Part shown: positions 1 to 52,487 of the stretch, piece by piece
Layout of the letters: each line of letters starts with the position of its first letter
How positions within the stretch are numbered: position 1 is the stretch's first letter
Assembly (NCBI GenBank): GCA_025963935.1
Contig: JAOPZV010000299.1
Span: 1 to 52,487 of the forward strand
Direction: 5' to 3'
Length of the DNA: 52,487 nucleotides
DNA from: Solirubrobacterales bacterium
Lineage (GTDB): Bacteria; Actinomycetota; Thermoleophilia; Solirubrobacterales; Solirubrobacteraceae
The notes under the pieces: generated by a model
What the model was told of the DNA's origin: nothing
Databases searched by the model: none
The model's input: the letters and a program-made list of their open reading frames with translations, nothing else
Made by a program: the position numbers and the translations under genes

Positions 1-432
1 GGCGCCCGCGATGGCGGCCGCGAGCACGCCGGTGCGTTGGTCCTCGCCGCCGCCGACCCCGCCCAGCCCTACGGCGCCGCTCTTCCGTGGCCGAAGCGTG
101 AGGGTCAGGAGCGCAGACCGGCGCGAGTCGCCGGGGCCTATGTCGTGCTGGTGGCAGACGAGCCGCTCCTCTACGTCGAGCGTGGTGGCCGTGGGCTTGT
201 GACGCTCGGTCCGGCGACCGCCGGTGTGGGGGCAATGAAGTCCGCCGTGGGCGAGCCGGACGCGCTGCGCACGGCCCTGCAGGCGCTCGCCGAGGCGGTC
301 CGCGCAGGACGCATCCCGAAGCTCTCGCTGGAGCGCATCGACGGGGAGCCGGCGATTGGCTCGGAGCTCGTCGAGCTGCTCATGGAGTTGGGCTTCCACT
401 CGGGGCCCCGTCGCCTGACGCTCACAGCCTGA
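1..432 (+). CDS. lhr: Lhr-family ATP-dependent helicase, C-terminal fragment (5' truncated by window edge)
   Basis: Frame 1 is open from base 1. VLAAADPAQPYGAALPWP...ARVAGAYVVL...LYVERGGR matches the C-terminus of long actinobacterial Lhr helicases. Confidence 0.8.
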   Translation, partial: GARDGGREHAGALVLAAADPAQPYGAALPWPKREGQERRPARVAGAYVVLVADEPLLYVERGGRGLVTLGPATAGVGAMKSAVGEPDALRTALQALAEAVRAGRIPKLSLERIDGEPAIGSELVELLMELGFHSGPRRLTLTA

Positions 433-568
433 CCTCGCTCCGGCCGGGATCGGCTGGCCTGCGAGCACGAGACTCGTGAGCCGATCTCGGGGGACGGCTC
501 GAGGCTTCCCGCCAACAACCGTCCAGCCGGCGTTGCAGGTGCGGAGCTGACTGTCTAGATTTCGAATT

Positions 569-1891
569 ATGGGAATAGATAGGACCGGCGGAGAGGACCT
601 CTCGCCGCTCTACAGGCGCCTGCCGTACGGGCCCAAACGGATCGATCGCGACGAGGTGGCCCGCAATCAGCGCGCACGGCTCTATGGCGCGATGATGGAG
701 TCGGTCGATCGGCGCGGCTACCGGGCCACGACCGTCGCCCACCTGGTCGCGCTTGCCGGCGTATCGCGCAGGGCCTTCTACGAACAGTTCCCCAACAAGG
801 AACACTGCTTCCTGGCCACCTACGACATCGTGGTCGCTCGCGAGCGCAAGCGGGTGACCGAGGCGTGGAAGCGCGAGCGCGGCTGGACGAACCGCCTGCA
901 TGCGGCCTGCGGGACATTGCTGGAGGACATCGCTCGTGATCCGAAGGGCCCCCGCCTGGTGCTGATCGAGTCGCTGGCACTCGGAGCGAGCGGGCGAGAA
1001 CGCATGCAGCTCGCCGGCCTCACCTTCGAGAGGCTCCTCGCGACCGTCTTTCGCATCGCGCCCGACGGCGCCGCGCTGCCGGCGCTCGCCTCACGAGCGG
1101 TCGTCGGCGGGATCCGTCAGGTCCTCTTCATGCGCATGCTCGAGGATCGCCACAGCGAGCTCGACGCGCTGACCGACGAAGTCCTCGACTGGATCGAGTC
1201 CTACCGCTCGCCCGCCGCCGCGCGGCTGCTCAGCGCCGCCTCGCCTCCCCCGCGCCAGCCACCCCTCGTCCGCGCCGCGTTCCTGCATTGCGAAGACAGG
1301 CGCGCGCGAGCCCTCGGCTCGCTCGTGGACCTGACCATCGACGGCGGCTACGCCGCGCTGACGGACGGCCAGATCGCACAGTTCGCGGGCATCTCGACGG
1401 AGGCCTTCCATCAGGAGTTCGCCAACAAGGAGGAGTGCTTCCTGGCGGTGCTCGACGAATTCACCGGCGAAGCGCTCGGCGCGGCGAAGACGGCGCTCGA
1501 GTGCGGGCAGTCCTGGCCGCAGGCGGTCGATCGGGCGATGCGCGCGTTCATCGAACATCTCCTTGCGCGACGCGCTCTGCTGAGGATCGCCTTCATCGAC
1601 CTGTTCGAAGTGGGCCCCGCGGTGAGCGGCCGTCTGGCGACGTCGATCGAAGCGCTGACAGCGCTCCTGACCGAGCCGGGCCCGCCCCCCCGCCGCGCAC
1701 CGACGCTCGCCCGGGAAGCGGTCAGCGGCGCGATCTGGGCGGTGCTTGCGAGCTGTGCCTCCGGGGACGGCGCCTCGCGCCTGCCGCTGCTGGTCGATCA
1801 GCTGACGTTCATCGTGCTCGCCCCATACATCGGGCCGAAGGCCGCGACGGAGGCGATCCGCGCCGGCCGCACGCAGGCGCGCCCGGCCTGA
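569..1891 (+). CDS. TetR/AcrR-family transcriptional regulator with two tandem TetR units
   Basis: Two HTH motifs, GYRATTVAHLVALAGVSRRAFYEQFPNKEHCF and GYAALTDGQIAQFAGISTEAFHQEFANKEECF; 440 aa. Confidence 0.85.
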   Translation: MGIDRTGGEDLSPLYRRLPYGPKRIDRDEVARNQRARLYGAMMESVDRRGYRATTVAHLVALAGVSRRAFYEQFPNKEHCFLATYDIVVARERKRVTEAWKRERGWTNRLHAACGTLLEDIARDPKGPRLVLIESLALGASGRERMQLAGLTFERLLATVFRIAPDGAALPALASRAVVGGIRQVLFMRMLEDRHSELDALTDEVLDWIESYRSPAAARLLSAASPPPRQPPLVRAAFLHCEDRRARALGSLVDLTIDGGYAALTDGQIAQFAGISTEAFHQEFANKEECFLAVLDEFTGEALGAAKTALECGQSWPQAVDRAMRAFIEHLLARRALLRIAFIDLFEVGPAVSGRLATSIEALTALLTEPGPPPRRAPTLAREAVSGAIWAVLASCASGDGASRLPLLVDQLTFIVLAPYIGPKAATEAIRAGRTQARPA

Positions 1892-1948
1892 CGGGGCCGG
1901 CTCGCTCAGCCCGCTCGGCAAGCCCCGCATCACGGCTGGGACTCTGCG

Positions 1949-2689
1949 ATGGTGGTTGCGATGATCGAGCCGACCTTGAAGCGCATCCGCCGCGTCGGTC
2001 ACAAGGGCGCCGCGCACATCGAGCCGGGCAACACGCTCGCGAGCTTTGACGCGGCGCTGCGCCACGGCGTCGACATGATCGAGCTCGACGTTCTGAGCGA
2101 GCGCCCCGACGGCAGCGGCCGGCTGCTGGTGGCTCACGACTACGAGGACATGCGCTCGCGCACTCCGCTGAGCCTCGAGGAGGCGCTCGAGCACCTCGCC
2201 GGCGAGGAGTTCGCGGACATCGAGCTCGACGTCGACGTCAAGCTGCCGGGTTACGAGCTGCGCGTGCTCGAGACGTTGCGCGAGTTCGAGCTCGTCCCGC
2301 GGACACTGATCAGCGGGATGTTTCCCTCAGGACTCGCGTTGATCCGCGCGGCGGAGCCTGCCTTGCGCCTGGGCTGGTCGGTGCCGCGCGTGCGCCGTGA
2401 CTACACGACCGACATGCTGACCGCGATCCCCGCACTGGCGATGCTCACCGGTTACCGCGCGATGCTGCCGCGCCGCGTCCGCCTGGCGCTCGCAGAACAC
2501 CGCTTCGACGCGATCATGGCCCACTGGCGGGTGGTGACCGGGTCGCTGGTCCGAGCCGTCGCGGACGGCGGAGGCGAGCTCTACGTGTGGACCGTCGACG
2601 ACGCGAGGATGATCGCCAAGCTGACCGACATGGGCGTCGACGGCATCATCACGAACGACCCGCGACTGTTCAGCCGATCGCGCACGTAG
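1949..2689 (+). CDS. glycerophosphodiester phosphodiesterase family protein
   Basis: GHKGA...PGNTLASF...IELDV and WTVDD...GVDGIITNDP motifs. Start may be the ATG at 1961. Confidence 0.9.
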   Translation: MVVAMIEPTLKRIRRVGHKGAAHIEPGNTLASFDAALRHGVDMIELDVLSERPDGSGRLLVAHDYEDMRSRTPLSLEEALEHLAGEEFADIELDVDVKLPGYELRVLETLREFELVPRTLISGMFPSGLALIRAAEPALRLGWSVPRVRRDYTTDMLTAIPALAMLTGYRAMLPRRVRLALAEHRFDAIMAHWRVVTGSLVRAVADGGGELYVWTVDDARMIAKLTDMGVDGIITNDPRLFSRSRT

Positions 2690-3200
2690 CGACGCTGAAG
2701 CCGGCCGGGTCGGCACCGGCGAGGCTGCGGTGCCCGGCGGTCGTCGGCCGGGCCGCGGACTCGAGGACCTTCTTGCCGCGTCGCCACTGGAAGTCCACGA
2801 CCCCGCGCATGGTGTACGCGGTCTTCCCCGGCACCAGTTGGAAGCTCCTGCCCCCCTGGCGGGGCGAGGCGCCGGTACCGACGGCGACATAGCTGGAGCT
2901 CGCGCTCGACAGGTCGGTCCAGCGGTTGGTGGGCGCGTCGAGATACTGGAGGCGGAAGCTCATGTACATCTTGTCGCGGGCGCGTCCGTCCCCCGGCATC
3001 GACCCGCGGATTCCGATCGTGTTGGGCTGGTCGGTTGGGCTGCACACATCGACCGTGGCCCACAGTTCATGAGAGCTCAGCAAGGCGTGACGCAGCGCGC
3101 TTCCCTTGCCGGCGCTGCCCGGCGTGGAGGCTGCCAGCGCGGGCGCCGGCAGCGCCGCGAGGCTGACCAGCGCGGCGAGCAGGCTCTTTGCTGTGGGCAT
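2670..3200 (-). CDS. secreted hypothetical protein
   Basis: Sec-type signal peptide (MPTAKSLLAALVSLAALPAPALA) followed by a beta-rich domain with two Cys. Confidence 0.7.
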   Translation of the reverse strand: MPTAKSLLAALVSLAALPAPALAASTPGSAGKGSALRHALLSSHELWATVDVCSPTDQPNTIGIRGSMPGDGRARDKMYMSFRLQYLDAPTNRWTDLSSASSSYVAVGTGASPRQGGRSFQLVPGKTAYTMRGVVDFQWRRGKKVLESAARPTTAGHRSLAGADPAGFSVATCAIG

Positions 3201-3257
3201 GCCGTGAAGATAGCGCCGCTAAGCGTCGCTGCGCGCCGGTGTGGTATCTCCTGCACG

Positions 3258-3956
3258 ATGGCGGCTACGCGCTCAGAGGAGGTTGTGGAGCTGCTCGGAC
3301 GGGTGCCCGTCTTCTCAACGCTCGAGCGCGGCGACCTCGAACGGATCGCCGAGCTGTCGGTGCCCCGCCAGTTCGAGCCCGGCCAGGCGGTTTTTCGCGA
3401 GGGCGACGCGAGCGACACCTGCTACGTCGTCCGTGAGGGCCACGCGAGGGCGGTCCGGACCCATGGCGACGGGCGCACGATCACCCTCGCAACCTTCGGA
3501 CCCGGCGACATCTTCGGCGAGCTGGCGATGTTCGAGGACGAGCGACGCTCGGCCACAGTCGAGGCGATTGAGCTGACGAGCGTCGTGGCGGTGCTCGGAC
3601 CGGACATGCGCAGGCTGATGAGCCAGCACTCCGAGATCGCCGCGCGACTGGTCATCGCCCTCGGCCGGCGGCTGCGTGAGATGAACGAGCGCCTCTCCCG
3701 GCAGTCCTTCCAGACCGTCCAGAGCCGGGTGGCGGTGGTTCTCAGCCAGCTGGTCGCCGAGGAGGTCGCGGCGGGAAAGGGGCCCGCCGACGTGCTGCTC
3801 ACGGCCACGCAGGCCGACCTGGCGCAGTTGGCAGGGTCCTCGCGCGAGTCCGCCAGCCGCTTCCTCGCCGTGCTCGAGCGGGCCGGCGTGATTTCCCAGG
3901 GGAGGGGGCGGCTCGTCGTCCACGATCCGCAGGCGCTCAAGCAGTATGTCTTCTAG
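3258..3956 (+). CDS. Crp/Fnr-family transcriptional regulator
   Basis: cNMP-binding domain (FREGD...FGELA...RSATV) and C-terminal HTH (TQADLAQLAGSSRESASR). Start taken as ATG 3258 within the longer ORF. Confidence 0.92.
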   Translation: MAATRSEEVVELLGRVPVFSTLERGDLERIAELSVPRQFEPGQAVFREGDASDTCYVVREGHARAVRTHGDGRTITLATFGPGDIFGELAMFEDERRSATVEAIELTSVVAVLGPDMRRLMSQHSEIAARLVIALGRRLREMNERLSRQSFQTVQSRVAVVLSQLVAEEVAAGKGPADVLLTATQADLAQLAGSSRESASRFLAVLERAGVISQGRGRLVVHDPQALKQYVF

Positions 3957-4413
3957 GCGGTCCGCCTCCGCCCGGCGTTCCGGCGGCACCCCGCCACGCG
4001 AGTACTCGGCCGGCGGGGTGGTCGTCCGCGACGACGAGGTCGTCGTGATCGTTCCGACGCGCCGCGCGGCCGATGGCTCGCGTGTCCTCGCGCTGCCAAA
4101 GGGGCACGTCGACCCGGGCGAGACGCCGCTGGAGGCGGCCGAGCGGGAGGTCCGCGAGGAGACGGGGGTGGTCGCCAAGCCGGCTGGCCAGCTGGGCGAG
4201 GCGCGCTACTGGTACAGGCGCGACGGGCGCACGATCGGCAAGACGGTCACCTTCTACCTCTTCAGGTACCTCGAGGGCGACACGAGGGATCACGACGAGG
4301 AGGTCGAAGAGGCACGGTGGATCCCGCTCCGCGAGGCGCAGACGCAACTGACGCATGCGGCCGAGCGCGAGATGGTGGGACTGGCGATGGCCTGCCTGGA
4401 GAAAGACCGGTAG
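3946..4413 (+). CDS. NUDIX hydrolase
   Basis: Nudix box GHVDPGETPLEAAEREVREETGV; overlaps the Crp gene stop. Confidence 0.92.
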   Translation: MSSRRSASARRSGGTPPREYSAGGVVVRDDEVVVIVPTRRAADGSRVLALPKGHVDPGETPLEAAEREVREETGVVAKPAGQLGEARYWYRRDGRTIGKTVTFYLFRYLEGDTRDHDEEVEEARWIPLREAQTQLTHAAEREMVGLAMACLEKDR

Positions 4414-4490
4414 CCTGCCGTCGGGTCCCGAAGGCACGACACACCATCCGGCACCTCCCACAAGGCACCTTCCACCAGATCGACTCCACG

Positions 4491-4889
4491 ATGCAGGTCC
4501 TGAACTTCTATTCGACGATCTTCGCCGACGAGCTCAAGCGGGGCCGCAAGACGGCGACGATCCGCCTCGGCGACAAGTCCGGCAAGTACCGCAAGAACCA
4601 GTCGGTGCTCGTCACGATCGGCTACCAGTACTCGCCGCGCGAACGGATCTTCGAAGCGGTGATCGACCAGGTGGAGGTCACGAAGGTCGCCGACCTCTCG
4701 CCCCGCGACATCAAGCACGACAACCCGGAGTTTCGCCGCCACGAGGAACTGATCAACTTCCTCGAACAGATCTACGGGCGGGGCGTGTCGATGGAGGACA
4801 CGGTGACCGTCGTGCGCTTCTCCCAGATACTCGACAACCCGACGGGCATGACCGAGGCCATGAAGGGCTTCGGCGGCGCTCAGAACTAA
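4491..4889 (+). CDS. ASCH-domain (PUA-like) nucleic-acid-binding protein
   Basis: ASCH signature GRKTATIR close to ATG 4491. Confidence 0.8.
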   Translation: MQVLNFYSTIFADELKRGRKTATIRLGDKSGKYRKNQSVLVTIGYQYSPRERIFEAVIDQVEVTKVADLSPRDIKHDNPEFRRHEELINFLEQIYGRGVSMEDTVTVVRFSQILDNPTGMTEAMKGFGGAQN

Positions 4890-4954
4890 GGGGCGCCACC
4901 GCCGCCCGCGCTGCCGCGCGCCGGTCGGGCGGTGCCCTCTCCTCGCCGGTCGCG

Positions 4955-4981
4955 GTGGCAGTCGCAACGTCCGAGTGCCAT
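4955..4981 (+). promoter_or_regulatory. degenerate CIRCE element (HrcA operator), upstream copy
   Basis: GTGGCAGTC-N9-GAGTGCCAT compared with consensus TTAGCACTC-N9-GAGTGCTAA. Confidence 0.7.
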
Positions 4982-5026
4982 TTTCCTTGGGAACGGCGCC
5001 GGATGTTCTATATATTGGGGCTGTAG

Positions 5027-5053
5027 TTGGCACTCTCCCCCCGAGAGTGCCAA
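5027..5053 (+). promoter_or_regulatory. CIRCE element (HrcA operator)
   Basis: Perfect inverted repeat TTGGCACTC-N9-GAGTGCCAA upstream of groES. Confidence 0.95.
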
Positions 5054-5122
5054 TTTGCGGACTCGCCCGGGCAACGGCCCGCGAGCCAACGGTCGCAGTT
5101 CCTAGATGGAGGTTTTAACGAC

Positions 5123-5416
5123 ATGAAACTCAAGCCCCTGGGGGATCGCCTCATCGTGAAAGCGGTTGAGGAGGAGGAGACCACAGCGAGCGGCATCGTC
5201 TTGCCCGACACCGCCAAAGAGAAGCCGCAGAAGGGCAAGGTCCTCGCCGTCGGCGACGGCAGGATCGAGGACGGCAAACGCGTTCCGCTGGACGTGAGCG
5301 AGGGCGACGAGGTCCTCTACAGCAAATACGGCGGGACCGAGATTATTGATCCTGACAACGGGGAGGACCTGCTCGTGTTGCGCGAGTCCGATGTCCTGGC
5401 CCGCGTCGAGGCTTAA
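5123..5416 (+). CDS. groES: co-chaperonin GroES
   Basis: [12 protein letters not shown]...[18 protein letters not shown]; GGAGG RBS upstream. Confidence 0.98.
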
Positions 5417-5431
5417 GGAGACCAGCAAGAA

Positions 5432-7078
5432 ATGGCACACAAGGAGCTCAAGTACAACGCAGAGGCGCGCAAAGCGCTCGAGGCCGGCGTCGACGCGGTG
5501 GCAAACGCCGTCAAGGTCACGCTCGGGCCGAAGGGCCGTTATGTCGTGCTCGACAAGAAATTCGGCGCGCCCACGATCACCAACGACGGCGTGACGATCG
5601 CCCGTGAGATCGAGGTCGAGGACGTGTTCGAGAACCAGGGCGCGCAGCTCGTCCGTGAGGTCGCGACGGCCACGAACGACGTCGCGGGCGACGGCACCAC
5701 CACGGCGACCGTGCTGGCGCAGGCAATCGTGCGTCAGGGCCTGAAGAACGTCGCCGCCGGGGCAAACCCGCTGGCGCTCAAACGCGGCATCGAGAAATCA
5801 GTCGACCAGGTGGTCGCCAACATCGCCTCGCAGGCCAAGGAGGTCTCCGGCAAGGACCAGATCGCTCGCGTCGCGACGATCTCAGCCGGCGACGAGGAGA
5901 TCGGCGATGTGATCGCCGACGCGATCGACAAGGTCGGCAAGGATGGCGTGGTGAACGTGGAGGAGGGCCAGACGTTCGGCATGGATCTCGAATTCACCGA
6001 GGGCATGCAGTTCGACAAGGGCTACATCTCGCCGTACATGGTCACCGACCAGGACCGCATGGAGGCGGTGCTCGAGGACCCGTACATCCTGATCGCCAAC
6101 CAGAAGATCGGCTCGGTGCGCGACATCCTGCCGGTCCTCGAGCAGGTGATCCAGAGCGGTAAGCCTCTGCTGATCATCGCCGAGGACGTCGAAGGCGAGT
6201 CGCTCGCGACGCTCGTCGTGAACAAGCTTCGCGGCACGTTCACAGGCGTGGCAGTCAAGGCTCCGGGCTTCGGCGACCGCCGCAAGCGCATGCTCGAGGA
6301 CATCGCCATCCTCGCCGGCGGTGAAGTGATCACCGAGGAGCTCGGCCTGAAGCTGGAGAACACGAAACTCGACCAGCTCGGACGGGCGCGGCGTGTGGTG
6401 GTCACGAAAGACACGACCACGATCGTCGACGGCTCAGGTGACCCGGAGGCGATCAAAGGCCGCATCAACCAGATCAAAGCCGAAATCGAGAACACCGACT
6501 CGGACTTCGACCGCGAGAAGCTCCAGGAACGACTGGCCAAGCTCTCCGGCGGAGTAGCTGTCGTGAAGGTCGGGGCGGCTACCGAGACGGAGATGAAGGA
6601 GAAGAAGCACCGCGTCGAGGACGCGCTGCAGGCCACGCGGGCCGCACTCGAGGAGGGCATCGTGCCCGGCGGCGGCGTCGCGCTGCTGCAGGCCTCGGCG
6701 GCTGTCACGATCGACGCCGACGGCGCCTCCACGGACGGGTCCGATGATGAGCGCACGGGTGCTCGCATCGTGCTGCGCGCGCTCGAGGAGCCACTACGCC
6801 AGCTGGCAGAGAATGCCGGGCTGGAGGGTTCCGTCGTGGTCAACGAAGTCCGCAACGCCAAACCGGGTTACGGCCTGAACGCGGCGACCAACCAGATAGT
6901 CGATCTCGTGGCCGAGGGCATCATCGACCCGGCCATGGTCACCCGCTCGGCGCTGCAGAACGCGGCCTCGATCGCCAAGAACATCCTCACCACCGAGGCG
7001 ATCGTCGCCGAAGTTCCGGAGAAGGATGGCGGCGGTGGCGGTGGCGGCGGCATGCCCGACATGAGCGGAATGATGTAG
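5432..7078 (+). CDS. groEL: chaperonin GroEL
   Basis: [19 protein letters not shown] and [10 protein letters not shown] motifs; Gly/Met-rich tail. Confidence 0.99.
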
Positions 7079-7121
7079 TCACGCCCTGTAGGCGGCGCGG
7101 TGCGCCGCCGATGAGCAGGTT

Positions 7122-7156
7122 GAGGGCCCGGCATGATGCCGGGCCCTCGCTTTTTT
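7122..7156 (+). terminator. intrinsic terminator after groEL
   Basis: Inverted repeat GAGGGCCCGGCAT-G-ATGCCGGGCCCTC followed by GC and TTTTTT. Confidence 0.85.
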
Positions 7157-7174
7157 CGCCCGCTAGACCTCCGG

Positions 7175-8269
7175 CTAGACCTCCGCGACCGCCCGCGGCC
7201 CCGCGCCGACGTACTTGGCGGTCGGGCGAATCAGCTTGCCCTCGCGCTTCTGCTCGAGGATGTGCGCCGACCAGCCGGCGACCCGCGCACAGGTGAACAT
7301 CGGCGTGAAGAGGTCCGGCGGCACTTCGGCGAGGTCGAGCACCACGGCGGACCAGAACTCGACGTTGGTGGCGAGCACGCGGTCGGGCCGGCGGGCGTGG
7401 AGCTCTGCCAGCGCGGCCTTCTCGAGCGCCTCGGCCGCCTCGAAGCGCGGCGAGCCGAGTTCGCTGCATGTGCGCCGCAGGACGCGCGCGCGGGGATCTT
7501 CGGCACGGTATATGCGGTGGCCGAAGCCCATCAGTCGCTCGCCGCGATCCAGCGCGTCGGAGACCCAGCCCTCGGCATCGCCGGTCTGTTCGACCTCGTC
7601 GAGCATCTTCAGCACGCGCGAGGGTGCGCCGCCGTGCAATGGGCCCGACAGCGCGCCGACCGCGGCCGACAGCGCCGCCGCGACGTCGGCCCCCGTCGAG
7701 GCGACCACACGTGCGGTGAAGGTGGAGGCGTTCATCCCATGCTCGGCCGCGGAGATCCAGTAGGCGTCGATCGCCTTGACGTGGTCGGGGTTGGCCTCCC
7801 CGCGCCAGCGGATGAGAAAGCGCTCGGGGATCGTGCGCCCCTGGTCGACCTCTCCCTGGGGCACCGGCGGCTGGCCCGCTTCCCTCGCTGACTGCGCGAC
7901 GAACGAGAGCGCCATCACGGAGGCGCGGGCAAGGTTGTCGCGCGCCTCCTCGTCGGTGATGTCGATCAGCTGGCTGAAGCCCCACTCGGGCGCGAGCATC
8001 GCAAGGGCGGACTGGACGTCGACGCGGTGATCGCCCGAGCGTACGGTCAGCGCGTGCGGTTCGGCCGGGGGAAGGCCCGGTTTGAAGCGTCCGTCGACGA
8101 GCAGACCCCACACGTGCTCATAGGGGACGGCTCCGACAAGGTTCTCGATGTCGACGCCGCGGTAGCGCAGTGCGCCGCCCTCTTTGTCCGGCTCGGCGAT
8201 CTCGGTGGCGAAGGCGACGACGCCTTCAAGGCCCGACTGGACCTCGCTGATGGTTTGGACCTCGCTCAT
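7175..8269 (-). CDS. citA: citrate synthase 2 (CitA-type)
   Basis: GLEGVVAFATEIAEPD, EHGMNASTFTARV, GPLHGGA, MGFGHRIY and NVEFW motifs; start ATG 8269. Confidence 0.92.
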   Translation of the reverse strand: MSEVQTISEVQSGLEGVVAFATEIAEPDKEGGALRYRGVDIENLVGAVPYEHVWGLLVDGRFKPGLPPAEPHALTVRSGDHRVDVQSALAMLAPEWGFSQLIDITDEEARDNLARASVMALSFVAQSAREAGQPPVPQGEVDQGRTIPERFLIRWRGEANPDHVKAIDAYWISAAEHGMNASTFTARVVASTGADVAAALSAAVGALSGPLHGGAPSRVLKMLDEVEQTGDAEGWVSDALDRGERLMGFGHRIYRAEDPRARVLRRTCSELGSPRFEAAEALEKAALAELHARRPDRVLATNVEFWSAVVLDLAEVPPDLFTPMFTCARVAGWSAHILEQKREGKLIRPTAKYVGAGPRAVAEV

Positions 8270-8421
8270 TGCACTCGCTTTCTGGGCTCGCTGCCGACGG
8301 GGTGGGCTGCCTTGTGGGCAGGGGCACATCGTCGCAGGAAACGGCATGGGGGTAGGCTCTCCGGCAAGGGGTCAGCGGTCCGACCGACGCCGATCGGTCG
8401 ACGAAACCAGGAGGAGAAGCC

Positions 8422-9864
8422 GTGTCCGACAGCAATCTCATGTTCCGCCCGGCGACCGAGCTCGCGAGGATGGTGCACTCGGGCGAGATCTCCGCAGCGG
8501 AGCTCGTGCAGACGTCTCTCGAGCGGATCGAGGAGCTGAACCCCAGCCTCAACGCGTTTGTGCAGGTCGACGCCGAGCGCGCAATGGCAACGGCCGAGAA
8601 GATCGGCCCTGGCGACGAGCGGCCCTTCGCCGGCGTGCCGGTCGCCATCAAGAACAACCGACCGGTGCAGGGGCTTCGCCTCACCTACGGCTGCTCGCTG
8701 ATGTCCGACTACGTGTGCGACTACGACCACAACGTCACCCGCCGCCTGAAGGACGCGGGCTTCGTGATCGTGGGCACCACCACATTGCCCGAGTACGGGA
8801 TCCTGCCTACGAGCGAGGCGCGGCTGTTCGGCCCGACCCGCAACCCGTGGGACCTCGAGCGCACGCCCGGCGGCTCATCGGGCGGTGCGGCGGCCGCGGT
8901 GGCTGCAGGGATCGTGCCGGTCGCCCACGGCAACGACGGCGGAGGCTCGGTGCGCATCCCGGCCGCGTGCTGCGGGCTGGTCGGGCTGAAGCCGACGCGC
9001 GGGCGGATCTCCGCGGCGCCGGAACTGGGCGACTCGTCGCTCGGCATCGACGGCATGCTCACGCGGACCGTCGCCGATACCGCGGCGATTCTCGACGTGC
9101 TCGCCGGCTACGAGCCCGGCGACGCAACCTGGGCGCCGCCGCCGTCGGAGCCGTTCGCAGCGGCCGCGGAACGCTCGCCCGGGCGGATGCGGATCGCGGT
9201 GAGCACACTCCCGCCGGTGCCGGACGCCGTCGTGGACCCGATGGCCGCGCGGGCGGTCTCCGAGGCGGCCGACCTGCTGCGCTCGCTCGGCCACGAGGTC
9301 GAGGAGGTCGATCCGCCGTGGCGCGTCGAGGGGCTCAGCGAGCTGTTCGGAGCCGTCTTCTCGATCCACATCGCTCTGTCGATCACCTACTCCGGGATGG
9401 TGGCCGGTCGGGAGCCAACCGCCGAGGACATGGAGCCGATGAGCTGGGCGATCTACTCGATGGTGAGCAAACTGACCGCCGTGGAGGGGATGGGGGCAAC
9501 CGTGCAGCTGCAGGCGTACGCCAGGCGCCTCGTCTCCTTCCTCGCGCCCTACGACGCCTTGCTCACGCCGGCGCTGGCCGAGCGTCCATTGCCGCTGGGC
9601 GCACTCGACACCGCCGCCCCCGAACCGATGGCCACGTTCACGCGCTCGGGGCTGTTCACACCCTTCACGCCCGTGTTCAACGCCAGCGGGCAGCCGGGCA
9701 TCTCCCTGCCGCTCTACCACGGCGAGGACGGCCTGCCGCTCGGCGTGCAGATCGTCGGGCGCCCGGCGGGTGAGGAGGCGCTGCTGGCCCTCGCCGCCCA
9801 GCTGGAAGAGGCCTCCCCGTGGGCCGACCGGCGCGCGCCGATGGCCGAGGGCGTGCTCGACTAG
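8422..9864 (+). CDS. amidase (amidase signature family)
   Basis: GVPVAIK, TPGGSSGGAAAAV and GNDGGGSVRIPA (Lys-cisSer-Ser triad); GGAG RBS. Confidence 0.93.
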   Translation: MSDSNLMFRPATELARMVHSGEISAAELVQTSLERIEELNPSLNAFVQVDAERAMATAEKIGPGDERPFAGVPVAIKNNRPVQGLRLTYGCSLMSDYVCDYDHNVTRRLKDAGFVIVGTTTLPEYGILPTSEARLFGPTRNPWDLERTPGGSSGGAAAAVAAGIVPVAHGNDGGGSVRIPAACCGLVGLKPTRGRISAAPELGDSSLGIDGMLTRTVADTAAILDVLAGYEPGDATWAPPPSEPFAAAAERSPGRMRIAVSTLPPVPDAVVDPMAARAVSEAADLLRSLGHEVEEVDPPWRVEGLSELFGAVFSIHIALSITYSGMVAGREPTAEDMEPMSWAIYSMVSKLTAVEGMGATVQLQAYARRLVSFLAPYDALLTPALAERPLPLGALDTAAPEPMATFTRSGLFTPFTPVFNASGQPGISLPLYHGEDGLPLGVQIVGRPAGEEALLALAAQLEEASPWADRRAPMAEGVLD

Positions 9865-10742
9865 TCGCTGCCCAGCACGGCTGCCATCTTCTGCGGCACG
9901 ACGCCGAGGCGTTCCGCATCGGCGGCGCCGCGCGCGGACGTCATCGAGACCTCCATCAGCTCGGCCTCGTCCCAGGTGGCCGGCGTGCGCTCTCCCATCG
10001 CCCTCTCGAGCAGGCGCAGGCCGCGCGAGACGACGGGGGTGGGCACGTTCACGAGCGGCCGCCTGCGGCCCGACGAGGCCAGCAGGAGGCGAACGATGTC
10101 GTTGTGGCTGAGCGTCTGCGGACCGGCCAGCTCGTATCGGCTGTGGCGCTCCGCCCCGGGATCGCGGAGCGCTGCGATCACGCAGTCGGCCACGTCCTCT
10201 GCCCAGATCGGCTGATAGAGCGCACGACCGCGGCCGGACACGGGCATGACCGGGAGCAGGGCCAGGCGCTCGAGCAGCGTCAGCCACGCGTCGCCGGGGG
10301 CGTAGACGATCGACGGGGCGAAGACCGTGGTGTGGAGGCTCGCCTCGCGCACCGCCTGCTCGGCCACCGCCTTCGCCCGCAGGCAGCGCGTGCGGTGGTG
10401 CGTGGAGGCGCCGAGCGCGGAGAAGAAGATGAAGCGCTCGACGCCCTGGCGCTCGGCCGCCTCGACCATCCGCCACGTCGCGATGCCGTCGAGCTCCTCG
10501 ATCGAACCGCGCCGCTGGTCGCGGATCGCGGCCGCGAGGTGCACAACTGTCTGGACGCCGCGCATCGCGTTGCGGAACGACGGTGGGTCGGTGAGATCCC
10601 CAAGGGCAATCTGGACCCGAACGCGCTGGGCTCCGAGCCGCCGTGGATCGCGCACCAGGCACCTCACGGCGGTGCCTTCGGCGAGCAGATGGCGAAGCAG
10701 CGTGGAGCCCACCAGGCCGGTCGCACCGGTAAGCAGGAGCAT
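9861..10742 (-). CDS. NAD(P)-binding SDR/epimerase (NDUFA9-like)
   Basis: N-terminal LLTGATGLVG Rossmann motif, VHLAA, and QPIWAEDVA. Confidence 0.85.
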   Translation of the reverse strand: MLLLTGATGLVGSTLLRHLLAEGTAVRCLVRDPRRLGAQRVRVQIALGDLTDPPSFRNAMRGVQTVVHLAAAIRDQRRGSIEELDGIATWRMVEAAERQGVERFIFFSALGASTHHRTRCLRAKAVAEQAVREASLHTTVFAPSIVYAPGDAWLTLLERLALLPVMPVSGRGRALYQPIWAEDVADCVIAALRDPGAERHSRYELAGPQTLSHNDIVRLLLASSGRRRPLVNVPTPVVSRGLRLLERAMGERTPATWDEAELMEVSMTSARGAADAERLGVVPQKMAAVLGSD

Positions 10743-10803
10743 GCTTCGTACAATATGCCTCTCTCCGAGCAAGATCACCGGCAACCGACCCAGAAAGAAG
10801 CGA

Positions 10804-11070
10804 ATGGCCTACGTAATCGCCGAGCCGTGCATCGGCACCAAGGACAACTCCTGTGTCGAGGTATGCCCCGTGGACTGCATCCACCCGACGCCCGACGAGC
10901 CCGGCTACGACGAGGCCGAGATGCTCTACATCGATCCGGAGGAGTGCATCGACTGCGATGCCTGTGTCGAGGCCTGCCCGGTGGATGCGTGCTTCGCGGA
11001 GGACCAGCTCCCTGAGGAGTGGCAGAAGTACTCGCAGATCAACGTCGAGTACTTCGCCAAAAGCCACTAG
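10804..11070 (+). CDS. fdxA: 7Fe ([3Fe-4S][4Fe-4S]) ferredoxin, FdxA type
   Basis: MAYVIAEPCIGTKDNSCVEVCPVDCIH...CIDCDACVEACPVDA. Confidence 0.92.
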   Translation: MAYVIAEPCIGTKDNSCVEVCPVDCIHPTPDEPGYDEAEMLYIDPEECIDCDACVEACPVDACFAEDQLPEEWQKYSQINVEYFAKSH

Positions 11071-12158
11071 GGGGCGGCGGCGCTGAGCATGTCGCGGTAA
11101 TCCGCTGCGAGAACGTCGAACACGGGCACGCCGGCGAGCGCCTCTGCCACGCGATCGCGAAGCTCGGTCGAGTCGAAGCGGTGTGAGCGGGGGGCTACCG
11201 GGTTGACCGTCAGCGCCCTCAGGTCAATCGACTCGACCGTCTGGATGTGAACCCCCTGGCTGGCGTACCATGCCGGGCCGCGGTCGGCGAGGAAGACCCG
11301 GGTGCTGTCGGCGACGACCACGACGACCTCGCGGTCGCGTCGCCGGGCGGCCTGCAGGAGGCCGCGTAGGAAGGAGTCCGGGAGCGCGCCCTCGGCCACG
11401 ACCCAGCCGGCGGCGGGGTTGTCGTCGAGCAGCTGGCCGATCTCCTCGGCGTCTGCTGTGAGCACAAAGCGCGGCGCGAGCTGGACGGGCCGTCCGTGCT
11501 CGTCGAGCAGCGCGCTGACACCGTCCTTGACGATCGCTTCGGCCGCGGCGAGCAGCGGGCCATGCTCGACCGCCGCGAGGCGCACGAGGTCGACGGCGTC
11601 AGCTGTTTGCGCGATCACCTCGCCGATGTCCTCGCTGAGCACCGCGCCGGTCGACATCACCAGACCGTCGGCGACGCTCGGGGACGAGGCGGCGCGCCGG
11701 TCGATCGCTCCATCGATCAGCACCTGCTCGGCGCCGTGCTCCAGCATCGCGTCGCTCACCGCGCGCACATCGGCCGCCGCGCTCGGACCCGCGACCTCGA
11801 TCGCGCCGCCCTGGCGCATCCGCGCGATGACCACCGTGCCGAGTGGTGTGCGGACGCTCGTGCGCTCGAGCACGTCGTGCTGGAGCGCGCTGGCGCGCAG
11901 CAGCTCGCCGGTGGTCGCGACGAGGCTCGCCGCAGGCAGGCGCACGCGCGGCTTCTCGATGCGAACGTCGATCACGTCGCGCTCCTCGCCGTCGCGTCCA
12001 ACCGACGTGACGCCGACCACCCGCCCCGCGGCCTCGAGCTCACGCAGCAGCGCCGCGAGAGCCTCGGTCTTGCCCGTGTTCTTTGCCAGCCCGACGAGCG
12101 CCAGTCTGCTGACCGAGACCGTCAGATCGGACAGCAGCAAGGAATCAGCCGGCCGCAA
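11067..12158 (-). CDS. kamB: KamB-like lysine 5,6-aminomutase reactivase subunit (P-loop protein)
   Basis: GLAKNTGKT P-loop, GVTSVGRDGE, EKPR and LIDGAIDRRA resemble KamB; overlaps the kamE stop. Confidence 0.75.
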   Translation of the reverse strand: MRPADSLLLSDLTVSVSRLALVGLAKNTGKTEALAALLRELEAAGRVVGVTSVGRDGEERDVIDVRIEKPRVRLPAASLVATTGELLRASALQHDVLERTSVRTPLGTVVIARMRQGGAIEVAGPSAAADVRAVSDAMLEHGAEQVLIDGAIDRRAASSPSVADGLVMSTGAVLSEDIGEVIAQTADAVDLVRLAAVEHGPLLAAAEAIVKDGVSALLDEHGRPVQLAPRFVLTADAEEIGQLLDDNPAAGWVVAEGALPDSFLRGLLQAARRRDREVVVVVADSTRVFLADRGPAWYASQGVHIQTVESIDLRALTVNPVAPRSHRFDSTELRDRVAEALAGVPVFDVLAADYRDMLSAAAP

Positions 12159-12900
12159 CGCGCGAGGCGAGCTCGCGCACGATGAACGTGGCCAGGTGAT
12201 GGGGGTAGGTGCCCTTCGAGAAGCCCGCGTCGTAGCCGAGCTCCTTCGCCAGCTCGTTTGACACCCGGGGGCCGCCGCACGCGAGGATCATCTCGCCGCG
12301 CCTGCCCTCCGCCTCGACCATCTCCACCAGCTCGGTCAGGTTGTGGACGTGCAGGTTCTGCTGTGTGACCGTCTGGGAGACGAGGATCGCGTCCGCGCCG
12401 ACCTCGATGGCCTTGGCTACAAGGACGCTGTTGGGAACCTGGCTGCCGAGGTTGTAGGTGCGGAAGGACCGGTAGCCCTCCAGGCCGTGATGGCCGTGAT
12501 AGCCCTTGAGGTTGAGCATCGCGTCGATTCCCACGCTGTGGGTGTCGGAGCCCGTGCTCGCTCCCACGACCACGATCGCCCGGCCGACCTGCTCCTCTGC
12601 GAAGCGCTCGATCTCCTCCTCGCTCATGTACTCGATGTCGAACCCGTCGCCCTGCAGCTCTGTGAAGTCGATGCTCTGCACGCAGCGCCCGTACATCACG
12701 AAATACGTGTAGCCGTCGGTCAGCTGCTGGTAGTGAACGACCTCCGGGTCCTCGAAACCCATCTTGCCGGCCAGCTCAAGCGCGGCCTTGCGCGCCGCAA
12801 GCGAATAGGGGACGGGCAGCGTGAAGCTGAGCTGCACCAGGCCGTCGTCGAGGTGGTCGGCATAGGGAACCACGGCCGTCAGATCGACGGACCTAGGCAT
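12145..12900 (-). CDS. kamE: lysine 5,6-aminomutase beta subunit (B12-binding, carries the PLP lysine)
   Basis: PYAD..DDG.VQLSFTLPVP dimerisation domain, DxHxxG (DTHSVG), NLKGYHGHHGLE with the PLP Lys, SQTVTQ. Confidence 0.93.
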   Translation of the reverse strand: MPRSVDLTAVVPYADHLDDGLVQLSFTLPVPYSLAARKAALELAGKMGFEDPEVVHYQQLTDGYTYFVMYGRCVQSIDFTELQGDGFDIEYMSEEEIERFAEEQVGRAIVVVGASTGSDTHSVGIDAMLNLKGYHGHHGLEGYRSFRTYNLGSQVPNSVLVAKAIEVGADAILVSQTVTQQNLHVHNLTELVEMVEAEGRRGEMILACGGPRVSNELAKELGYDAGFSKGTYPHHLATFIVRELASRVAAG

Positions 12901-14455
12901 AGCTGACCTCGCGCATCAGCTCGACCACAGGGTTGAAGTAGCCCTCCTCCACGGTCACGATCCCCTCGATGCCGCGCCCGGCGTCGACGCTCCGGCTGAC
13001 ATCGCCGAACGTCGCCTGCTCGATCGCCCTGAACAGCCCGGTCTGCGCGATTCGCTCAAGCAGCACGTGCGCGCTTGCGAGAACCTCCTGAGCGCGCGTC
13101 TGGATGACCCCGCCTTGCTTGAACTCGATCTCCTCGCCGAGGTCGTGGGCGGCGTTGAAGACGTAGTCGACGTTCTGCAGGCCGAGCACGCGGTCGTGGA
13201 TGTGGGGCGTGAAGATGCCCTCCGTCGGCACGCCGATCGTCTGCAGACCCTGCCCGGTGGCGATCGTGACCAGGTTGAAGAGCGTGTCGCTCGCGTGCGT
13301 GCGGAACAGGTTCCCGTCCATGTGCCTCGTGGGCGGCATGTACTTGACCGGGCAGTCGGGGAACAGCTCCCGCGTGAGCTGGGCCTGGGCCCACTGGTAG
13401 AGCAGGCTGTTGCGGACCGGCACGTCGATCTCGAAAGCGTCGCCCAGTGCGATCTGGGAGTCCGGCACGCCAGACTCGTGCGCGAGTTGGTGGTTGATGA
13501 ACTGAGAGGCCGTGACCGACGGCGCCGCCTCGATCGCGTCGGCGGTGCGCAGGTAGTTGTCCTCGCCGGTGTTGATCACCACGCCGAAGTAGCCGTTGAT
13601 CATGCGCGAGACCCGCTGGTCGATCAGGCCGCGCACGATGTTGATGTCGCGATAGAGGATGCCGTAGAGCGCGTCGTTGACCATGTTGTCGAATCCCTCC
13701 CATGCGCCCATCGAGGCGATCTCCGACATACACAGACCCGAGCAGAAGCTCGACAGCCGCACGTATCTCCCGTGCTGCTCGGACCACTCGTCCATCGCCT
13801 CGCGCATGATCCGGAAGTTCGCCTGCGTTGCGAACGTCCCGCCGTAGCCCTCGGTGGTCGGGCCATATGGCACGTAGTCGAGCAGGCTCTGGGCGGTCGA
13901 GCGGATCACGGCCACGATGTCTCCGCCCGCCTCCGCGACCGCCTTGGCGTGGACCACATCCTCATACACATCGCCGGTCGCCGTCAGGACGTAGCGCAGC
14001 GGAGCCGGGCTGTCTCCCAGCCGCTCGCGCATCGCGCGGCGCTCCTCGAAACGACCAGAGATGTCCTTCAACCGCGCCGCACACTCCTCCATGACACGTG
14101 TGTGGATGGCACGTTCCTCGGCGAGATCCAGCTCGGTCAACACGAGCTCGCCCGCGCTCACCGACTCGGCGATCTGCTGCGGTGTGCGGCCCGTCTGAAG
14201 CATCGCGTTGCCAATCCAGTAGGCGACGCCGCGGCCGAGGCCGCCGCGGTCGTGGACGTGGTCGACGAGCACGTTCGGCAAGGGAACGTCAAGACTGTCC
14301 GCGCCGTCCACCCCGAGCAGCCTCGTCACGCTGCGCTCGACGGACACCGTCGTGCGGCCGGCGACCTGCTCGCTGACCTGCTCGGCGATCTGTCGGGCTG
14401 CCTGGCGACAGGCGCTCACCACGCCGGGATCGAGGCCCAGCTTCGAGTTGCTCAT
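12893..14455 (-). CDS. kamD: lysine 5,6-aminomutase alpha subunit (PLP TIM barrel)
   Basis: TTVSVERSVTRLLGVDG, VIRSTAQSLLDYVPYG, CSGLCM, NDALYGIL, INTGEDNYL and KYMPPT motifs. Confidence 0.95.
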   Translation of the reverse strand: MSNSKLGLDPGVVSACRQAARQIAEQVSEQVAGRTTVSVERSVTRLLGVDGADSLDVPLPNVLVDHVHDRGGLGRGVAYWIGNAMLQTGRTPQQIAESVSAGELVLTELDLAEERAIHTRVMEECAARLKDISGRFEERRAMRERLGDSPAPLRYVLTATGDVYEDVVHAKAVAEAGGDIVAVIRSTAQSLLDYVPYGPTTEGYGGTFATQANFRIMREAMDEWSEQHGRYVRLSSFCSGLCMSEIASMGAWEGFDNMVNDALYGILYRDINIVRGLIDQRVSRMINGYFGVVINTGEDNYLRTADAIEAAPSVTASQFINHQLAHESGVPDSQIALGDAFEIDVPVRNSLLYQWAQAQLTRELFPDCPVKYMPPTRHMDGNLFRTHASDTLFNLVTIATGQGLQTIGVPTEGIFTPHIHDRVLGLQNVDYVFNAAHDLGEEIEFKQGGVIQTRAQEVLASAHVLLERIAQTGLFRAIEQATFGDVSRSVDAGRGIEGIVTVEEGYFNPVVELMREVSYA

Positions 14456-15990
14456 CGCAGCTCTCTGACAATCGGGAACGGGATCACCTCGCGCAGGGTG
14501 TCGCGTTCGGTGAGGATCATGACCAGGCGGTCGACGCCCATCCCCCCGCCGGCGGTCGGCGAGTAGCCGTACTCCAGAGCCCGCGCGTACTCCTCGTCAT
14601 TGGGATGCGGCACGTCGCCGTCGTCCACCGCCCGGCGCTTGCGCTGCTCGACGAACCGCTGCCACTCGTCGACCGGGTCGTTCAGCTCGGTGTCGCCGCT
14701 GACCAGCTCGATGCCGCCGATCACGGCATCGAAGTGCTCGGCCAGCTCGGGATGCTTGGAGTGGCGCTTGGTGATCGGGAAGGGCTCGAGCGGGAAGTCG
14801 AACACGTGGGTGGGCTGGTTGATCGTGCTCTCGATTTTCTCGGAGTAGATGTCGGCGACGACCTCAGCCCAGGTGGCGGCCGGATCCATCGGCCCATCGA
14901 GCAGCTCCGCGAGCTGCTCGCGTGTGGACTCCATGAAGTCGACACCGAACCGCTCCAGGATCAGCTCGCGCATCGTCACCCGCCGCCACGGCTTCGCGAG
15001 GTCGATCTCCTCGCCGCCCCGCATGATGACCGTGCGCCCCAGCGCCTTCTGGGCCACGTCGCGGAACATTTCTTCGGTCACCGTCGCGACGTCGTTGTAG
15101 TCCGAGTAGGCGCACATGAACTCGATGATCGTGAACTCGGGTGAGTGCTTTGGGGAGATCCCCTCGTTGCGGAACACCTTGCCCATGTCGTAGACGTTCT
15201 CCATGCCGCCCACGATGCAGCGGTTGAGGAACAGCTCGACGGAGATGCGCAGATACAGATCGCGGTCCAGGGCGTTGTGGTGCGTGGTGAAGGGCCTGGA
15301 CCCGGCGCCGCCCGCCAGCGACTGCAGGGCGGGGGTTTCGATCTCCACGAAGTTCCGCTCGGCCAGCCATTCGCGGATCGCGAGGACGATCTTGTTCCGC
15401 GTGATGAACAGCTCGCGCGTCTCCTCGTTGGCGAGCAGGTCGAGCTCGCGGTAGCGATAGCGCGTACCCGTGTCGCCCAGGCCGTGGTGCTTGTCCGGGG
15501 GCGGGCGGAGCGTCTTGGTGAGCAGCGTGCACTCGACCACCGCGAGCGCGAGCTGGCCCCGCTGGGTGACGTACACGCTGCCGAGGACCCCCACTATGTC
15601 GCCGATATCGAGGTTGAGGATGCGGTTGAAGGCCTCTTCGCCGAGGGAATCGAACCGCACCACGACCTGGATCTGGCCGGACAGGTCTCGCACGTCGAGG
15701 AAGGCGGTCTTGCCGTGGACGCGTCGTGAGATCAGCCGGCCGGCGATCTGGTGGCGCAGATCCGGGTGCTCGCCCTGCTCGAGCTTCGTCGGGTCGTGGG
15801 CCGCGACCAGGTCAGCGATCCGCGTGCGGGTGTTCCACAGGCTGACCGGTGGGTAGGGGTCTATCCCTTCTGCCCGCAGCCTCTCCATCTTCGCGCGCCG
15901 TTCATCGAATTCGACGACGCCGTCGCCGCCGGCATGACCGGTGTCGGACCGGTCGTCCTGCTCCTCCTCCTGCTGGTTCTTTACTGGCAT
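14452..15990 (-). CDS. lysS: class II lysyl-tRNA synthetase-like protein (full length, divergent amino-acid pocket)
   Basis: OB-fold anticodon domain (GRLISRRVHGKTAFLDVRDLSGQIQV), motif 1 (FVEIETP), motif 2 (FRNEGISPKHSPEF), motif 3 (GMGVDRLVMIL). 4-nt ATGA overlap with kamD. Confidence 0.9.
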   Translation of the reverse strand: MPVKNQQEEEQDDRSDTGHAGGDGVVEFDERRAKMERLRAEGIDPYPPVSLWNTRTRIADLVAAHDPTKLEQGEHPDLRHQIAGRLISRRVHGKTAFLDVRDLSGQIQVVVRFDSLGEEAFNRILNLDIGDIVGVLGSVYVTQRGQLALAVVECTLLTKTLRPPPDKHHGLGDTGTRYRYRELDLLANEETRELFITRNKIVLAIREWLAERNFVEIETPALQSLAGGAGSRPFTTHHNALDRDLYLRISVELFLNRCIVGGMENVYDMGKVFRNEGISPKHSPEFTIIEFMCAYSDYNDVATVTEEMFRDVAQKALGRTVIMRGGEEIDLAKPWRRVTMRELILERFGVDFMESTREQLAELLDGPMDPAATWAEVVADIYSEKIESTINQPTHVFDFPLEPFPITKRHSKHPELAEHFDAVIGGIELVSGDTELNDPVDEWQRFVEQRKRRAVDDGDVPHPNDEEYARALEYGYSPTAGGGMGVDRLVMILTERDTLREVIPFPIVRELR

Positions 15991-15999
15991 ATCGAGACG

Positions 16000-16030
16000 A
16001 TCCTCTCAGGTGGTACACGCTTGTCAAGCG
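16000..16030 (-). promoter_or_regulatory. putative promoter of the lysS-kam operon
   Basis: Minus-strand TTGACA (16027-16022), 16-nt spacer, GAGGAT, then 9 nt to the ATG. The -35 lies inside the palindrome CGCTTG-T-CAAGCG. Confidence 0.5.
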
Positions 16031-16155
16031 GCCGCAGTGGCGGCGGAACGGGCCGAGCCCGTCGGCCGAGGGTGCGAATGGGCGAGGCGATCCTGGGCCG
16101 CGGGGCCCCCGGCGCAACAACCCTCAGGGCATGTCGACTGGGCGCGACGGCCCGG

Positions 16156-17316
16156 TCAGGCCATCGGCAGCGACATGCCCACGGGTTTCGGGCTGCCCTG
16201 CGGCTCGGCGGCTGCAGTTCCCGCCACCTCGACCAGCGGGAGGACCGGTAGCGCGACCGGTGACATCGCTATCAGCCCGCGCGCGATCTGATGGATCGCC
16301 TGGGCGGCTGGATCGTCCGGATCCTCGATCACCAGGGGGACGCCGTCGTCGGACTGGGCACGCAGCGGCATCGTCAACGGAACCCGCCCGAGCAGCGGAA
16401 CGTCGAGCTCCTCGGCGAGCTCGTTACCGCCACCCTCGCCAAAGATCGCGAAGCGCTCGCCCGACGGCGTCGTGAAGCTCGACATGTTCTCGATCACGCC
16501 GCTGATCTCCAGCGACACCTTGTGGGCCATGTGGGCCGCTCGTCGCGCCACTTTCTGGGCGGCCTGCTGTGGCGTGGTGACGATCAGGAACTGCGCCTGC
16601 GGCAGCAGCTGCGCGAGCGTCATCGAGACGTCGCCCGTCCCCGGTGGGAGGTCGACGAGCAGGTAGTCCAGCGCTCCCCATTCCACGTCCTGCAGGAACT
16701 GGGTGAGCGCCTTGTGCAGCATCGGTCCGCGCCACACGACGGCCGCGTCCTCCTCGACGAAGAAGCCGATCGACATCACCTTCACGCCGTGCGCCTCGAG
16801 CGGGATGATCTTTCGCTGCGGCGAGACCGGCGGACGCGTCGAGCCCAGCCCGTACATACGCGGGATCGAGTAGCCCCACACGTCCGCGTCGAGCACTCCC
16901 ACCCGCTTGCCCTCACCCATCAGCGCCGCAGCCAGGTTCGCCGTCAACGTCGACTTGCCGACGCCGCCCTTGCCCGAGCCGATGCACAGCACGTTGGAGA
17001 CCTGCGCGAGGGCGCCGGCCGGCAGGCTCGCGCGACCGAGCTTCTGTTGCAGTGCCGCCTTCTGGCCGTCGTCGAGCACGTCGAAGTAGACGTTCACGTG
17101 CGTCACGCCCTCGAGCGCCGAGACCGCCCCCGCGACGGCGCTCTGGAAGTGCCCCTTGATCGGGCACCCGGGCGTTGTGAGCGACACGGTGATGTCCACG
17201 ACGCCATTCGCACCGGCCTCGATCGAGCGCACCATGTCGAGCTCGACGATCGAGCGATGGAGCTCGGGGTCGATGACCACCTCGAGCGCTCTGCGGATCT
17301 CGTTGTTGTCGATCAC
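16156..17316 (-). CDS. mrp: Mrp/ApbC (NBP35) Fe-S cluster carrier ATPase
   Basis: N-terminal DUF59 (VIDPELHRSIVELDMV...TTPGCP), GSGKGGVGKST, VVWRGPM, DLPPGTGD and ENMS. GTG start 17316. Confidence 0.95.
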   Translation of the reverse strand: MIDNNEIRRALEVVIDPELHRSIVELDMVRSIEAGANGVVDITVSLTTPGCPIKGHFQSAVAGAVSALEGVTHVNVYFDVLDDGQKAALQQKLGRASLPAGALAQVSNVLCIGSGKGGVGKSTLTANLAAALMGEGKRVGVLDADVWGYSIPRMYGLGSTRPPVSPQRKIIPLEAHGVKVMSIGFFVEEDAAVVWRGPMLHKALTQFLQDVEWGALDYLLVDLPPGTGDVSMTLAQLLPQAQFLIVTTPQQAAQKVARRAAHMAHKVSLEISGVIENMSSFTTPSGERFAIFGEGGGNELAEELDVPLLGRVPLTMPLRAQSDDGVPLVIEDPDDPAAQAIHQIARGLIAMSPVALPVLPLVEVAGTAAAEPQGSPKPVGMSLPMA

Positions 17317-17524
17317 CGGCCCATTGTGGCAAAAGGACGCGAAGCGCCCGGACCTTCTTCGCGGCAGCAGTGGCGCCGCGGCCGTTAAAGAGACCCGCGG
17401 GCGGTGGGAGCCGCCCGCGGGTCGAGGGGAGGAGAGGGTGCTACTACTGCCGGCGGGATATGAGGCCGGCAGACTTTCCCGTGCCCCGGCCCTCTCCGAG
17501 CCGGACGGGGGAAGGCGGTGGGCC

Positions 17525-18085
17525 TCAGACGAGGCTGAGGACGCGCTCCTGAACGCGGTTGGCGAGCTCAGAGCCGTTCTTGGCAACCACGTCGCGACGC
17601 GACTCGACTGTCTTCTCGAGCTCGCGACGGCGCTGGCGCAGTTCGCGCTCGACCCGAACACGGGCTTTGCGAACCTCGCGCTCGAGCCTGTTGCGGGCTG
17701 TGATGCCACGGCGCTCGAAGCGGCGCAGCTGAGCCTGCGCTTTGGCGGCGGAGGAATAGCTCGAGATCGTGTCGCTGACCGTCGAGACGACGCGGTCGCG
17801 GGCGATCAGGGCCGCACCGACGGGGATGAGGACGGCGCGCTCGGCGTAGTCACCGACGACCTCCGCCGTGTCACGGGTCGCGGTCTGCGTCTGGCGCAGG
17901 GCGGCCTCCGTCTGGTGGGTTGCGCGGGTGCGAGCGGCCTTCGCCCGGGTCGCTTTCGACTGCGTGGTGCCGCGCGTCGTCGAGCGGCTGCGGCGCGCGC
18001 TGGATGCTTTGCTCGACGCCGGTTTGCGTGCAGCTTTTGCGCGCGCTTTGGGTCGGCTTGCTGGGGTGGTGGGGGAAGTTGGCAT
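17525..18085 (-). CDS. basic coiled-coil protein, phasin/HBHA-like
   Basis: Ala/Arg/Lys/Ser-rich N-terminus, a short hydrophobic AVLIPVGAALIA segment, then a charged helix. RBS GGAG. Confidence 0.7.
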   Translation of the reverse strand: MPTSPTTPASRPKARAKAARKPASSKASSARRSRSTTRGTTQSKATRAKAARTRATHQTEAALRQTQTATRDTAEVVGDYAERAVLIPVGAALIARDRVVSTVSDTISSYSSAAKAQAQLRRFERRGITARNRLEREVRKARVRVERELRQRRRELEKTVESRRDVVAKNGSELANRVQERVLSLV

Positions 18086-18172
18086 GTGGAGCGGGTCTCC
18101 TGTTCTTCCTCCCCGCTGCTAGGAGCGGGTGCGGGATTGCTTGCTTGTGAGCTTCTCGCTGATGTTTCCCAG

Positions 18173-18186
18173 CGAACACATGTTTG
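18173..18186. promoter_or_regulatory. LexA (SOS) box
   Basis: CGAAC-ACAT-GTTTG compared with the Gram-positive/actinobacterial consensus CGAAC-N4-GTTCG. Confidence 0.7.
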
Positions 18187-18264
18187 TAACCCGCGTTAGA
18201 AAGATCGTTACACCTCGATCCTAGCAGGGCGTGAAATCCCTGTAATCAGGGGGCGCAGTGAATC

Positions 18265-19398
18265 TTAGTTTGTAACAGGAGGAACATGCGTTCGATTAAT
18301 CGAACCGTTAGGTGGGTCGCTCTTCATCCTCGAGATCCACCGCGCGGGCTGCTCGAGCTCCGCGGTGCTCGGAAGCGCCTCCGGCCCACTCCACGCAAGC
18401 GCCAGTGCCTGCGGGCCGCCGTCGTCCACCACCGCGTCGCAGAAGCGCCGACCCATCTCATACTGGCGCAGCTTCAGCTCCAGGCCGAGCAGCCGCTCGA
18501 GCACTCTCCAGGGAAGGCCGCGGCTCTCGCGCCGGCGATTCATCGCGGCGCGCAGCCGCGGCAGCGAGGGGAGCACCTCGGCGCCGACCGCGTCCATCGT
18601 GTGCTCGGCGTGTCCCTCCACGAGCGACATCGCCGCCTGCAGCTGCTCCACCAGGCGCCAGCGGTCCTCGCCCAGCGTCAAGCGCATCAGCTGTCCCTGG
18701 CGCGCGCGGTCGAGCATCTCGCGAAGCTCTGCGGGATCCGGAAGCTTGGGGCGGCGGAAGCCCCCCGTCCGCCCCGCCTCGTCGGCGCCGGAGCGGCCGG
18801 CGATGCTCACGTGCATGCCCTCGATCAACTCTTTCAGGATCGCGCCCAGATAGTCACGAAGCCACGGAGCTCCCGAGAACTGAACCGCGTGCGTGATCTC
18901 GTGGATCGTCACCCACAGGACCAACTCATCGCGATCGACACCCAGGTTGGTAGCCGCCTGGGCGAGGTTCGGCGCGAGCAGCAACAGTCGCGGGGTCACG
19001 GAGGAGTCCATCAGCGCGAGGTCGTACTGGCCGAGGACCCGCTGAGAGAGCATGCCCGTCAGTGCGCCGACCTGCGCCCCGAGCAGCAGCCCGGAGGCCG
19101 AGCGCAGTGGACCGCCCAGGGGACCCGCGAAGCGGACGGCGTCCGCGTCCATCTGGTCGGTGAGCGTCGCGAGCACCGGCTGCATCGTCTTCAGGTTGGC
19201 GGCGATCCACGTCCGGCGATCGACTGCCTCGATCGGCGGCAGCTCGGCCGGTACGCCGAGCCCGCTGTACTCGCTGACCCGGGCCGCGAAGTCGCGTGCG
19301 AGCGGCTCGACGGCCGTCGCTGAGACGCCGCCGCTGGGCGGAGAGCCCGCGATCAGCTCGCCCACCCGCTGCGCCGCGCGCCAGTCGATCATGTCCAT
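18265..19398 (-). CDS. zinc-dependent metalloprotease (actinobacterial zincin, DUF2342-like)
   Basis: HEITH zinc motif, downstream EGHAE, RVLGQYD and LGLELKLRQY. Confidence 0.85.
   Translation of the reverse strand: MDMIDWRAAQRVGELIAGSPPSGGVSATAVEPLARDFAARVSEYSGLGVPAELPPIEAVDRRTWIAANLKTMQPVLATLTDQMDADAVRFAGPLGGPLRSASGLLLGAQVGALTGMLSQRVLGQYDLALMDSSVTPRLLLLAPNLAQAATNLGVDRDELVLWVTIHEITHAVQFSGAPWLRDYLGAILKELIEGMHVSIAGRSGADEAGRTGGFRRPKLPDPAELREMLDRARQGQLMRLTLGEDRWRLVEQLQAAMSLVEGHAEHTMDAVGAEVLPSLPRLRAAMNRRRESRGLPWRVLERLLGLELKLRQYEMGRRFCDAVVDDGGPQALALAWSGPEALPSTAELEQPARWISRMKSDPPNGSINRTHVPPVTN
18281..18295. promoter_or_regulatory. second LexA (SOS) box
   Basis: GGAAC-ATGC-GTTCGA, lying within the 3' end of the upstream metalloprotease ORF. 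Confidence 0.6.
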
Positions 19399-19445
19399 CC
19401 AAAGAGCGTAGCCAGGCGCAGGCCGTCTCCCCGTATCCTAGGAAT

Positions 19446-21236
19446 GTGTCTGGCTCAAGAATCGCGCCCGCCCCGCCGGAGGGCCCGCAGAGCGGAGTGC
19501 AGCAGGCCGGGTTCCTCAAGCGGGCCGAGGTGCGTGACGTCCTCGCGTGGCTTCGGCTGCTGATCGACTCCCAGGACGCCGCTGCCGTCGTACGGGCGCT
19601 CGCCAGGCCGCCGATCGAGCTGCGACAGGTCGAGCTCGCGCGGGTGATCCAGGTCGCCCGCCGGCGGAAGCTCGACCTCGTCCTAGGGCTCGCTGCGGCC
19701 ACCGAGTCGCCGCAGGTGCCGCCGGAGGCCAGGGAACGCATACAACGGTTCGTCGAGCTTCATCGCAGCGCGGCCAGCGAGCTCCACACGCTGGCGCCGG
19801 AGGTCTTCGTCGGGCGCCTGATCGAGCGACTGGGCGTTCGCGGACGGCGCCTGCTGGCACCCGCGGACGCGGCCGAGCAGCGGGCGAGCCTGGAACGGCT
19901 CCATGCGCTGGCCGTGGAGTTCGCGCGGGGCAATCCGGGGTCCGGGATCCGCGAGCTCGCCCGCTATCTCGCCGCGGTCGTGCCCGAGGAGCGGTGGGAG
20001 ACTCGCGAGGCGGCTCCCGTGGCCACGTGGACACGCGGAGATGAGGAGCTTCAGCGCCCCGTCGAGGAATACCGCGCCGGCGCGGAGGCGCTCCCAGAGC
20101 CGGTGGCCGTACCGGTCGAGGACGCCGCCGGAGATCTCGAGGCGACGCTTCACCTGCTGCGTGAGGAGGTGCTGGCAAGCGTCGCGCGCATTGGTGGCCG
20201 GCTCGGGGAGCTGCGCCTCGACACCGATCTCGACATCTCGCATGGCGTTGCCCGCTACCTGGAGCTGCTCAAGGTCTCGGCGCTGCTGCAGCGTCCCGAC
20301 GGGCAGAGCCTCGCTGAGGCGCTCGCCGACATCAACTCCCGGCTGCTCGCCGCGACCACGCCGCTACAGCGCGAGATCCTCCAGACCTCACCGCTCGACG
20401 ACACGCTGCTGGCCGTCGAGACAGACGAGCGGGCCCGTGCGCAAGCTCTCGCTCCGCGTGAGGGGCGCTCGCTCGGACCCTTTCTTCCCCGCAGGGGTGT
20501 CGGCCTGGCGCTGTCGGCGTCCGACATCCAGACCTACCGCAGCTGCCCGCTGAGATACAAGTTCGCCCGCGTCCTGCGGATCCCGCGTGAGCAGACGGTC
20601 CACCAGCGCTTCGGCATCGTCGTGCACCAGGTACTCGAGCGCTTTCACTCCGACGGGGGCGAGACGCTCACACAGATGCTGGAGCTGCTCGACGCCGGGT
20701 GGCGGCGCAGCGCTCTCGGTGACGGCGAGCACGAGCAGGAGCTGCGCGCGAAGGCGACGGCTGCGCTGACCCTCTATCACGCGCGTCTGAGCGAGCACGA
20801 TGCCGAACCGGTGTGGTTTGAGCGACAGTTCGACTTCCGCCTGGGCCCGCATCACCTGCGGGGACGCGTCGACCGCGTCGACCGCCTGCTCGGCGGGTCG
20901 CTCGCCGGCGAGGCCGCCGAGGAGTACGAGCTGATCGACTACAAGACCTCGCGGCCGAAGACCGCCGAGCAGCTTGCCGACGACGTCCAGCTCTCGCTGT
21001 ATGCGCTCGCCGCCCGTGAAGCGTGGGACCTGGGCTCCTCGCGGCAGGCCTACTACTACGTGCTCGACGACCTGAAGGTCCCCGTGCCGCGCACCGATCA
21101 GGATGCCGAGTCGGTCAAGGACATCGTCCTCGAGGTCGGCGACGGCATACTCGCCCAGGCGTTCGAGCCGACGCCGTCCCGCGCGGCCTGCTCGATCTGC
21201 GACTACCGCATCGTCTGTCCCGCGGCGGAGGGCTAG
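19446..21236 (+). CDS. PD-(D/E)XK RecB/AddB-type nuclease with an N-terminal UvrD-like fragment
   Basis: FLKRAEVRDVLAWLRLL (UvrD 2B-like), LSASDIQTYRSCPLRY, GRVDRVD...LIDYKT, QLSLYA and C-terminal CxxC-x5-C. GTG start 6 nt after TATCCT. Confidence 0.85.
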   Translation: MSGSRIAPAPPEGPQSGVQQAGFLKRAEVRDVLAWLRLLIDSQDAAAVVRALARPPIELRQVELARVIQVARRRKLDLVLGLAAATESPQVPPEARERIQRFVELHRSAASELHTLAPEVFVGRLIERLGVRGRRLLAPADAAEQRASLERLHALAVEFARGNPGSGIRELARYLAAVVPEERWETREAAPVATWTRGDEELQRPVEEYRAGAEALPEPVAVPVEDAAGDLEATLHLLREEVLASVARIGGRLGELRLDTDLDISHGVARYLELLKVSALLQRPDGQSLAEALADINSRLLAATTPLQREILQTSPLDDTLLAVETDERARAQALAPREGRSLGPFLPRRGVGLALSASDIQTYRSCPLRYKFARVLRIPREQTVHQRFGIVVHQVLERFHSDGGETLTQMLELLDAGWRRSALGDGEHEQELRAKATAALTLYHARLSEHDAEPVWFERQFDFRLGPHHLRGRVDRVDRLLGGSLAGEAAEEYELIDYKTSRPKTAEQLADDVQLSLYALAAREAWDLGSSRQAYYYVLDDLKVPVPRTDQDAESVKDIVLEVGDGILAQAFEPTPSRAACSICDYRIVCPAAEG

Positions 21237-21263
21237 CTGATCGTCTGTCCGGGGCGGGGCGCG

Positions 21264-22136
21264 CTACTTGCCCTCGCGCCCCCGCTGGCGCAGGAACCGC
21301 TGGAATTCGCGCGCGATCATGTCGCCCGACGGCACGTCCTCGGGCGAGCTCAGCGCGTCGCTCTGCGCGGCCTGCTCCAGGCGCTCCACGAAAGCCTGGA
21401 TGTCCGGGTCGCTCTGTACCGCCAGCCCGACCTGTCGCTCGTAGTCCGCGGCCGCCGATTCGAGCTCGGATACGTCGACCGACACCCCGATCAGTCCTTC
21501 CACCCGGCGGACCAGCGCGAGCGCTGCCTTCGGATTGCTCGCCGCGGCGACGTAGTGCGGGACCGCCGCCCACAGGCTGACCGACGGCAGTCCGGCGTCG
21601 GCGCATGCGGCGTGCATAACGCCGACGATCCCCGTGGGGCCCTCATAGCTCGAGGGCTGGATTCCGAGCCGCTCCATCAGCGCGGGGTCGGAGGCATGCC
21701 CGGTCATCGCGACCGGCCGGGTGTGCGGCACGTCGCCGAGCAGCGCGCCGAGTGAGACCACGACCTGCACGCCAAGCGCCTCGGCGAGGTCGACGATCTG
21801 CGAGGTGAAACCGCGCCAGCGCATCGACGGCTCCACCCCCTGGATGAGAACCAGGTCACGTGGCGCGCGGGGAGCCTGCGCCTCGTAGAGCTCCACCGAC
21901 GGCCACACGATCTCCCGCTTCTCGTCCTCGCCGAAGGAGACGCACGGGCGGTTCGCCTGGAAGTCGAAGAACTCCTCGGAGTCGATCCGCGCGAAGCGCC
22001 TGGCGTCGAGCGCCTCGGCGAGGAACGAGACGGCACTCGATGCCGCCTCGCCGGCGTCGTTCCAGCCGCGGAACGCACACACCATCGCGGGGGCCCTGAG
22101 GCCATCGGGTCGACGATCCCAGATGAACGGCTGCAT
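21264..22136 (-). CDS. PAC2-family (proteasome assembly chaperone-like) protein
   Basis: AFRGWNDAGEAAS, FFDFQANRP, GVEPSMRW, DVPHTRP and WAAVPHYV. Confidence 0.9.
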   Translation of the reverse strand: MQPFIWDRRPDGLRAPAMVCAFRGWNDAGEAASSAVSFLAEALDARRFARIDSEEFFDFQANRPCVSFGEDEKREIVWPSVELYEAQAPRAPRDLVLIQGVEPSMRWRGFTSQIVDLAEALGVQVVVSLGALLGDVPHTRPVAMTGHASDPALMERLGIQPSSYEGPTGIVGVMHAACADAGLPSVSLWAAVPHYVAAASNPKAALALVRRVEGLIGVSVDVSELESAAADYERQVGLAVQSDPDIQAFVERLEQAAQSDALSSPEDVPSGDMIAREFQRFLRQRGREGK

Positions 22137-22161
22137 CCGAACCACCGTACATCATGCGCCG

Positions 22162-23100
22162 ATGGCCTCTGCCACGTTCCCGACTGCCGATGACACGCAG
22201 ACGATCGCCACCGTGCGGGCCGGCGAGGAGCTCCACGGCGTGTTCGCGTGCACGCGCAAGGAACGTCAGATCTCGCGGGCCGGAACCTCCTACCTGACCG
22301 TCGAGCTTCGCGATCGCACGGGCAGCATCGTCGGTCGGGCCTTTCGCGACGCGGACTTGCTCGCGGGACGCTTCGAGCGGGGCGATCTGGTTCGTGTGCA
22401 GGGACGCGTTGAGCGCTTTCGCGATGAGCTGCAGGTCGAGGTGCGCGCGATCGCTCGAGCGGATGGCGAGCAAGCCGACCCGGCGCATTTCCTACCCGTC
22501 GCCTACCGCGACCTGGACGAGCTCGAAGGCTTTCTCGAGCACCTCGCGCGCGAGGTCTACGACCCGAGCCTGAAGGCTCTCCTGGCGAGGCTGCTCGGCG
22601 ACGAGGCCCTGCGCCGCGAGATCCGCCGAGCGCCATGCTCGGTGCCCACCCAAGGAGGCGCCGGACGCTCCTCATCGGGACATCACGCTTACCTCGGCGG
22701 GATGCTCGAGCACACCGTTGCGGTGGCCACGATGGCGCTCGAGATGTGCACGCTGCACCCGCGCCTGGATCGCGACCTGCTCGTGACCGCGGCGATCGTC
22801 CATGACCTCGGCAAGACGCGTGAGTTCACCTACGGCGCCGAGATCGAGCGCAGCCGCGAGGGGAGGCTGCTCGGCCACGTCGAGCTCGGGCTGCGGCTGA
22901 TCGCCAGTCATCTGCCGGACGGCTTGGAAGGCGAGCGCAGGCTCTCACTCGAGCACTGCTTGATGCTGCACCACGGCCAGGAGGCCGCCGGTGGCCAGCG
23001 ATTCGCGTCGGCGGAGGCGATCGCGCTGTACCGCCTGAACGCGCTCGATGCGCAGGTGAAGGGCGCTTTCGAGCATGGCACCGGGGGTTTCCCGGCCTGA
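22162..23100 (+). CDS. YhaM-like OB-fold/HD-domain 3'-5' exonuclease
   Basis: N-terminal OB fold (YLTVELRDRTGSI), HHAYLGGMLEHT, HDLGK, LLGHV and HHG. Confidence 0.88.
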   Translation: MASATFPTADDTQTIATVRAGEELHGVFACTRKERQISRAGTSYLTVELRDRTGSIVGRAFRDADLLAGRFERGDLVRVQGRVERFRDELQVEVRAIARADGEQADPAHFLPVAYRDLDELEGFLEHLAREVYDPSLKALLARLLGDEALRREIRRAPCSVPTQGGAGRSSSGHHAYLGGMLEHTVAVATMALEMCTLHPRLDRDLLVTAAIVHDLGKTREFTYGAEIERSREGRLLGHVELGLRLIASHLPDGLEGERRLSLEHCLMLHHGQEAAGGQRFASAEAIALYRLNALDAQVKGAFEHGTGGFPA

Positions 23101-23118
23101 CGCCCGAAAAACTGCTGT

Positions 23119-23145
23119 TAAGCGGCGCGTCGAACGTGCCGATAA
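23119..23145 (+). promoter_or_regulatory. sigma-28 (FliA/WhiG/SigD-type) promoter
   Basis: TAAG-N15-GCCGATAA compared with consensus TAAA-N15-GCCGATAA, 7 nt before ATG 23153. Confidence 0.75.
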
Positions 23146-23152
23146 GACCGCG

Positions 23153-24922
<1,770 letters not shown>

Positions 24923-25182
24923 GGAGCACGCCGACTCGGCGGCTCTGCCGCCGGTACGCCAAGTCTGTACGCGCCATTCCGTAGCGGAGGCACTCGAGAT
25001 CACGAAGCCGCGCGGGCCACCGGCTCCTCCACGGCCCACCGGCCGCATGCCCGGGTGATGGGTGACGGCAACCACTGTTCATAGGCGCAGGGAAGCCGAT
25101 AGCCATAATGTCAGTATTTCCACTCGACATTGTGTAGAATACATTTTCGCTGAACCAGCGACCCGCCAACAGAGGGAGCGAG

Positions 25183-27309
25183 ATGCATCGTCTTGTCGCT
25201 TGTAGGAGTCGACGGTCCGTATCTTCGGCCGGGGCCTCGAATGCACGCATCTTCATCGTGCTGGCAGTCGCCTGCGTGGCGACTGCGCTCGGCGCTCCGG
25301 TGCAGGCACTGGGCGCCACGACGTTCCAGTTCGCCGCCAAGGCTGAGTACTCGACCGCCACCAAGCCCGTGTCGGTCGCGACGGGCGATCTCAACGGGGA
25401 CGGCAAGCGGGACCTGGTGGTCGCCAACGAAGAATCCAACAGCGTCTCCGTCCTGCTCGGAAACGGTGACGGGACGCTCAAACCCAAGGTTGACTACGCG
25501 GCGGGCACGGCGCCGGCATCGGTCGCGCTCGCCGACGTGAACGGCGACAAAAAGCCCGACCTCGTCATTTCCAACCGGGGTGCCGGCACGGTTTCGGTGC
25601 TCCTGGGCAAAGGCGACGGGACGTTCGAATCCGGCGTTGAATATGCGACCGGCGCCAAGCCCGTGTCGGTCGCGACAGGCGATCTCAACGGGGACGGCAA
25701 GCAGGACGTGGTGGTCGCCAACGAAGAATCCAACAGCGTCTCCGTCCTACTCGGCAAAGGCGACGGCACCTTCGAACCGAAGGTTGACTACGCGGCGGGC
25801 GCGGCGCCGGCATCGGTGGCGCTCGCCGACGTGAACGGCGACAAAAAGCCCGACCTCGTCGTTGCCAACCGGGGTGCCGGCACGGTTTCGGTGCTCCTGG
25901 GCAAAGGCGACGGGACGTTCGAATCCGGCGCTGAATATGCGACCGGCACCAAGCCTGCATCGGTCGCGACAGGCGATCTCAACGGCGACGGCAAGCAGGA
26001 CCTGGTGGTCGCCAACGAAGAATCCAACAGCGTCTCCGTCCTGCTCGGCAACGGCGACGGGACGTTCGCGTCCAAGCACGACTTCGCTACCGCCACAGCC
26101 CCGCGAGCCGTCGCGCTCGGGGACCTGAACGCGGACGGCAAGCAGGACATCGCCGTCGCGAACCTCGGTTCGAACAGCGCATCGATCCTGCTCGGCAAAG
26201 GGGACGGGAGCTTCACTTCCAAGCAGGACTTTCCCGCGGGCACGGCTCCCCAGGCGAGCGTGCTGGGCGATCTCAATGGTGACGGCAAACCGGACATCGC
26301 TACTGCGAACGCGACCGCTAACACCGTCTCTGTGCTGCTCAACAGCTCCGTGCCGGCACTTGAAGCAAGCCCGAGCCTGGTGTCTTTCCCGAGCCAGCTG
26401 TTCGCCACCAAGAGCGCGCCCCAGAAGGTAACGGTGACAAACACCGGCTCGGCGCCGCTGTCTATCAGCTCGGTGATCGTGACCGGTAACTTCGCGGCGT
26501 CCGGGTGCAGCGGGGCCTCGCTCTCGCCGGGCGCCAGCTGCTCGATCAGCGTCACCTTCTCCCCGAAGGGCTACGGAGCCCTGAAAGGCGAAGCGGCCAT
26601 CGCCACCAACGCAGGCTCCAAAGCGATCAAGCTGACCGGAACCGGCCTGCCGCCGGTTCCGCTGGTGGCCACCGGGGCGGTCGGTGAAATCGCCGGGACC
26701 TACGCGACACTGACAGGAACCGTCGTCTCCCAGGGGCCCGGGTCGTTCTACTTCGAGTACGGGGCCACAAAGTCCTATGGCTCCGTGACGCCAACATTGC
26801 CCCTCAGCTCGAGTGCGAATGCGCAGCAGCTCGCGGCAACGTTGTCCCTGCCGCCCGGAGCCAGTTACCACTACCGCATGGTCGCAAGTAACCTGGCCGC
26901 GACGATCAACGGGACCGATCAGGTGTTCACAATCCCGCCGGAGTCGCCGCTGCTCAAGCTGCTCAAGCACGGCCGTCTGTCCTCGGTGCTCCGGCACGGG
27001 TTACGGCTCCGTGTAAGCGGAACCTCGCCGGGCGTCATCACCGTGAAGTTACGAGTCGACGCCCAGACTGCTCGCGCCGCGCACCTCATTCCAGCGAGGA
27101 GCAAGCGCAAGACAAAAGTCACCGTGGGATCAATCCGTGTGACTGTGGCGGCGAATCGCTGGAAGACCGTGACCGTCAAGTTCGGCAAGGGCGCGAAGCA
27201 CAACCTCGCGGCGCTTGGCCGCGTCAAGCTGACGATCGTCGGGACACCATTGACGTTCACCGGCTCGGCGGGGAGTCCGACCAGCATCGCGGCAAGCATT
27301 CGCCGTTAG
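25183..27309 (+). CDS. secreted FG-GAP/VCBS beta-propeller protein with Ig-like (ASH-like and Fn3-like) domains
   Basis: Signal peptide, seven DxNxDxxxD repeats, VTVTNTGSAPLSI...C...LSPGASC.ISVTFSP, FEYG...YHYRMVASN, and a basic C-terminus. Confidence 0.85.
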   Translation: MHRLVACRSRRSVSSAGASNARIFIVLAVACVATALGAPVQALGATTFQFAAKAEYSTATKPVSVATGDLNGDGKRDLVVANEESNSVSVLLGNGDGTLKPKVDYAAGTAPASVALADVNGDKKPDLVISNRGAGTVSVLLGKGDGTFESGVEYATGAKPVSVATGDLNGDGKQDVVVANEESNSVSVLLGKGDGTFEPKVDYAAGAAPASVALADVNGDKKPDLVVANRGAGTVSVLLGKGDGTFESGAEYATGTKPASVATGDLNGDGKQDLVVANEESNSVSVLLGNGDGTFASKHDFATATAPRAVALGDLNADGKQDIAVANLGSNSASILLGKGDGSFTSKQDFPAGTAPQASVLGDLNGDGKPDIATANATANTVSVLLNSSVPALEASPSLVSFPSQLFATKSAPQKVTVTNTGSAPLSISSVIVTGNFAASGCSGASLSPGASCSISVTFSPKGYGALKGEAAIATNAGSKAIKLTGTGLPPVPLVATGAVGEIAGTYATLTGTVVSQGPGSFYFEYGATKSYGSVTPTLPLSSSANAQQLAATLSLPPGASYHYRMVASNLAATINGTDQVFTIPPESPLLKLLKHGRLSSVLRHGLRLRVSGTSPGVITVKLRVDAQTARAAHLIPARSKRKTKVTVGSIRVTVAANRWKTVTVKFGKGAKHNLAALGRVKLTIVGTPLTFTGSAGSPTSIAASIRR
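25345..26090 (+). repeat. intragenic tandem repeat, 300-bp period, about 2.5 copies
   Basis: GTGGTCGCCAACGAAGAATCCAACAGCGTCTCCGTCCT recurs near 25417, 25717 and 26005. The first two long units are almost identical at DNA level. Boundaries approximate. Confidence 0.85.
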
Positions 27310-27517
27310 ACAGCACGCTTGCCGCGCGGCTGGCCTTCGCCGGTTGCGTCCGGAGGCGCGTGAGCGTCCACCTGACGGCAGGAAAGAGCACTAAGCCAGC
27401 TAACCGCACCAAGATAGTGCGAAGCTGTTAGGATACGGCCGTAAAGAGGGCATTGTTGATTGACATTGTGGACATTTGCCGGTAGCCCTGCCGGTCGCGA
27501 AAGGGGAAGCACGCAAG

Positions 27518-28363
27518 ATGCGATTCAAACGGCTCGGCCTGTCTACAGCATTCGCCCTCACCTTGATCGTCCCGGCCTCTGCCGGCGCGAAGACTCTCAT
27601 TGGGTCCGGATCCAGCGTCGCACAGCCTTATCTGCAGGCGCTGTTCGCGGGATATCACCGGGTCAGTCCCAAGATCCAGTTCCTCTACACGGCCGACGGT
27701 GGCAACGCCGGCGTCAAGGACGTCCAGGCAGGGAGGAGCCAGTTCGCCGCTCAGTCTCGCCCGCCGCTGCCGAGCGACGCGGGGACCACGTACGTCAAGC
27801 TGTTCCTCGACGGGTTGTGCGTCTACGTCAACCAACAGAACAAGCTGGCCAACCTGTCGCTCCCCGAACTGTCAGACGTCTTCACCGGGGTGCGCACGAG
27901 CTGGAGCCAGTTCCCGGGCTCAGGCCTGAGTACAACGATCGACGCGGTCGGGCGTGACTCGACGGCCGGCAGCTTCACCTTCTTCACGGCCGCCGTCCTG
28001 AACGGCCAGACCCAGGGTTCAAATGTGAACACGCTTGCCTCGGACGGTCTTGTCGCCAACGCGATCAAACAGGATCCGAACTCGATCGGCTACGCCGGGC
28101 TCGCCCGCTCCAAAGACCCGGGCATCAAGCGGCTGAGCCTTGGCGGTGTTGCCTGCTCGCCTCCGTTCATCAAGACGCTGCGGTATCCGCTCTCACGCTT
28201 TCTGTGGCTGGTGCTTCCGACCGCGAGCCCCGACCTGGACGTGCAGAAGTTCGCCGACTGGGTGCGCACCAGCGTCGCCGCTGGGGAAACCATCACAAAA
28301 GGCGGCGCCGTTCCGGCGTTCAACAAATCGGCGAAAAGCAAGAAAAAGAAAAAGAAGCACTGA
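27518..28363 (+). CDS. pstS: phosphate ABC transporter substrate-binding protein (PstS-like, atypical)
   Basis: GSGSS, IYxG..TSW-like segment, DPNSIGY and YPLSR; signal peptide; first gene before pstCAB. Confidence 0.8.
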   Translation: MRFKRLGLSTAFALTLIVPASAGAKTLIGSGSSVAQPYLQALFAGYHRVSPKIQFLYTADGGNAGVKDVQAGRSQFAAQSRPPLPSDAGTTYVKLFLDGLCVYVNQQNKLANLSLPELSDVFTGVRTSWSQFPGSGLSTTIDAVGRDSTAGSFTFFTAAVLNGQTQGSNVNTLASDGLVANAIKQDPNSIGYAGLARSKDPGIKRLSLGGVACSPPFIKTLRYPLSRFLWLVLPTASPDLDVQKFADWVRTSVAAGETITKGGAVPAFNKSAKSKKKKKKH

Positions 28364-28410
28364 CGCACCCGAAGCTCTGATGGACCACCACGACAGAAAC
28401 GGCAAGGACG

Positions 28411-29406
28411 ATGGACGACCCGCTGCTTTTCGAACAGAGGCCTCATTGGTGGTCTGACAGGCGTGCAGGACTCACACTTGGCACGATCGTCGTGGCCGCG
28501 CTTGCCGGCGTGGTCGCGATGGTCGTGTTCGTCGTGGTCCAGGGCTGGCCGTCTTTCGCTCACAACGGACTCTCGTGGTTCGGCGGTGGCGGAAGCGTCG
28601 ATCAGCAGATCAAGGCCATGTTCCTGTCCGGCGAGACAGGAGGACACTACGTCTACACGTTCCACGCCTGGCCGCTCATCTGGAGCACTGTTCTGATCGT
28701 CGGCGCTGCGGCCACGCTGAGCCTGGCCTGCTCGCTGTTCGTCGCCGTCTTCGTAGTCGAGTTCGCCCCAGACTGGATGAAGGAGATCCTGCACCCGGTG
28801 GTGAGGCTGCTCGCCAGCGTCCCTTCCGTGATCTACGGGTTGCTCGGCGTGCTGGTGCTCGTCCCGTTCATCGGCAACCACGTGATCAGCCAGCATGCGA
28901 AAGCGTCGGTCTCGCACATCATCTCGCTGAGCGGCTACAGCCTGGTCGCCGGGGTGCTCATCCTCACGGTGATGATCGCGCCGCTGATGATCTCGATCTT
29001 CGCCGACGGGCTGCGGTCGGTGCCGCGACATTGGCTCGAGGCGTCACAGGCGCTGGGAATCAACCGCTGGCGCACGTTCTGGAAGGTGGGCGTCAGAGCC
29101 GCGCGCCCCGCGATCGTCGCCGGCACCGTGCTTGCGACGGCAAGGGGCCTCGGCGAGGCCGTGATGCTCGCGATGGTGTCTGGCTCGGTCGGTTTCGCAC
29201 CCAATCCATTCGACGGAACGATCTTCTTCTTCGAGCCGTCGCGCCCACTCGCGCCGACGATCATCCAGAACATCGAAGGCCTGAGCTCGCCGCCGCTCAA
29301 ACACACGCTGTTCGCGGTCGCGTCGGTGCTGCTCGTCTCCGCGATGGCGCTCTCGCTCGCGGGCTGGGCTGCCAAGCAACCCCTCAAGCGATACGCGGCC
29401 GCGTGA
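28411..29406 (+). CDS. pstC: phosphate ABC transporter permease PstC
   Basis: LLASVPSVIYGLLG, EAA loop (EASQALG) and ARGLGEA. Confidence 0.9.
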   Translation: MDDPLLFEQRPHWWSDRRAGLTLGTIVVAALAGVVAMVVFVVVQGWPSFAHNGLSWFGGGGSVDQQIKAMFLSGETGGHYVYTFHAWPLIWSTVLIVGAAATLSLACSLFVAVFVVEFAPDWMKEILHPVVRLLASVPSVIYGLLGVLVLVPFIGNHVISQHAKASVSHIISLSGYSLVAGVLILTVMIAPLMISIFADGLRSVPRHWLEASQALGINRWRTFWKVGVRAARPAIVAGTVLATARGLGEAVMLAMVSGSVGFAPNPFDGTIFFFEPSRPLAPTIIQNIEGLSSPPLKHTLFAVASVLLVSAMALSLAGWAAKQPLKRYAAA

Positions 29407-30380
29407 TGGACGGCGGGCCTCCAGCCGCAGCAAGCGCCCCGGCCGCTCGTACCCGGCCGGTCGAGTCGAGCTCGACCTGGCGCCGATCCGACCGAGTTGG
29501 GCTTGCCGTGTGCTGGCTGCTGGGGATCCTTTTCTGCGCAATCGCGGGGGCGATCGTGCTGTTCATGCTGGTGCAGGGCATCCGCTTCCTGCGTCCGTCG
29601 CTGCTCGTCACAAGCCCAACCGCGGGGTTCAGCCAGAGCCAGACGGGAGGTTTTCTCGATCCACTTATCGGGACGGTCGTGGTGTCCCTGCTCGGCCTCG
29701 CCATCGCGCTGCCGCTCGGCGTGACGATCGCCGTGTGGCTCACAGAGTACGGTCGCCCCTTTCCGCTTGCGCGCGCGACGGAGTCAACTGTGGAAATGCT
29801 CGCCGGCGTTCCGGACATAGTGCTCGCGCTGTTCGGGCTGCTGATCTTCTCCAGCCCGATCCTGGGTTTCCTCAGTCGCACGTCGGGTCATGTTGTGTTC
29901 GGTCGGTCGTTCTTCGCCGCCGGGGCCATGCTGTCGCTCGTGGCGCTGCCGCTGATCGTGGGCAGCACACGGGAGGGCCTGCAGTCGATTCCCGCACACA
30001 TCCGCGAGGCGTCTCTGGCGGTGGGCAAGACGCGCTTCGCGACGATCCGTCGCGTGCTGCTCCCCACGGCGCGGCCGTCGGTGATCACCGGCGCGATGCT
30101 CGGCCTTGGGAGGATCATCGGCGACACGGCGATCATCGTCGTGCTCCTCGGTGCCACCCTTACGCTGAATCAGGCCGGCAACACACCGGTCTTCAGCGTG
30201 CTGAAGGGCACAGGCAGCACGCTCACGAGCTTCATCTATGCGAACGCGCCGACGGGTGAAGCGAATCAGCCGAACAAGGCCTACGCCGCCGCGTTCGTGC
30301 TGCTGCTCGTCGTGCTGGCTCTGAACCTCTGCGTCGATCTCATCGGTCGCCGTACGAAGGTCGTGTCATGGAGTTCCTGA
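29406..30380 (+). CDS. pstA: phosphate ABC transporter permease PstA
   Basis: AVWLTEY, LAGVPDIV.ALFG, REASLAVG and LGRIIGDTA. TGATG coupling with pstC. Confidence 0.9.
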   Translation: MDGGPPAAASAPAARTRPVESSSTWRRSDRVGLAVCWLLGILFCAIAGAIVLFMLVQGIRFLRPSLLVTSPTAGFSQSQTGGFLDPLIGTVVVSLLGLAIALPLGVTIAVWLTEYGRPFPLARATESTVEMLAGVPDIVLALFGLLIFSSPILGFLSRTSGHVVFGRSFFAAGAMLSLVALPLIVGSTREGLQSIPAHIREASLAVGKTRFATIRRVLLPTARPSVITGAMLGLGRIIGDTAIIVVLLGATLTLNQAGNTPVFSVLKGTGSTLTSFIYANAPTGEANQPNKAYAAAFVLLLVVLALNLCVDLIGRRTKVVSWSS

Positions 30381-31306
30381 CCCCCCCACCGATACGGTGG
30401 CTGGATCCCGACGGTGCGCCGGATGCGCCGGCGGGTGCCTCGGGTCCCGCCGAGGCTCCGGCAGGGCATGGCGCGCCGGGCCAGAACGGCAACGGGCGCG
30501 TGGCGAGCTTCGTCAGCGCCCCTCGCCGCCGGGCTCCCGCATCCCAGTTCGCCATCGATCGCATGGAGCTCCGGGACGTCACGATCTCCTACGGCCAGAA
30601 GCCCGCGGTGAAGTCGGTCTCCCTCCCGGTGAGGCAGGGTGAGGTGCTCGCCCTGATCGGGCCATCCGGCTGCGGCAAGACGACGCTGCTGCGCTCGCTC
30701 AACCGCCTCACCGAGCTGACGCGGGGCGCCGGGATGGGAGGACGCATCACCCTCGACGGAGTTGACATCTCGACAATCGAGCCCACGCTCCTGAGGCGAC
30801 GCGTGACGATGGTCTTCCAGCAGCCCAATCCGTTCCCGATGAGCGTCTTCGACAACGTCGCCTACGTCCTCAGGGAGATGGGGTCGAGAAGGCCTCGCAA
30901 ACGTGCCCTGGAAGGCCCCGTCATGGACGCCCTCGAGCGCGCCGGCCTGCTCGAGGAGGTTCGGGGCGACCTCGACCATCCGGCGCTTCGGCTCTCCGGC
31001 GGCCAGCAGCAACGACTGTGCATCGCGCGCGCGCTCGCCGTCCAGCCTGAGGTCCTGCTGCTGGACGAGCCCTGCTCGGCGCTGGACCCTCAGTCGACGC
31101 AGGTGATCGAAGACCTCATCGTACGCCTGCGCGATGAGGTGGCGATCGTGATCGTCACACACAACCTCCAGCAGGCACATCGCATCGCCGACAACGTCGC
31201 CTTCATGTATCTCGGGGAGCTCGTCGAGTACGGAACCGTCGGGTCGGTCTTCGGCACCCCACGTCAACAGCGCACCAAGGACTACGTGAGCGGTGCGTTT
31301 GGCTGA
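30368..31306 (+). CDS. pstB: phosphate ABC transporter ATP-binding protein PstB
   Basis: GPSGCGKT, MVFQQPNPFPMS, LSGGQQQRLCIARALA, DEPCSALDP and TKDYVSGAFG. Confidence 0.96.
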   Translation: MEFLTPPPIRWLDPDGAPDAPAGASGPAEAPAGHGAPGQNGNGRVASFVSAPRRRAPASQFAIDRMELRDVTISYGQKPAVKSVSLPVRQGEVLALIGPSGCGKTTLLRSLNRLTELTRGAGMGGRITLDGVDISTIEPTLLRRRVTMVFQQPNPFPMSVFDNVAYVLREMGSRRPRKRALEGPVMDALERAGLLEEVRGDLDHPALRLSGGQQQRLCIARALAVQPEVLLLDEPCSALDPQSTQVIEDLIVRLRDEVAIVIVTHNLQQAHRIADNVAFMYLGELVEYGTVGSVFGTPRQQRTKDYVSGAFG

Positions 31307-32045
31307 TGTCACACGCTCCGCGACAGGGGCCGCGATGCTGCTCCTCGCCGCCTCCCTCGCTGGATGCGTCGAAACCACACAGCAGAAAAATGCTCGCGTG
31401 CAGCTGCAGGACGACCGCCTGCTCGCCAGCCGGAGCCCCGTGCGCGTGACACAACCCGCTCTCAACGTCACCGTGCTCAACGTCAGGATGCTGCGCAGCC
31501 CTGCCGGCGCGGCCATCGCAGTCACCCTCCGCAATGACAGCTCCAGCCCCGTGAGTGACCTGCCAGTCAGCGTGGGGGTCAGGACAGCCGCCGGGCGGGT
31601 CGCGTACCTCAACCGGCAACCCGGACTTCCATATTTCCAAACACACATGGCCGGCGTCGCCGCCAGGACGCAGACCACGTGGGTCTTCACGACCGCTCGA
31701 CAAGCGCCGAGCGGGAACGCGTTCGCGCGCGTGGGAGTCGCTGCCGTCGCGATCGACAAGGGAGTGACGAGCCTGCCCGTGATCGCGTCCTCAGTGACCT
31801 CCGCGCACGCAAATGGCCGCCGGGGCGCGGTGGTCAGCGCAATCGTCACCAACCGCTCTGGCGTGGCGCAAGGCGGCCTCGAGGTGTATGCGTACGCGCT
31901 CTCAGGTGAACGCCTCGTGGCGGCCGGAACAGCAGCCGTCGCCAGTCTCGAACCAGGGGCCAAGACGGCACTGCGGATCCCCGTCCTCGGCAGTGCCCAG
32001 TCGCGCTTCGTACATCTCGAAATCCCGCCAACCAACCTCCGATAG
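31293..32045 (+). CDS. lipoprotein with two Ig-like (FxLYD-like) domains
   Basis: Lipobox LAGC; repeated (V/I)TLRN/IVTN...V.V beta pattern. Start may be ATG 31335. Confidence 0.65.
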   Translation: MRLADVTRSATGAAMLLLAASLAGCVETTQQKNARVQLQDDRLLASRSPVRVTQPALNVTVLNVRMLRSPAGAAIAVTLRNDSSSPVSDLPVSVGVRTAAGRVAYLNRQPGLPYFQTHMAGVAARTQTTWVFTTARQAPSGNAFARVGVAAVAIDKGVTSLPVIASSVTSAHANGRRGAVVSAIVTNRSGVAQGGLEVYAYALSGERLVAAGTAAVASLEPGAKTALRIPVLGSAQSRFVHLEIPPTNLR

Positions 32046-32054
32046 GAGTTGACG

Positions 32055-33083
32055 ATGAACCCCACTGAGCTCGAGACGGATCCCGGGAGCGGGGTGGTTG
32101 CTCCCCCCGGCGACGTCGGGATGACCGGCAAGATGGAGCAGCCGGGGGGGATCGTCTCTGCTGGGGCCCGTGAGCGCCACCAGTTCCTGCTCTGCGAGCA
32201 CTGCCAGGCACCGGTCGATCGCGACCAGCGCTACTGCGTGAGCTGCGGCTCGCGTCAGAGCCACGCGCGCAACCCTGCCACGAGCTACTTCGCCGCAGCC
32301 GCGAGGAGCAGGCGCACAGGCGGTTCGCAGTTGCGATCCGAGAGCGCGCTGCGCGGTCCCGTGTCCGCGCTGCTCCTCATTCTGCTGCCAGTCGCTGTCG
32401 CGATCGGCGTGCTCGTCGGGCGAAGCGGCTCGGGCGCCGGCAACGACAAGCTCATCGCCGCCCTGCAGCGCCAGCCCGCCGTTGCTGCTTCTCCGGTCGG
32501 CGGCGTGGCCTCTCCGGCAGCGAGCGGGACAGCCTTCGGCAATCTGGCCAGCGACTTCTCGCTTCCGCACGGGTTCGCCGTCATGCTCGCGACGTTCCCG
32601 ACACAGGGGACCGATCAGTCGGCCGTGGCAAAAGCCGAGCAGGAAGCTCGGGTGAAGGGCGCTGCCAAGGTCGGGCTGATCAATCCGAGGGACTTCAGGA
32701 CCACCCCCGGCCACGGGGCCTCGAGCTACATCCTCTTTTCCGGAGAATTCAAGACGCGAGCAGACGCGGCTAAGGCGCTCGCAAAGCTGAGGCCCCGCTT
32801 CCCGGGCGCGCAAGTGATCGAAGTCGGCTCCGTCGCATCCGCCTCGGCGGCGCCTGTGGTCGCGCACACGGCCTATGGCACGGTGCACCAAACCGCCGGC
32901 TCGCGCCCGACCGGGCAACAGATCCAGCAGGACAAGAAGGTGGTCCAGAAGATCAACCGCACGGTCGGCAAGAACTATGTCAACGCCCAGAAGAACCTTC
33001 CCGATGTGATCACCGTCACGGGTGGGGGTGGCGGCAGCTCGGGCCCGAGCGAAAGCGCGGCTGAAAAGGTAGGCGCACGGTGA
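32055..33083 (+). CDS. zinc-ribbon membrane protein with an extracellular SPOR-like domain
   Basis: CEHC...CVSCG, one TM helix, then SGEFKTRADAAKALAKLRPRFPGAQV. AGGAG RBS. Confidence 0.65.
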   Translation: MNPTELETDPGSGVVAPPGDVGMTGKMEQPGGIVSAGARERHQFLLCEHCQAPVDRDQRYCVSCGSRQSHARNPATSYFAAAARSRRTGGSQLRSESALRGPVSALLLILLPVAVAIGVLVGRSGSGAGNDKLIAALQRQPAVAASPVGGVASPAASGTAFGNLASDFSLPHGFAVMLATFPTQGTDQSAVAKAEQEARVKGAAKVGLINPRDFRTTPGHGASSYILFSGEFKTRADAAKALAKLRPRFPGAQVIEVGSVASASAAPVVAHTAYGTVHQTAGSRPTGQQIQQDKKVVQKINRTVGKNYVNAQKNLPDVITVTGGGGGSSGPSESAAEKVGAR

Positions 33084-33532
33084 GGACCGGACACGTTCGG
33101 CGACCTCACGACCATCAGCGGAACGACCACGTCGTTCCGCTGCCGCCGCCCCTTGACCTCGACGACTCCGTGCCGGGGAAGCTCGCTCCCGCCGGGGGCG
33201 TGCGGGCGGACGTGCGCCCCCGGCGGGACGAGCGCGACCTGCTCACCAAGCGCGATCGGCTGATCGAGCGCTTCGCGGCGATGCAGCTCGACCTCGGTGG
33301 GGTGTACTACGAGATGGCGATTCGAGACCACGTCAGGAACGAGGTGCTGGTCCGCAAGGCTGCCGAGATGCAACGGGTCGACGCCGAGCTGGGCCGAACC
33401 GAAGCGGTCCTCGAGGATGGGGGATCGGCCGACAAATGCTCCGCATGTGGGGCTGTCCATGGCTCCGGCGCGGCCTTTTGCTCACAGTGCGGCAGCTCCC
33501 TGTCCCCGGCCGGGCCAGGCTCCGGCGCATGA
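33080..33532 (+). CDS. coiled-coil protein with C-terminal zinc ribbon
   Basis: Helical DLGGVYYEMAIRD segment and CSAC...FCSQCG; GTGA overlap with the upstream gene. Confidence 0.75.
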   Translation: MRTGHVRRPHDHQRNDHVVPLPPPLDLDDSVPGKLAPAGGVRADVRPRRDERDLLTKRDRLIERFAAMQLDLGGVYYEMAIRDHVRNEVLVRKAAEMQRVDAELGRTEAVLEDGGSADKCSACGAVHGSGAAFCSQCGSSLSPAGPGSGA

Positions 33533-35079
33533 CGTCAGGGGGCCGCTCGGGCGACGGCGCCGGGGGCGATCTGCCGCTGCAGGCGGGCAAGCCCTCGGAT
33601 CCGCACGTCCGGGAATCGACCGAGCCGCGGTCTCCGGATGCCAGGCGCCTCGCAGACTGGAGGATCAGCTCCTCGCAAATGCGTCTGCTAGCGCTGGTGT
33701 CGGCGCTGGCGAGTGGCCTGGTGCTTTGGGCCGGGCTCGGTCGTGACCAGTCAGCCGGTCTCGCGGCCGCCGTAGCGCAACGCGCCAGGCTCGTCTCAGC
33801 CAACGCAGCCTCGGCCGCTCAGTCGGCAACGACCTCCGCCCCGGCGGCTCCCACCACCAGCGAAGCCTCGGCGGAACCGAGCCCGGTGTCGGAAAGCGGC
33901 AGCTCAGGCAAGTCGAGCTCTGCGAGCGCGCCCGCGCCTGGCTCGGAAACGTCGGAATCGGCAACCCCTCAACCCGAATCGGCGAGCCCTCAACCGCCGG
34001 CGCGCACCCCACCCGGCACGGCCAGCCCCACCGGCAAGCCTGCCGCGGGCGCCACCCCGACCGCTACGAAGATCAAGCACGTGTTCGTGATCACGCTCGC
34101 GGGCTCGGGCTATGCGCAGACCTGGGGCTCGGGCTCGGTGGCGCGCTACCTCACCACACAGCTGCGTCCCCGCGGCACCCTGCTCAGCAACTACTACGCG
34201 ATCGGCCACCTCGATCTCCCGAACTACATCGCGATGATCAGCGGCCAGCCGCCTAACCAGCAGACGGCCACCGACTGCACGACGTTCGCCGAGTTCCCTC
34301 CGAGCAAGCCCGACGCCAGCGGACGGATCGACGCACCCGGATGCGTGTATCCGGTCAGCGTCCTCACGCTTGCCGACCAGCTGACGAGCACGCGCAGGCA
34401 GTGGCGCGCCTACATCGAGGATCTCGCGAACGGACCGAAACCGGTCCAGAGCTGTCGCCATCCGATCTCCAATCAACCCGACGAGACTCAGCATGCTCGA
34501 GCGGGAGACGCATACGCCGCGCGACACAACCCGTTCGTGTACTTCCACTCGCTGCTGGACCTCGGCGACTGCGCGAGCGACGACCTCCCGCTCACGCAGC
34601 TCGGCGCAGATCTAGCGTCGCCCGCGAAGACCCCAAACTACGCGTTCATTGCCCCGAACCTCTGCCACGACGGCTCGGAAGCAACCTGCGCGGGCGGTTC
34701 GCCTGCGGGCCTGCAAGCGGCCGACGCCTTCCTGGCTGAGTGGGTGCCCAAGATCCTGGCATCGCCTGCCTACCGTCGCGACGGCCTGCTCGTGGTCACA
34801 TTCGGGGATGCCCCGGCGAGCGACACCAGTGGCTGCTGCGGTGCCGTCGCCGGAGCGTCAACCGCCGCCCCTGCTAGCGTGGGCGGCGGTCGCGTCGGGG
34901 CTCTACTGCTCTCGCGGTACGTCAGGCCGGGCGGGGAAAGCGCGGCGGCGTACAACCACTACTCACTGCTTCGCACGGTTGAGGACATCTACGGGGTTCC
35001 GCATCTTGCCAATGCAAGCCAGACCGGGGTCCAGCCGTTCTCCGAAGCGATTCTCAAAGGCGTCTTCGCCCACAAGTAG
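33529..35079 (+). CDS. membrane-anchored/secreted phosphoesterase (acid phosphatase/PLC family)
   Basis: IKHVFVI, NYYAIGH.DLPNYIAMISG, YAARHNPF, PNLCHDG and YNHYSLLRTVED, after a TM helix and a Pro/Ser/Thr linker. ATGA overlap. Confidence 0.85.
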   Translation: MTSGGRSGDGAGGDLPLQAGKPSDPHVRESTEPRSPDARRLADWRISSSQMRLLALVSALASGLVLWAGLGRDQSAGLAAAVAQRARLVSANAASAAQSATTSAPAAPTTSEASAEPSPVSESGSSGKSSSASAPAPGSETSESATPQPESASPQPPARTPPGTASPTGKPAAGATPTATKIKHVFVITLAGSGYAQTWGSGSVARYLTTQLRPRGTLLSNYYAIGHLDLPNYIAMISGQPPNQQTATDCTTFAEFPPSKPDASGRIDAPGCVYPVSVLTLADQLTSTRRQWRAYIEDLANGPKPVQSCRHPISNQPDETQHARAGDAYAARHNPFVYFHSLLDLGDCASDDLPLTQLGADLASPAKTPNYAFIAPNLCHDGSEATCAGGSPAGLQAADAFLAEWVPKILASPAYRRDGLLVVTFGDAPASDTSGCCGAVAGASTAAPASVGGGRVGALLLSRYVRPGGESAAAYNHYSLLRTVEDIYGVPHLANASQTGVQPFSEAILKGVFAHK

Positions 35080-36010
35080 GCGATCAAGCCGAGTCATCCT
35101 GCTCGCACTTGGTGTGGGTATCGCCGTAGCGCTCCCCGACGCCGGCGCGGCTGGGACCGCTCCCCCGCCGCACGAATACGGCTGTCCGATCCTTCCTGCC
35201 GGCAACCAGCTGAACCGGGACATCTCACACGCTCCGGTCGATCCAAACTCACCCAGCTACATAGCGAGCGTCGGCCTGGGTGCGCACCTGCACCCCGACT
35301 TCGGCAGCAACCCCGCCTACGGTATCCCCTACGCCGTTGTGGGCTCGCATCAGGCCAAGGTGCCGATCACGTTCACCGAATACGGCGGCGAGTCCGACCC
35401 GGGGCCCTACCCCATCCCGGCCGCCGCACCGGTCGAGGGGGCCGGACAACCGGGAGACCGTCACGTTCTCGTACTGCAGCGCGGCAGCTGCCGGCTTTAC
35501 GAGATGTATTCCGCAGCCCGCACAGGGGCTGGGTGGGATGCCGGCTCGGGCGCCGTGTTCAACCTCCGCAGCAACGCCCTGCGTCCGGCCGGCTGGACGT
35601 CCGCTGACGCCGCCGGCCTGCCGATCCTTCCGCTGCTCGCCCGCTACCCGGAGGTACGCGCCGGCCGGATCGACCACGCGTTGCGCGTGACGGTCCCGCG
35701 CACGCAGCGGGGCTACATCCGACCTGCGACGCACTTCGCCTCCAGCAGCTCCGACCCCCGCCTCCCGCCGATGGGGCTGCGGCTACGCCTGAAGGCCGGG
35801 TTCAGCCTCGCCGGTTTTCAAGGCCAGGCGCTTATCGTTCTGCGGGCGCTGAAGCGCTACGGGCTGGTCGTGGCCGACAACGGATCCCCCTGGTTCGTAA
35901 CCGGCGCGCCGGACCCGCGCTGGAAGGACGAAGACCTCGACCAGCTCAAGCGCGTGCCGGGGTCGGCCTTCCAGGCGGTGCTCAGCGGCAGCATCGTTCG
36001 CGGCCACTGA
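35012..36010 (+). CDS. conserved secreted hypothetical protein
   Basis: Basic N-region and hydrophobic signal; ESDPGPYPIP, GDRHVLV, WTSADAAGLPI and IDHALR. Start uncertain. Confidence 0.7.
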   Translation: MQARPGSSRSPKRFSKASSPTSRRSSRVILLALGVGIAVALPDAGAAGTAPPPHEYGCPILPAGNQLNRDISHAPVDPNSPSYIASVGLGAHLHPDFGSNPAYGIPYAVVGSHQAKVPITFTEYGGESDPGPYPIPAAAPVEGAGQPGDRHVLVLQRGSCRLYEMYSAARTGAGWDAGSGAVFNLRSNALRPAGWTSADAAGLPILPLLARYPEVRAGRIDHALRVTVPRTQRGYIRPATHFASSSSDPRLPPMGLRLRLKAGFSLAGFQGQALIVLRALKRYGLVVADNGSPWFVTGAPDPRWKDEDLDQLKRVPGSAFQAVLSGSIVRGH

Positions 36011-36145
36011 ATCGAGCGCTCACCGCCACGTCTCACCAGGCGGCGCGCTGCGTCGACCCGTCGTCGCGCCCGTTGACCGACAGCCCCGCTGGCCGTATCG
36101 AACCGGACCGGCGGGGCCGGCCCGAGCCAGAAGCGGATTTCCGGT

Positions 36146-36433
36146 CTACGCCTGGCGCGTCGGCTCAGCTGGCGCCTGGGCGGGTGGCGCTGCCGGAGCC
36201 GGCGTCGCGGCGGGCTGTGCAACCGGCGCCTCCTGCGGCGGTGGCTGCGGCGTCGCCTGTGTGAGCGCCGGCTGCTGCGGAGCGCTGTCCGGACGATCGC
36301 CGGTTATCGAGTCCTTGAACTCCCGCATCCCGGACCCCAACGAGCGACCGATCTCCGGAAGGCGTTTGGCCCCGAACACGAGCAACAGGAGCACGACCAG
36401 AACGGCGATGTGCAGTGGGTTCTCGAGTCCCAT
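36146..36433 (-). CDS. tatA: twin-arginine translocase subunit TatA
   Basis: LLLVFGAKRLPEIGRSLGSGMREFK. Confidence 0.95.
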   Translation of the reverse strand: MGLENPLHIAVLVVLLLLVFGAKRLPEIGRSLGSGMREFKDSITGDRPDSAPQQPALTQATPQPPPQEAPVAQPAATPAPAAPPAQAPAEPTRQA

Positions 36434-36484
36434 GAGTCTCTCCAGTCTAGGCGATTACCCGGGCGCCGCGCAATCGCGCCGCGA

Positions 36485-36856
36485 TCATGCCGAGCCCGTG
36501 TCCCGCAGGGCCCTGTGGACGAGCTGCGCCGCGACGATCACCATCAGCGCCGCGAACGCATCTCGTAGGAAAGCGCCGGACAGGGCGTTGGCGAGCGCCA
36601 CCCCGGCGGCGGCGCCTAAGACCGACAGCAGGCCCAGCAGCACAGCGTCACCGCGTCGCACGTTGCCATAGCGGTCCTGCCGGTAGGTCCCGACGATTGC
36701 CACAGGAACGATCGCGAGCAGCGACGTCGCCTCCGCCTCGTGCTGTCCCAGCCCGAGGAACAGAACCAGGCCGGGCACGAACAGCACGCCTCCGCCGACA
36801 CCGAGCAGACCGGCGACGATCCCCGCCGCGAGGCCGATGGCGATCGCGCCGGTCAC
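36485..36856 (-). CDS. TSUP (TauE/SafE) family transporter, half-size
   Basis: AGLLGVGGGVLFVP...AEATSL; GTG start overlaps the upstream stop. Confidence 0.85.
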   Translation of the reverse strand: MTGAIAIGLAAGIVAGLLGVGGGVLFVPGLVLFLGLGQHEAEATSLLAIVPVAIVGTYRQDRYGNVRRGDAVLLGLLSVLGAAAGVALANALSGAFLRDAFAALMVIVAAQLVHRALRDTGSA

Positions 36857-37233
36857 TGCGCGACCAGCTCGACCGCGCTCACCACGAGCACGGCGGCGAA
36901 CATCAACGCGATCGACCTGGCCCGCAGGCGCTGCTGCAGCCACGTCCCGATCAGCACGCCGATCACGGCGGGCACCCCGATCAGCAGCGCGTCGAGGATG
37001 CGGACGTTCCCGTAGAGACCCTGCACGGCCGCCGCGAAAGCGGCGATGAAGACGATCGCCGCCAGCGAGGTGGCGGTCGCGGAACGCTCCTCGTAGCCCA
37101 GCCAAAGCATCAGGAGCGGGACGATCACGCTCCCGCCTCCGACCCCGAAGAGACCGCTGAAGACACCCGCCATGGTGCCTATCGCCATCAGCTTCAGGGT
37201 GCGATTCGACGAGAACTCAGCTGCCGACTGCAC
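36853..37233 (-). CDS. TSUP (TauE/SafE) family transporter, half-size
   Basis: SGLFGVGGGSVIVP...ATATSL. Start uncertain (GTG 37233). Confidence 0.85.
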   Translation of the reverse strand: MQSAAEFSSNRTLKLMAIGTMAGVFSGLFGVGGGSVIVPLLMLWLGYEERSATATSLAAIVFIAAFAAAVQGLYGNVRILDALLIGVPAVIGVLIGTWLQQRLRARSIALMFAAVLVVSAVELVAQ

Positions 37234-37274
37234 GAGCTGACGGGTCGGCGACCATGCGCGCCATACTAGACATC

Positions 37275-38075
37275 GTGTCCCCCGCTGCGATGCTCGTGGA
37301 GGCGCTTGAGCCCATCCGCTCCGACCCTCCCCATTCTGCGGTGCTGCTCGACATCGACGGCACCCTCGCCCCGATCGTCCGCCATGCCGCGGACGCGCAC
37401 GTCCCAGAGGCGACGCGCTCCCTGCTGATCGAGATCTCGCGGCGGTACGGGGTCGTCGGCTGCGACAGCGGACGCCGCGCCCGCACCGCTCGCCAGAACG
37501 TCGCGATCGGCACGATCGCCTACATCGGCAACCATGGCGGGGAGCTTCTGCGCCCGCGGGCCACCGCGCCGGAGGTCGACCCTGCGCTCGCCGAGTGGAC
37601 GGCGCGTGTGCGTGACTTTGCCGCACGCGCCTACACCAGCGGCCACCAGCGCCTGCGCGTGCGAAGCGAGGACAAGGAGGCGATCGCCGCCTTCCACTGG
37701 CGTGGCGCGCCCGACGAGCAGGCGGCCGCCGAGGCGGTCCAGGAGATCGCGCGGCGCGCGCAGGACGAGGGCTTCGCCGTGCACTGGGGCCGCAAGGTCC
37801 TGGAGGTGCGCCCCCCTGTCGTCCTGGACAAGGGGCTAGGCATCGCCGCGCTGCTGCGTGGCTCGCCGGTGACGGCCGCGCTCTATGTAGGGGACGACAC
37901 CACCGATCTGGACGCCTTTCGCGGCCTGCGATCGCTCGCGCAGGACGGCAAGCTCGAGCATGCGCTGTGCGTGGCTGTGAGCTCCGACGAAGCGCCTCCC
38001 GAGCTCGCGCAAGAGGCCGACGTGACAGTTGACGGCACGGACGGCGTGCGCGGACTGCTCGAGGCGCTGCTTTAG
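37275..38075 (+). CDS. otsB: trehalose-6-phosphate phosphatase (HAD)
   Basis: LDIDGTLAPI, SGR, GNHGGE, HWR, GRKVLEVRP, DKG and GDDTTDLDAF. Confidence 0.92.
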   Translation: MSPAAMLVEALEPIRSDPPHSAVLLDIDGTLAPIVRHAADAHVPEATRSLLIEISRRYGVVGCDSGRRARTARQNVAIGTIAYIGNHGGELLRPRATAPEVDPALAEWTARVRDFAARAYTSGHQRLRVRSEDKEAIAAFHWRGAPDEQAAAEAVQEIARRAQDEGFAVHWGRKVLEVRPPVVLDKGLGIAALLRGSPVTAALYVGDDTTDLDAFRGLRSLAQDGKLEHALCVAVSSDEAPPELAQEADVTVDGTDGVRGLLEALL

Positions 38076-38079
38076 CGCT

Positions 38080-38610
38080 GTGCGCTTCGTCGACTTCCTC
38101 AGGACCACAGTGCTCCTCAGCGCCGGAGCGGCCACGGCGCTCGCGGCGGTGGCGGTGCTCGCCGCCAGCACCAGCTCGGAAAAATCGCTGATCCTGTTCG
38201 CGGTCGGGTGGTGGGTGATCGCCGCCGCGATGGGATTGCGGATCGGCCGTCGCGCGCAGACCAACCCGCCGATCGCGCGGCTGCTGTCCAGCGCCAAGGT
38301 CAGCACGACGCTGCCGGAGCATCACCCGAGCGCGATCCTCGTCAACCGCCTGTGGCCGCTGCTCCTGTTCACGCTGCTCTCCGGAGGCCTTGCCTTTCTG
38401 GCTCCCCAGATACCGGCCATCGCGGCGGGATTCGCGATCATCTGGGCACTGGCCTGGCGCCGTCAGGATGCTGCGGTGGGGGCGATCGAGGAGCGCGACG
38501 GCGCGTGCTTCTACGTGCGTCGTACCTCGCCGGTGCGGCCGATGGACCTGGTGCGCACGCCAGGCTTCAAGTCCTCGCGCGCGGAGCAGGTGAACGGCGC
38601 CGTGACCTGA
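38080..38610 (+). CDS. membrane protein of unknown function
   Basis: Four hydrophobic segments; 4 nt downstream of otsB. Confidence 0.7.
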   Translation: MRFVDFLRTTVLLSAGAATALAAVAVLAASTSSEKSLILFAVGWWVIAAAMGLRIGRRAQTNPPIARLLSSAKVSTTLPEHHPSAILVNRLWPLLLFTLLSGGLAFLAPQIPAIAAGFAIIWALAWRRQDAAVGAIEERDGACFYVRRTSPVRPMDLVRTPGFKSSRAEQVNGAVT

Positions 38611-38611
38611 G

Positions 38612-39643
38612 ATGCGCGGGGGGCGCGCGCTCGACGTGCTGATCGTCTCGCTTGGCTCGACGGGTGGCCTGCGTGCCGCCGACGAGGAGCTGGAAGCCTC
38701 CCTGCAGCGGGCCGGCGCGAGCGTCGCGACCGCCCGCGCCGATGCTCCGCGGCCGCGACGCACGCTGATGCTCACGGACCTCGAATGGGCACGCGCAGCA
38801 CGCGCGGCGGCGGCTGCGGCAATCGCGCCGAATGGCGCCGGCGCCCGGGCTGTCATCTACTCCTCGACCACCGCCGCGCTGCTCTGGCCACGCGCCGGCG
38901 CGATCCGCTTCGACGCCCCCGCCGCCGGCAACCGCCCGGGCAGGCACGGGCTCTGGCAGCGCCCACTCGAGCGCCGTCGATTGGCCGAGACGCCGCTGCT
39001 GCTGCCGTGGAGCGCGGGCGGGCTGGCGGAGTCCGCGCCGCCGCGAGCCGAGGAGCGCACGCTCGTGCTGCCCGTGCCCGTCTCGCCGTCGGGTGCGCCG
39101 GTCGAGTCCCGCGACATCGCGGCGATCACGTACGCCGCCAACCCCCGCAAGAAGGGCCTCGATCGCGTGCTGTCGGCCTGGCGGCAGAGTCGCGCGCGCC
39201 ATCCCCGGGAGGACGAGCAGCTGATCCTCACCGGCGTAACGGAGGAGGAGCTCGAACGCTCCGGATTCGACCTTTCCCGCCACGAGGGCATCCGGGTCGC
39301 GGGCGTGTTGGGAGCGGCCGACTACCGCGCGCTGCTGCGCAGGGCGCGCGTGTTCATCGCCGCGCCACGCCGGGAGGACTACGGGATCGCCCAGCTCGAG
39401 GCGCTGGCAGACGGGTGCCAGCTCGTCACCACGCCGTCGCCGGGGCCCTACGCGGCGCTGCCGATCGCCCGGGCGCTCGACCCGCGGCTCGTAAGCGAGG
39501 ACCTCGCCGGTGCGCTGGCTGTGGCGCTTGACGCGCCGCTGCCCGACTACGCGTCCGGGGCGCGAGGCGCTCTCAAGCCCTTCAGCCGCGAGGCGGCAGA
39601 CAGCCTCGTCGCCGATCGTCTACTGCCGCGCCTGCTCGGCTAG
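38612..39643 (+). CDS. GT-B glycosyltransferase (GT4-like)
   Basis: KKGLD and EDYGIAQLEALADG (ExxG-x4-E) motifs. Confidence 0.85.
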   Translation: MRGGRALDVLIVSLGSTGGLRAADEELEASLQRAGASVATARADAPRPRRTLMLTDLEWARAARAAAAAAIAPNGAGARAVIYSSTTAALLWPRAGAIRFDAPAAGNRPGRHGLWQRPLERRRLAETPLLLPWSAGGLAESAPPRAEERTLVLPVPVSPSGAPVESRDIAAITYAANPRKKGLDRVLSAWRQSRARHPREDEQLILTGVTEEELERSGFDLSRHEGIRVAGVLGAADYRALLRRARVFIAAPRREDYGIAQLEALADGCQLVTTPSPGPYAALPIARALDPRLVSEDLAGALAVALDAPLPDYASGARGALKPFSREAADSLVADRLLPRLLG

Positions 39644-41455
39644 CGCCGCCCGCGATCCGTGCGGGCGCTTTCCGAGGCGCAGCAGCTCGCGGAGCGGGCG
39701 CGTGTTGGCGACATCCTCGCGTGTCAGCCAGGCGCGCCGTGCGGTCGCCACGCCCCAGCGCATGTTCTGCAGGGTCGCAGTGCGGTGGGCGTCGGAGTCG
39801 ATCAGTATCGACACGCCCGCTCGAGCCGCGGCCCGCGCGTGAATGTCGGAGAGGTCACGGCGGTCCGGGTTCGCGTTGATCTCGAGCAGCGTGCCGGTTC
39901 GTGCCGCCGCGGCGAAGACCGCCCCCAGGTCCACCGCGTACGGAGCCCGCCGCTCGATCAGCCGGCCGGTCGGATGTCCGATCGCGTTGACGAGTGGATG
40001 CTCGATCGCGGTGATCATGCGCGCGGTCATCGCGTCCTCGCCGATCCCGAACGACGTGTGCACGCTGGCGATCACCCAGTCCAGCTCGGCGAGCAGATCG
40101 TCGTCATAGTCGAGCGAGCCATCGGGGAGGATGTTGACCTCGCTGCCCGCCAGCAGCTCGATGCCCTCCACGCGGTCGTTCGCCTCGCGTACGAGCTCGA
40201 TCTGGTGTCGCAGCTGCTCAGGCGAGACGTCGTTGCCGAAGCCGTGGCTCGCGGAATGGTCTGTGATCGCCAGGTACTCGTAGCCGCGCTCGCGAGCGGC
40301 GCTCGCCATCTCCTCGATCGTGTTGTGTCCGTCGGAGGCGATCGTGTGGCTGTGCAGGTCGCCGCGGATGTCCTCGATCTCGATGAGGCGGGGCAGTCCG
40401 CTCGCCTCTGCCGCGCGTCGCGCACTGCGGCGGCCGTCGCCGTGCTGCAGCCGCGCGGCCTCGAGCTCGCCGCGGTTCTCGCGCAGCTCGGGGGGGATGT
40501 AGGCGAGCCCAAGGTGTTCGTAGACCTCCTCCTCGGTGGCGCAGCTGTGGGTGATGCCGGTGGCGTCGTCGAGCACCCCGTACTCGGAGACGTGCAGCCC
40601 CCGGCGAACCGCCGCCTCGCGCAGCGCTGCGTTGTGCTCGCCAGAGCCTGTGAAGTGCTGCAGCAGGTTGCCCAGCTGCTCGGGCGCGCCGATCCTCACG
40701 TCCACCGGCACGCCCGAGTGCGTGCGAGCCCTCGCGCCAGACTCCCCGGCGGAGGTGACGCTCTCGATCTGCTCGAGCTCGCCCAGCGCGCGCGCGAGCT
40801 CGGCCGGTCTCGTGGTGGTCGCGACCAGGTCGAGGTCCTTCACGCTGTCGGTCTGACGCCGGACCGATCCGGCGAGCTGCACGTGGGCGTCCCCGCCGGC
40901 ACGCTCACGAAGGCCGGTCACGAGCGCCTCGCCGATTTCGATCGCCCTGGGCAGCAGGATGCGCGGGGCGGGCCGCCCGGCCGGTCGCGTCGACATCTCC
41001 TGCAGCCCCTCGAGCACGCTCGCCTCGAACTTCGGGCCCAGGCCGCGGACCGTGCGCAGTCGCTGGGCGAGCGCCGCCTCGCGCAGTGCCTCGGGCGAGT
41101 CGATGCCCAGCTCGGATTGCAGCAGCCGGGCGCGCTTGGGACCGACCCCGGGCAGCCGGGTGATCGCGATCAGACCCGGGGGGAACTTCGCCCGCAGCCG
41201 CTCCGCCGCGGGGATCGTGCCCGTGTCGAGCAGAGCGAGGATCTTCTCCTGGAGCGTCTTGCCGATGCCAGGCAGCTCGGTGGCGCGACCCTCCCGCGCC
41301 AGTGCGGCCACCGAAACCGAGGCGTTCCGCACTGCTTTGGCTGCGCGGCGATACGCCAGCACGCGGTGCACGTTCGCTCCGTCGAGCTCATACAGATCCC
41401 CGAGCTCCTCGAGGGCGTCGGCGATATCGGTGTTGGAGAGCTGTGAGTTGGCCAC
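39620..41455 (-). CDS. polX: DNA polymerase X with PHP domain
   Basis: HhH motifs, AGSVRR...KDLD, DVR, FTGS; PHP motifs DLHSHT..SDG, TDHS, GHPTGR and DSDAH. Confidence 0.96.
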   Translation of the reverse strand: MANSQLSNTDIADALEELGDLYELDGANVHRVLAYRRAAKAVRNASVSVAALAREGRATELPGIGKTLQEKILALLDTGTIPAAERLRAKFPPGLIAITRLPGVGPKRARLLQSELGIDSPEALREAALAQRLRTVRGLGPKFEASVLEGLQEMSTRPAGRPAPRILLPRAIEIGEALVTGLRERAGGDAHVQLAGSVRRQTDSVKDLDLVATTTRPAELARALGELEQIESVTSAGESGARARTHSGVPVDVRIGAPEQLGNLLQHFTGSGEHNAALREAAVRRGLHVSEYGVLDDATGITHSCATEEEVYEHLGLAYIPPELRENRGELEAARLQHGDGRRSARRAAEASGLPRLIEIEDIRGDLHSHTIASDGHNTIEEMASAARERGYEYLAITDHSASHGFGNDVSPEQLRHQIELVREANDRVEGIELLAGSEVNILPDGSLDYDDDLLAELDWVIASVHTSFGIGEDAMTARMITAIEHPLVNAIGHPTGRLIERRAPYAVDLGAVFAAAARTGTLLEINANPDRRDLSDIHARAAARAGVSILIDSDAHRTATLQNMRWGVATARRAWLTREDVANTRPLRELLRLGKRPHGSRAALAEQARQ

Positions 41456-41547
41456 GCTGACCAGGGTAGGAGCCGGCGCCGGGATCGGTACAGGGGCCTG
41501 CGGCTGCCGGCCCGGCAGCCACCCTACGGTCTAGGGTACGCCGACCG

Positions 41548-42267
41548 ATGTCCGGCGAGCCGTGGCTGATACTGCCCACCTACAACGAGGCGGAGAACGT
41601 GCAGGCGATCGTCGCCGCGTCCGGCGAGGTGCTCTCGCGCGCCGCCCCCGGCGGCCACCGCGTGCTGATCGTCGACGACGGCTCCCCTGACGGGACCGGG
41701 GAGATCGCCGACCAGCTGGCTGCCGAGCATCCGTGGGTGGAGGTTCTGCATCGCGCCGAGAAGAACGGCATCGGGCCCGCCTACCTGGCCGGCTTCCGCC
41801 ATGCCCTCGACCACGGCGCCGGCTACGTGATGGAGATGGACAGCGACTTCTCCCATGACCCGGCCGACCTCGCTCGTCTGCTCGAGGCCGTCTACGGCGG
41901 CGCCGATCTCGCTCTCGGCTCGCGCTATGTGCCGGGCGGAGGCGTGAGCGACTGGGGCATGTTGCGGCGCTTCATCAGCGAGGGCGGCTCGACGTACGCG
42001 CGCGTCGTGCTCGGCCTCCGCGTGCGCGATCTGACAGGTGGGTTCAAGTGCTTCCGGCGCGAGGTGCTCGAGTCGATCCACTTCGACAGTGTCCGCTCCC
42101 GCGGCTATGCCTTCCAGGTCGAGCTGACCTACCGCGCCGTGCAGGGTGGCTTCAACGTTGTCGAGGTGCCCATCGTCTTCCGCGACCGGCAGTACGGAAC
42201 CAGCAAGATGTCATGGCGCATTGCCGCCGAGGCGATGTGGCTGGTGCCGCGCCTGCGCTTCAGGTAG
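41548..42267 (+). CDS. ppm1: polyprenol monophosphomannose synthase (GT2)
   Basis: LPTYNEAEN, VDDGSPDGT, EMDSDFSH, GSRYVPGG and DLTGGFK. Confidence 0.9.
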   Translation: MSGEPWLILPTYNEAENVQAIVAASGEVLSRAAPGGHRVLIVDDGSPDGTGEIADQLAAEHPWVEVLHRAEKNGIGPAYLAGFRHALDHGAGYVMEMDSDFSHDPADLARLLEAVYGGADLALGSRYVPGGGVSDWGMLRRFISEGGSTYARVVLGLRVRDLTGGFKCFRREVLESIHFDSVRSRGYAFQVELTYRAVQGGFNVVEVPIVFRDRQYGTSKMSWRIAAEAMWLVPRLRFR

Positions 42268-42293
42268 GCGCCCGCCGCGTCGATGGAGAGCTG

Positions 42294-43046
42294 ATGGATG
42301 CCTCCGCCTATGCGTTCGCCCACGGCGTGCGTCACACCCGCACGACGCTGCGCATCTGGCAGCAGAGGCCCGGTCCGGTGTTGGCAAGGTGGCTGGCCGG
42401 CGCAGCCGCAGCTGCCGCCGCCCTCCTCGCCGCCGTGTGGGTCATCGCGTCGCTCGACGGCGGCTACCAGCAGGTCATCAGCCTGCGCCCGCCGTTCGCC
42501 GTCGGTGATGCCGGCAACGTGCTCGCGGTCCTGCGCAACAACCTCCTTGTCCTCGCGCTGCATGCGATGGCATGCGTCGCCGGGTTCATCGCCGGGAGCT
42601 CGCTGCCGATGCAGGCCGAGCACCACCACGGCATCTCGCGGTGGGTGCACGAACACGGCGGGCGGATCGCGATCATCTTCGTCGCCGCCGCAACGACCTT
42701 CTCGCTGAGCGCCCAGGCGTACCTGATCGGACACACGCTCGCCGGCGTATCGGGCTTCCTGCGGGTATCGCCCGGCCTGCTCCTGCTCGGCGTGCTTCCA
42801 CATGCGGTCCCGGAGCTCGTCGCGCTGTTCCTGCCGTTGGCGGCGTGGATAATCGCGAGCCGACGAGGGGAGTGGGAGCAGCTGCTGGCCGCGACCTTCG
42901 TCACGGTTGCGATCGCGGTGCCCGTGTTGGTCGCCTCGGCTTTCGTCGAGGTCTACGTCTCCCCGCACCTGTTCGGCGCTCTCACGCACATACACCCGCC
43001 GATCGTTCGCACCACTCCGGACGGGTGGACGGTCGTCGTGCGCTGA
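42294..43046 (+). CDS. SpoIIM-like integral membrane protein
   Basis: NN...LPHAVPEL...AFVEVYVSP pattern typical of SpoIIM/DUF95. Confidence 0.75.
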   Translation: MDASAYAFAHGVRHTRTTLRIWQQRPGPVLARWLAGAAAAAAALLAAVWVIASLDGGYQQVISLRPPFAVGDAGNVLAVLRNNLLVLALHAMACVAGFIAGSSLPMQAEHHHGISRWVHEHGGRIAIIFVAAATTFSLSAQAYLIGHTLAGVSGFLRVSPGLLLLGVLPHAVPELVALFLPLAAWIIASRRGEWEQLLAATFVTVAIAVPVLVASAFVEVYVSPHLFGALTHIHPPIVRTTPDGWTVVVR

Positions 43047-43061
43047 GCGCCCTGCCCGGCC

Positions 43062-43196
43062 CTAGCGGTCGAGGTCCTTCTCCTGCTGTTCGGCCTGGTA
43101 GCGGTCCTCCGAGCGGAACAGCATAAGCAGCAGCAGGATCGCGCCGGCGACGACCACTCCGATCACGATCTGTCCACTGACGGCAAGCGGGAGCAT
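43062..43196 (-). CDS. small single-TM protein (44 aa)
   Basis: MLPLAVSGQIVIGVVVAGAILLLLMLFRSEDRY...; TATCGT 6 nt upstream of the ATG. Confidence 0.6.
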   Translation of the reverse strand: MLPLAVSGQIVIGVVVAGAILLLLMLFRSEDRYQAEQQEKDLDR

Positions 43197-43282
43197 CGTC
43201 GAACGATAGCCCCGGGCGATTGGGGCCGCTGCAAGCCCCACCCCACGCTGCGCTAGACGACCCGGTGTGCGGCCGCCGCCAA

Positions 43283-43549
43283 CTAGGCCATCGATGCTTC
43301 CAGGCTTTTTTTCGCGAACTCGAGCATCCCCAACGACACCCACGGATACTGCGCCGCTCGAACGCGTAGGCCGACGTTCCCGTCGGGTCCCGTGACCTCC
43401 ACGATCGTGATGACGCGGCCGATTTCGTAGCCGTCGCCGAAGTCGGCTTCGATGGCGTCCATCTGCTCGGCGACTTCCTGCATGAGCCGCGCCCGGGGGT
43501 CGCGCCCGGCGCCCGTGTCGCCTACCTCGTCGTCTTCCGCCGCTGCCAT
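43283..43549 (-). CDS. small acidic hypothetical protein
   Basis: 88-aa ORF with globular-looking composition; AAGGGA RBS. Confidence 0.7.
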   Translation of the reverse strand: MAAAEDDEVGDTGAGRDPRARLMQEVAEQMDAIEADFGDGYEIGRVITIVEVTGPDGNVGLRVRAAQYPWVSLGMLEFAKKSLEASMA

Positions 43550-43662
43550 TCGCTAGTCCCTTCGTTGAGAGCCGAACGAGCAGCCATCATGTCACCGACA
43601 CGGACACCCGGGAGCCGGGACTTCATTTTGTATAGTGGTGGACAAGCGACCAAGGAGAACTC

Positions 43663-43995
43663 ATGGCAGGCACCCTGATGCAAGTCACCGACACCAACTT
43701 CGACGCGGAGGTCCTCGAGGCAGAGGGGCACGTGCTCGTCGACTTTTGGGCGCCTTGGTGCGGTCCCTGCCGCGTGGTGGCCCCCGTGCTCGAGGAGATC
43801 GCCGCCGAGCGCACCGATCTGCGGATCGTCAAGCTCGACATCGACGAGAACCCCCAGACCGCCGCCCGCTTCCAGGTTCTCTCGATCCCCACGATGATCC
43901 TCTTCAAGGGTGGAGAGCCGGTGAAGACCGTCATCGGCGCCTACCCCAAGAAGAAGCTCGAGCAGGAGCTCGAGCCCTCGCTCACCGCCGTCTGA
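43663..43995 (+). CDS. trxA: thioredoxin
   Basis: DFWAPWCGPC; AAGGAG RBS. Confidence 0.97.
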   Translation: MAGTLMQVTDTNFDAEVLEAEGHVLVDFWAPWCGPCRVVAPVLEEIAAERTDLRIVKLDIDENPQTAARFQVLSIPTMILFKGGEPVKTVIGAYPKKKLEQELEPSLTAV

Positions 43996-44008
43996 GCGCT
44001 GCCCGGCA

Positions 44009-47000
44009 CTAAGCCGGGCCGGGCTGAGTGCGGCGGAGGCTGATGCTCAGCACCAGTCCTTCGACGTCGGTCTGCTCGGAGTAGTCGAGCGTCGCGGCGG
44101 CACCGTCTGCGTCGTTCGCGATGTGCAGCGCGGTGGCGAGCGTCTCGCGGGCGATCGAGTCGCGGTGCTCGGTCACGGCCTCCAGCAGTGACACGTCGCC
44201 GCTGAGCGCGAGCTCGATGCGGTCCTCGACCTGCAGGCCGGCGGTCTTGCGCGAGCTCTGGATCGCGTGGACGATCTCCCGCGCACGACCCTCACGGAGC
44301 AGGTCCTCGTCGATGGCGAGGTCGAGTGCCACGGCGTGGGCGCCCTCGCGCTCGACGCTGTAGCCGTCCGGAGCGCGCATCGTGAGGATCACGTCCTCAG
44401 CCGAGAGCGTGTGATCGCGCCCGGCGACCGCGATGCCGATCACGCTGCCGTCGCGCAGCGCGGCGGCCACGTGAGCGGGGTCGAGCGCCGCCACGGCCTC
44501 GGCCGCGCGGGGCATCTCCTTGCCGAAGATCGGTCCGAGCGTCCGGTAGTTGGGCTTGATCTCATAGCTGCCGAGCTCCTCCGCCGCTGCGACGAACCGC
44601 ACGCGCCTGACGTTCAGCTCCTCGCGTACGACGTCCGCGAGGCGTTCGATTCCCTCGCGCTCGCGCCCGTCCGCCACGACCACCGCCTCGCCGAGCGGCT
44701 GGCGGACCTTGATCTTCGCCTGTCCACGCGCACCCAGACCGAGGCGAACCGTCTCCCGTGCGAGCTCCATCGCCCCCTCGAGCTCATCGTCGCGTGGCGC
44801 CACCTCGGCGGCTCGGGGGAAGTCGCAGAGGTGCACGCTCGCCCGCGAGCCGTCGAGGTTGTCGTAGATCTCATCCGCGACGAACGGGCAGAACGGCGCG
44901 AGGAGCTTCGCGACGGTCAGCAGACAGGTGCGGAGCGTGGCGAACGCCGCGGGGTCGCCTTCCCAGAAGCGCCGCCGCGAGCGGCGGACGTACCAGTTCG
45001 AGAGCTCGTCCACGAGCCCCGCGATCGCCCGCCCGGCGCTCGTCGCATCGTAGGCGTCAAGCCGCTCGCCGACCAGCTCGGCGGTGGCCGCCGTACGAGA
45101 CAGCGCCCATCGGTCCAGATCCTCGGCCGCGCCGCCCGGCCGGCCGTTGCCCTGAGAGTCGGTACTCGCCTCACGCAACTCCTCCGCCGACGCCTGCGCG
45201 TAGAGCACGTAGAAGTAGTACGTCGACCACAGCTGCTTGAGGAACAGCCGCACCCCCTCGCCGATCGCCTCCGCTGAGAAGCGGTAGCCGTCCCACGGCT
45301 GTTTCGATGTGAAGAAGTACCAGCGAAGGGCGTCGGCGCCGTAGGTGTCGAGGACCGGCCAGGGCTCGACGGCGTTGCCCTTGGACTTGGACATCTTCTG
45401 GCCCTGCTCGTCGAGGATCAGGCCGAGGCACACGACGTTCTTGTACGGGGCGGGCCACGAGAGAAGGGTGGCGATCGCCAGCAGCGAGTAGAACCAGCCC
45501 CGCGTCTGGTCCTGCGCCTCGCAGATGAAATCGGCCGGGAAGCGCTCCCGAAACGTCTCTTCGTTCTCAAAGGGGAAGTGGTGCTGCGCGAAGGGCATCG
45601 ACCCGGAGTCGAACCACACGTCGATCACCTCGGGCACGCGCTTCGCGGGCTCACCGCATGGCTCGCCACCCGGCTCGTCGGTGTGCGGGCACGGGAACCC
45701 CGCGCCGTCCACGTATGGCCGATGATGGTCCTCGAGCTCGATGCCGGACCGTTCGGCCAGCTCCGCGAAGGAACCCACCACGTGCACGTGTCCGCGCGGG
45801 CAGCGCCACACGGGCAGGGGCGTCCCCCAGTAGCGCTCTCGCGAAAGGGCCCAGTCGACGTTGTTCTTCAGCCAGTCTCCGAATCGGCCATGCTTGACGT
45901 GCGGCGGGTACCAGTTGACGGTCTCGTTCGCCGCCAGCATCTCCTCGCGCAACTTCGAGGTCGCGATGTACCACGACGGTTTGGCGTAATAGAGCAGCGG
46001 CGTCCCGCAGCGCCAGCAGTGCGGATACGAGTGCTCGTACTCCTGCACCTCGAGCACCAGACCGCGCCCGCGGAGGTCCGCGATGAGCTCCTCTGTGAGC
46101 GCCGGGTCCTTGACGAAGCGTCCCTCATAGGAGCGACCCTCGCTGCTGAGCACGCGGCCGTCGTAGGTGCCGTCCGGGCGGACAGGGTTGTACAGGGTGT
46201 CCGCGCGCGTCGGGTCGAACGGAACGTTGGGGGCGGCCGCCGCGACGCGGTAGTCGTCCTCGCCGAATGCCGGTGCGAGGTGCACGATGCCCGTCCCGTC
46301 CTGCGTGGTGACGAACGCGTCGGCGAGGATCGGCAGCTCTCCGTCCTCGCGGTCGGAGGCCGCGAAGATGGGCCCCCGATAGGAGCGGTATCTCTCCACG
46401 AGCTCCGAGCCAGTGAGCCGCTCGAGGATCTCCGAGCCCTCCCCGAGCAGCGGCCCTACCCGATCCTCGGCGAGCAGGAAGACCTCCTCGGCGACCCGCA
46501 CCCTGGCGTACGTCGCGCCCGGCGACACCGCCACGGCGACGTTCCCGGGGAGCGTCCACGGCGTCGTTGTCCACACGAGCAGCCGCTCCTCGCCGCCACT
46601 CACCTGGAGCTTCAGGTAGATACTCGGATCGACTACGTCTTCGTAGCCGAGTGCTACCTCGTGGGAAGACAGCGTGGTCTCGCAGCGGGGGCAGTAGGGA
46701 ACGACCTTGTGGCCCTCGTAGAGCAGGCCACGCTTCGCTATCTCCGACAGCGCCCACCACACAGACTCCATGTAGGACTCATCGAGGGTTCGATAGGCGT
46801 GCTCCAGATCGAGCCAGAAGCCGATCCGCTCGGTCAGGCGGTTCCACTCCGAGACGTACGCGAAGACCGACTCCCGGCATGCTGCGTTGAACGCCTCGAT
46901 CCCGATCTTCTCCTCGATCTCCGCCTTGGAGGAGATACCGAGCTGCTGTTCCACCGCGATCTCCACTGGCAGCCCGTGGCAATCCCAGCCGCCCTTGCGC

Positions 47001-47269
47001 TCCACGCGGTATCCGCGCATCGTCTGGAAGCGCGGATAGATGTCCTTGAAGACCCGGGATAGGACGTGGTGGGTGCCCGGCGGCCCGTTGGCCGTCGGAG
47101 GGCCCTCGTAGAAGACCCACTGCTCGGCGGCCTCTCGCGCGCGCAGCGACTCCGCGAACACGTCCCGCTCGCGCCAGCGCTCCAGCACCTCGAGCTCGAG
47201 CGCGGGAAGCTCCTGCCGCGGATCGACCTCGCGGCGGGGCATCAGCGGATGGCGTGGACGGTCGCTCAC
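44009..47269 (-). CDS. ileS: isoleucine--tRNA ligase, type 2
   Basis: YEGPPTANG, GWDCHGLPVE, WTTTPWTLP, DWALSRERYWGTP, DQTRGWFY and KMSKS; type-2 C-terminus. Start GTG 47269 or ATG 47281. Confidence 0.97.
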   Translation of the reverse strand: MSDRPRHPLMPRREVDPRQELPALELEVLERWRERDVFAESLRAREAAEQWVFYEGPPTANGPPGTHHVLSRVFKDIYPRFQTMRGYRVERKGGWDCHGLPVEIAVEQQLGISSKAEIEEKIGIEAFNAACRESVFAYVSEWNRLTERIGFWLDLEHAYRTLDESYMESVWWALSEIAKRGLLYEGHKVVPYCPRCETTLSSHEVALGYEDVVDPSIYLKLQVSGGEERLLVWTTTPWTLPGNVAVAVSPGATYARVRVAEEVFLLAEDRVGPLLGEGSEILERLTGSELVERYRSYRGPIFAASDREDGELPILADAFVTTQDGTGIVHLAPAFGEDDYRVAAAAPNVPFDPTRADTLYNPVRPDGTYDGRVLSSEGRSYEGRFVKDPALTEELIADLRGRGLVLEVQEYEHSYPHCWRCGTPLLYYAKPSWYIATSKLREEMLAANETVNWYPPHVKHGRFGDWLKNNVDWALSRERYWGTPLPVWRCPRGHVHVVGSFAELAERSGIELEDHHRPYVDGAGFPCPHTDEPGGEPCGEPAKRVPEVIDVWFDSGSMPFAQHHFPFENEETFRERFPADFICEAQDQTRGWFYSLLAIATLLSWPAPYKNVVCLGLILDEQGQKMSKSKGNAVEPWPVLDTYGADALRWYFFTSKQPWDGYRFSAEAIGEGVRLFLKQLWSTYYFYVLYAQASAEELREASTDSQGNGRPGGAAEDLDRWALSRTAATAELVGERLDAYDATSAGRAIAGLVDELSNWYVRRSRRRFWEGDPAAFATLRTCLLTVAKLLAPFCPFVADEIYDNLDGSRASVHLCDFPRAAEVAPRDDELEGAMELARETVRLGLGARGQAKIKVRQPLGEAVVVADGREREGIERLADVVREELNVRRVRFVAAAEELGSYEIKPNYRTLGPIFGKEMPRAAEAVAALDPAHVAAALRDGSVIGIAVAGRDHTLSAEDVILTMRAPDGYSVEREGAHAVALDLAIDEDLLREGRAREIVHAIQSSRKTAGLQVEDRIELALSGDVSLLEAVTEHRDSIARETLATALHIANDADGAAATLDYSEQTDVEGLVLSISLRRTQPGPA

Positions 47270-47362
47270 GGGGCGGCCCATTGTAGGTGCGTCCTCAGGT
47301 GTTCCTGCGCGCGCGCCCGGCCGCGGTGATCATCGTGAACGTTGCGGGTACTCTCTCGAACG

Positions 47363-48514
47363 GTGAGCGCGCGCAACGACCTCACGCCCGAGACGCTCAG
47401 GAGGCTCGCCGGCCTGCGGGCGGAGCAGAACACCGTGCTCAGCCTGTATCTCAACCTCGACCCGGAGCGCTTCGCGACACCGCGCGCGCGAAAGTCGGAG
47501 ATCGACTCGGTGCTCGACGGAGCGCACCGCGAGATAGAGGCCGGTGAGCGCCCGCACTCCGAGCTCATGGCGCTGCGCGCCGCGCACGAGCGCGCCAGCG
47601 AGATTCTGAGCGCCGGAGACGAAGGATGGGCACAGGACGCCCACGCCGTCGCCCTGTTCATCTCACGGCCGCTCAAGCTCGATGACCTGCTGCGCCTTCC
47701 CCACCCCCTGGAGAGCACTTCGATGATCGCCGATGAGCCGTTCCTCGCTCCACTGACGGAGATCACGCCCGCCAGCTCCGTCTGCGTCGCCCTCGTCGAC
47801 GAGCGGCACGCCAGGATCCTGCGGGGCTCGGCCGAGCGGCTCGAGCAGGCGAGCAGGGTCAGCGATCCCGTTCACGGCCGCCATGACCAGGGCGGCTGGT
47901 CGCAGGCGCGCTACCAACGCTCGCAGCACGAGGACGTCGAGGCGCACCTGCGCCATGTCGCCCAAGAGCTGCACCATCTGCTTGGGGAAGCGCCGTTCGA
48001 GCATCTGCTCATCGCGTGCACCGAGCCCCTTTGGCCACGGGTGCTCTCGCATCTGCACGCGGATGTCCGGGCACGCTTGCACGACCGGCGCCTCGTGCTC
48101 GACGTGCCGGACGCCGGTATCGAGGAGATCGTCGCCGCCTCGGATGCCGTCCTCGAGGACGAGCGTCGTGCCCACGAGGAGCAGCTGCTCGCCGAGCTTC
48201 GTGAACACCTTGCGCGCAACACGCGCGCCGCCGCCGGGCCCGAGGACGTCCTGCTCGCGCTCGTCGAGCGCCGGGTTCAGGCGCTTCTCTACGAGGCCGG
48301 CCTGCAGGCCGGCGGCGTGCGCTGCCCGCGCTGCGGCTGGATGGGTGTCGAGGGCGAGAGCTGTCCCAACGACGGGGGCGAGGTGGATCGGCGCGAGAGC
48401 ATCCTCGAGGACGCTGTGCAGTCGGCCATCGGCCAGGACGCGGAGGTGGTCCCGCTGCGCGACCGGCCAGACCTGCGTGCCTTCGACGGGATCGCCGCGA
48501 TCCTCCGCTTCTGA
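47363..48514 (+). CDS. bacterial archaeo-eukaryotic release factor (baeRF / eRF1-like) peptidyl-tRNA hydrolase
   Basis: VLSLYL, HGRHDQGGWSQARYQR catalytic loop, CxxC...C, and C-terminal GIAAILRF. Confidence 0.85.
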   Translation: MSARNDLTPETLRRLAGLRAEQNTVLSLYLNLDPERFATPRARKSEIDSVLDGAHREIEAGERPHSELMALRAAHERASEILSAGDEGWAQDAHAVALFISRPLKLDDLLRLPHPLESTSMIADEPFLAPLTEITPASSVCVALVDERHARILRGSAERLEQASRVSDPVHGRHDQGGWSQARYQRSQHEDVEAHLRHVAQELHHLLGEAPFEHLLIACTEPLWPRVLSHLHADVRARLHDRRLVLDVPDAGIEEIVAASDAVLEDERRAHEEQLLAELREHLARNTRAAAGPEDVLLALVERRVQALLYEAGLQAGGVRCPRCGWMGVEGESCPNDGGEVDRRESILEDAVQSAIGQDAEVVPLRDRPDLRAFDGIAAILRF

Positions 48515-48579
48515 GCGAGCAGCCCGGCGACCCGGCGGTCATGCGGTCGCCTGTACCGCCGCGCCCGGCTGCTGGCGCC

Positions 48580-48966
48580 TTATACGGCCACGCCCGCAGC
48601 GTGGAGCCACTCGCGCACAGCCGGTGGCGGGGCGCCGTGGTACTCCGCCCTGGCGGCGAGGCGCAGGAGTTTGGTGGCCTCCGAGTCGATCTCGTCGCGC
48701 CTGAACGCGAGATACACGGCGACCGCGCGGGCCATCGCCAGCGAGGAGTCCGGGGGCAGGGAAAGGTTCTCCCAATCCGGGGCGATCGCTTCGAGCGCTT
48801 CGTCGAGGCGCAGTTCGACGTCGGCGATCGCGCGAATCGGTTCGTCGGCGTCCTCGAAGCGCGCCAGGAAGTCGCCCAGTCGATCGTCGACCTCGCCGAT
48901 CTCGCACACCTCCACCGCGCGGTGCACGACCTCCGAGGTGGTGACCGGGTGCGGCTGGGTGGGCAT
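48580..48966 (-). CDS. hypothetical helical protein
   Basis: 128-aa ORF from ATG 48966 with GGAG upstream. Confidence 0.65.
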   Translation of the reverse strand: MPTQPHPVTTSEVVHRAVEVCEIGEVDDRLGDFLARFEDADEPIRAIADVELRLDEALEAIAPDWENLSLPPDSSLAMARAVAVYLAFRRDEIDSEATKLLRLAARAEYHGAPPPAVREWLHAAGVAV

Positions 48967-49025
48967 GCTCCCGTTCTCTTCCCGAAGGATGGCAGTCGAA
49001 ACGCCGGCGACCATACGATGGAGCC

Positions 49026-49865
49026 GTGAGGCTGCGTCTCTACCACCACCCCGACGGAGCCCGCGTGGCCTACCGCGAGCTGGGCACCGGGCCGCCGCTC
49101 GCGCTGCTGCACTCGGCGATGCTCTCGCACAAGGAGTGGGAGCCGGCGGCCCAGCAGCTCGCCGACCGCTTCCGCGTCGTGCTTCCGGACCTCCCGCTTC
49201 ACGGGGACTCCGAGGACCGCACGGGCCACCCCTACACGCTCGACTGGTTCGCCGACGTCCTCGGCGGGTTCGCCGCCGAGGTTCTCGGACCGAGGCCGCT
49301 GCTCGCCGGTCACGACGCGGGCGCGGAGATCCTGCTGCACGCCGTCCTCGCCAACCGAGTACACCCGGGGCGGCTCGTGCTGATGCCGAACCGCATGCAC
49401 TGCGCACCCGAGCGTCCGCTGCTGCGGGCAGCCTGGCGGGCGGCGGCCCTCGCCGGGGTCGTGCCGGGCGTCGACAGGCTGCTGAGCTACGGCACGCGGC
49501 TCGTCTTCACTCCCGAGCGCGCCCGGCACCTCTCCGCCCGCTCAAACCCGGCCGCCGACGATCTCGTGCGGCACGCCTTCGCGGACGTCCCCGGCAACTC
49601 CAGCCTCGCGCGGTCCTGGGCAAAGTGTGCGCGAGCTTGGCCCCGTGGGCCACAGCGCCAACTGCTCGATCTGTATCCCCGGCTCGATATGCCCGTGCTG
49701 CTGCTGTGGGCCGACCGCGATCCGCTGCATCCCCTCGCTGCCGCCGAAGAGGCGCTACGGCTGCTGCCACACGGACAGCTGCGGGTGCTCGAGAGCACGG
49801 GTTTCCTGATGGCCTACGACGACCCCGTCGGGCTCGCGCGCGAGCTCACGGCGTTCTGCGGATAG
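49026..49865 (+). CDS. alpha/beta-fold hydrolase family protein (atypical catalytic residues)
   Basis: GTGPPLALLH, PDLPLHGDS, GHDAG and PVLLLWADRD. Confidence 0.85.
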   Translation: MRLRLYHHPDGARVAYRELGTGPPLALLHSAMLSHKEWEPAAQQLADRFRVVLPDLPLHGDSEDRTGHPYTLDWFADVLGGFAAEVLGPRPLLAGHDAGAEILLHAVLANRVHPGRLVLMPNRMHCAPERPLLRAAWRAAALAGVVPGVDRLLSYGTRLVFTPERARHLSARSNPAADDLVRHAFADVPGNSSLARSWAKCARAWPRGPQRQLLDLYPRLDMPVLLLWADRDPLHPLAAAEEALRLLPHGQLRVLESTGFLMAYDDPVGLARELTAFCG

Positions 49866-49977
49866 GGTTCACGCTCCCGGGCTCCCCGCCGGGCGCGGCG
49901 AGCGCAGGGCCGGCGCAGGGAAGCCTCCTTCCACAGGATCCGCGCCACCGTGCGATCCTGGCCATCAAGGAGACGAG

Positions 49978-51303
49978 ATGCCAAGCAACCGACAACTGTG
50001 GGGCGCGGAGACAACCAAGGCCGTCGAGAACTTCCCGATCTCCGGCGAGACCGTGCCGGTTGCCGTGATCCACTGGCTCGCCCGCATCAAGGGCGCCTCG
50101 GCAGCGGTCAACGGAGAGCTCGGACTGCTCCCCAAGCGGAGCGCGTCGCGGATCGAGAAAGCCGCCGCCGAGATCGCCGAGGGCAGGCACGACAGCCAGT
50201 TCCCCATCGACGTCTTCCAGACGGGCTCTGGAACGTCCACGAACATGAACGCCAATGAGGTGATCGCACGACTCGCCGGCGAGAGCGTGCACGCCAATGA
50301 CCACGTCAACATGGGCCAGTCCTCCAACGACGTCTTCCCCTCAGCCGTCCACCTGGCGGCGCTCGACGTGGCCCAGAACGAGCTGCTCCCGGCGCTTAAA
50401 GTGCTCGAGCGCTCGTTCGCCAGGAAGGCGCGGAGCTTTCAGAACGTGGTCAAGGCCGGGCGGACGCATCTGATGGACGCCGTCCCGGTGACGCTCGGCC
50501 AGGAGTTCGCCGGCTACGCCGCGCAGATCGCCCTCGGCCAGGAGCGCGTCGAAGCCGCCCTCGTGCACGTCGGCCAGATCCCGCTCGGCGGCACGGCGAC
50601 CGGCACAGGGCTCAACACCCACCCGAGGTTCGCCGAGCGGGTTCGCGCGCGCCTGCGGAAAGGGTCCGGCCTCAAGCAGATCGCCGCGCCGCTCGATCCG
50701 TTCGAGGCGCAGGCCAATCGCGACGCGCTCGTCGAGCTCTCCGGGGCGCTGAAGGTGCTCGCGGTCTCGCTGACGAAGATCGCCAACGACCTCGCGCTGA
50801 TGGGCTCGGGGCCCCGCGCAGGGATCGGCGAGATTCTCCTCCCTGAGCTTCAGAAGGGCTCGTCGATCATGCCGGGCAAGGTCAACCCGGTGATCCCTGA
50901 GGTCGTGCTCCAGGTCAGCGCCCAGGTGATCGGCAACGACGCGGCGATCACGATCGGCGGGCTGCAGGGTCAGTTCGAGCTCAACGTCCGCATCCCGCTG
51001 ATCGCCCGCAACCTGCTCCAGTCCCTCGGCCTGCTGTCGGCCGTCGCGCGTGTGTTCGCCGAGAAGTGCGTCGACGGCATTCAGGCCAACAAGGCCGGCA
51101 CGGAGTCCTCGGCCGGGGCGACCCTGGCGGTTGCCACGGCGCTGAACGGCGCGATCGGCTACGACAAGGCCACGGTGATCGTCAAGAAGGCGACCGAGTC
51201 CGGGCGCCCGCTGCGCGAGGTCGCGCTGGCGGAGGGCGTCGACCCGAAGGTGTACGACGAGACCATCGATCTGCGCCGGATCGCGCGCGGCAATCGGGGG
51301 TAA
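49978..51303 (+). CDS. fumC: class II fumarate hydratase
   Basis: FQTGSGTSTNMNANEV, GQSSND, GRTHLMDA and GSSIMPGKVNP. Confidence 0.96.
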   Translation: MPSNRQLWGAETTKAVENFPISGETVPVAVIHWLARIKGASAAVNGELGLLPKRSASRIEKAAAEIAEGRHDSQFPIDVFQTGSGTSTNMNANEVIARLAGESVHANDHVNMGQSSNDVFPSAVHLAALDVAQNELLPALKVLERSFARKARSFQNVVKAGRTHLMDAVPVTLGQEFAGYAAQIALGQERVEAALVHVGQIPLGGTATGTGLNTHPRFAERVRARLRKGSGLKQIAAPLDPFEAQANRDALVELSGALKVLAVSLTKIANDLALMGSGPRAGIGEILLPELQKGSSIMPGKVNPVIPEVVLQVSAQVIGNDAAITIGGLQGQFELNVRIPLIARNLLQSLGLLSAVARVFAEKCVDGIQANKAGTESSAGATLAVATALNGAIGYDKATVIVKKATESGRPLREVALAEGVDPKVYDETIDLRRIARGNRG

Positions 51304-51313
51304 TCACAGATAG

Positions 51314-52348
51314 ATGGGCCGCCAGCCCGCGATTCCGGTCTCAGCGATCGCGCTTCTCGCCACGGCGCTCGCTGCGTGCGGAGCGTCGGCGCGAACGGCG
51401 AGCAGCGGAGCGGCCTCGGCACAGTCGCCCGGCCCGGCTGTGTCGTCCGCGCGTCCGGCCGCCGGCCCGGCCTGCGGCGCGCCGGGAGCCGAGGTCCTCG
51501 CGAGAAGCGCGGGAGTCGTTGCGACGCGGATATACACAGGGGAGCTGTCCGGCTCGGAGACGAAAGCCGACCAGCGCCAGGTCGAGAGCTTCGCCCCGCT
51601 GCTGAACGCCGTCGCGGCCGGGAACCGCTCCGCGGTGGCCGAAGCGGTGACGACCCTCGTGTTCTCGCACACTCATGTGGTTCGCCTGCGCGTCACCAAG
51701 GCCGGCAGCGTGCTCGCCGACGTCGGCGGCCCGGACATACTCGCGCCGGTCGCAGGGACGCTGCGCCTTCATGGCCGCTCGATCGGGCGCTACGTGCTGT
51801 CCGTTCAGGACGACCTCGGCTACGTGAAGCTGGCGACACGCTTCATCGGCGTTCCCCTCGTGATGCGCGCCGGCTCACGCGCGGTCCCCGTGGAAGGTCT
51901 GCTCAACCCGGGCCCGGCGAGCATCCCGCAGCATGGGCCGGTGGTCTACCGGCACACCGCCTACGAGGCCTTCTCATTCAACGCGAGCGCGTTTCCCAGT
52001 GGCCCGCTGCGGATATCGCTGCTGGTGCCGGTGTCAGCCTCGCTTCCCTCGATGACCTGCGCGGCGATCAGGAGCGCCGAGCTCGGTCACGTCGCACAGC
52101 GCATCTCGCGCCGCTTCGCGCTGTCGGCGTCGAACTTCGCGGCATACATCAAACTGACGCGGACCCTCACCGACGCGCTCCTCTACATCCGCTCGGGCTC
52201 GCGTCAGCTCGCAGGCAGCACCAGTCCCGGCCCAGCTCGGCTGCCGTCGTCGGGATCGCTGACGTATCGCGGCGCGCGTTACGAAGTCTCGTCCTTCGCC
52301 GCTCCGACGGCTCAGGGCCCGGTGCGGGTCTTCGCGCTCGTCCGCTAG
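51314..52348 (+). CDS. lipoprotein of unknown function with an internal duplicated domain
   Basis: Lipobox LAAC; two similar C-terminal modules. Confidence 0.7.
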   Translation: MGRQPAIPVSAIALLATALAACGASARTASSGAASAQSPGPAVSSARPAAGPACGAPGAEVLARSAGVVATRIYTGELSGSETKADQRQVESFAPLLNAVAAGNRSAVAEAVTTLVFSHTHVVRLRVTKAGSVLADVGGPDILAPVAGTLRLHGRSIGRYVLSVQDDLGYVKLATRFIGVPLVMRAGSRAVPVEGLLNPGPASIPQHGPVVYRHTAYEAFSFNASAFPSGPLRISLLVPVSASLPSMTCAAIRSAELGHVAQRISRRFALSASNFAAYIKLTRTLTDALLYIRSGSRQLAGSTSPGPARLPSSGSLTYRGARYEVSSFAAPTAQGPVRVFALVR

Positions 52349-52487
52349 GCCAGGTCCTCCCGCCGCATCCCGTCGTTTTCGAACTTCGACTCTCTGGGTA
52401 GACTCCGCCAGGACAGGCGCCTTCGTCGCGGAGGCGCGAGCGAGGAGGAGCGGAGCTTTCAGTTGAGAGCGGCGACCACCGCCACCC

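Follow-up and report, generated by a model that had tools for sequence, protein, structure and literature searches.

A Duplicated Lysyl-tRNA Synthetase Coupled to Lysine 5,6-Aminomutase or to a Transaminase in Soil Actinobacteria: a Candidate Expansion of the Genetic Code at AAA and/or GAA

Introduction

To our knowledge, the only natural additions to the genetic code are selenocysteine and pyrrolysine, both inserted at stop codons. The pyrrolysine system is formed by PylB/C/D, PylRS and tRNA-Pyl. A different association of a synthetase-like protein with lysine metabolism is provided by EpmA, which is devoid of the anticodon domain, and EpmB, a radical-SAM lysine 2,3-aminomutase (2,3-LAM). According to the available text of PMC8629427, the known bacterial sense-codon changes exchange one canonical amino acid for another, and by its own account the largest screen is unable to predict non-canonical ones. 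Here we describe a locus in which a LysRS paralogue is joined to the B12-dependent lysine 5,6-aminomutase (5,6-LAM); no title or abstract opening describing this pathway was found in a literature search that had most subscription journals outside its scope.

The lysS2-kamDE-kamB Operon

The locus is contained in a window, i.e., the whole stretch of DNA analyzed, of 52,487 nt, from a genome that is 82.5% complete (G000) and belongs to a genus of uncultured soil actinobacteria. As originally noted, four co-oriented genes are found on the minus strand, in the order lysS2, kamD, kamE and kamB. lysS2 (14452-15990), identified as an ORF and by profile matches, codes for the LysRS paralogue (LysRS2, 512 aa); kamD (12893-14455; 520 aa) for the alpha subunit of 5,6-LAM, as indicated by a profile match and by the kept site residues; kamE (12145-12900; 251 aa) and kamB (11067-12158), both identified by profile match, for the B12-binding beta subunit and for the reactivase subunit, respectively. 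In the profile search, all four ORFs exceeded the curated NCBIfam cut-offs (score/cut-off: LysRS2, PRK00484 540/468 and TIGR00499 479/428; KamD, NF052384 778/600; KamE, NF052385 351/280; KamB, NF052386 302/210). The expected overlaps of 4 nt and 8 nt were found, whereas the one of 14 nt between kamE and kamB hinges on the use of the farthest TTG as start; since in the 11 relatives listed the homologous start lies just past the kamE stop, the TTG at 12140, which gives no overlap, is the more probable start of kamB.

Upstream of lysS2 the flanking gene is mrp/ApbC (16156-17316, minus strand), and the convergent gene noted at the end of the operon is a ferredoxin (fdx; 10804-11070, plus strand), which lies outside the module and shares 4 nt with the kamB stop. 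A likely sigma-70-type promoter is located at 16000-16027 on the minus strand, about 10 nt ahead of the start codon (ATG) of lysS2, and is composed of TTGACA, a 16-nt spacer and a TG-extended GAGGAT; among 98 upstream regions, 59 contain the 8-mer CTTGACAA and 61 contain AGGATCGT. The prediction that the operon has its own promoter finds agreement in these conserved elements, but not in a strict promoter scan, which returned nothing; the AGGA within GAGGAT could alternatively represent a ribosome-binding site. No Rfam match to a riboswitch or T-box was obtained in the window and four loci.

Linkage and Distribution

The recurrence of the linkage, which the original note proposed to check, is confirmed: among the 80 best kamD loci, lysS2 adjoins kamD in 79, and the remaining one begins 49 nt before kamD, while no LysRS match was found in 16 kamD regions of other Actinomycetota. 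The linkage is not due to chance. LysRS2 is found in 56 of 59 genomes of the genus, including all 24 of those at least 90% complete, and is always accompanied by the normal lysS. In 10 of the 11 genus genomes devoid of kamD, a transaminase of the Dat family (TIGR00709, diaminobutyrate-type) lies directly downstream of lysS2, and in three genomes (G020, G052 and G341) the slot between mrp and fdx holds lysS2 together with the transaminase; the partner of LysRS2 is thus either of two unrelated diamine-handling enzymes. The module occupies at least four chromosomal sites, in three gene orders, and no constant third gene travels along. The same Dat orthologue is present also within a HypF/HypE-like cluster without LysRS in five kam genomes. 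A metagenome scan with the LysRS paralogue of genome G391 returned only its own locus.

The LysRS Paralogue

LysRS2 contains an OB-fold anticodon domain and a class II catalytic domain, above the family cut-off, and it is not the sole LysRS of its genome, where the normal lysS is found on contig C290, after greA, with 45% identity to LysRS2. The description of this protein as a paralogue that retains the anticodon domain was therefore correct. Using the numbering of E. coli LysU, and with residue roles taken from the mapping of human LysRS (bioRxiv 10.1101/2024.12.07.627298), the OB-fold residues R77/F84/Q95 are kept in 103/103 sequences, and LysRS2 also keeps the catalytic residues E240, R262, E278, E421, E428 and R480; all contacts to ATP and to the alpha-amino group, and those of E428, which binds the amine, are preserved. 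The anticodon domain is as conserved as that of housekeeping LysRS (0.76 vs 0.77).

Fixed changes of LysRS2 comprise E134Q, A238S, Y280M, R412H, E414D, N424S, F426D and L474G; residues Q146, S250, M292, H419, D421, S431 and D433 of the window protein correspond to LysU positions 134, 238, 280, 412, 414, 424 and 426. Both the aromatic residues that sandwich the lysine chain, Y280 and F426, are lost in the clade: position 426 is D in 103/103 sequences, while F or Y is found in 135 of 150 distant representatives, and position 280 is M in 92 and L in 10 of the 103. E134, which contacts U35/U36, is replaced by Q in 94/103. In a tree built on 48 rows, pocket positions 276, 280, 427 and 473 vary with the partner enzyme, and two deep kam clades agree. 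A pocket rebuilt in this way (Y280M, F426D), with E428 kept, would be in line with the dedicated lysine-isomer synthetase originally proposed. The housekeeping LysRS of the genus has His97 in 21/21 sequences, and this position packs against base 34; among 126 canonical LysRS representatives, His is outside the seven commonest residues at this site. An AlphaFold model obtained from 11 sequences (pLDDT 67, active site <50) was left out of the analysis.

The Aminomutase and Lysine Catabolism

Both 5,6-LAM subunits are above cut-off and the ligands of PLP and B12 are present. KamE contains the DxHxxG motif with His121, together with K132, which we take from the 1XRS literature to be the catalytic His and the PLP lysine. 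In KamD (window numbering), the PLP-site residues R184, S189, S238, Y263, R268 and N299 are kept; the active-site changes fixed in the genus, by comparison with 23 catabolic KamD sequences, include N236S, Y237F, T303R and H339D, and these pocket changes may alter the substrate. A look-up of KamB in the ESM Atlas gave only unnamed clusters, and a PF13941 search for KamC was negative in 34/34 genomes, with the control genomes also all below cut-off.

The absence of lysine-fermentation genes, at first noted for the window, extends to genome searches: kamA was not found over cut-off in any of 59 genomes, G000 included, kdd and kal had no match in G000, where they were searched, and Kce was below cut-off in 5/5 genomes. 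A Kce match on contig C269 was rejected, being a BKACE-family gene that adjoins acyl-CoA genes and scores below the fermentative cut-off. The available text of PMC12429584 reports that 5,6-LAM turns over L-lysine. Judging from these sequences, KamDE likely converts L-lysine to 2,5-diaminohexanoate, which is preferred to the 3,5-isomer given that the searches gave no kamA that could provide beta-lysine.

Transfer RNAs

No tRNA was found beside LysRS2 within the genus. At the loci of LysRS paralogues of sister genera, a tRNA lies directly beside the gene in 5/5 cases, four times tRNA(UUU) and once tRNA(UCU), the paralogue next to the latter carrying Q95E in its anticodon domain; such tRNAs adjoin none of three housekeeping LysRS loci. 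Two copies of tRNA-Lys(CUU) in G000 were considered as a dedicated tRNA and rejected, since both are located at contig ends and each of 57 other genomes searched has one full-length copy. The tRNA(UUU) of the genus has a body that is ordinary for its family.

An unusual five-armed tRNA(UUC) is full-length in 16/16 genomes of the genus and in 0/44 other genomes; it is the sole UUC tRNA in G043 (46 tRNAs) and the sole pattern match in G267. By gene content, GAA is predicted to be read only by this genus-specific tRNA. It lacks both U11-A24 and the 47 deletion, which the available text of PMC9976931 includes among the major Glu identity elements, and it has A73, listed there as a Lys element. Considering the acceptor, anticodon and T arms, its nearest relatives are the tRNAs beside the sister paralogues (40-41/49 vs 30-38 for eight others), while with the D-stem included the closest body is that of tRNA-Arg(UCU). 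One GluRS was found in G000. As the only odd tRNA, the five-armed tRNA(UUC), taken together with E134Q, points to GAA rather than AAA; however, the g55 paralogue of G391 has Q134 and yet adjoins a UUU tRNA.

AAA and GAA Codons

Exported proteins were defined by a hydropathy rule on our own gene calls (86, 13, 14 and 29 genes). The AAA share of Lys codons in exported vs cytoplasmic proteins is 0.29 vs 0.09 in G000, 0.48 vs 0.06 in the loci with the transaminase (dat) and 0.35 vs 0.11 in the kam loci, compared with 0.00 vs 0.02 outside the genus; the GAA share is 0.45-0.80 vs 0.09-0.12, and 0.06 outside the genus, whereas the control codons CAA and GAT are flat. Of 115 Lys sites without variation in outgroups, 0 are coded by AAA (Fisher p=1e-4), and GAA is found at 6/250 invariant Glu sites (p=1e-6), the significance being overstated because the loci are related; GAT is not depleted at invariant sites (p=0.54). 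Other counts of AAA in invariant columns were 14/57, 4/166 and 2/218, and none of 113 strict catalytic-motif lysines is coded by AAA. The glutamate of the EDxxF motif of penicillin-binding proteins is GAG in 3/3 cases, even in GAA-rich genes. Between orthologues, AAA is retained at the same site in 23/44 (kam-kam) and 38/55 (dat-dat) cases, compared with roughly 25% when six control codons are considered, and with 1/10 for AAA outside the genus; retention between G000 and dat genomes (8/22) is not above controls (p=0.31). Enrichment of AAA and GAA in exported proteins, avoidance at invariant Lys and Glu sites and site-by-site retention occur together in this genus only.

AAA still matches an outgroup Lys at 30-47% of the aligned sites, and the residue appears to be basic, since AAA exchanges mostly with Arg, as AAG does. 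In alignments GAA corresponds to Glu or Asp, and its exchange pattern is like that of GAG; lysS2 itself has fixed GAA sites, among them the near-invariant Glu at site 218 (GAA in 102/109), and exported proteins are neutral only if GAA is acidic. A wholesale change of GAA to a basic residue is contradicted by these alignments and by the charge balance, and the two codons coding outright for one same residue is ruled out by the lack of excess AAA-GAA exchange (4/865 vs 45/6626). Reassignment of AGA/AGG was also rejected: these codons are found in Arg columns, both invariant and catalytic, and A20 is preserved in tRNA-Arg(CCU/UCU); the AAG row of the column test, biased by design, was left out. 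Selection on codons at particular sites, to set the speed of translation or to control it, may also account for the AAA/GAA pattern.

Proposed Pathway and Alternative Explanations

Of what an encoded non-standard amino acid entails, a synthetase and a supply enzyme are present, as far as sequence can tell, and AAA and GAA are under distinct site-specific selection. The proposal that the genetic code is expanded in this genus, the LysRS duplicate and its supply enzyme making AAA (and/or GAA, through the five-armed tRNA) specify a non-standard amino acid, e.g., 2,5-diaminohexanoate, that would be concentrated in exported proteins and replaced by another diamine in one subclade, is in our judgment evenly poised between true and false. 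More specifically, KamDE, with B12 and PLP, would convert L-lysine to 2,5-diaminohexanoate, while in the transaminase genomes the substrate of LysRS2 would be 2,4-diaminobutyrate or similar; LysRS2 would load it on tRNA(UUU), and AAA, in full or in part, would stand for this amino acid, mainly in exported proteins, with the housekeeping LysRS presumably serving AAG. We hold this AAA scheme tentatively, at somewhat below an even chance. GAA, via the five-armed tRNA, might receive a glutamate-like residue from a second route, or be affected by cross-charging by LysRS2. As for the purpose, we can only guess at surface proteins resistant to proteases or amenable to cross-linking. The codon evidence points to ribosomal use of the charged product, one of the destinations originally listed; however, the available text of PMC8001834 describes that gamma/delta side-chain amines cyclize activated amino acids to lactams (Orn-AMP in LysRS; ornithine and diaminobutyrate in prebiotic tests), and a charged tRNA would therefore be destabilized, which argues against the recoding of AAA. 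Lactams are not covered in the available text of PMC11122139. Also at odds with the AAA scheme are the ordinary tRNA(UUU) of the genus and the lack of a tRNA beside LysRS2 there, the five-armed tRNA(UUC) with E134Q, the alignment of AAA to Lys and its use in some invariant columns, its retention between G000 and dat genomes at control level, and the negative search for KamC.

The cognate of LysRS2 could instead be the five-armed tRNA(UUC), with a non-standard amino acid, perhaps altered on the tRNA to an acidic or neutral one, decoded at GAA; the signal at AAA would then be secondary or due to cross-charging. The restriction of this tRNA to the genus, its role as sole UUC tRNA in G043, its missing Glu elements and Lys-like A73, the resemblance of its arms to the tRNAs of the sister paralogues, E134Q, the single GluRS of G000 and the behavior of GAA in exported proteins, at invariant Glu sites and in lysS2 are all consistent with it; we nevertheless consider it unlikely, as GAA behaves as an acidic codon in alignments, exchanges and charge balance, D426 and E428 fit an amine, AAA and GAA do not exchange in excess, Q134 occurs beside a UUU tRNA in G391 and the whole tRNA body is closest to tRNA-Arg(UCU). 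Slightly less credence is given to a role outside the ribosome, in which LysRS2 would activate the diamino acid to yield a free lactam or a small molecule, or to have it passed from tRNA onto acceptors in the envelope or among metabolites, the codon pattern having a separate cause. The lactams formed by Orn and Dab adenylates (PMC8001834, available text) and the Dat orthologue clustered without LysRS fit such a role, but the module lacks a constant third gene across its sites and gene orders, and the AAA signal would stay unexplained. Moreover, the lipid and cell-wall destinations of the original prediction found no support: MprF is found in 0/34 genus genomes (control positive in 7/14), FemAB was not found in G000, Fem-like GNAT matches are strong in just 3/5, and MurE keeps its meso-DAP motif DNPR.

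That LysRS2 still charges L-lysine, being tRNA(UUU)-specific, regulated or analogue-resistant, while AAA and GAA remain Lys and Glu and pace or control the synthesis of exported proteins, appears doubtful: the lysS equivalog cut-off is passed, the contacts to ATP, alpha-amino group and E428 are kept and both codons mostly align to standard residues, yet the two pocket aromatics are gone, the pocket covaries with the partner enzyme, catalytic lysines and glutamates are avoided by AAA and GAA even in GAA-rich genes, and CAA, decoded by the third U34-U35 tRNA, has no such pattern. An EpmA-like ligase, attaching the lysine isomer to EF-P or another protein, is suggested by the EpmA/EpmB analogy and by the PGKGG lysine loop of EF-P; it is however very improbable, since LysRS2 scores 174 with the EpmA model (TIGR00462; cut-off 287), its anticodon domain is kept and conserved as in the housekeeping enzyme, and the EF-P loop is identical with and without the paralogue, so that the EF-P destination also finds no support. 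Finally, KamD, KamE and KamB exceed equivalog cut-offs, as would be expected of an ordinary lysine-catabolic unit adjoining a spare lysS by chance; this explanation deserves hardly any credence and is already contradicted by a linkage (79/80) that outlasted relocation and change of gene order, by the genome searches for kamA, kdd, kal and Kce, and by the active-site changes relative to catabolic KamD.

If the expansion of the code through LysRS2 is true, a lysine isomer capturing a sense codon would represent a novel type of code change and offer a present-day example of codon capture, in a soil lineage that is abundant; the residue, isobaric with lysine and hidden from mass-only proteomics, would be the 23rd encoded one, and with LysRS2 a naturally occurring synthetase would be available for diamino acids of short chain. 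Even without recoding, the combination of a LysRS that binds tRNA, has its pocket matched to the partner and is served by a B12 supply enzyme represents an undescribed pathway.

Comparison with Known Systems

LysRS2 resembles class II LysRS (LysS/LysU; PDB 1E1O, 3A74) in fold, motifs, ATP and alpha-amino contacts, R77, F84, Q95 and E428, but differs in Y280M, F426D, N424S, R412H, A238S, L474G and E134Q, and in its coexistence with the canonical copy. KamDE and KamB share PLP and B12 sites and the reactivase subunit with KamDE and KamBC (PDB 1XRS, 8T0V, 9Q1A); unlike in that system, kamA, kdd, kce, kal and kamC were not found, the active site has fixed changes and a synthetase is joined. A second LysRS occurs in Actinobacteria also as LysX, the MprF-LysRS fusion, whereas the MprF domain is absent from lysS2 and from 34 genus genomes. 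Similarly to EpmA/EpmB, which act in EF-P beta-lysylation, a LysRS paralogue accompanies a lysine aminomutase; however, LysRS2 keeps the anticodon domain and fails the EpmA models, and no KamA-type (EpmB) partner is over cut-off (0/59). As in the bacterial sense-codon reassignments (AGG to Met, CGA/CGG; Shulgina and Eddy, PMC8629427), a rare codon would be captured in a GC-skewed genome, with evidence from tRNAs. The pyrrolysine system also employs a radical lysine mutase for a lysine-derived amino acid, and here too loading for the ribosome would fall to a dedicated synthetase of class II; unlike in that system, the mutase is a B12/PLP 5,6-LAM, or a transaminase takes its place, a duplicate of LysRS serves as the synthetase, and sense codons used throughout the proteome, instead of UAG, are the candidates.

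Operon Structure and Distribution

All four co-oriented minus-strand genes predicted at 11067..15990, a second LysRS gene (lysS2, 14452-15990) followed by kamD, kamE and kamB for a lysine 5,6-aminomutase and its reactivase subunit, pass curated family cut-offs. The 4- and 8-nt overlaps stand, whereas the 14-nt kamE/kamB overlap is probably not real, since in relatives kamB starts directly past the kamE stop. That the synthetase is a paralogue was borne out by a canonical lysS located after greA on contig C290 of the host genome (82.5% complete, 69.5% GC), with 45% identity to lysS2. The loci nearest to this one come from MAGs named Solirubrobacteraceae. In an ORF conserved close to the operon (19296-21236), a Cas4/RecB-like nuclease domain is joined with a C-terminal piece of UvrD/Rep.

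A genome scan for kamD found 440 relatives; at the best 80 of 440 loci the paralogue is present in 79, kamE in 79 and kamB in 75, so the predicted linkage is conserved. KamD occurs in 46/60 genomes of the uncultured soil genus of the host (a tally that takes in the unpublished G041) versus 0/40 from the order's other families, and the paralogue, counted at no less than 59% identity, in 56/59; the three genomes without a match are 57-63% complete. A family-wide draw scored it in 15/16 genus genomes (missed in G365) and in 8 of 284 others, the latter being five stand-alone paralogues and three housekeeping lysS genes. The module occupies several different places in the chromosome, in any of three gene orders, and no further gene constantly accompanies it. 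Four loci (L069, L165, L166, L169) carry a second, divergent kamD-kamE-(kamB)-lysS copy, convergent with the first in L069 and L165. Among Actinomycetota at large kamD occurs in 30/400 genomes, five unpublished ones included; none of 16 kamD regions fetched contains a LysRS, and most have kamA-, kdd- and kal-like ORFs, recognised by eye. Two small-genome Actinomycetota (L326, L327) have kamD-kamE with neither LysRS nor evident fermentation genes nearby.

Probable Lysine Isomer Supply and Partner Exchange

The original prediction separated KamDE from lysine fermentation, and no fermentation set was found: KamA is above cut-off in none of 59 genomes, KamA, Kdd and Kal queries from control loci have no match in the host genome, and Kce is below cut-off in 5/5 genomes. 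KamC/MutL was not found in 34 genomes in a search run without a positive control. KamD retains the PLP ligands named in the relevant passages of PMC3958899, but at many positions fixed in the genus it differs from 23 catabolic sequences, among them N236S, Y237F, T303R and H339D. As no beta-lysine source was found, the simplest reading of the reaction is that L-lysine would be converted into 2,5-diaminohexanoate.

Eleven genus genomes have the paralogue and lack kamD; in ten a class III transaminase lies directly downstream of it, and in the eleventh a contig end cuts the locus. The pairing also occurs in G198 and G341, and in G020, G052 and G341 it occupies the mrp-ferredoxin slot that holds the operon in the window. 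Diaminobutyrate transaminase models score best for the three copies scanned, at 401-408 against a TIGR00709 cut-off of 401.6; because the scores sit at this cut-off, aspartate semialdehyde is a likely but not a sure substrate. Five kam genomes also carry this transaminase in a cluster without LysRS (L364-L368), where it follows HypF- and HypE-like genes together with an isochorismatase-like ORF and is convergent with an AIRS-fold gene; this is a possible small-molecule cluster.

The LysRS2 Pocket

According to the sections of bioRxiv 10.1101/2024.12.07.627298 that treat human LysRS, the lysine chain is stacked between Y341 and Y499, E501 holds the epsilon-amine, and R136, F144, Q155 and E195 read U35/U36. 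Motif spacing maps these to Y280, F426 and E428, and to R77, F84, Q95 and E134, of E. coli LysU. Housekeeping LysRS retain Y280, F426 and E428 in 24/24 sequences; the 103 full-length paralogues, aligned after exclusion of 10/142 matches as partial, all have D426, S424, H412 and D414, with M or L at 280 and, in most, Q134. The catalytic-domain signature of the LysRS2 in the window recurs in the 120 closest database proteins, and among 150 representatives position 426 is F/Y in 135 and D in 8. In a quick tree of 48 rows one transaminase clade groups with two kam clades (99% SH-aLRT), without a clear order among the three; where both kam clades have I276, M280, T427 and G473, the transaminase clade has M, L, S and S, an agreement of pocket and partner that is a single contrast rather than a statistical series. 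The genus housekeeping LysRS has a fixed His97, at the position contacting base 34, which would suit its narrowing to CUU.

tRNAs of the Genus and Its Sisters

No tRNA adjoins the paralogue within the genus. In the neighbouring genera with stand-alone paralogues one immediately adjoins the gene at 5/5 loci, reading UUU in four and UCU in the one whose paralogue has Q95 changed to E; three of the five tRNAs have a distinct acceptor stem in common. The UCU case (L200:1664-3196, from the P0122 cluster with Baekduia/Conexibacter names) has Q95E, E240Q, S280 and D426, lies 18 nt downstream of its tRNA among ThiF/rhodanese and PALP genes, and may form a separate synthetase-tRNA pair. Two paralogues with other pockets (L196:1859-3438 in G391; L198 in G345) adjoin an odd-bodied tRNA(UUU), without AAA enrichment at these loci; the former is directly downstream of aspartokinase and asd, and G345 has an ordinary tRNA(UUU) as well. 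The remaining two (L197, L199) are E428D proteins whose genes have tRNA(UUU) and a SpoU methylase as neighbours, amid proteins with abundant ERR-type repeats. Sister genera also encode LysRS-MprF fusions with the LysRS portion first (L369, L370).

The single-contig genus genome G043 has 46 tRNAs, including one UUU and one CUU. Its sole UUC tRNA, of 96 nt, has a D-loop hairpin, a variable loop of 5 nt, C11-G24 and A73, and is therefore without U11-A24 and the 47 deletion, major Glu determinants according to PMC9976931. This five-armed tRNA with a non-Glu body (host C104:5624-5719, L416; also L383:150-245) is full-length in 16/16 genus genomes versus 0/44 others, the unpublished G103 among them, and no other GAA reader was seen in G043 or G267; a canonical tRNA-Glu(UUC) was matched in three of four non-genus genomes checked, and not in G061. 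Host tRNA-Lys(CUU) has two copies at contig ends (C28:1-73, C271:56-128) that differ in the T-stem; they probably reflect strain variation or an integration site rather than a dedicated tRNA. ARAGORN also calls a tRNA-Sec at C63:2131-2222.

Codon Behaviour of AAA and GAA

With our own gene calls and an exported class set by a hydropathy rule, GAA makes up 0.45 of the Glu codons in 86 exported host genes versus 0.10 in 1358 cytoplasmic ones; the corresponding values are 0.67 versus 0.12 at transaminase-type loci, 0.70 versus 0.11 at kam loci and 0.06 versus 0.06 outside the genus. AAA behaves likewise (host 0.29 versus 0.09, transaminase-type 0.48 versus 0.06, kam 0.35 versus 0.11, non-genus 0.00 versus 0.02), while CAA and GAT shares are unmoved. 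The top genes for this signal have signal peptides, pilin-like starts and penicillin-binding motifs. At sites invariant across at least three outgroup orthologues, host AAA occupies 0/115 and GAA 6/250, with no depletion of the GAT control; GAA depletion is weak or absent in other genus loci (23/350, 46/456). In pairs with a single partner per gene and operon genes excluded, AAA is retained in 23/44 (kam-kam), 8/22 (host-transaminase type) and 38/55 (transaminase type-transaminase type) and GAA in 72/125, 44/95 and 121/193, against about 25% for six control codons; outside the genus the figures are 1/10 for AAA, 11/74 for GAA and 15% for controls. AAA exchanges as a basic and GAA as an acidic residue, without interchange between them. 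Export shares, invariant-site use, retention and exchange thus indicate that in the genus neither codon is simply synonymous, yet each is near its parent residue; p-values for these tests overstate, as related genomes are not independent.

In the window, both GAA and AAA are fixed at sites of the citrate synthase gene (7175-8347), and in an ORF at 17525-18085 the AAA share is 61%. lysS2 and its orthologues have fixed GAA at 27, 30, 218, 306 and 495, a possible feedback via the five-armed tRNA; kamD and kamE are GAA-poor.

Proposed Mechanism and Alternatives

It is likely that the paralogue is a dedicated synthetase, re-tooled and served by a supply enzyme of its own, and the chances are about evenly balanced that a sense codon has been naturally reassigned to a non-standard residue. 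Judged from sequence, the reading that best unites the amine-binding pocket, the lysine isomerase and a non-synonymous codon of basic, lysine-like character, held tentatively, is that LysRS2 would load 2,5-diaminohexanoate on tRNA(UUU). Any ribosomal use faces one main objection, that gamma- and delta-amines form lactams (PMC8001834); with 2,5-diaminohexanoate this might be slower owing to its methyl branch.

The chief rival, rather unlikely, makes the five-armed tRNA(UUC) the cognate of the paralogue: their distributions match, its arms resemble those of tRNAs beside sister paralogues, and a second GluRS was not seen in the host genome, but GAA behaves as acidic, which speaks against it unless the residue is altered on the tRNA. 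Checks of MprF, FemAB, MurE and EF-P lent no support to the others, namely a non-ribosomal use of the activated diamino acid, which is unlikely, a lysine-charging specialist with codon control, which is decidedly improbable, an EF-P ligase, which has very little in its favour, or a chance adjacency of kamDE-kamB and lysS, which is scarcely credible.

Comparison with Known Systems

No such LysRS paralogue is named in the consulted sections of PMC7373986, and in PMC8629427 Arg-codon changes alone are reported for bacteria, non-canonical residues being beyond its prediction. A search at title and abstract level found no description of the lysS2-kam arrangement. The module would work similarly to the pyrrolysine system, and its likeness to EpmA/EpmB is superficial; it belongs to neither.

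Follow-up and report, generated by a model that had tools for sequence, protein, structure and literature searches.

A lysyl-tRNA synthetase paralogue with a rebuilt pocket beside lysine 5,6-aminomutase, and unusual AAA codon behaviour in Solirubrobacterales

The window analysed here, a stretch of 52,487 nucleotides from a Solirubrobacterales bacterium, encodes a second, class II lysyl-tRNA synthetase (LysRS) whose side-chain pocket is rebuilt and whose gene shares an operon with aminomutase genes. In genomes that carry this paralogue the codon AAA is nearly absent from P-loop lysines. Judged from the genomes, the paralogue system is real and conserved, and probably part of a previously undescribed sense-codon expansion.

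To our knowledge, selenocysteine and pyrrolysine are the only natural additions to the code, both on stop codons. If the reading proposed below is true, a natural non-standard amino acid would occupy a sense codon, with AAA split from AAG, in an abundant soil lineage, and the system would supply synthetase-tRNA-pathway modules for code engineering. Because 2,5-diaminohexanoate is isobaric with lysine, it would be invisible to mass-only proteomics; the mass shifts expected for the sister subtypes would be visible, and metaproteomes already available from soil or peat would allow a direct test of the idea. In the literature covered, namely titles and abstract openings with few subscription journals, we found no report of the paralogue family or of AAA reassignment in these bacteria.

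A LysRS paralogue in an aminomutase operon

The features of the locus are as follows.

16156..17316, minus strand: mrp/ApbC Fe-S carrier, the usual upstream neighbour in the kam subtype
14452..15990, minus strand: LysRS paralogue (P0001), 512 aa, anticodon-binding and class IIb catalytic domains; its stop codon overlaps the kamD start
15553..15555, minus strand: Gln146 (LysU Glu134), anticodon domain
15160..15252, minus strand: LRISVELFLNRC (Glu252 kept; Ser250, Val251 and Asn256 changed) through motif 2, FRNEG
15115..15117, minus strand: Met292 (LysU Tyr280), codon ATG
14779..14781, minus strand: Phe404 (LysU Ser397), aromatic in every main paralogue subtype
14686..14700, minus strand: Ser431-Gly432-Asp433-Thr-Glu435 (LysU Asn424, Phe426 and Glu428)
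14527..14550, minus strand: motif 3, GGGMGVDR, with Gly483 (LysU Gly475, EpmA Ala298) and Arg488
12893..14455, minus strand: kamD, lysine 5,6-aminomutase alpha subunit; over the NF052384 cut-off, PDB 1xrs/8t0v match
12145..12900, minus strand: kamE, beta subunit; over the NF052385 cut-off, B12-binding DTHSVG and PLP lysine motif
11067..12158, minus strand: kamB, mutase reactivase subunit; over the NF052386 cut-off

The paralogue was aligned to E. coli LysU (from NC_000913.3), which serves as the reference for numbering. The residues named in a preliminary description of this DNA are present, including the ATG at 15115-15117, Ser431-Gly432-Asp433 at 14692-14700, FRNEG, EFTIIEFM and ELVSGDTELND, and the alignment places M292 at Y280, S431 at N424 and D433 at F426. 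The glutamates and the motif 2 and motif 3 arginines said to be kept are indeed kept (E252, E290 and E435 for E240, E278 and E428; R274 for R262; R488 for R480), as is G228 (G216). Further changes in the catalytic domain are S397 to F404, R412 to H419, E414 to D421, K244 to N256, N271 to S283 and L474 to G482. The anticodon domain retains the equivalents of Arg77, Phe84 and Gln95 and changes E134 to Q146. From LysU crystal papers we take Tyr280, Asn424, Phe426 and Glu428 to line the lysine site, and we take R262, R480, E240, E278 and E421 to contact ATP and the alpha-amino group. The paralogue has all of the latter set, as a class II LysRS does, and reads M, S, D and E at the side-chain positions where LysRS has Y280, N424, F/Y426 and E428.

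M292, S431 and D433 were invariant in 121/121 proteins (the query and the best 120 of 6692 matches), as were all the catalytic arginines and glutamates. Housekeeping LysRS of related taxa might have carried the same substitutions, but 41/41 housekeeping LysS of the order keep Y/N/F-or-Y/E, and so do 73/76 other LysRS frames, the remaining three being incomplete. Because the changes are invariant in the paralogues while housekeeping LysS keep the canonical residues, the rebuilt pocket is due neither to chance nor to sequencing error. An AlphaFold model of the paralogue is a complete LysRS (pLDDT 92; TM 0.87-0.88 to LysU); an earlier model built from 15 sequences (pLDDT 55) was set aside. The protein scores over the lysS_bact profile cut-off, and its closest homologues are labelled Solirubrobacteraceae. 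It is 47% identical to the separate canonical LysS of the same genome, which lies in the usual greA-lysS-clpC setting.

The LysRS paralogue, kamD, kamE and kamB follow one another as overlapping genes and form one operon. KamD and KamE carry the PLP lysine and the DxHxxG motif of lysine 5,6-aminomutase; KamD retains R184, Y263, R268, D298 and N299 and has Y236 changed to F, with other local changes. KamC is absent from the operon, and no KamA (lysine 2,3-aminomutase) was found over cut-off in this genome (G000, 82.5% complete) or in five relatives (92-100% complete). Searches of the window or operon region for tRNAs, Rfam families and sigma-70 promoters found none. The mrp/ApbC gene is probably outside the mechanism.

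Pocket type and neighbouring enzyme in the paralogue family

In a FastTree phylogeny of 83 sequences, the paralogues, which are found in Solirubrobacterales, grouped in a single clade with support 1.0, and Thermoleophilia LysS was its sister group. Within the genus, 47/48 genomes at least 90% complete had a match of at least 600 bits, above the housekeeping score range; the count includes the unpublished G340, and the 48th genome, G303, has the paralogue in pieces. A scan of genome contigs (1/64 parts) mostly returned housekeeping controls. Overall, carriers make up 2-3 independent lineages.

We surveyed the neighbours of 67 paralogue genes from 64 hand-picked stretches. Of 38 genes linked to kamDE(B), 37 were aligned and all 37 have M280/F397/S424/D426/E428, so that kam-linked homologues share M/S/D. 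The 13 genes linked to a Dab-type class III aminotransferase read L/F/S/D/E in 13/13, Asp426 there being retained with a shorter amine to reach. The 13 linked to a PrmC-like methyltransferase lack Asp426 and read F/W/G/G/D in 13/13, a larger and more aromatic pocket; this PrmC is a second copy in 3/3 carriers examined. The remaining three genes lie near a desaturase-like protein, a VioC/TauD-like hydroxylase or a methyltransferase. Some genomes have two kam-linked paralogues. KamD was found in 16/80 genomes, every one a paralogue carrier, and in 0/4 aminotransferase-type genomes. Pocket type therefore varies with the neighbouring enzyme (mutase, aminotransferase or second PrmC). The subtype groups are clades, and the pairing thus reflects a handful of events. 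The Gly475 equivalent is retained in all subtypes of the 67 genes; the accessible text of a preprint describes Gly at this position as the alpha-amino-acid state and Ala298 of EpmA as the beta-lysine gate (bioRxiv 10.64898/2026.07.07.736966).

With housekeeping LysS canonical and M/S/D present in every aligned kam-linked copy, the altered amino-acid specificity proposed in the preliminary description is well supported by sequence comparison. We infer the other half of that proposal, that the enzyme is active, and likewise its substrate, its tRNA partner and its causation of the AAA pattern described below.

Several divergent members of the family were also observed. One kam subtype (L057:806-4288, L165-L173, L176 and L185) is accompanied, in divergent orientation, by a degenerate ArgRS-like protein and a methyltransferase, and often by a DAP-decarboxylase-like enzyme. 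A divergent subtype in L186 and L188 (E280, SGS[ST]E) is flanked by a methyltransferase and a protein with an AlaX-like editing motif, and in L186 also by a VioC/TauD-like hydroxylase. P0143, P0159, P0161, P0165 and P0246 lie on long branches within the clade, and their anticodon or motif residues are degenerate. Outside the tree, the LysRS-like P0230, P0241, P0256 and P0267 have a different pocket variant, D424/W426.

Behaviour of AAA and GAA codons

P-loop lysine codons were surveyed in 80 chosen genomes; were tRNA(UUU) loaded with a variant by the paralogue, AAA would be expected to be scarce at catalytic lysines. In G000, genes were called with a purpose-built codon model, and the lysines of P-loop, PLP-type and KMSKS motifs were taken as catalytic. 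AAA encoded 0/65 strict P-loop lysines, 0/21 PLP-type and 0/8 KMSKS lysines, compared to 14% genome-wide; three looser AAA matches are not P-loops. Across the survey, AAA occurred at 4/1357 P-loops in 20 genomes of the genus, 1/704 in 14 carriers of another family and 0/51 in G063, and at 121/3034 in the 45 genomes where no paralogue is known (a single LysRS match in 43 of them, a second long-framed copy in two). Some of the five AAA matches in carriers look real. G278 has AAA at 0/85 P-loops, yet neither paralogue nor KamD was found in it (91% complete, 20 contigs). When expectation was set from each genome's own background, using one 20-kb lysS region per genome, 14 carriers had AAA at 0/738 P-loops (109 expected) and 21 non-carriers at 49/1315 (48 expected). 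By carrier group, the counts were 0/404 (73 expected), 0/88 (13.5) and 0/246 (22).

AAA also recurs at fixed sites. For rare-codon sites being shared between two genomes, Lys gave odds ratios of 28.8 (genus) and 11.1 (other family); six control amino acids gave 0.8-3.5, and Lys in non-carriers 0.5. Between the two carrier lineages AAA sites were not shared (odds ratio 1.2), which would be in line with a different variant in each. ClpC K465 is AAA in 9/9 genomes of the genus. In outgroups, the columns where carriers have AAA hold mostly lysine-like residues (K 55-74%, R 11-17%), in keeping with an anionic pocket. By crude hydropathy classes, AAA reached 30% in exported proteins of G000 versus 12% in cytoplasmic ones, with CAA unchanged, and 53% versus 19% in pooled kam-type stretches. 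No such exported bias was found in the other carrier family, nor in G063, where AAA usage is only 2%.

Low-GC gene transfer and codon context were rejected as causes: CAA and GAT are flat, and AAA occupies 28/196 GK[ST] sites that are not P-loops. A swap or synonymy of AAA and GAA was also ruled out, as the two codons do not exchange as synonyms. In G133 and G169, which have the paralogue and an ordinary tRNA-Glu, AAA occurs at 0/88 P-loops (13.5 expected) and the Lys odds ratio is 7.6. These two genomes retain the AAA signal and lose the GAA signal described below, indicating that AAA goes with the paralogue. AAA departs from the standard table in the statistical sense, and the genomic signal is strong. 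We consider it quite likely that AAA is not synonymous with AAG in carriers.

Other AAA sites were noted. In the window (5123-7078, plus strand; 17525-18085, minus strand), AAA makes up 5/9 lysine codons in GroES, 9/34 in GroEL and 7/10 in a Lys/Ala-rich protein upstream of mrp. Conserved AAA sites occur also in GreA, ClpC and FtsH. An exported repeat protein (25258-27309, plus strand) is an in-window case of the pattern, with GAA 14/17 and AAA 11/40.

GAA showed a parallel pattern with a different associate. A five-armed, 97-nt tRNA(UUC), which combines a lysine-type body with a hairpin in the D-loop and which ARAGORN annotated wrongly as Pro(ggg) or unknown, lies in G000 at C104:5623-5719 (minus strand), and the same type occurs in L042, L043, L045, L047, L049, L051, L058, L065, L321, L323 and L326. 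Its body pattern was present in 32/80 genomes (20/20 of the genus, 12/14 other carriers) and in 0/45 non-carriers apart from a shorter lysine-type variant in G009; this count rests on the body pattern, the hairpin itself being seen in 14 stretches. In 7/12 other-family genomes no more than 6 kb separate the tRNA from the paralogue. GAA reached 43% in exported proteins of G000 versus 11%, with CAA and GAT flat, and the shift was missing from non-carrier samples. At the ABC Walker-B Glu, GAA occurred in 5/787 cases in the 32 tRNA(UUC) genomes versus 67/1153. In 248 exported homologue pairs GAA aligned to GAA in 55% and to GAG in 2%; the Glu site-sharing odds ratios were 33.6 and 12.1, and GAA columns are Glu-like (E 52-61%). 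In G133 and G169 the GAA signal is gone (Glu odds ratio 1.9). The GAA split follows the five-armed tRNA(UUC), not the paralogue.

Neither a second GluRS nor a glutamate mutase was found, with one full-length GluRS in each of 5/5 genomes. Catalytic motifs inside GAA-rich proteins are too few to weigh. Gln134 was rejected as a UUC switch, since G200 and L065 have Glu134 with the tRNA and G133 and G169 have Gln134 without it. Ornithine carbamoyltransferase and Lgt were rejected as partners (a citrulline idea), as the argF-tRNA(Glu)-lgt locus is also present in the non-carriers G040 and G080. Exported proteins of the genus contain 3.4% Asp and 3.7% Arg, versus 6.2% and 7.5% in non-carriers, as though the residues encoded by GAA and AAA had taken their place.

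Each genome has one tRNA(UUU), and no feature of it exclusive to carriers was found; a short variable loop was rejected as a mark because G005, G023 and G143 share it, and a relaxed ARAGORN scan gave noise. The anticodon residues of housekeeping LysS are alike in carriers and non-carriers. In G063 (L050:7458-10494), the genes for the paralogue and tRNA-Lys(UUU) are arranged head to head, in favour of a link between the two, and a desaturase-like protein related to amino-acid hydroxylases comes next. Three genomes without a known paralogue, G166, G009 and G019, have a tRNA(UUU) of the same type as carriers; in G166 and G009 the region sampled contains no AAA at all, which may represent a stage of codon capture. 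G000 has two tRNA-Lys(CUU) genes (C28:1-73 and C271:56-128), which are identical outside the T stem; one of them sits at the end of a contig.

Proposed mechanism, rival readings and known systems

In the mechanism that we propose, KamDE would move the epsilon-amine of lysine to C5, and the paralogue would adenylate the product, which we predict to be 2,5-diaminohexanoate; Asp433 and Glu435 would hold the nearer amine, and Phe404 and Met292 the methyl branch. The variant would be transferred to the single tRNA(UUU). Catalytic lysines would be spared, and the variant would be used at other, fixed positions and, in this genus, in exported proteins. In sister lineages the same logic would give a Dab-like variant with the aminotransferase and N-methyl-lysine with the second PrmC. 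We give roughly even chances to the general form of this reading, in which the paralogue loads its partner enzyme's product on tRNA(UUU) so that AAA means a non-standard lysine variant and AAG means lysine. The preliminary description had suggested that the new Asp could bind the C5 amine of the mutase product; between the two diaminohexanoates it named, the 2,5- form is favoured over the 3,5- form, because G483 is the alpha-type state and no KamA was found in six genus genomes. That the variant is 2,5-diaminohexanoate itself is a tentative assignment, held with confidence well short of even. According to the accessible parts of the published reports, the characterised 5,6-aminomutase uses L-lysine ~1500-fold worse than D-lysine (kcat/Km 0.4 vs 630; PMC3958899, Table 1) and the known enzyme does turn over L-lysine (PMC3958899, PMC12429584). 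A D-product would be ill-suited to the ribosome and counts against the mutase-product model; the local KamD changes might alter the D-lysine preference. A real chemical obstacle to the proposed charging is lactam formation, which aminoacyl esters of Dab and of ornithine length undergo. LysS would have to be excluded from tRNA(UUU), and tRNA(UUU) from AAG, but no carrier-specific feature of either the tRNA or the LysS anticodon residues was found, and this also weighs against the model. So do G278, the real-looking AAA P-loops in carriers, the low AAA usage of G063 and its lack of exported bias, the small number of independent lineages, the use of a single 20-kb background region per genome and, in 7/12 other-family genomes, the presence of the UUC tRNA beside the paralogue.

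Some of these difficulties vanish if AAA differs from AAG because its decoding is ambiguous or because the residue is modified once it is on the tRNA, with the paralogue loading lysine or a mixture and the partner acting on Lys-tRNA or making another product. This avoids the D-lysine and lactam problems, and LysS without a visible tRNA(UUU)-rejecting change and the few real-looking AAA P-loops in carriers both favour it. However, the loss of Tyr280, Asn424 and Phe426 argues against lysine loading, and the variation of the pocket alongside the partner enzyme suggests that it binds what the partner makes in free form; we consider this reading unlikely. It is also rather unlikely that the five-armed tRNA(UUC), and with it GAA, is the target of the paralogue, in place of AAA or in addition to it, the loaded amine then being turned into a glutamate-like residue while on the tRNA. 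The lysine-type body of that tRNA, its distribution with carriers, its place near the paralogue and the rarity and site sharing of GAA in tRNA(UUC) genomes are in line with it, but G133 and G169 have the paralogue with neither this tRNA nor the GAA signal, GAA columns are Glu-like whereas the paralogue pocket stays anionic, Gln134 does not track the tRNA, and AAA and GAA are not exchanged as synonyms.

A role outside translation (in the cell wall, in lipid or in protein ligation like that of EpmA, MprF or Fem enzymes), with the codon patterns as separate lineage traits, is suggested by the resemblance of an aminomutase and a LysRS paralogue to EpmB and EpmA, by the few independent lineages and by G278, where no paralogue was detected. 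We regard it as improbable: the anticodon domain is intact, the gate Gly is alpha-type, the EpmA score is under cut-off, no LPG synthase (PF09924) was found in G000 (82.5% complete), no acceptor enzyme recurs across paralogue loci, and in two families the AAA pattern coincides exactly with the presence of the paralogue. Very improbable, in our assessment, is a function in scavenging, in lactam formation or as an Ap4A-type enzyme, or else in regulating lysine catabolism without catalysis. E414 to D and N271 to S lie near the ATP site and kamDE are catabolic genes elsewhere, both in its favour; against it, KamA was not found, the catalytic arginines and glutamates are all invariant, and the AAA data would be left unexplained. 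Building on the proposed loading of tRNA(UUU) with a partner's product, we tentatively suggest, with confidence somewhat below even, a 22-residue sense code, in which AAA would be a lineage-specific lysine variant added through swappable synthetase-enzyme cassettes, GAA a second, glutamate-like residue added through the five-armed tRNA, and both would rebuild the exported proteome.

Compared to class II LysRS (E. coli LysS/LysU), the paralogue has the two-domain fold, motifs 2 and 3 and the anticodon Arg/Phe/Gln, but has Y280, N424, F426, S397, E414, K244 and E134 replaced and is a second copy beside canonical LysS, paired with an amino-acid-modifying enzyme. The mutase resembles lysine fermentation kamDE of the C. 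sticklandii type in that KamD, KamE and KamB score over cut-offs with motifs kept; it differs in that KamA was not found, the operon has no KamC, Y236 is F and the genes are fused to a synthetase gene. The 512-aa protein has no fused LPG synthase domain, unlike LysX (an MprF-LysRS fusion). As in the bacterial sense-codon reassignments found by Codetta, one synonymous codon would gain another meaning, and from the accessible part of that report Codetta is unable to call such cases, so that the present one, if true, would be invisible to codon-inference tools (PMC8629427).

Two known systems pair a class II synthetase or its paralogue with a lysine-rebuilding enzyme. The pyrrolysine system consists of PylRS, tRNA-Pyl and PylBCD, with the UAG codon, a PheRS-like synthetase and a radical SAM mutase. 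It resembles the present locus in that a class II synthetase is co-encoded with lysine-rebuilding enzymes, including a mutase, for a non-standard residue, and the locus does have the dedicated synthetase co-encoded with a biosynthetic enzyme that is typical of code expansion. In contrast, the synthetase here is LysRS-derived, the codon would be a sense codon, the mutase is a B12/PLP enzyme, there are several interchangeable partners and the system is predicted from genomes. EpmA and EpmB, which carry out beta-lysylation of EF-P, share the combination of a LysRS paralogue with a lysine aminomutase. However, the present paralogue keeps its anticodon domain, has Gly483 rather than Ala at the A298 gate, is partnered by a 5,6- and not a 2,3-mutase, and scores 173.9 with the EpmA profile TIGR00462 (cut-off 286.9), while EpmA retains the Y/N/F that the paralogue loses.
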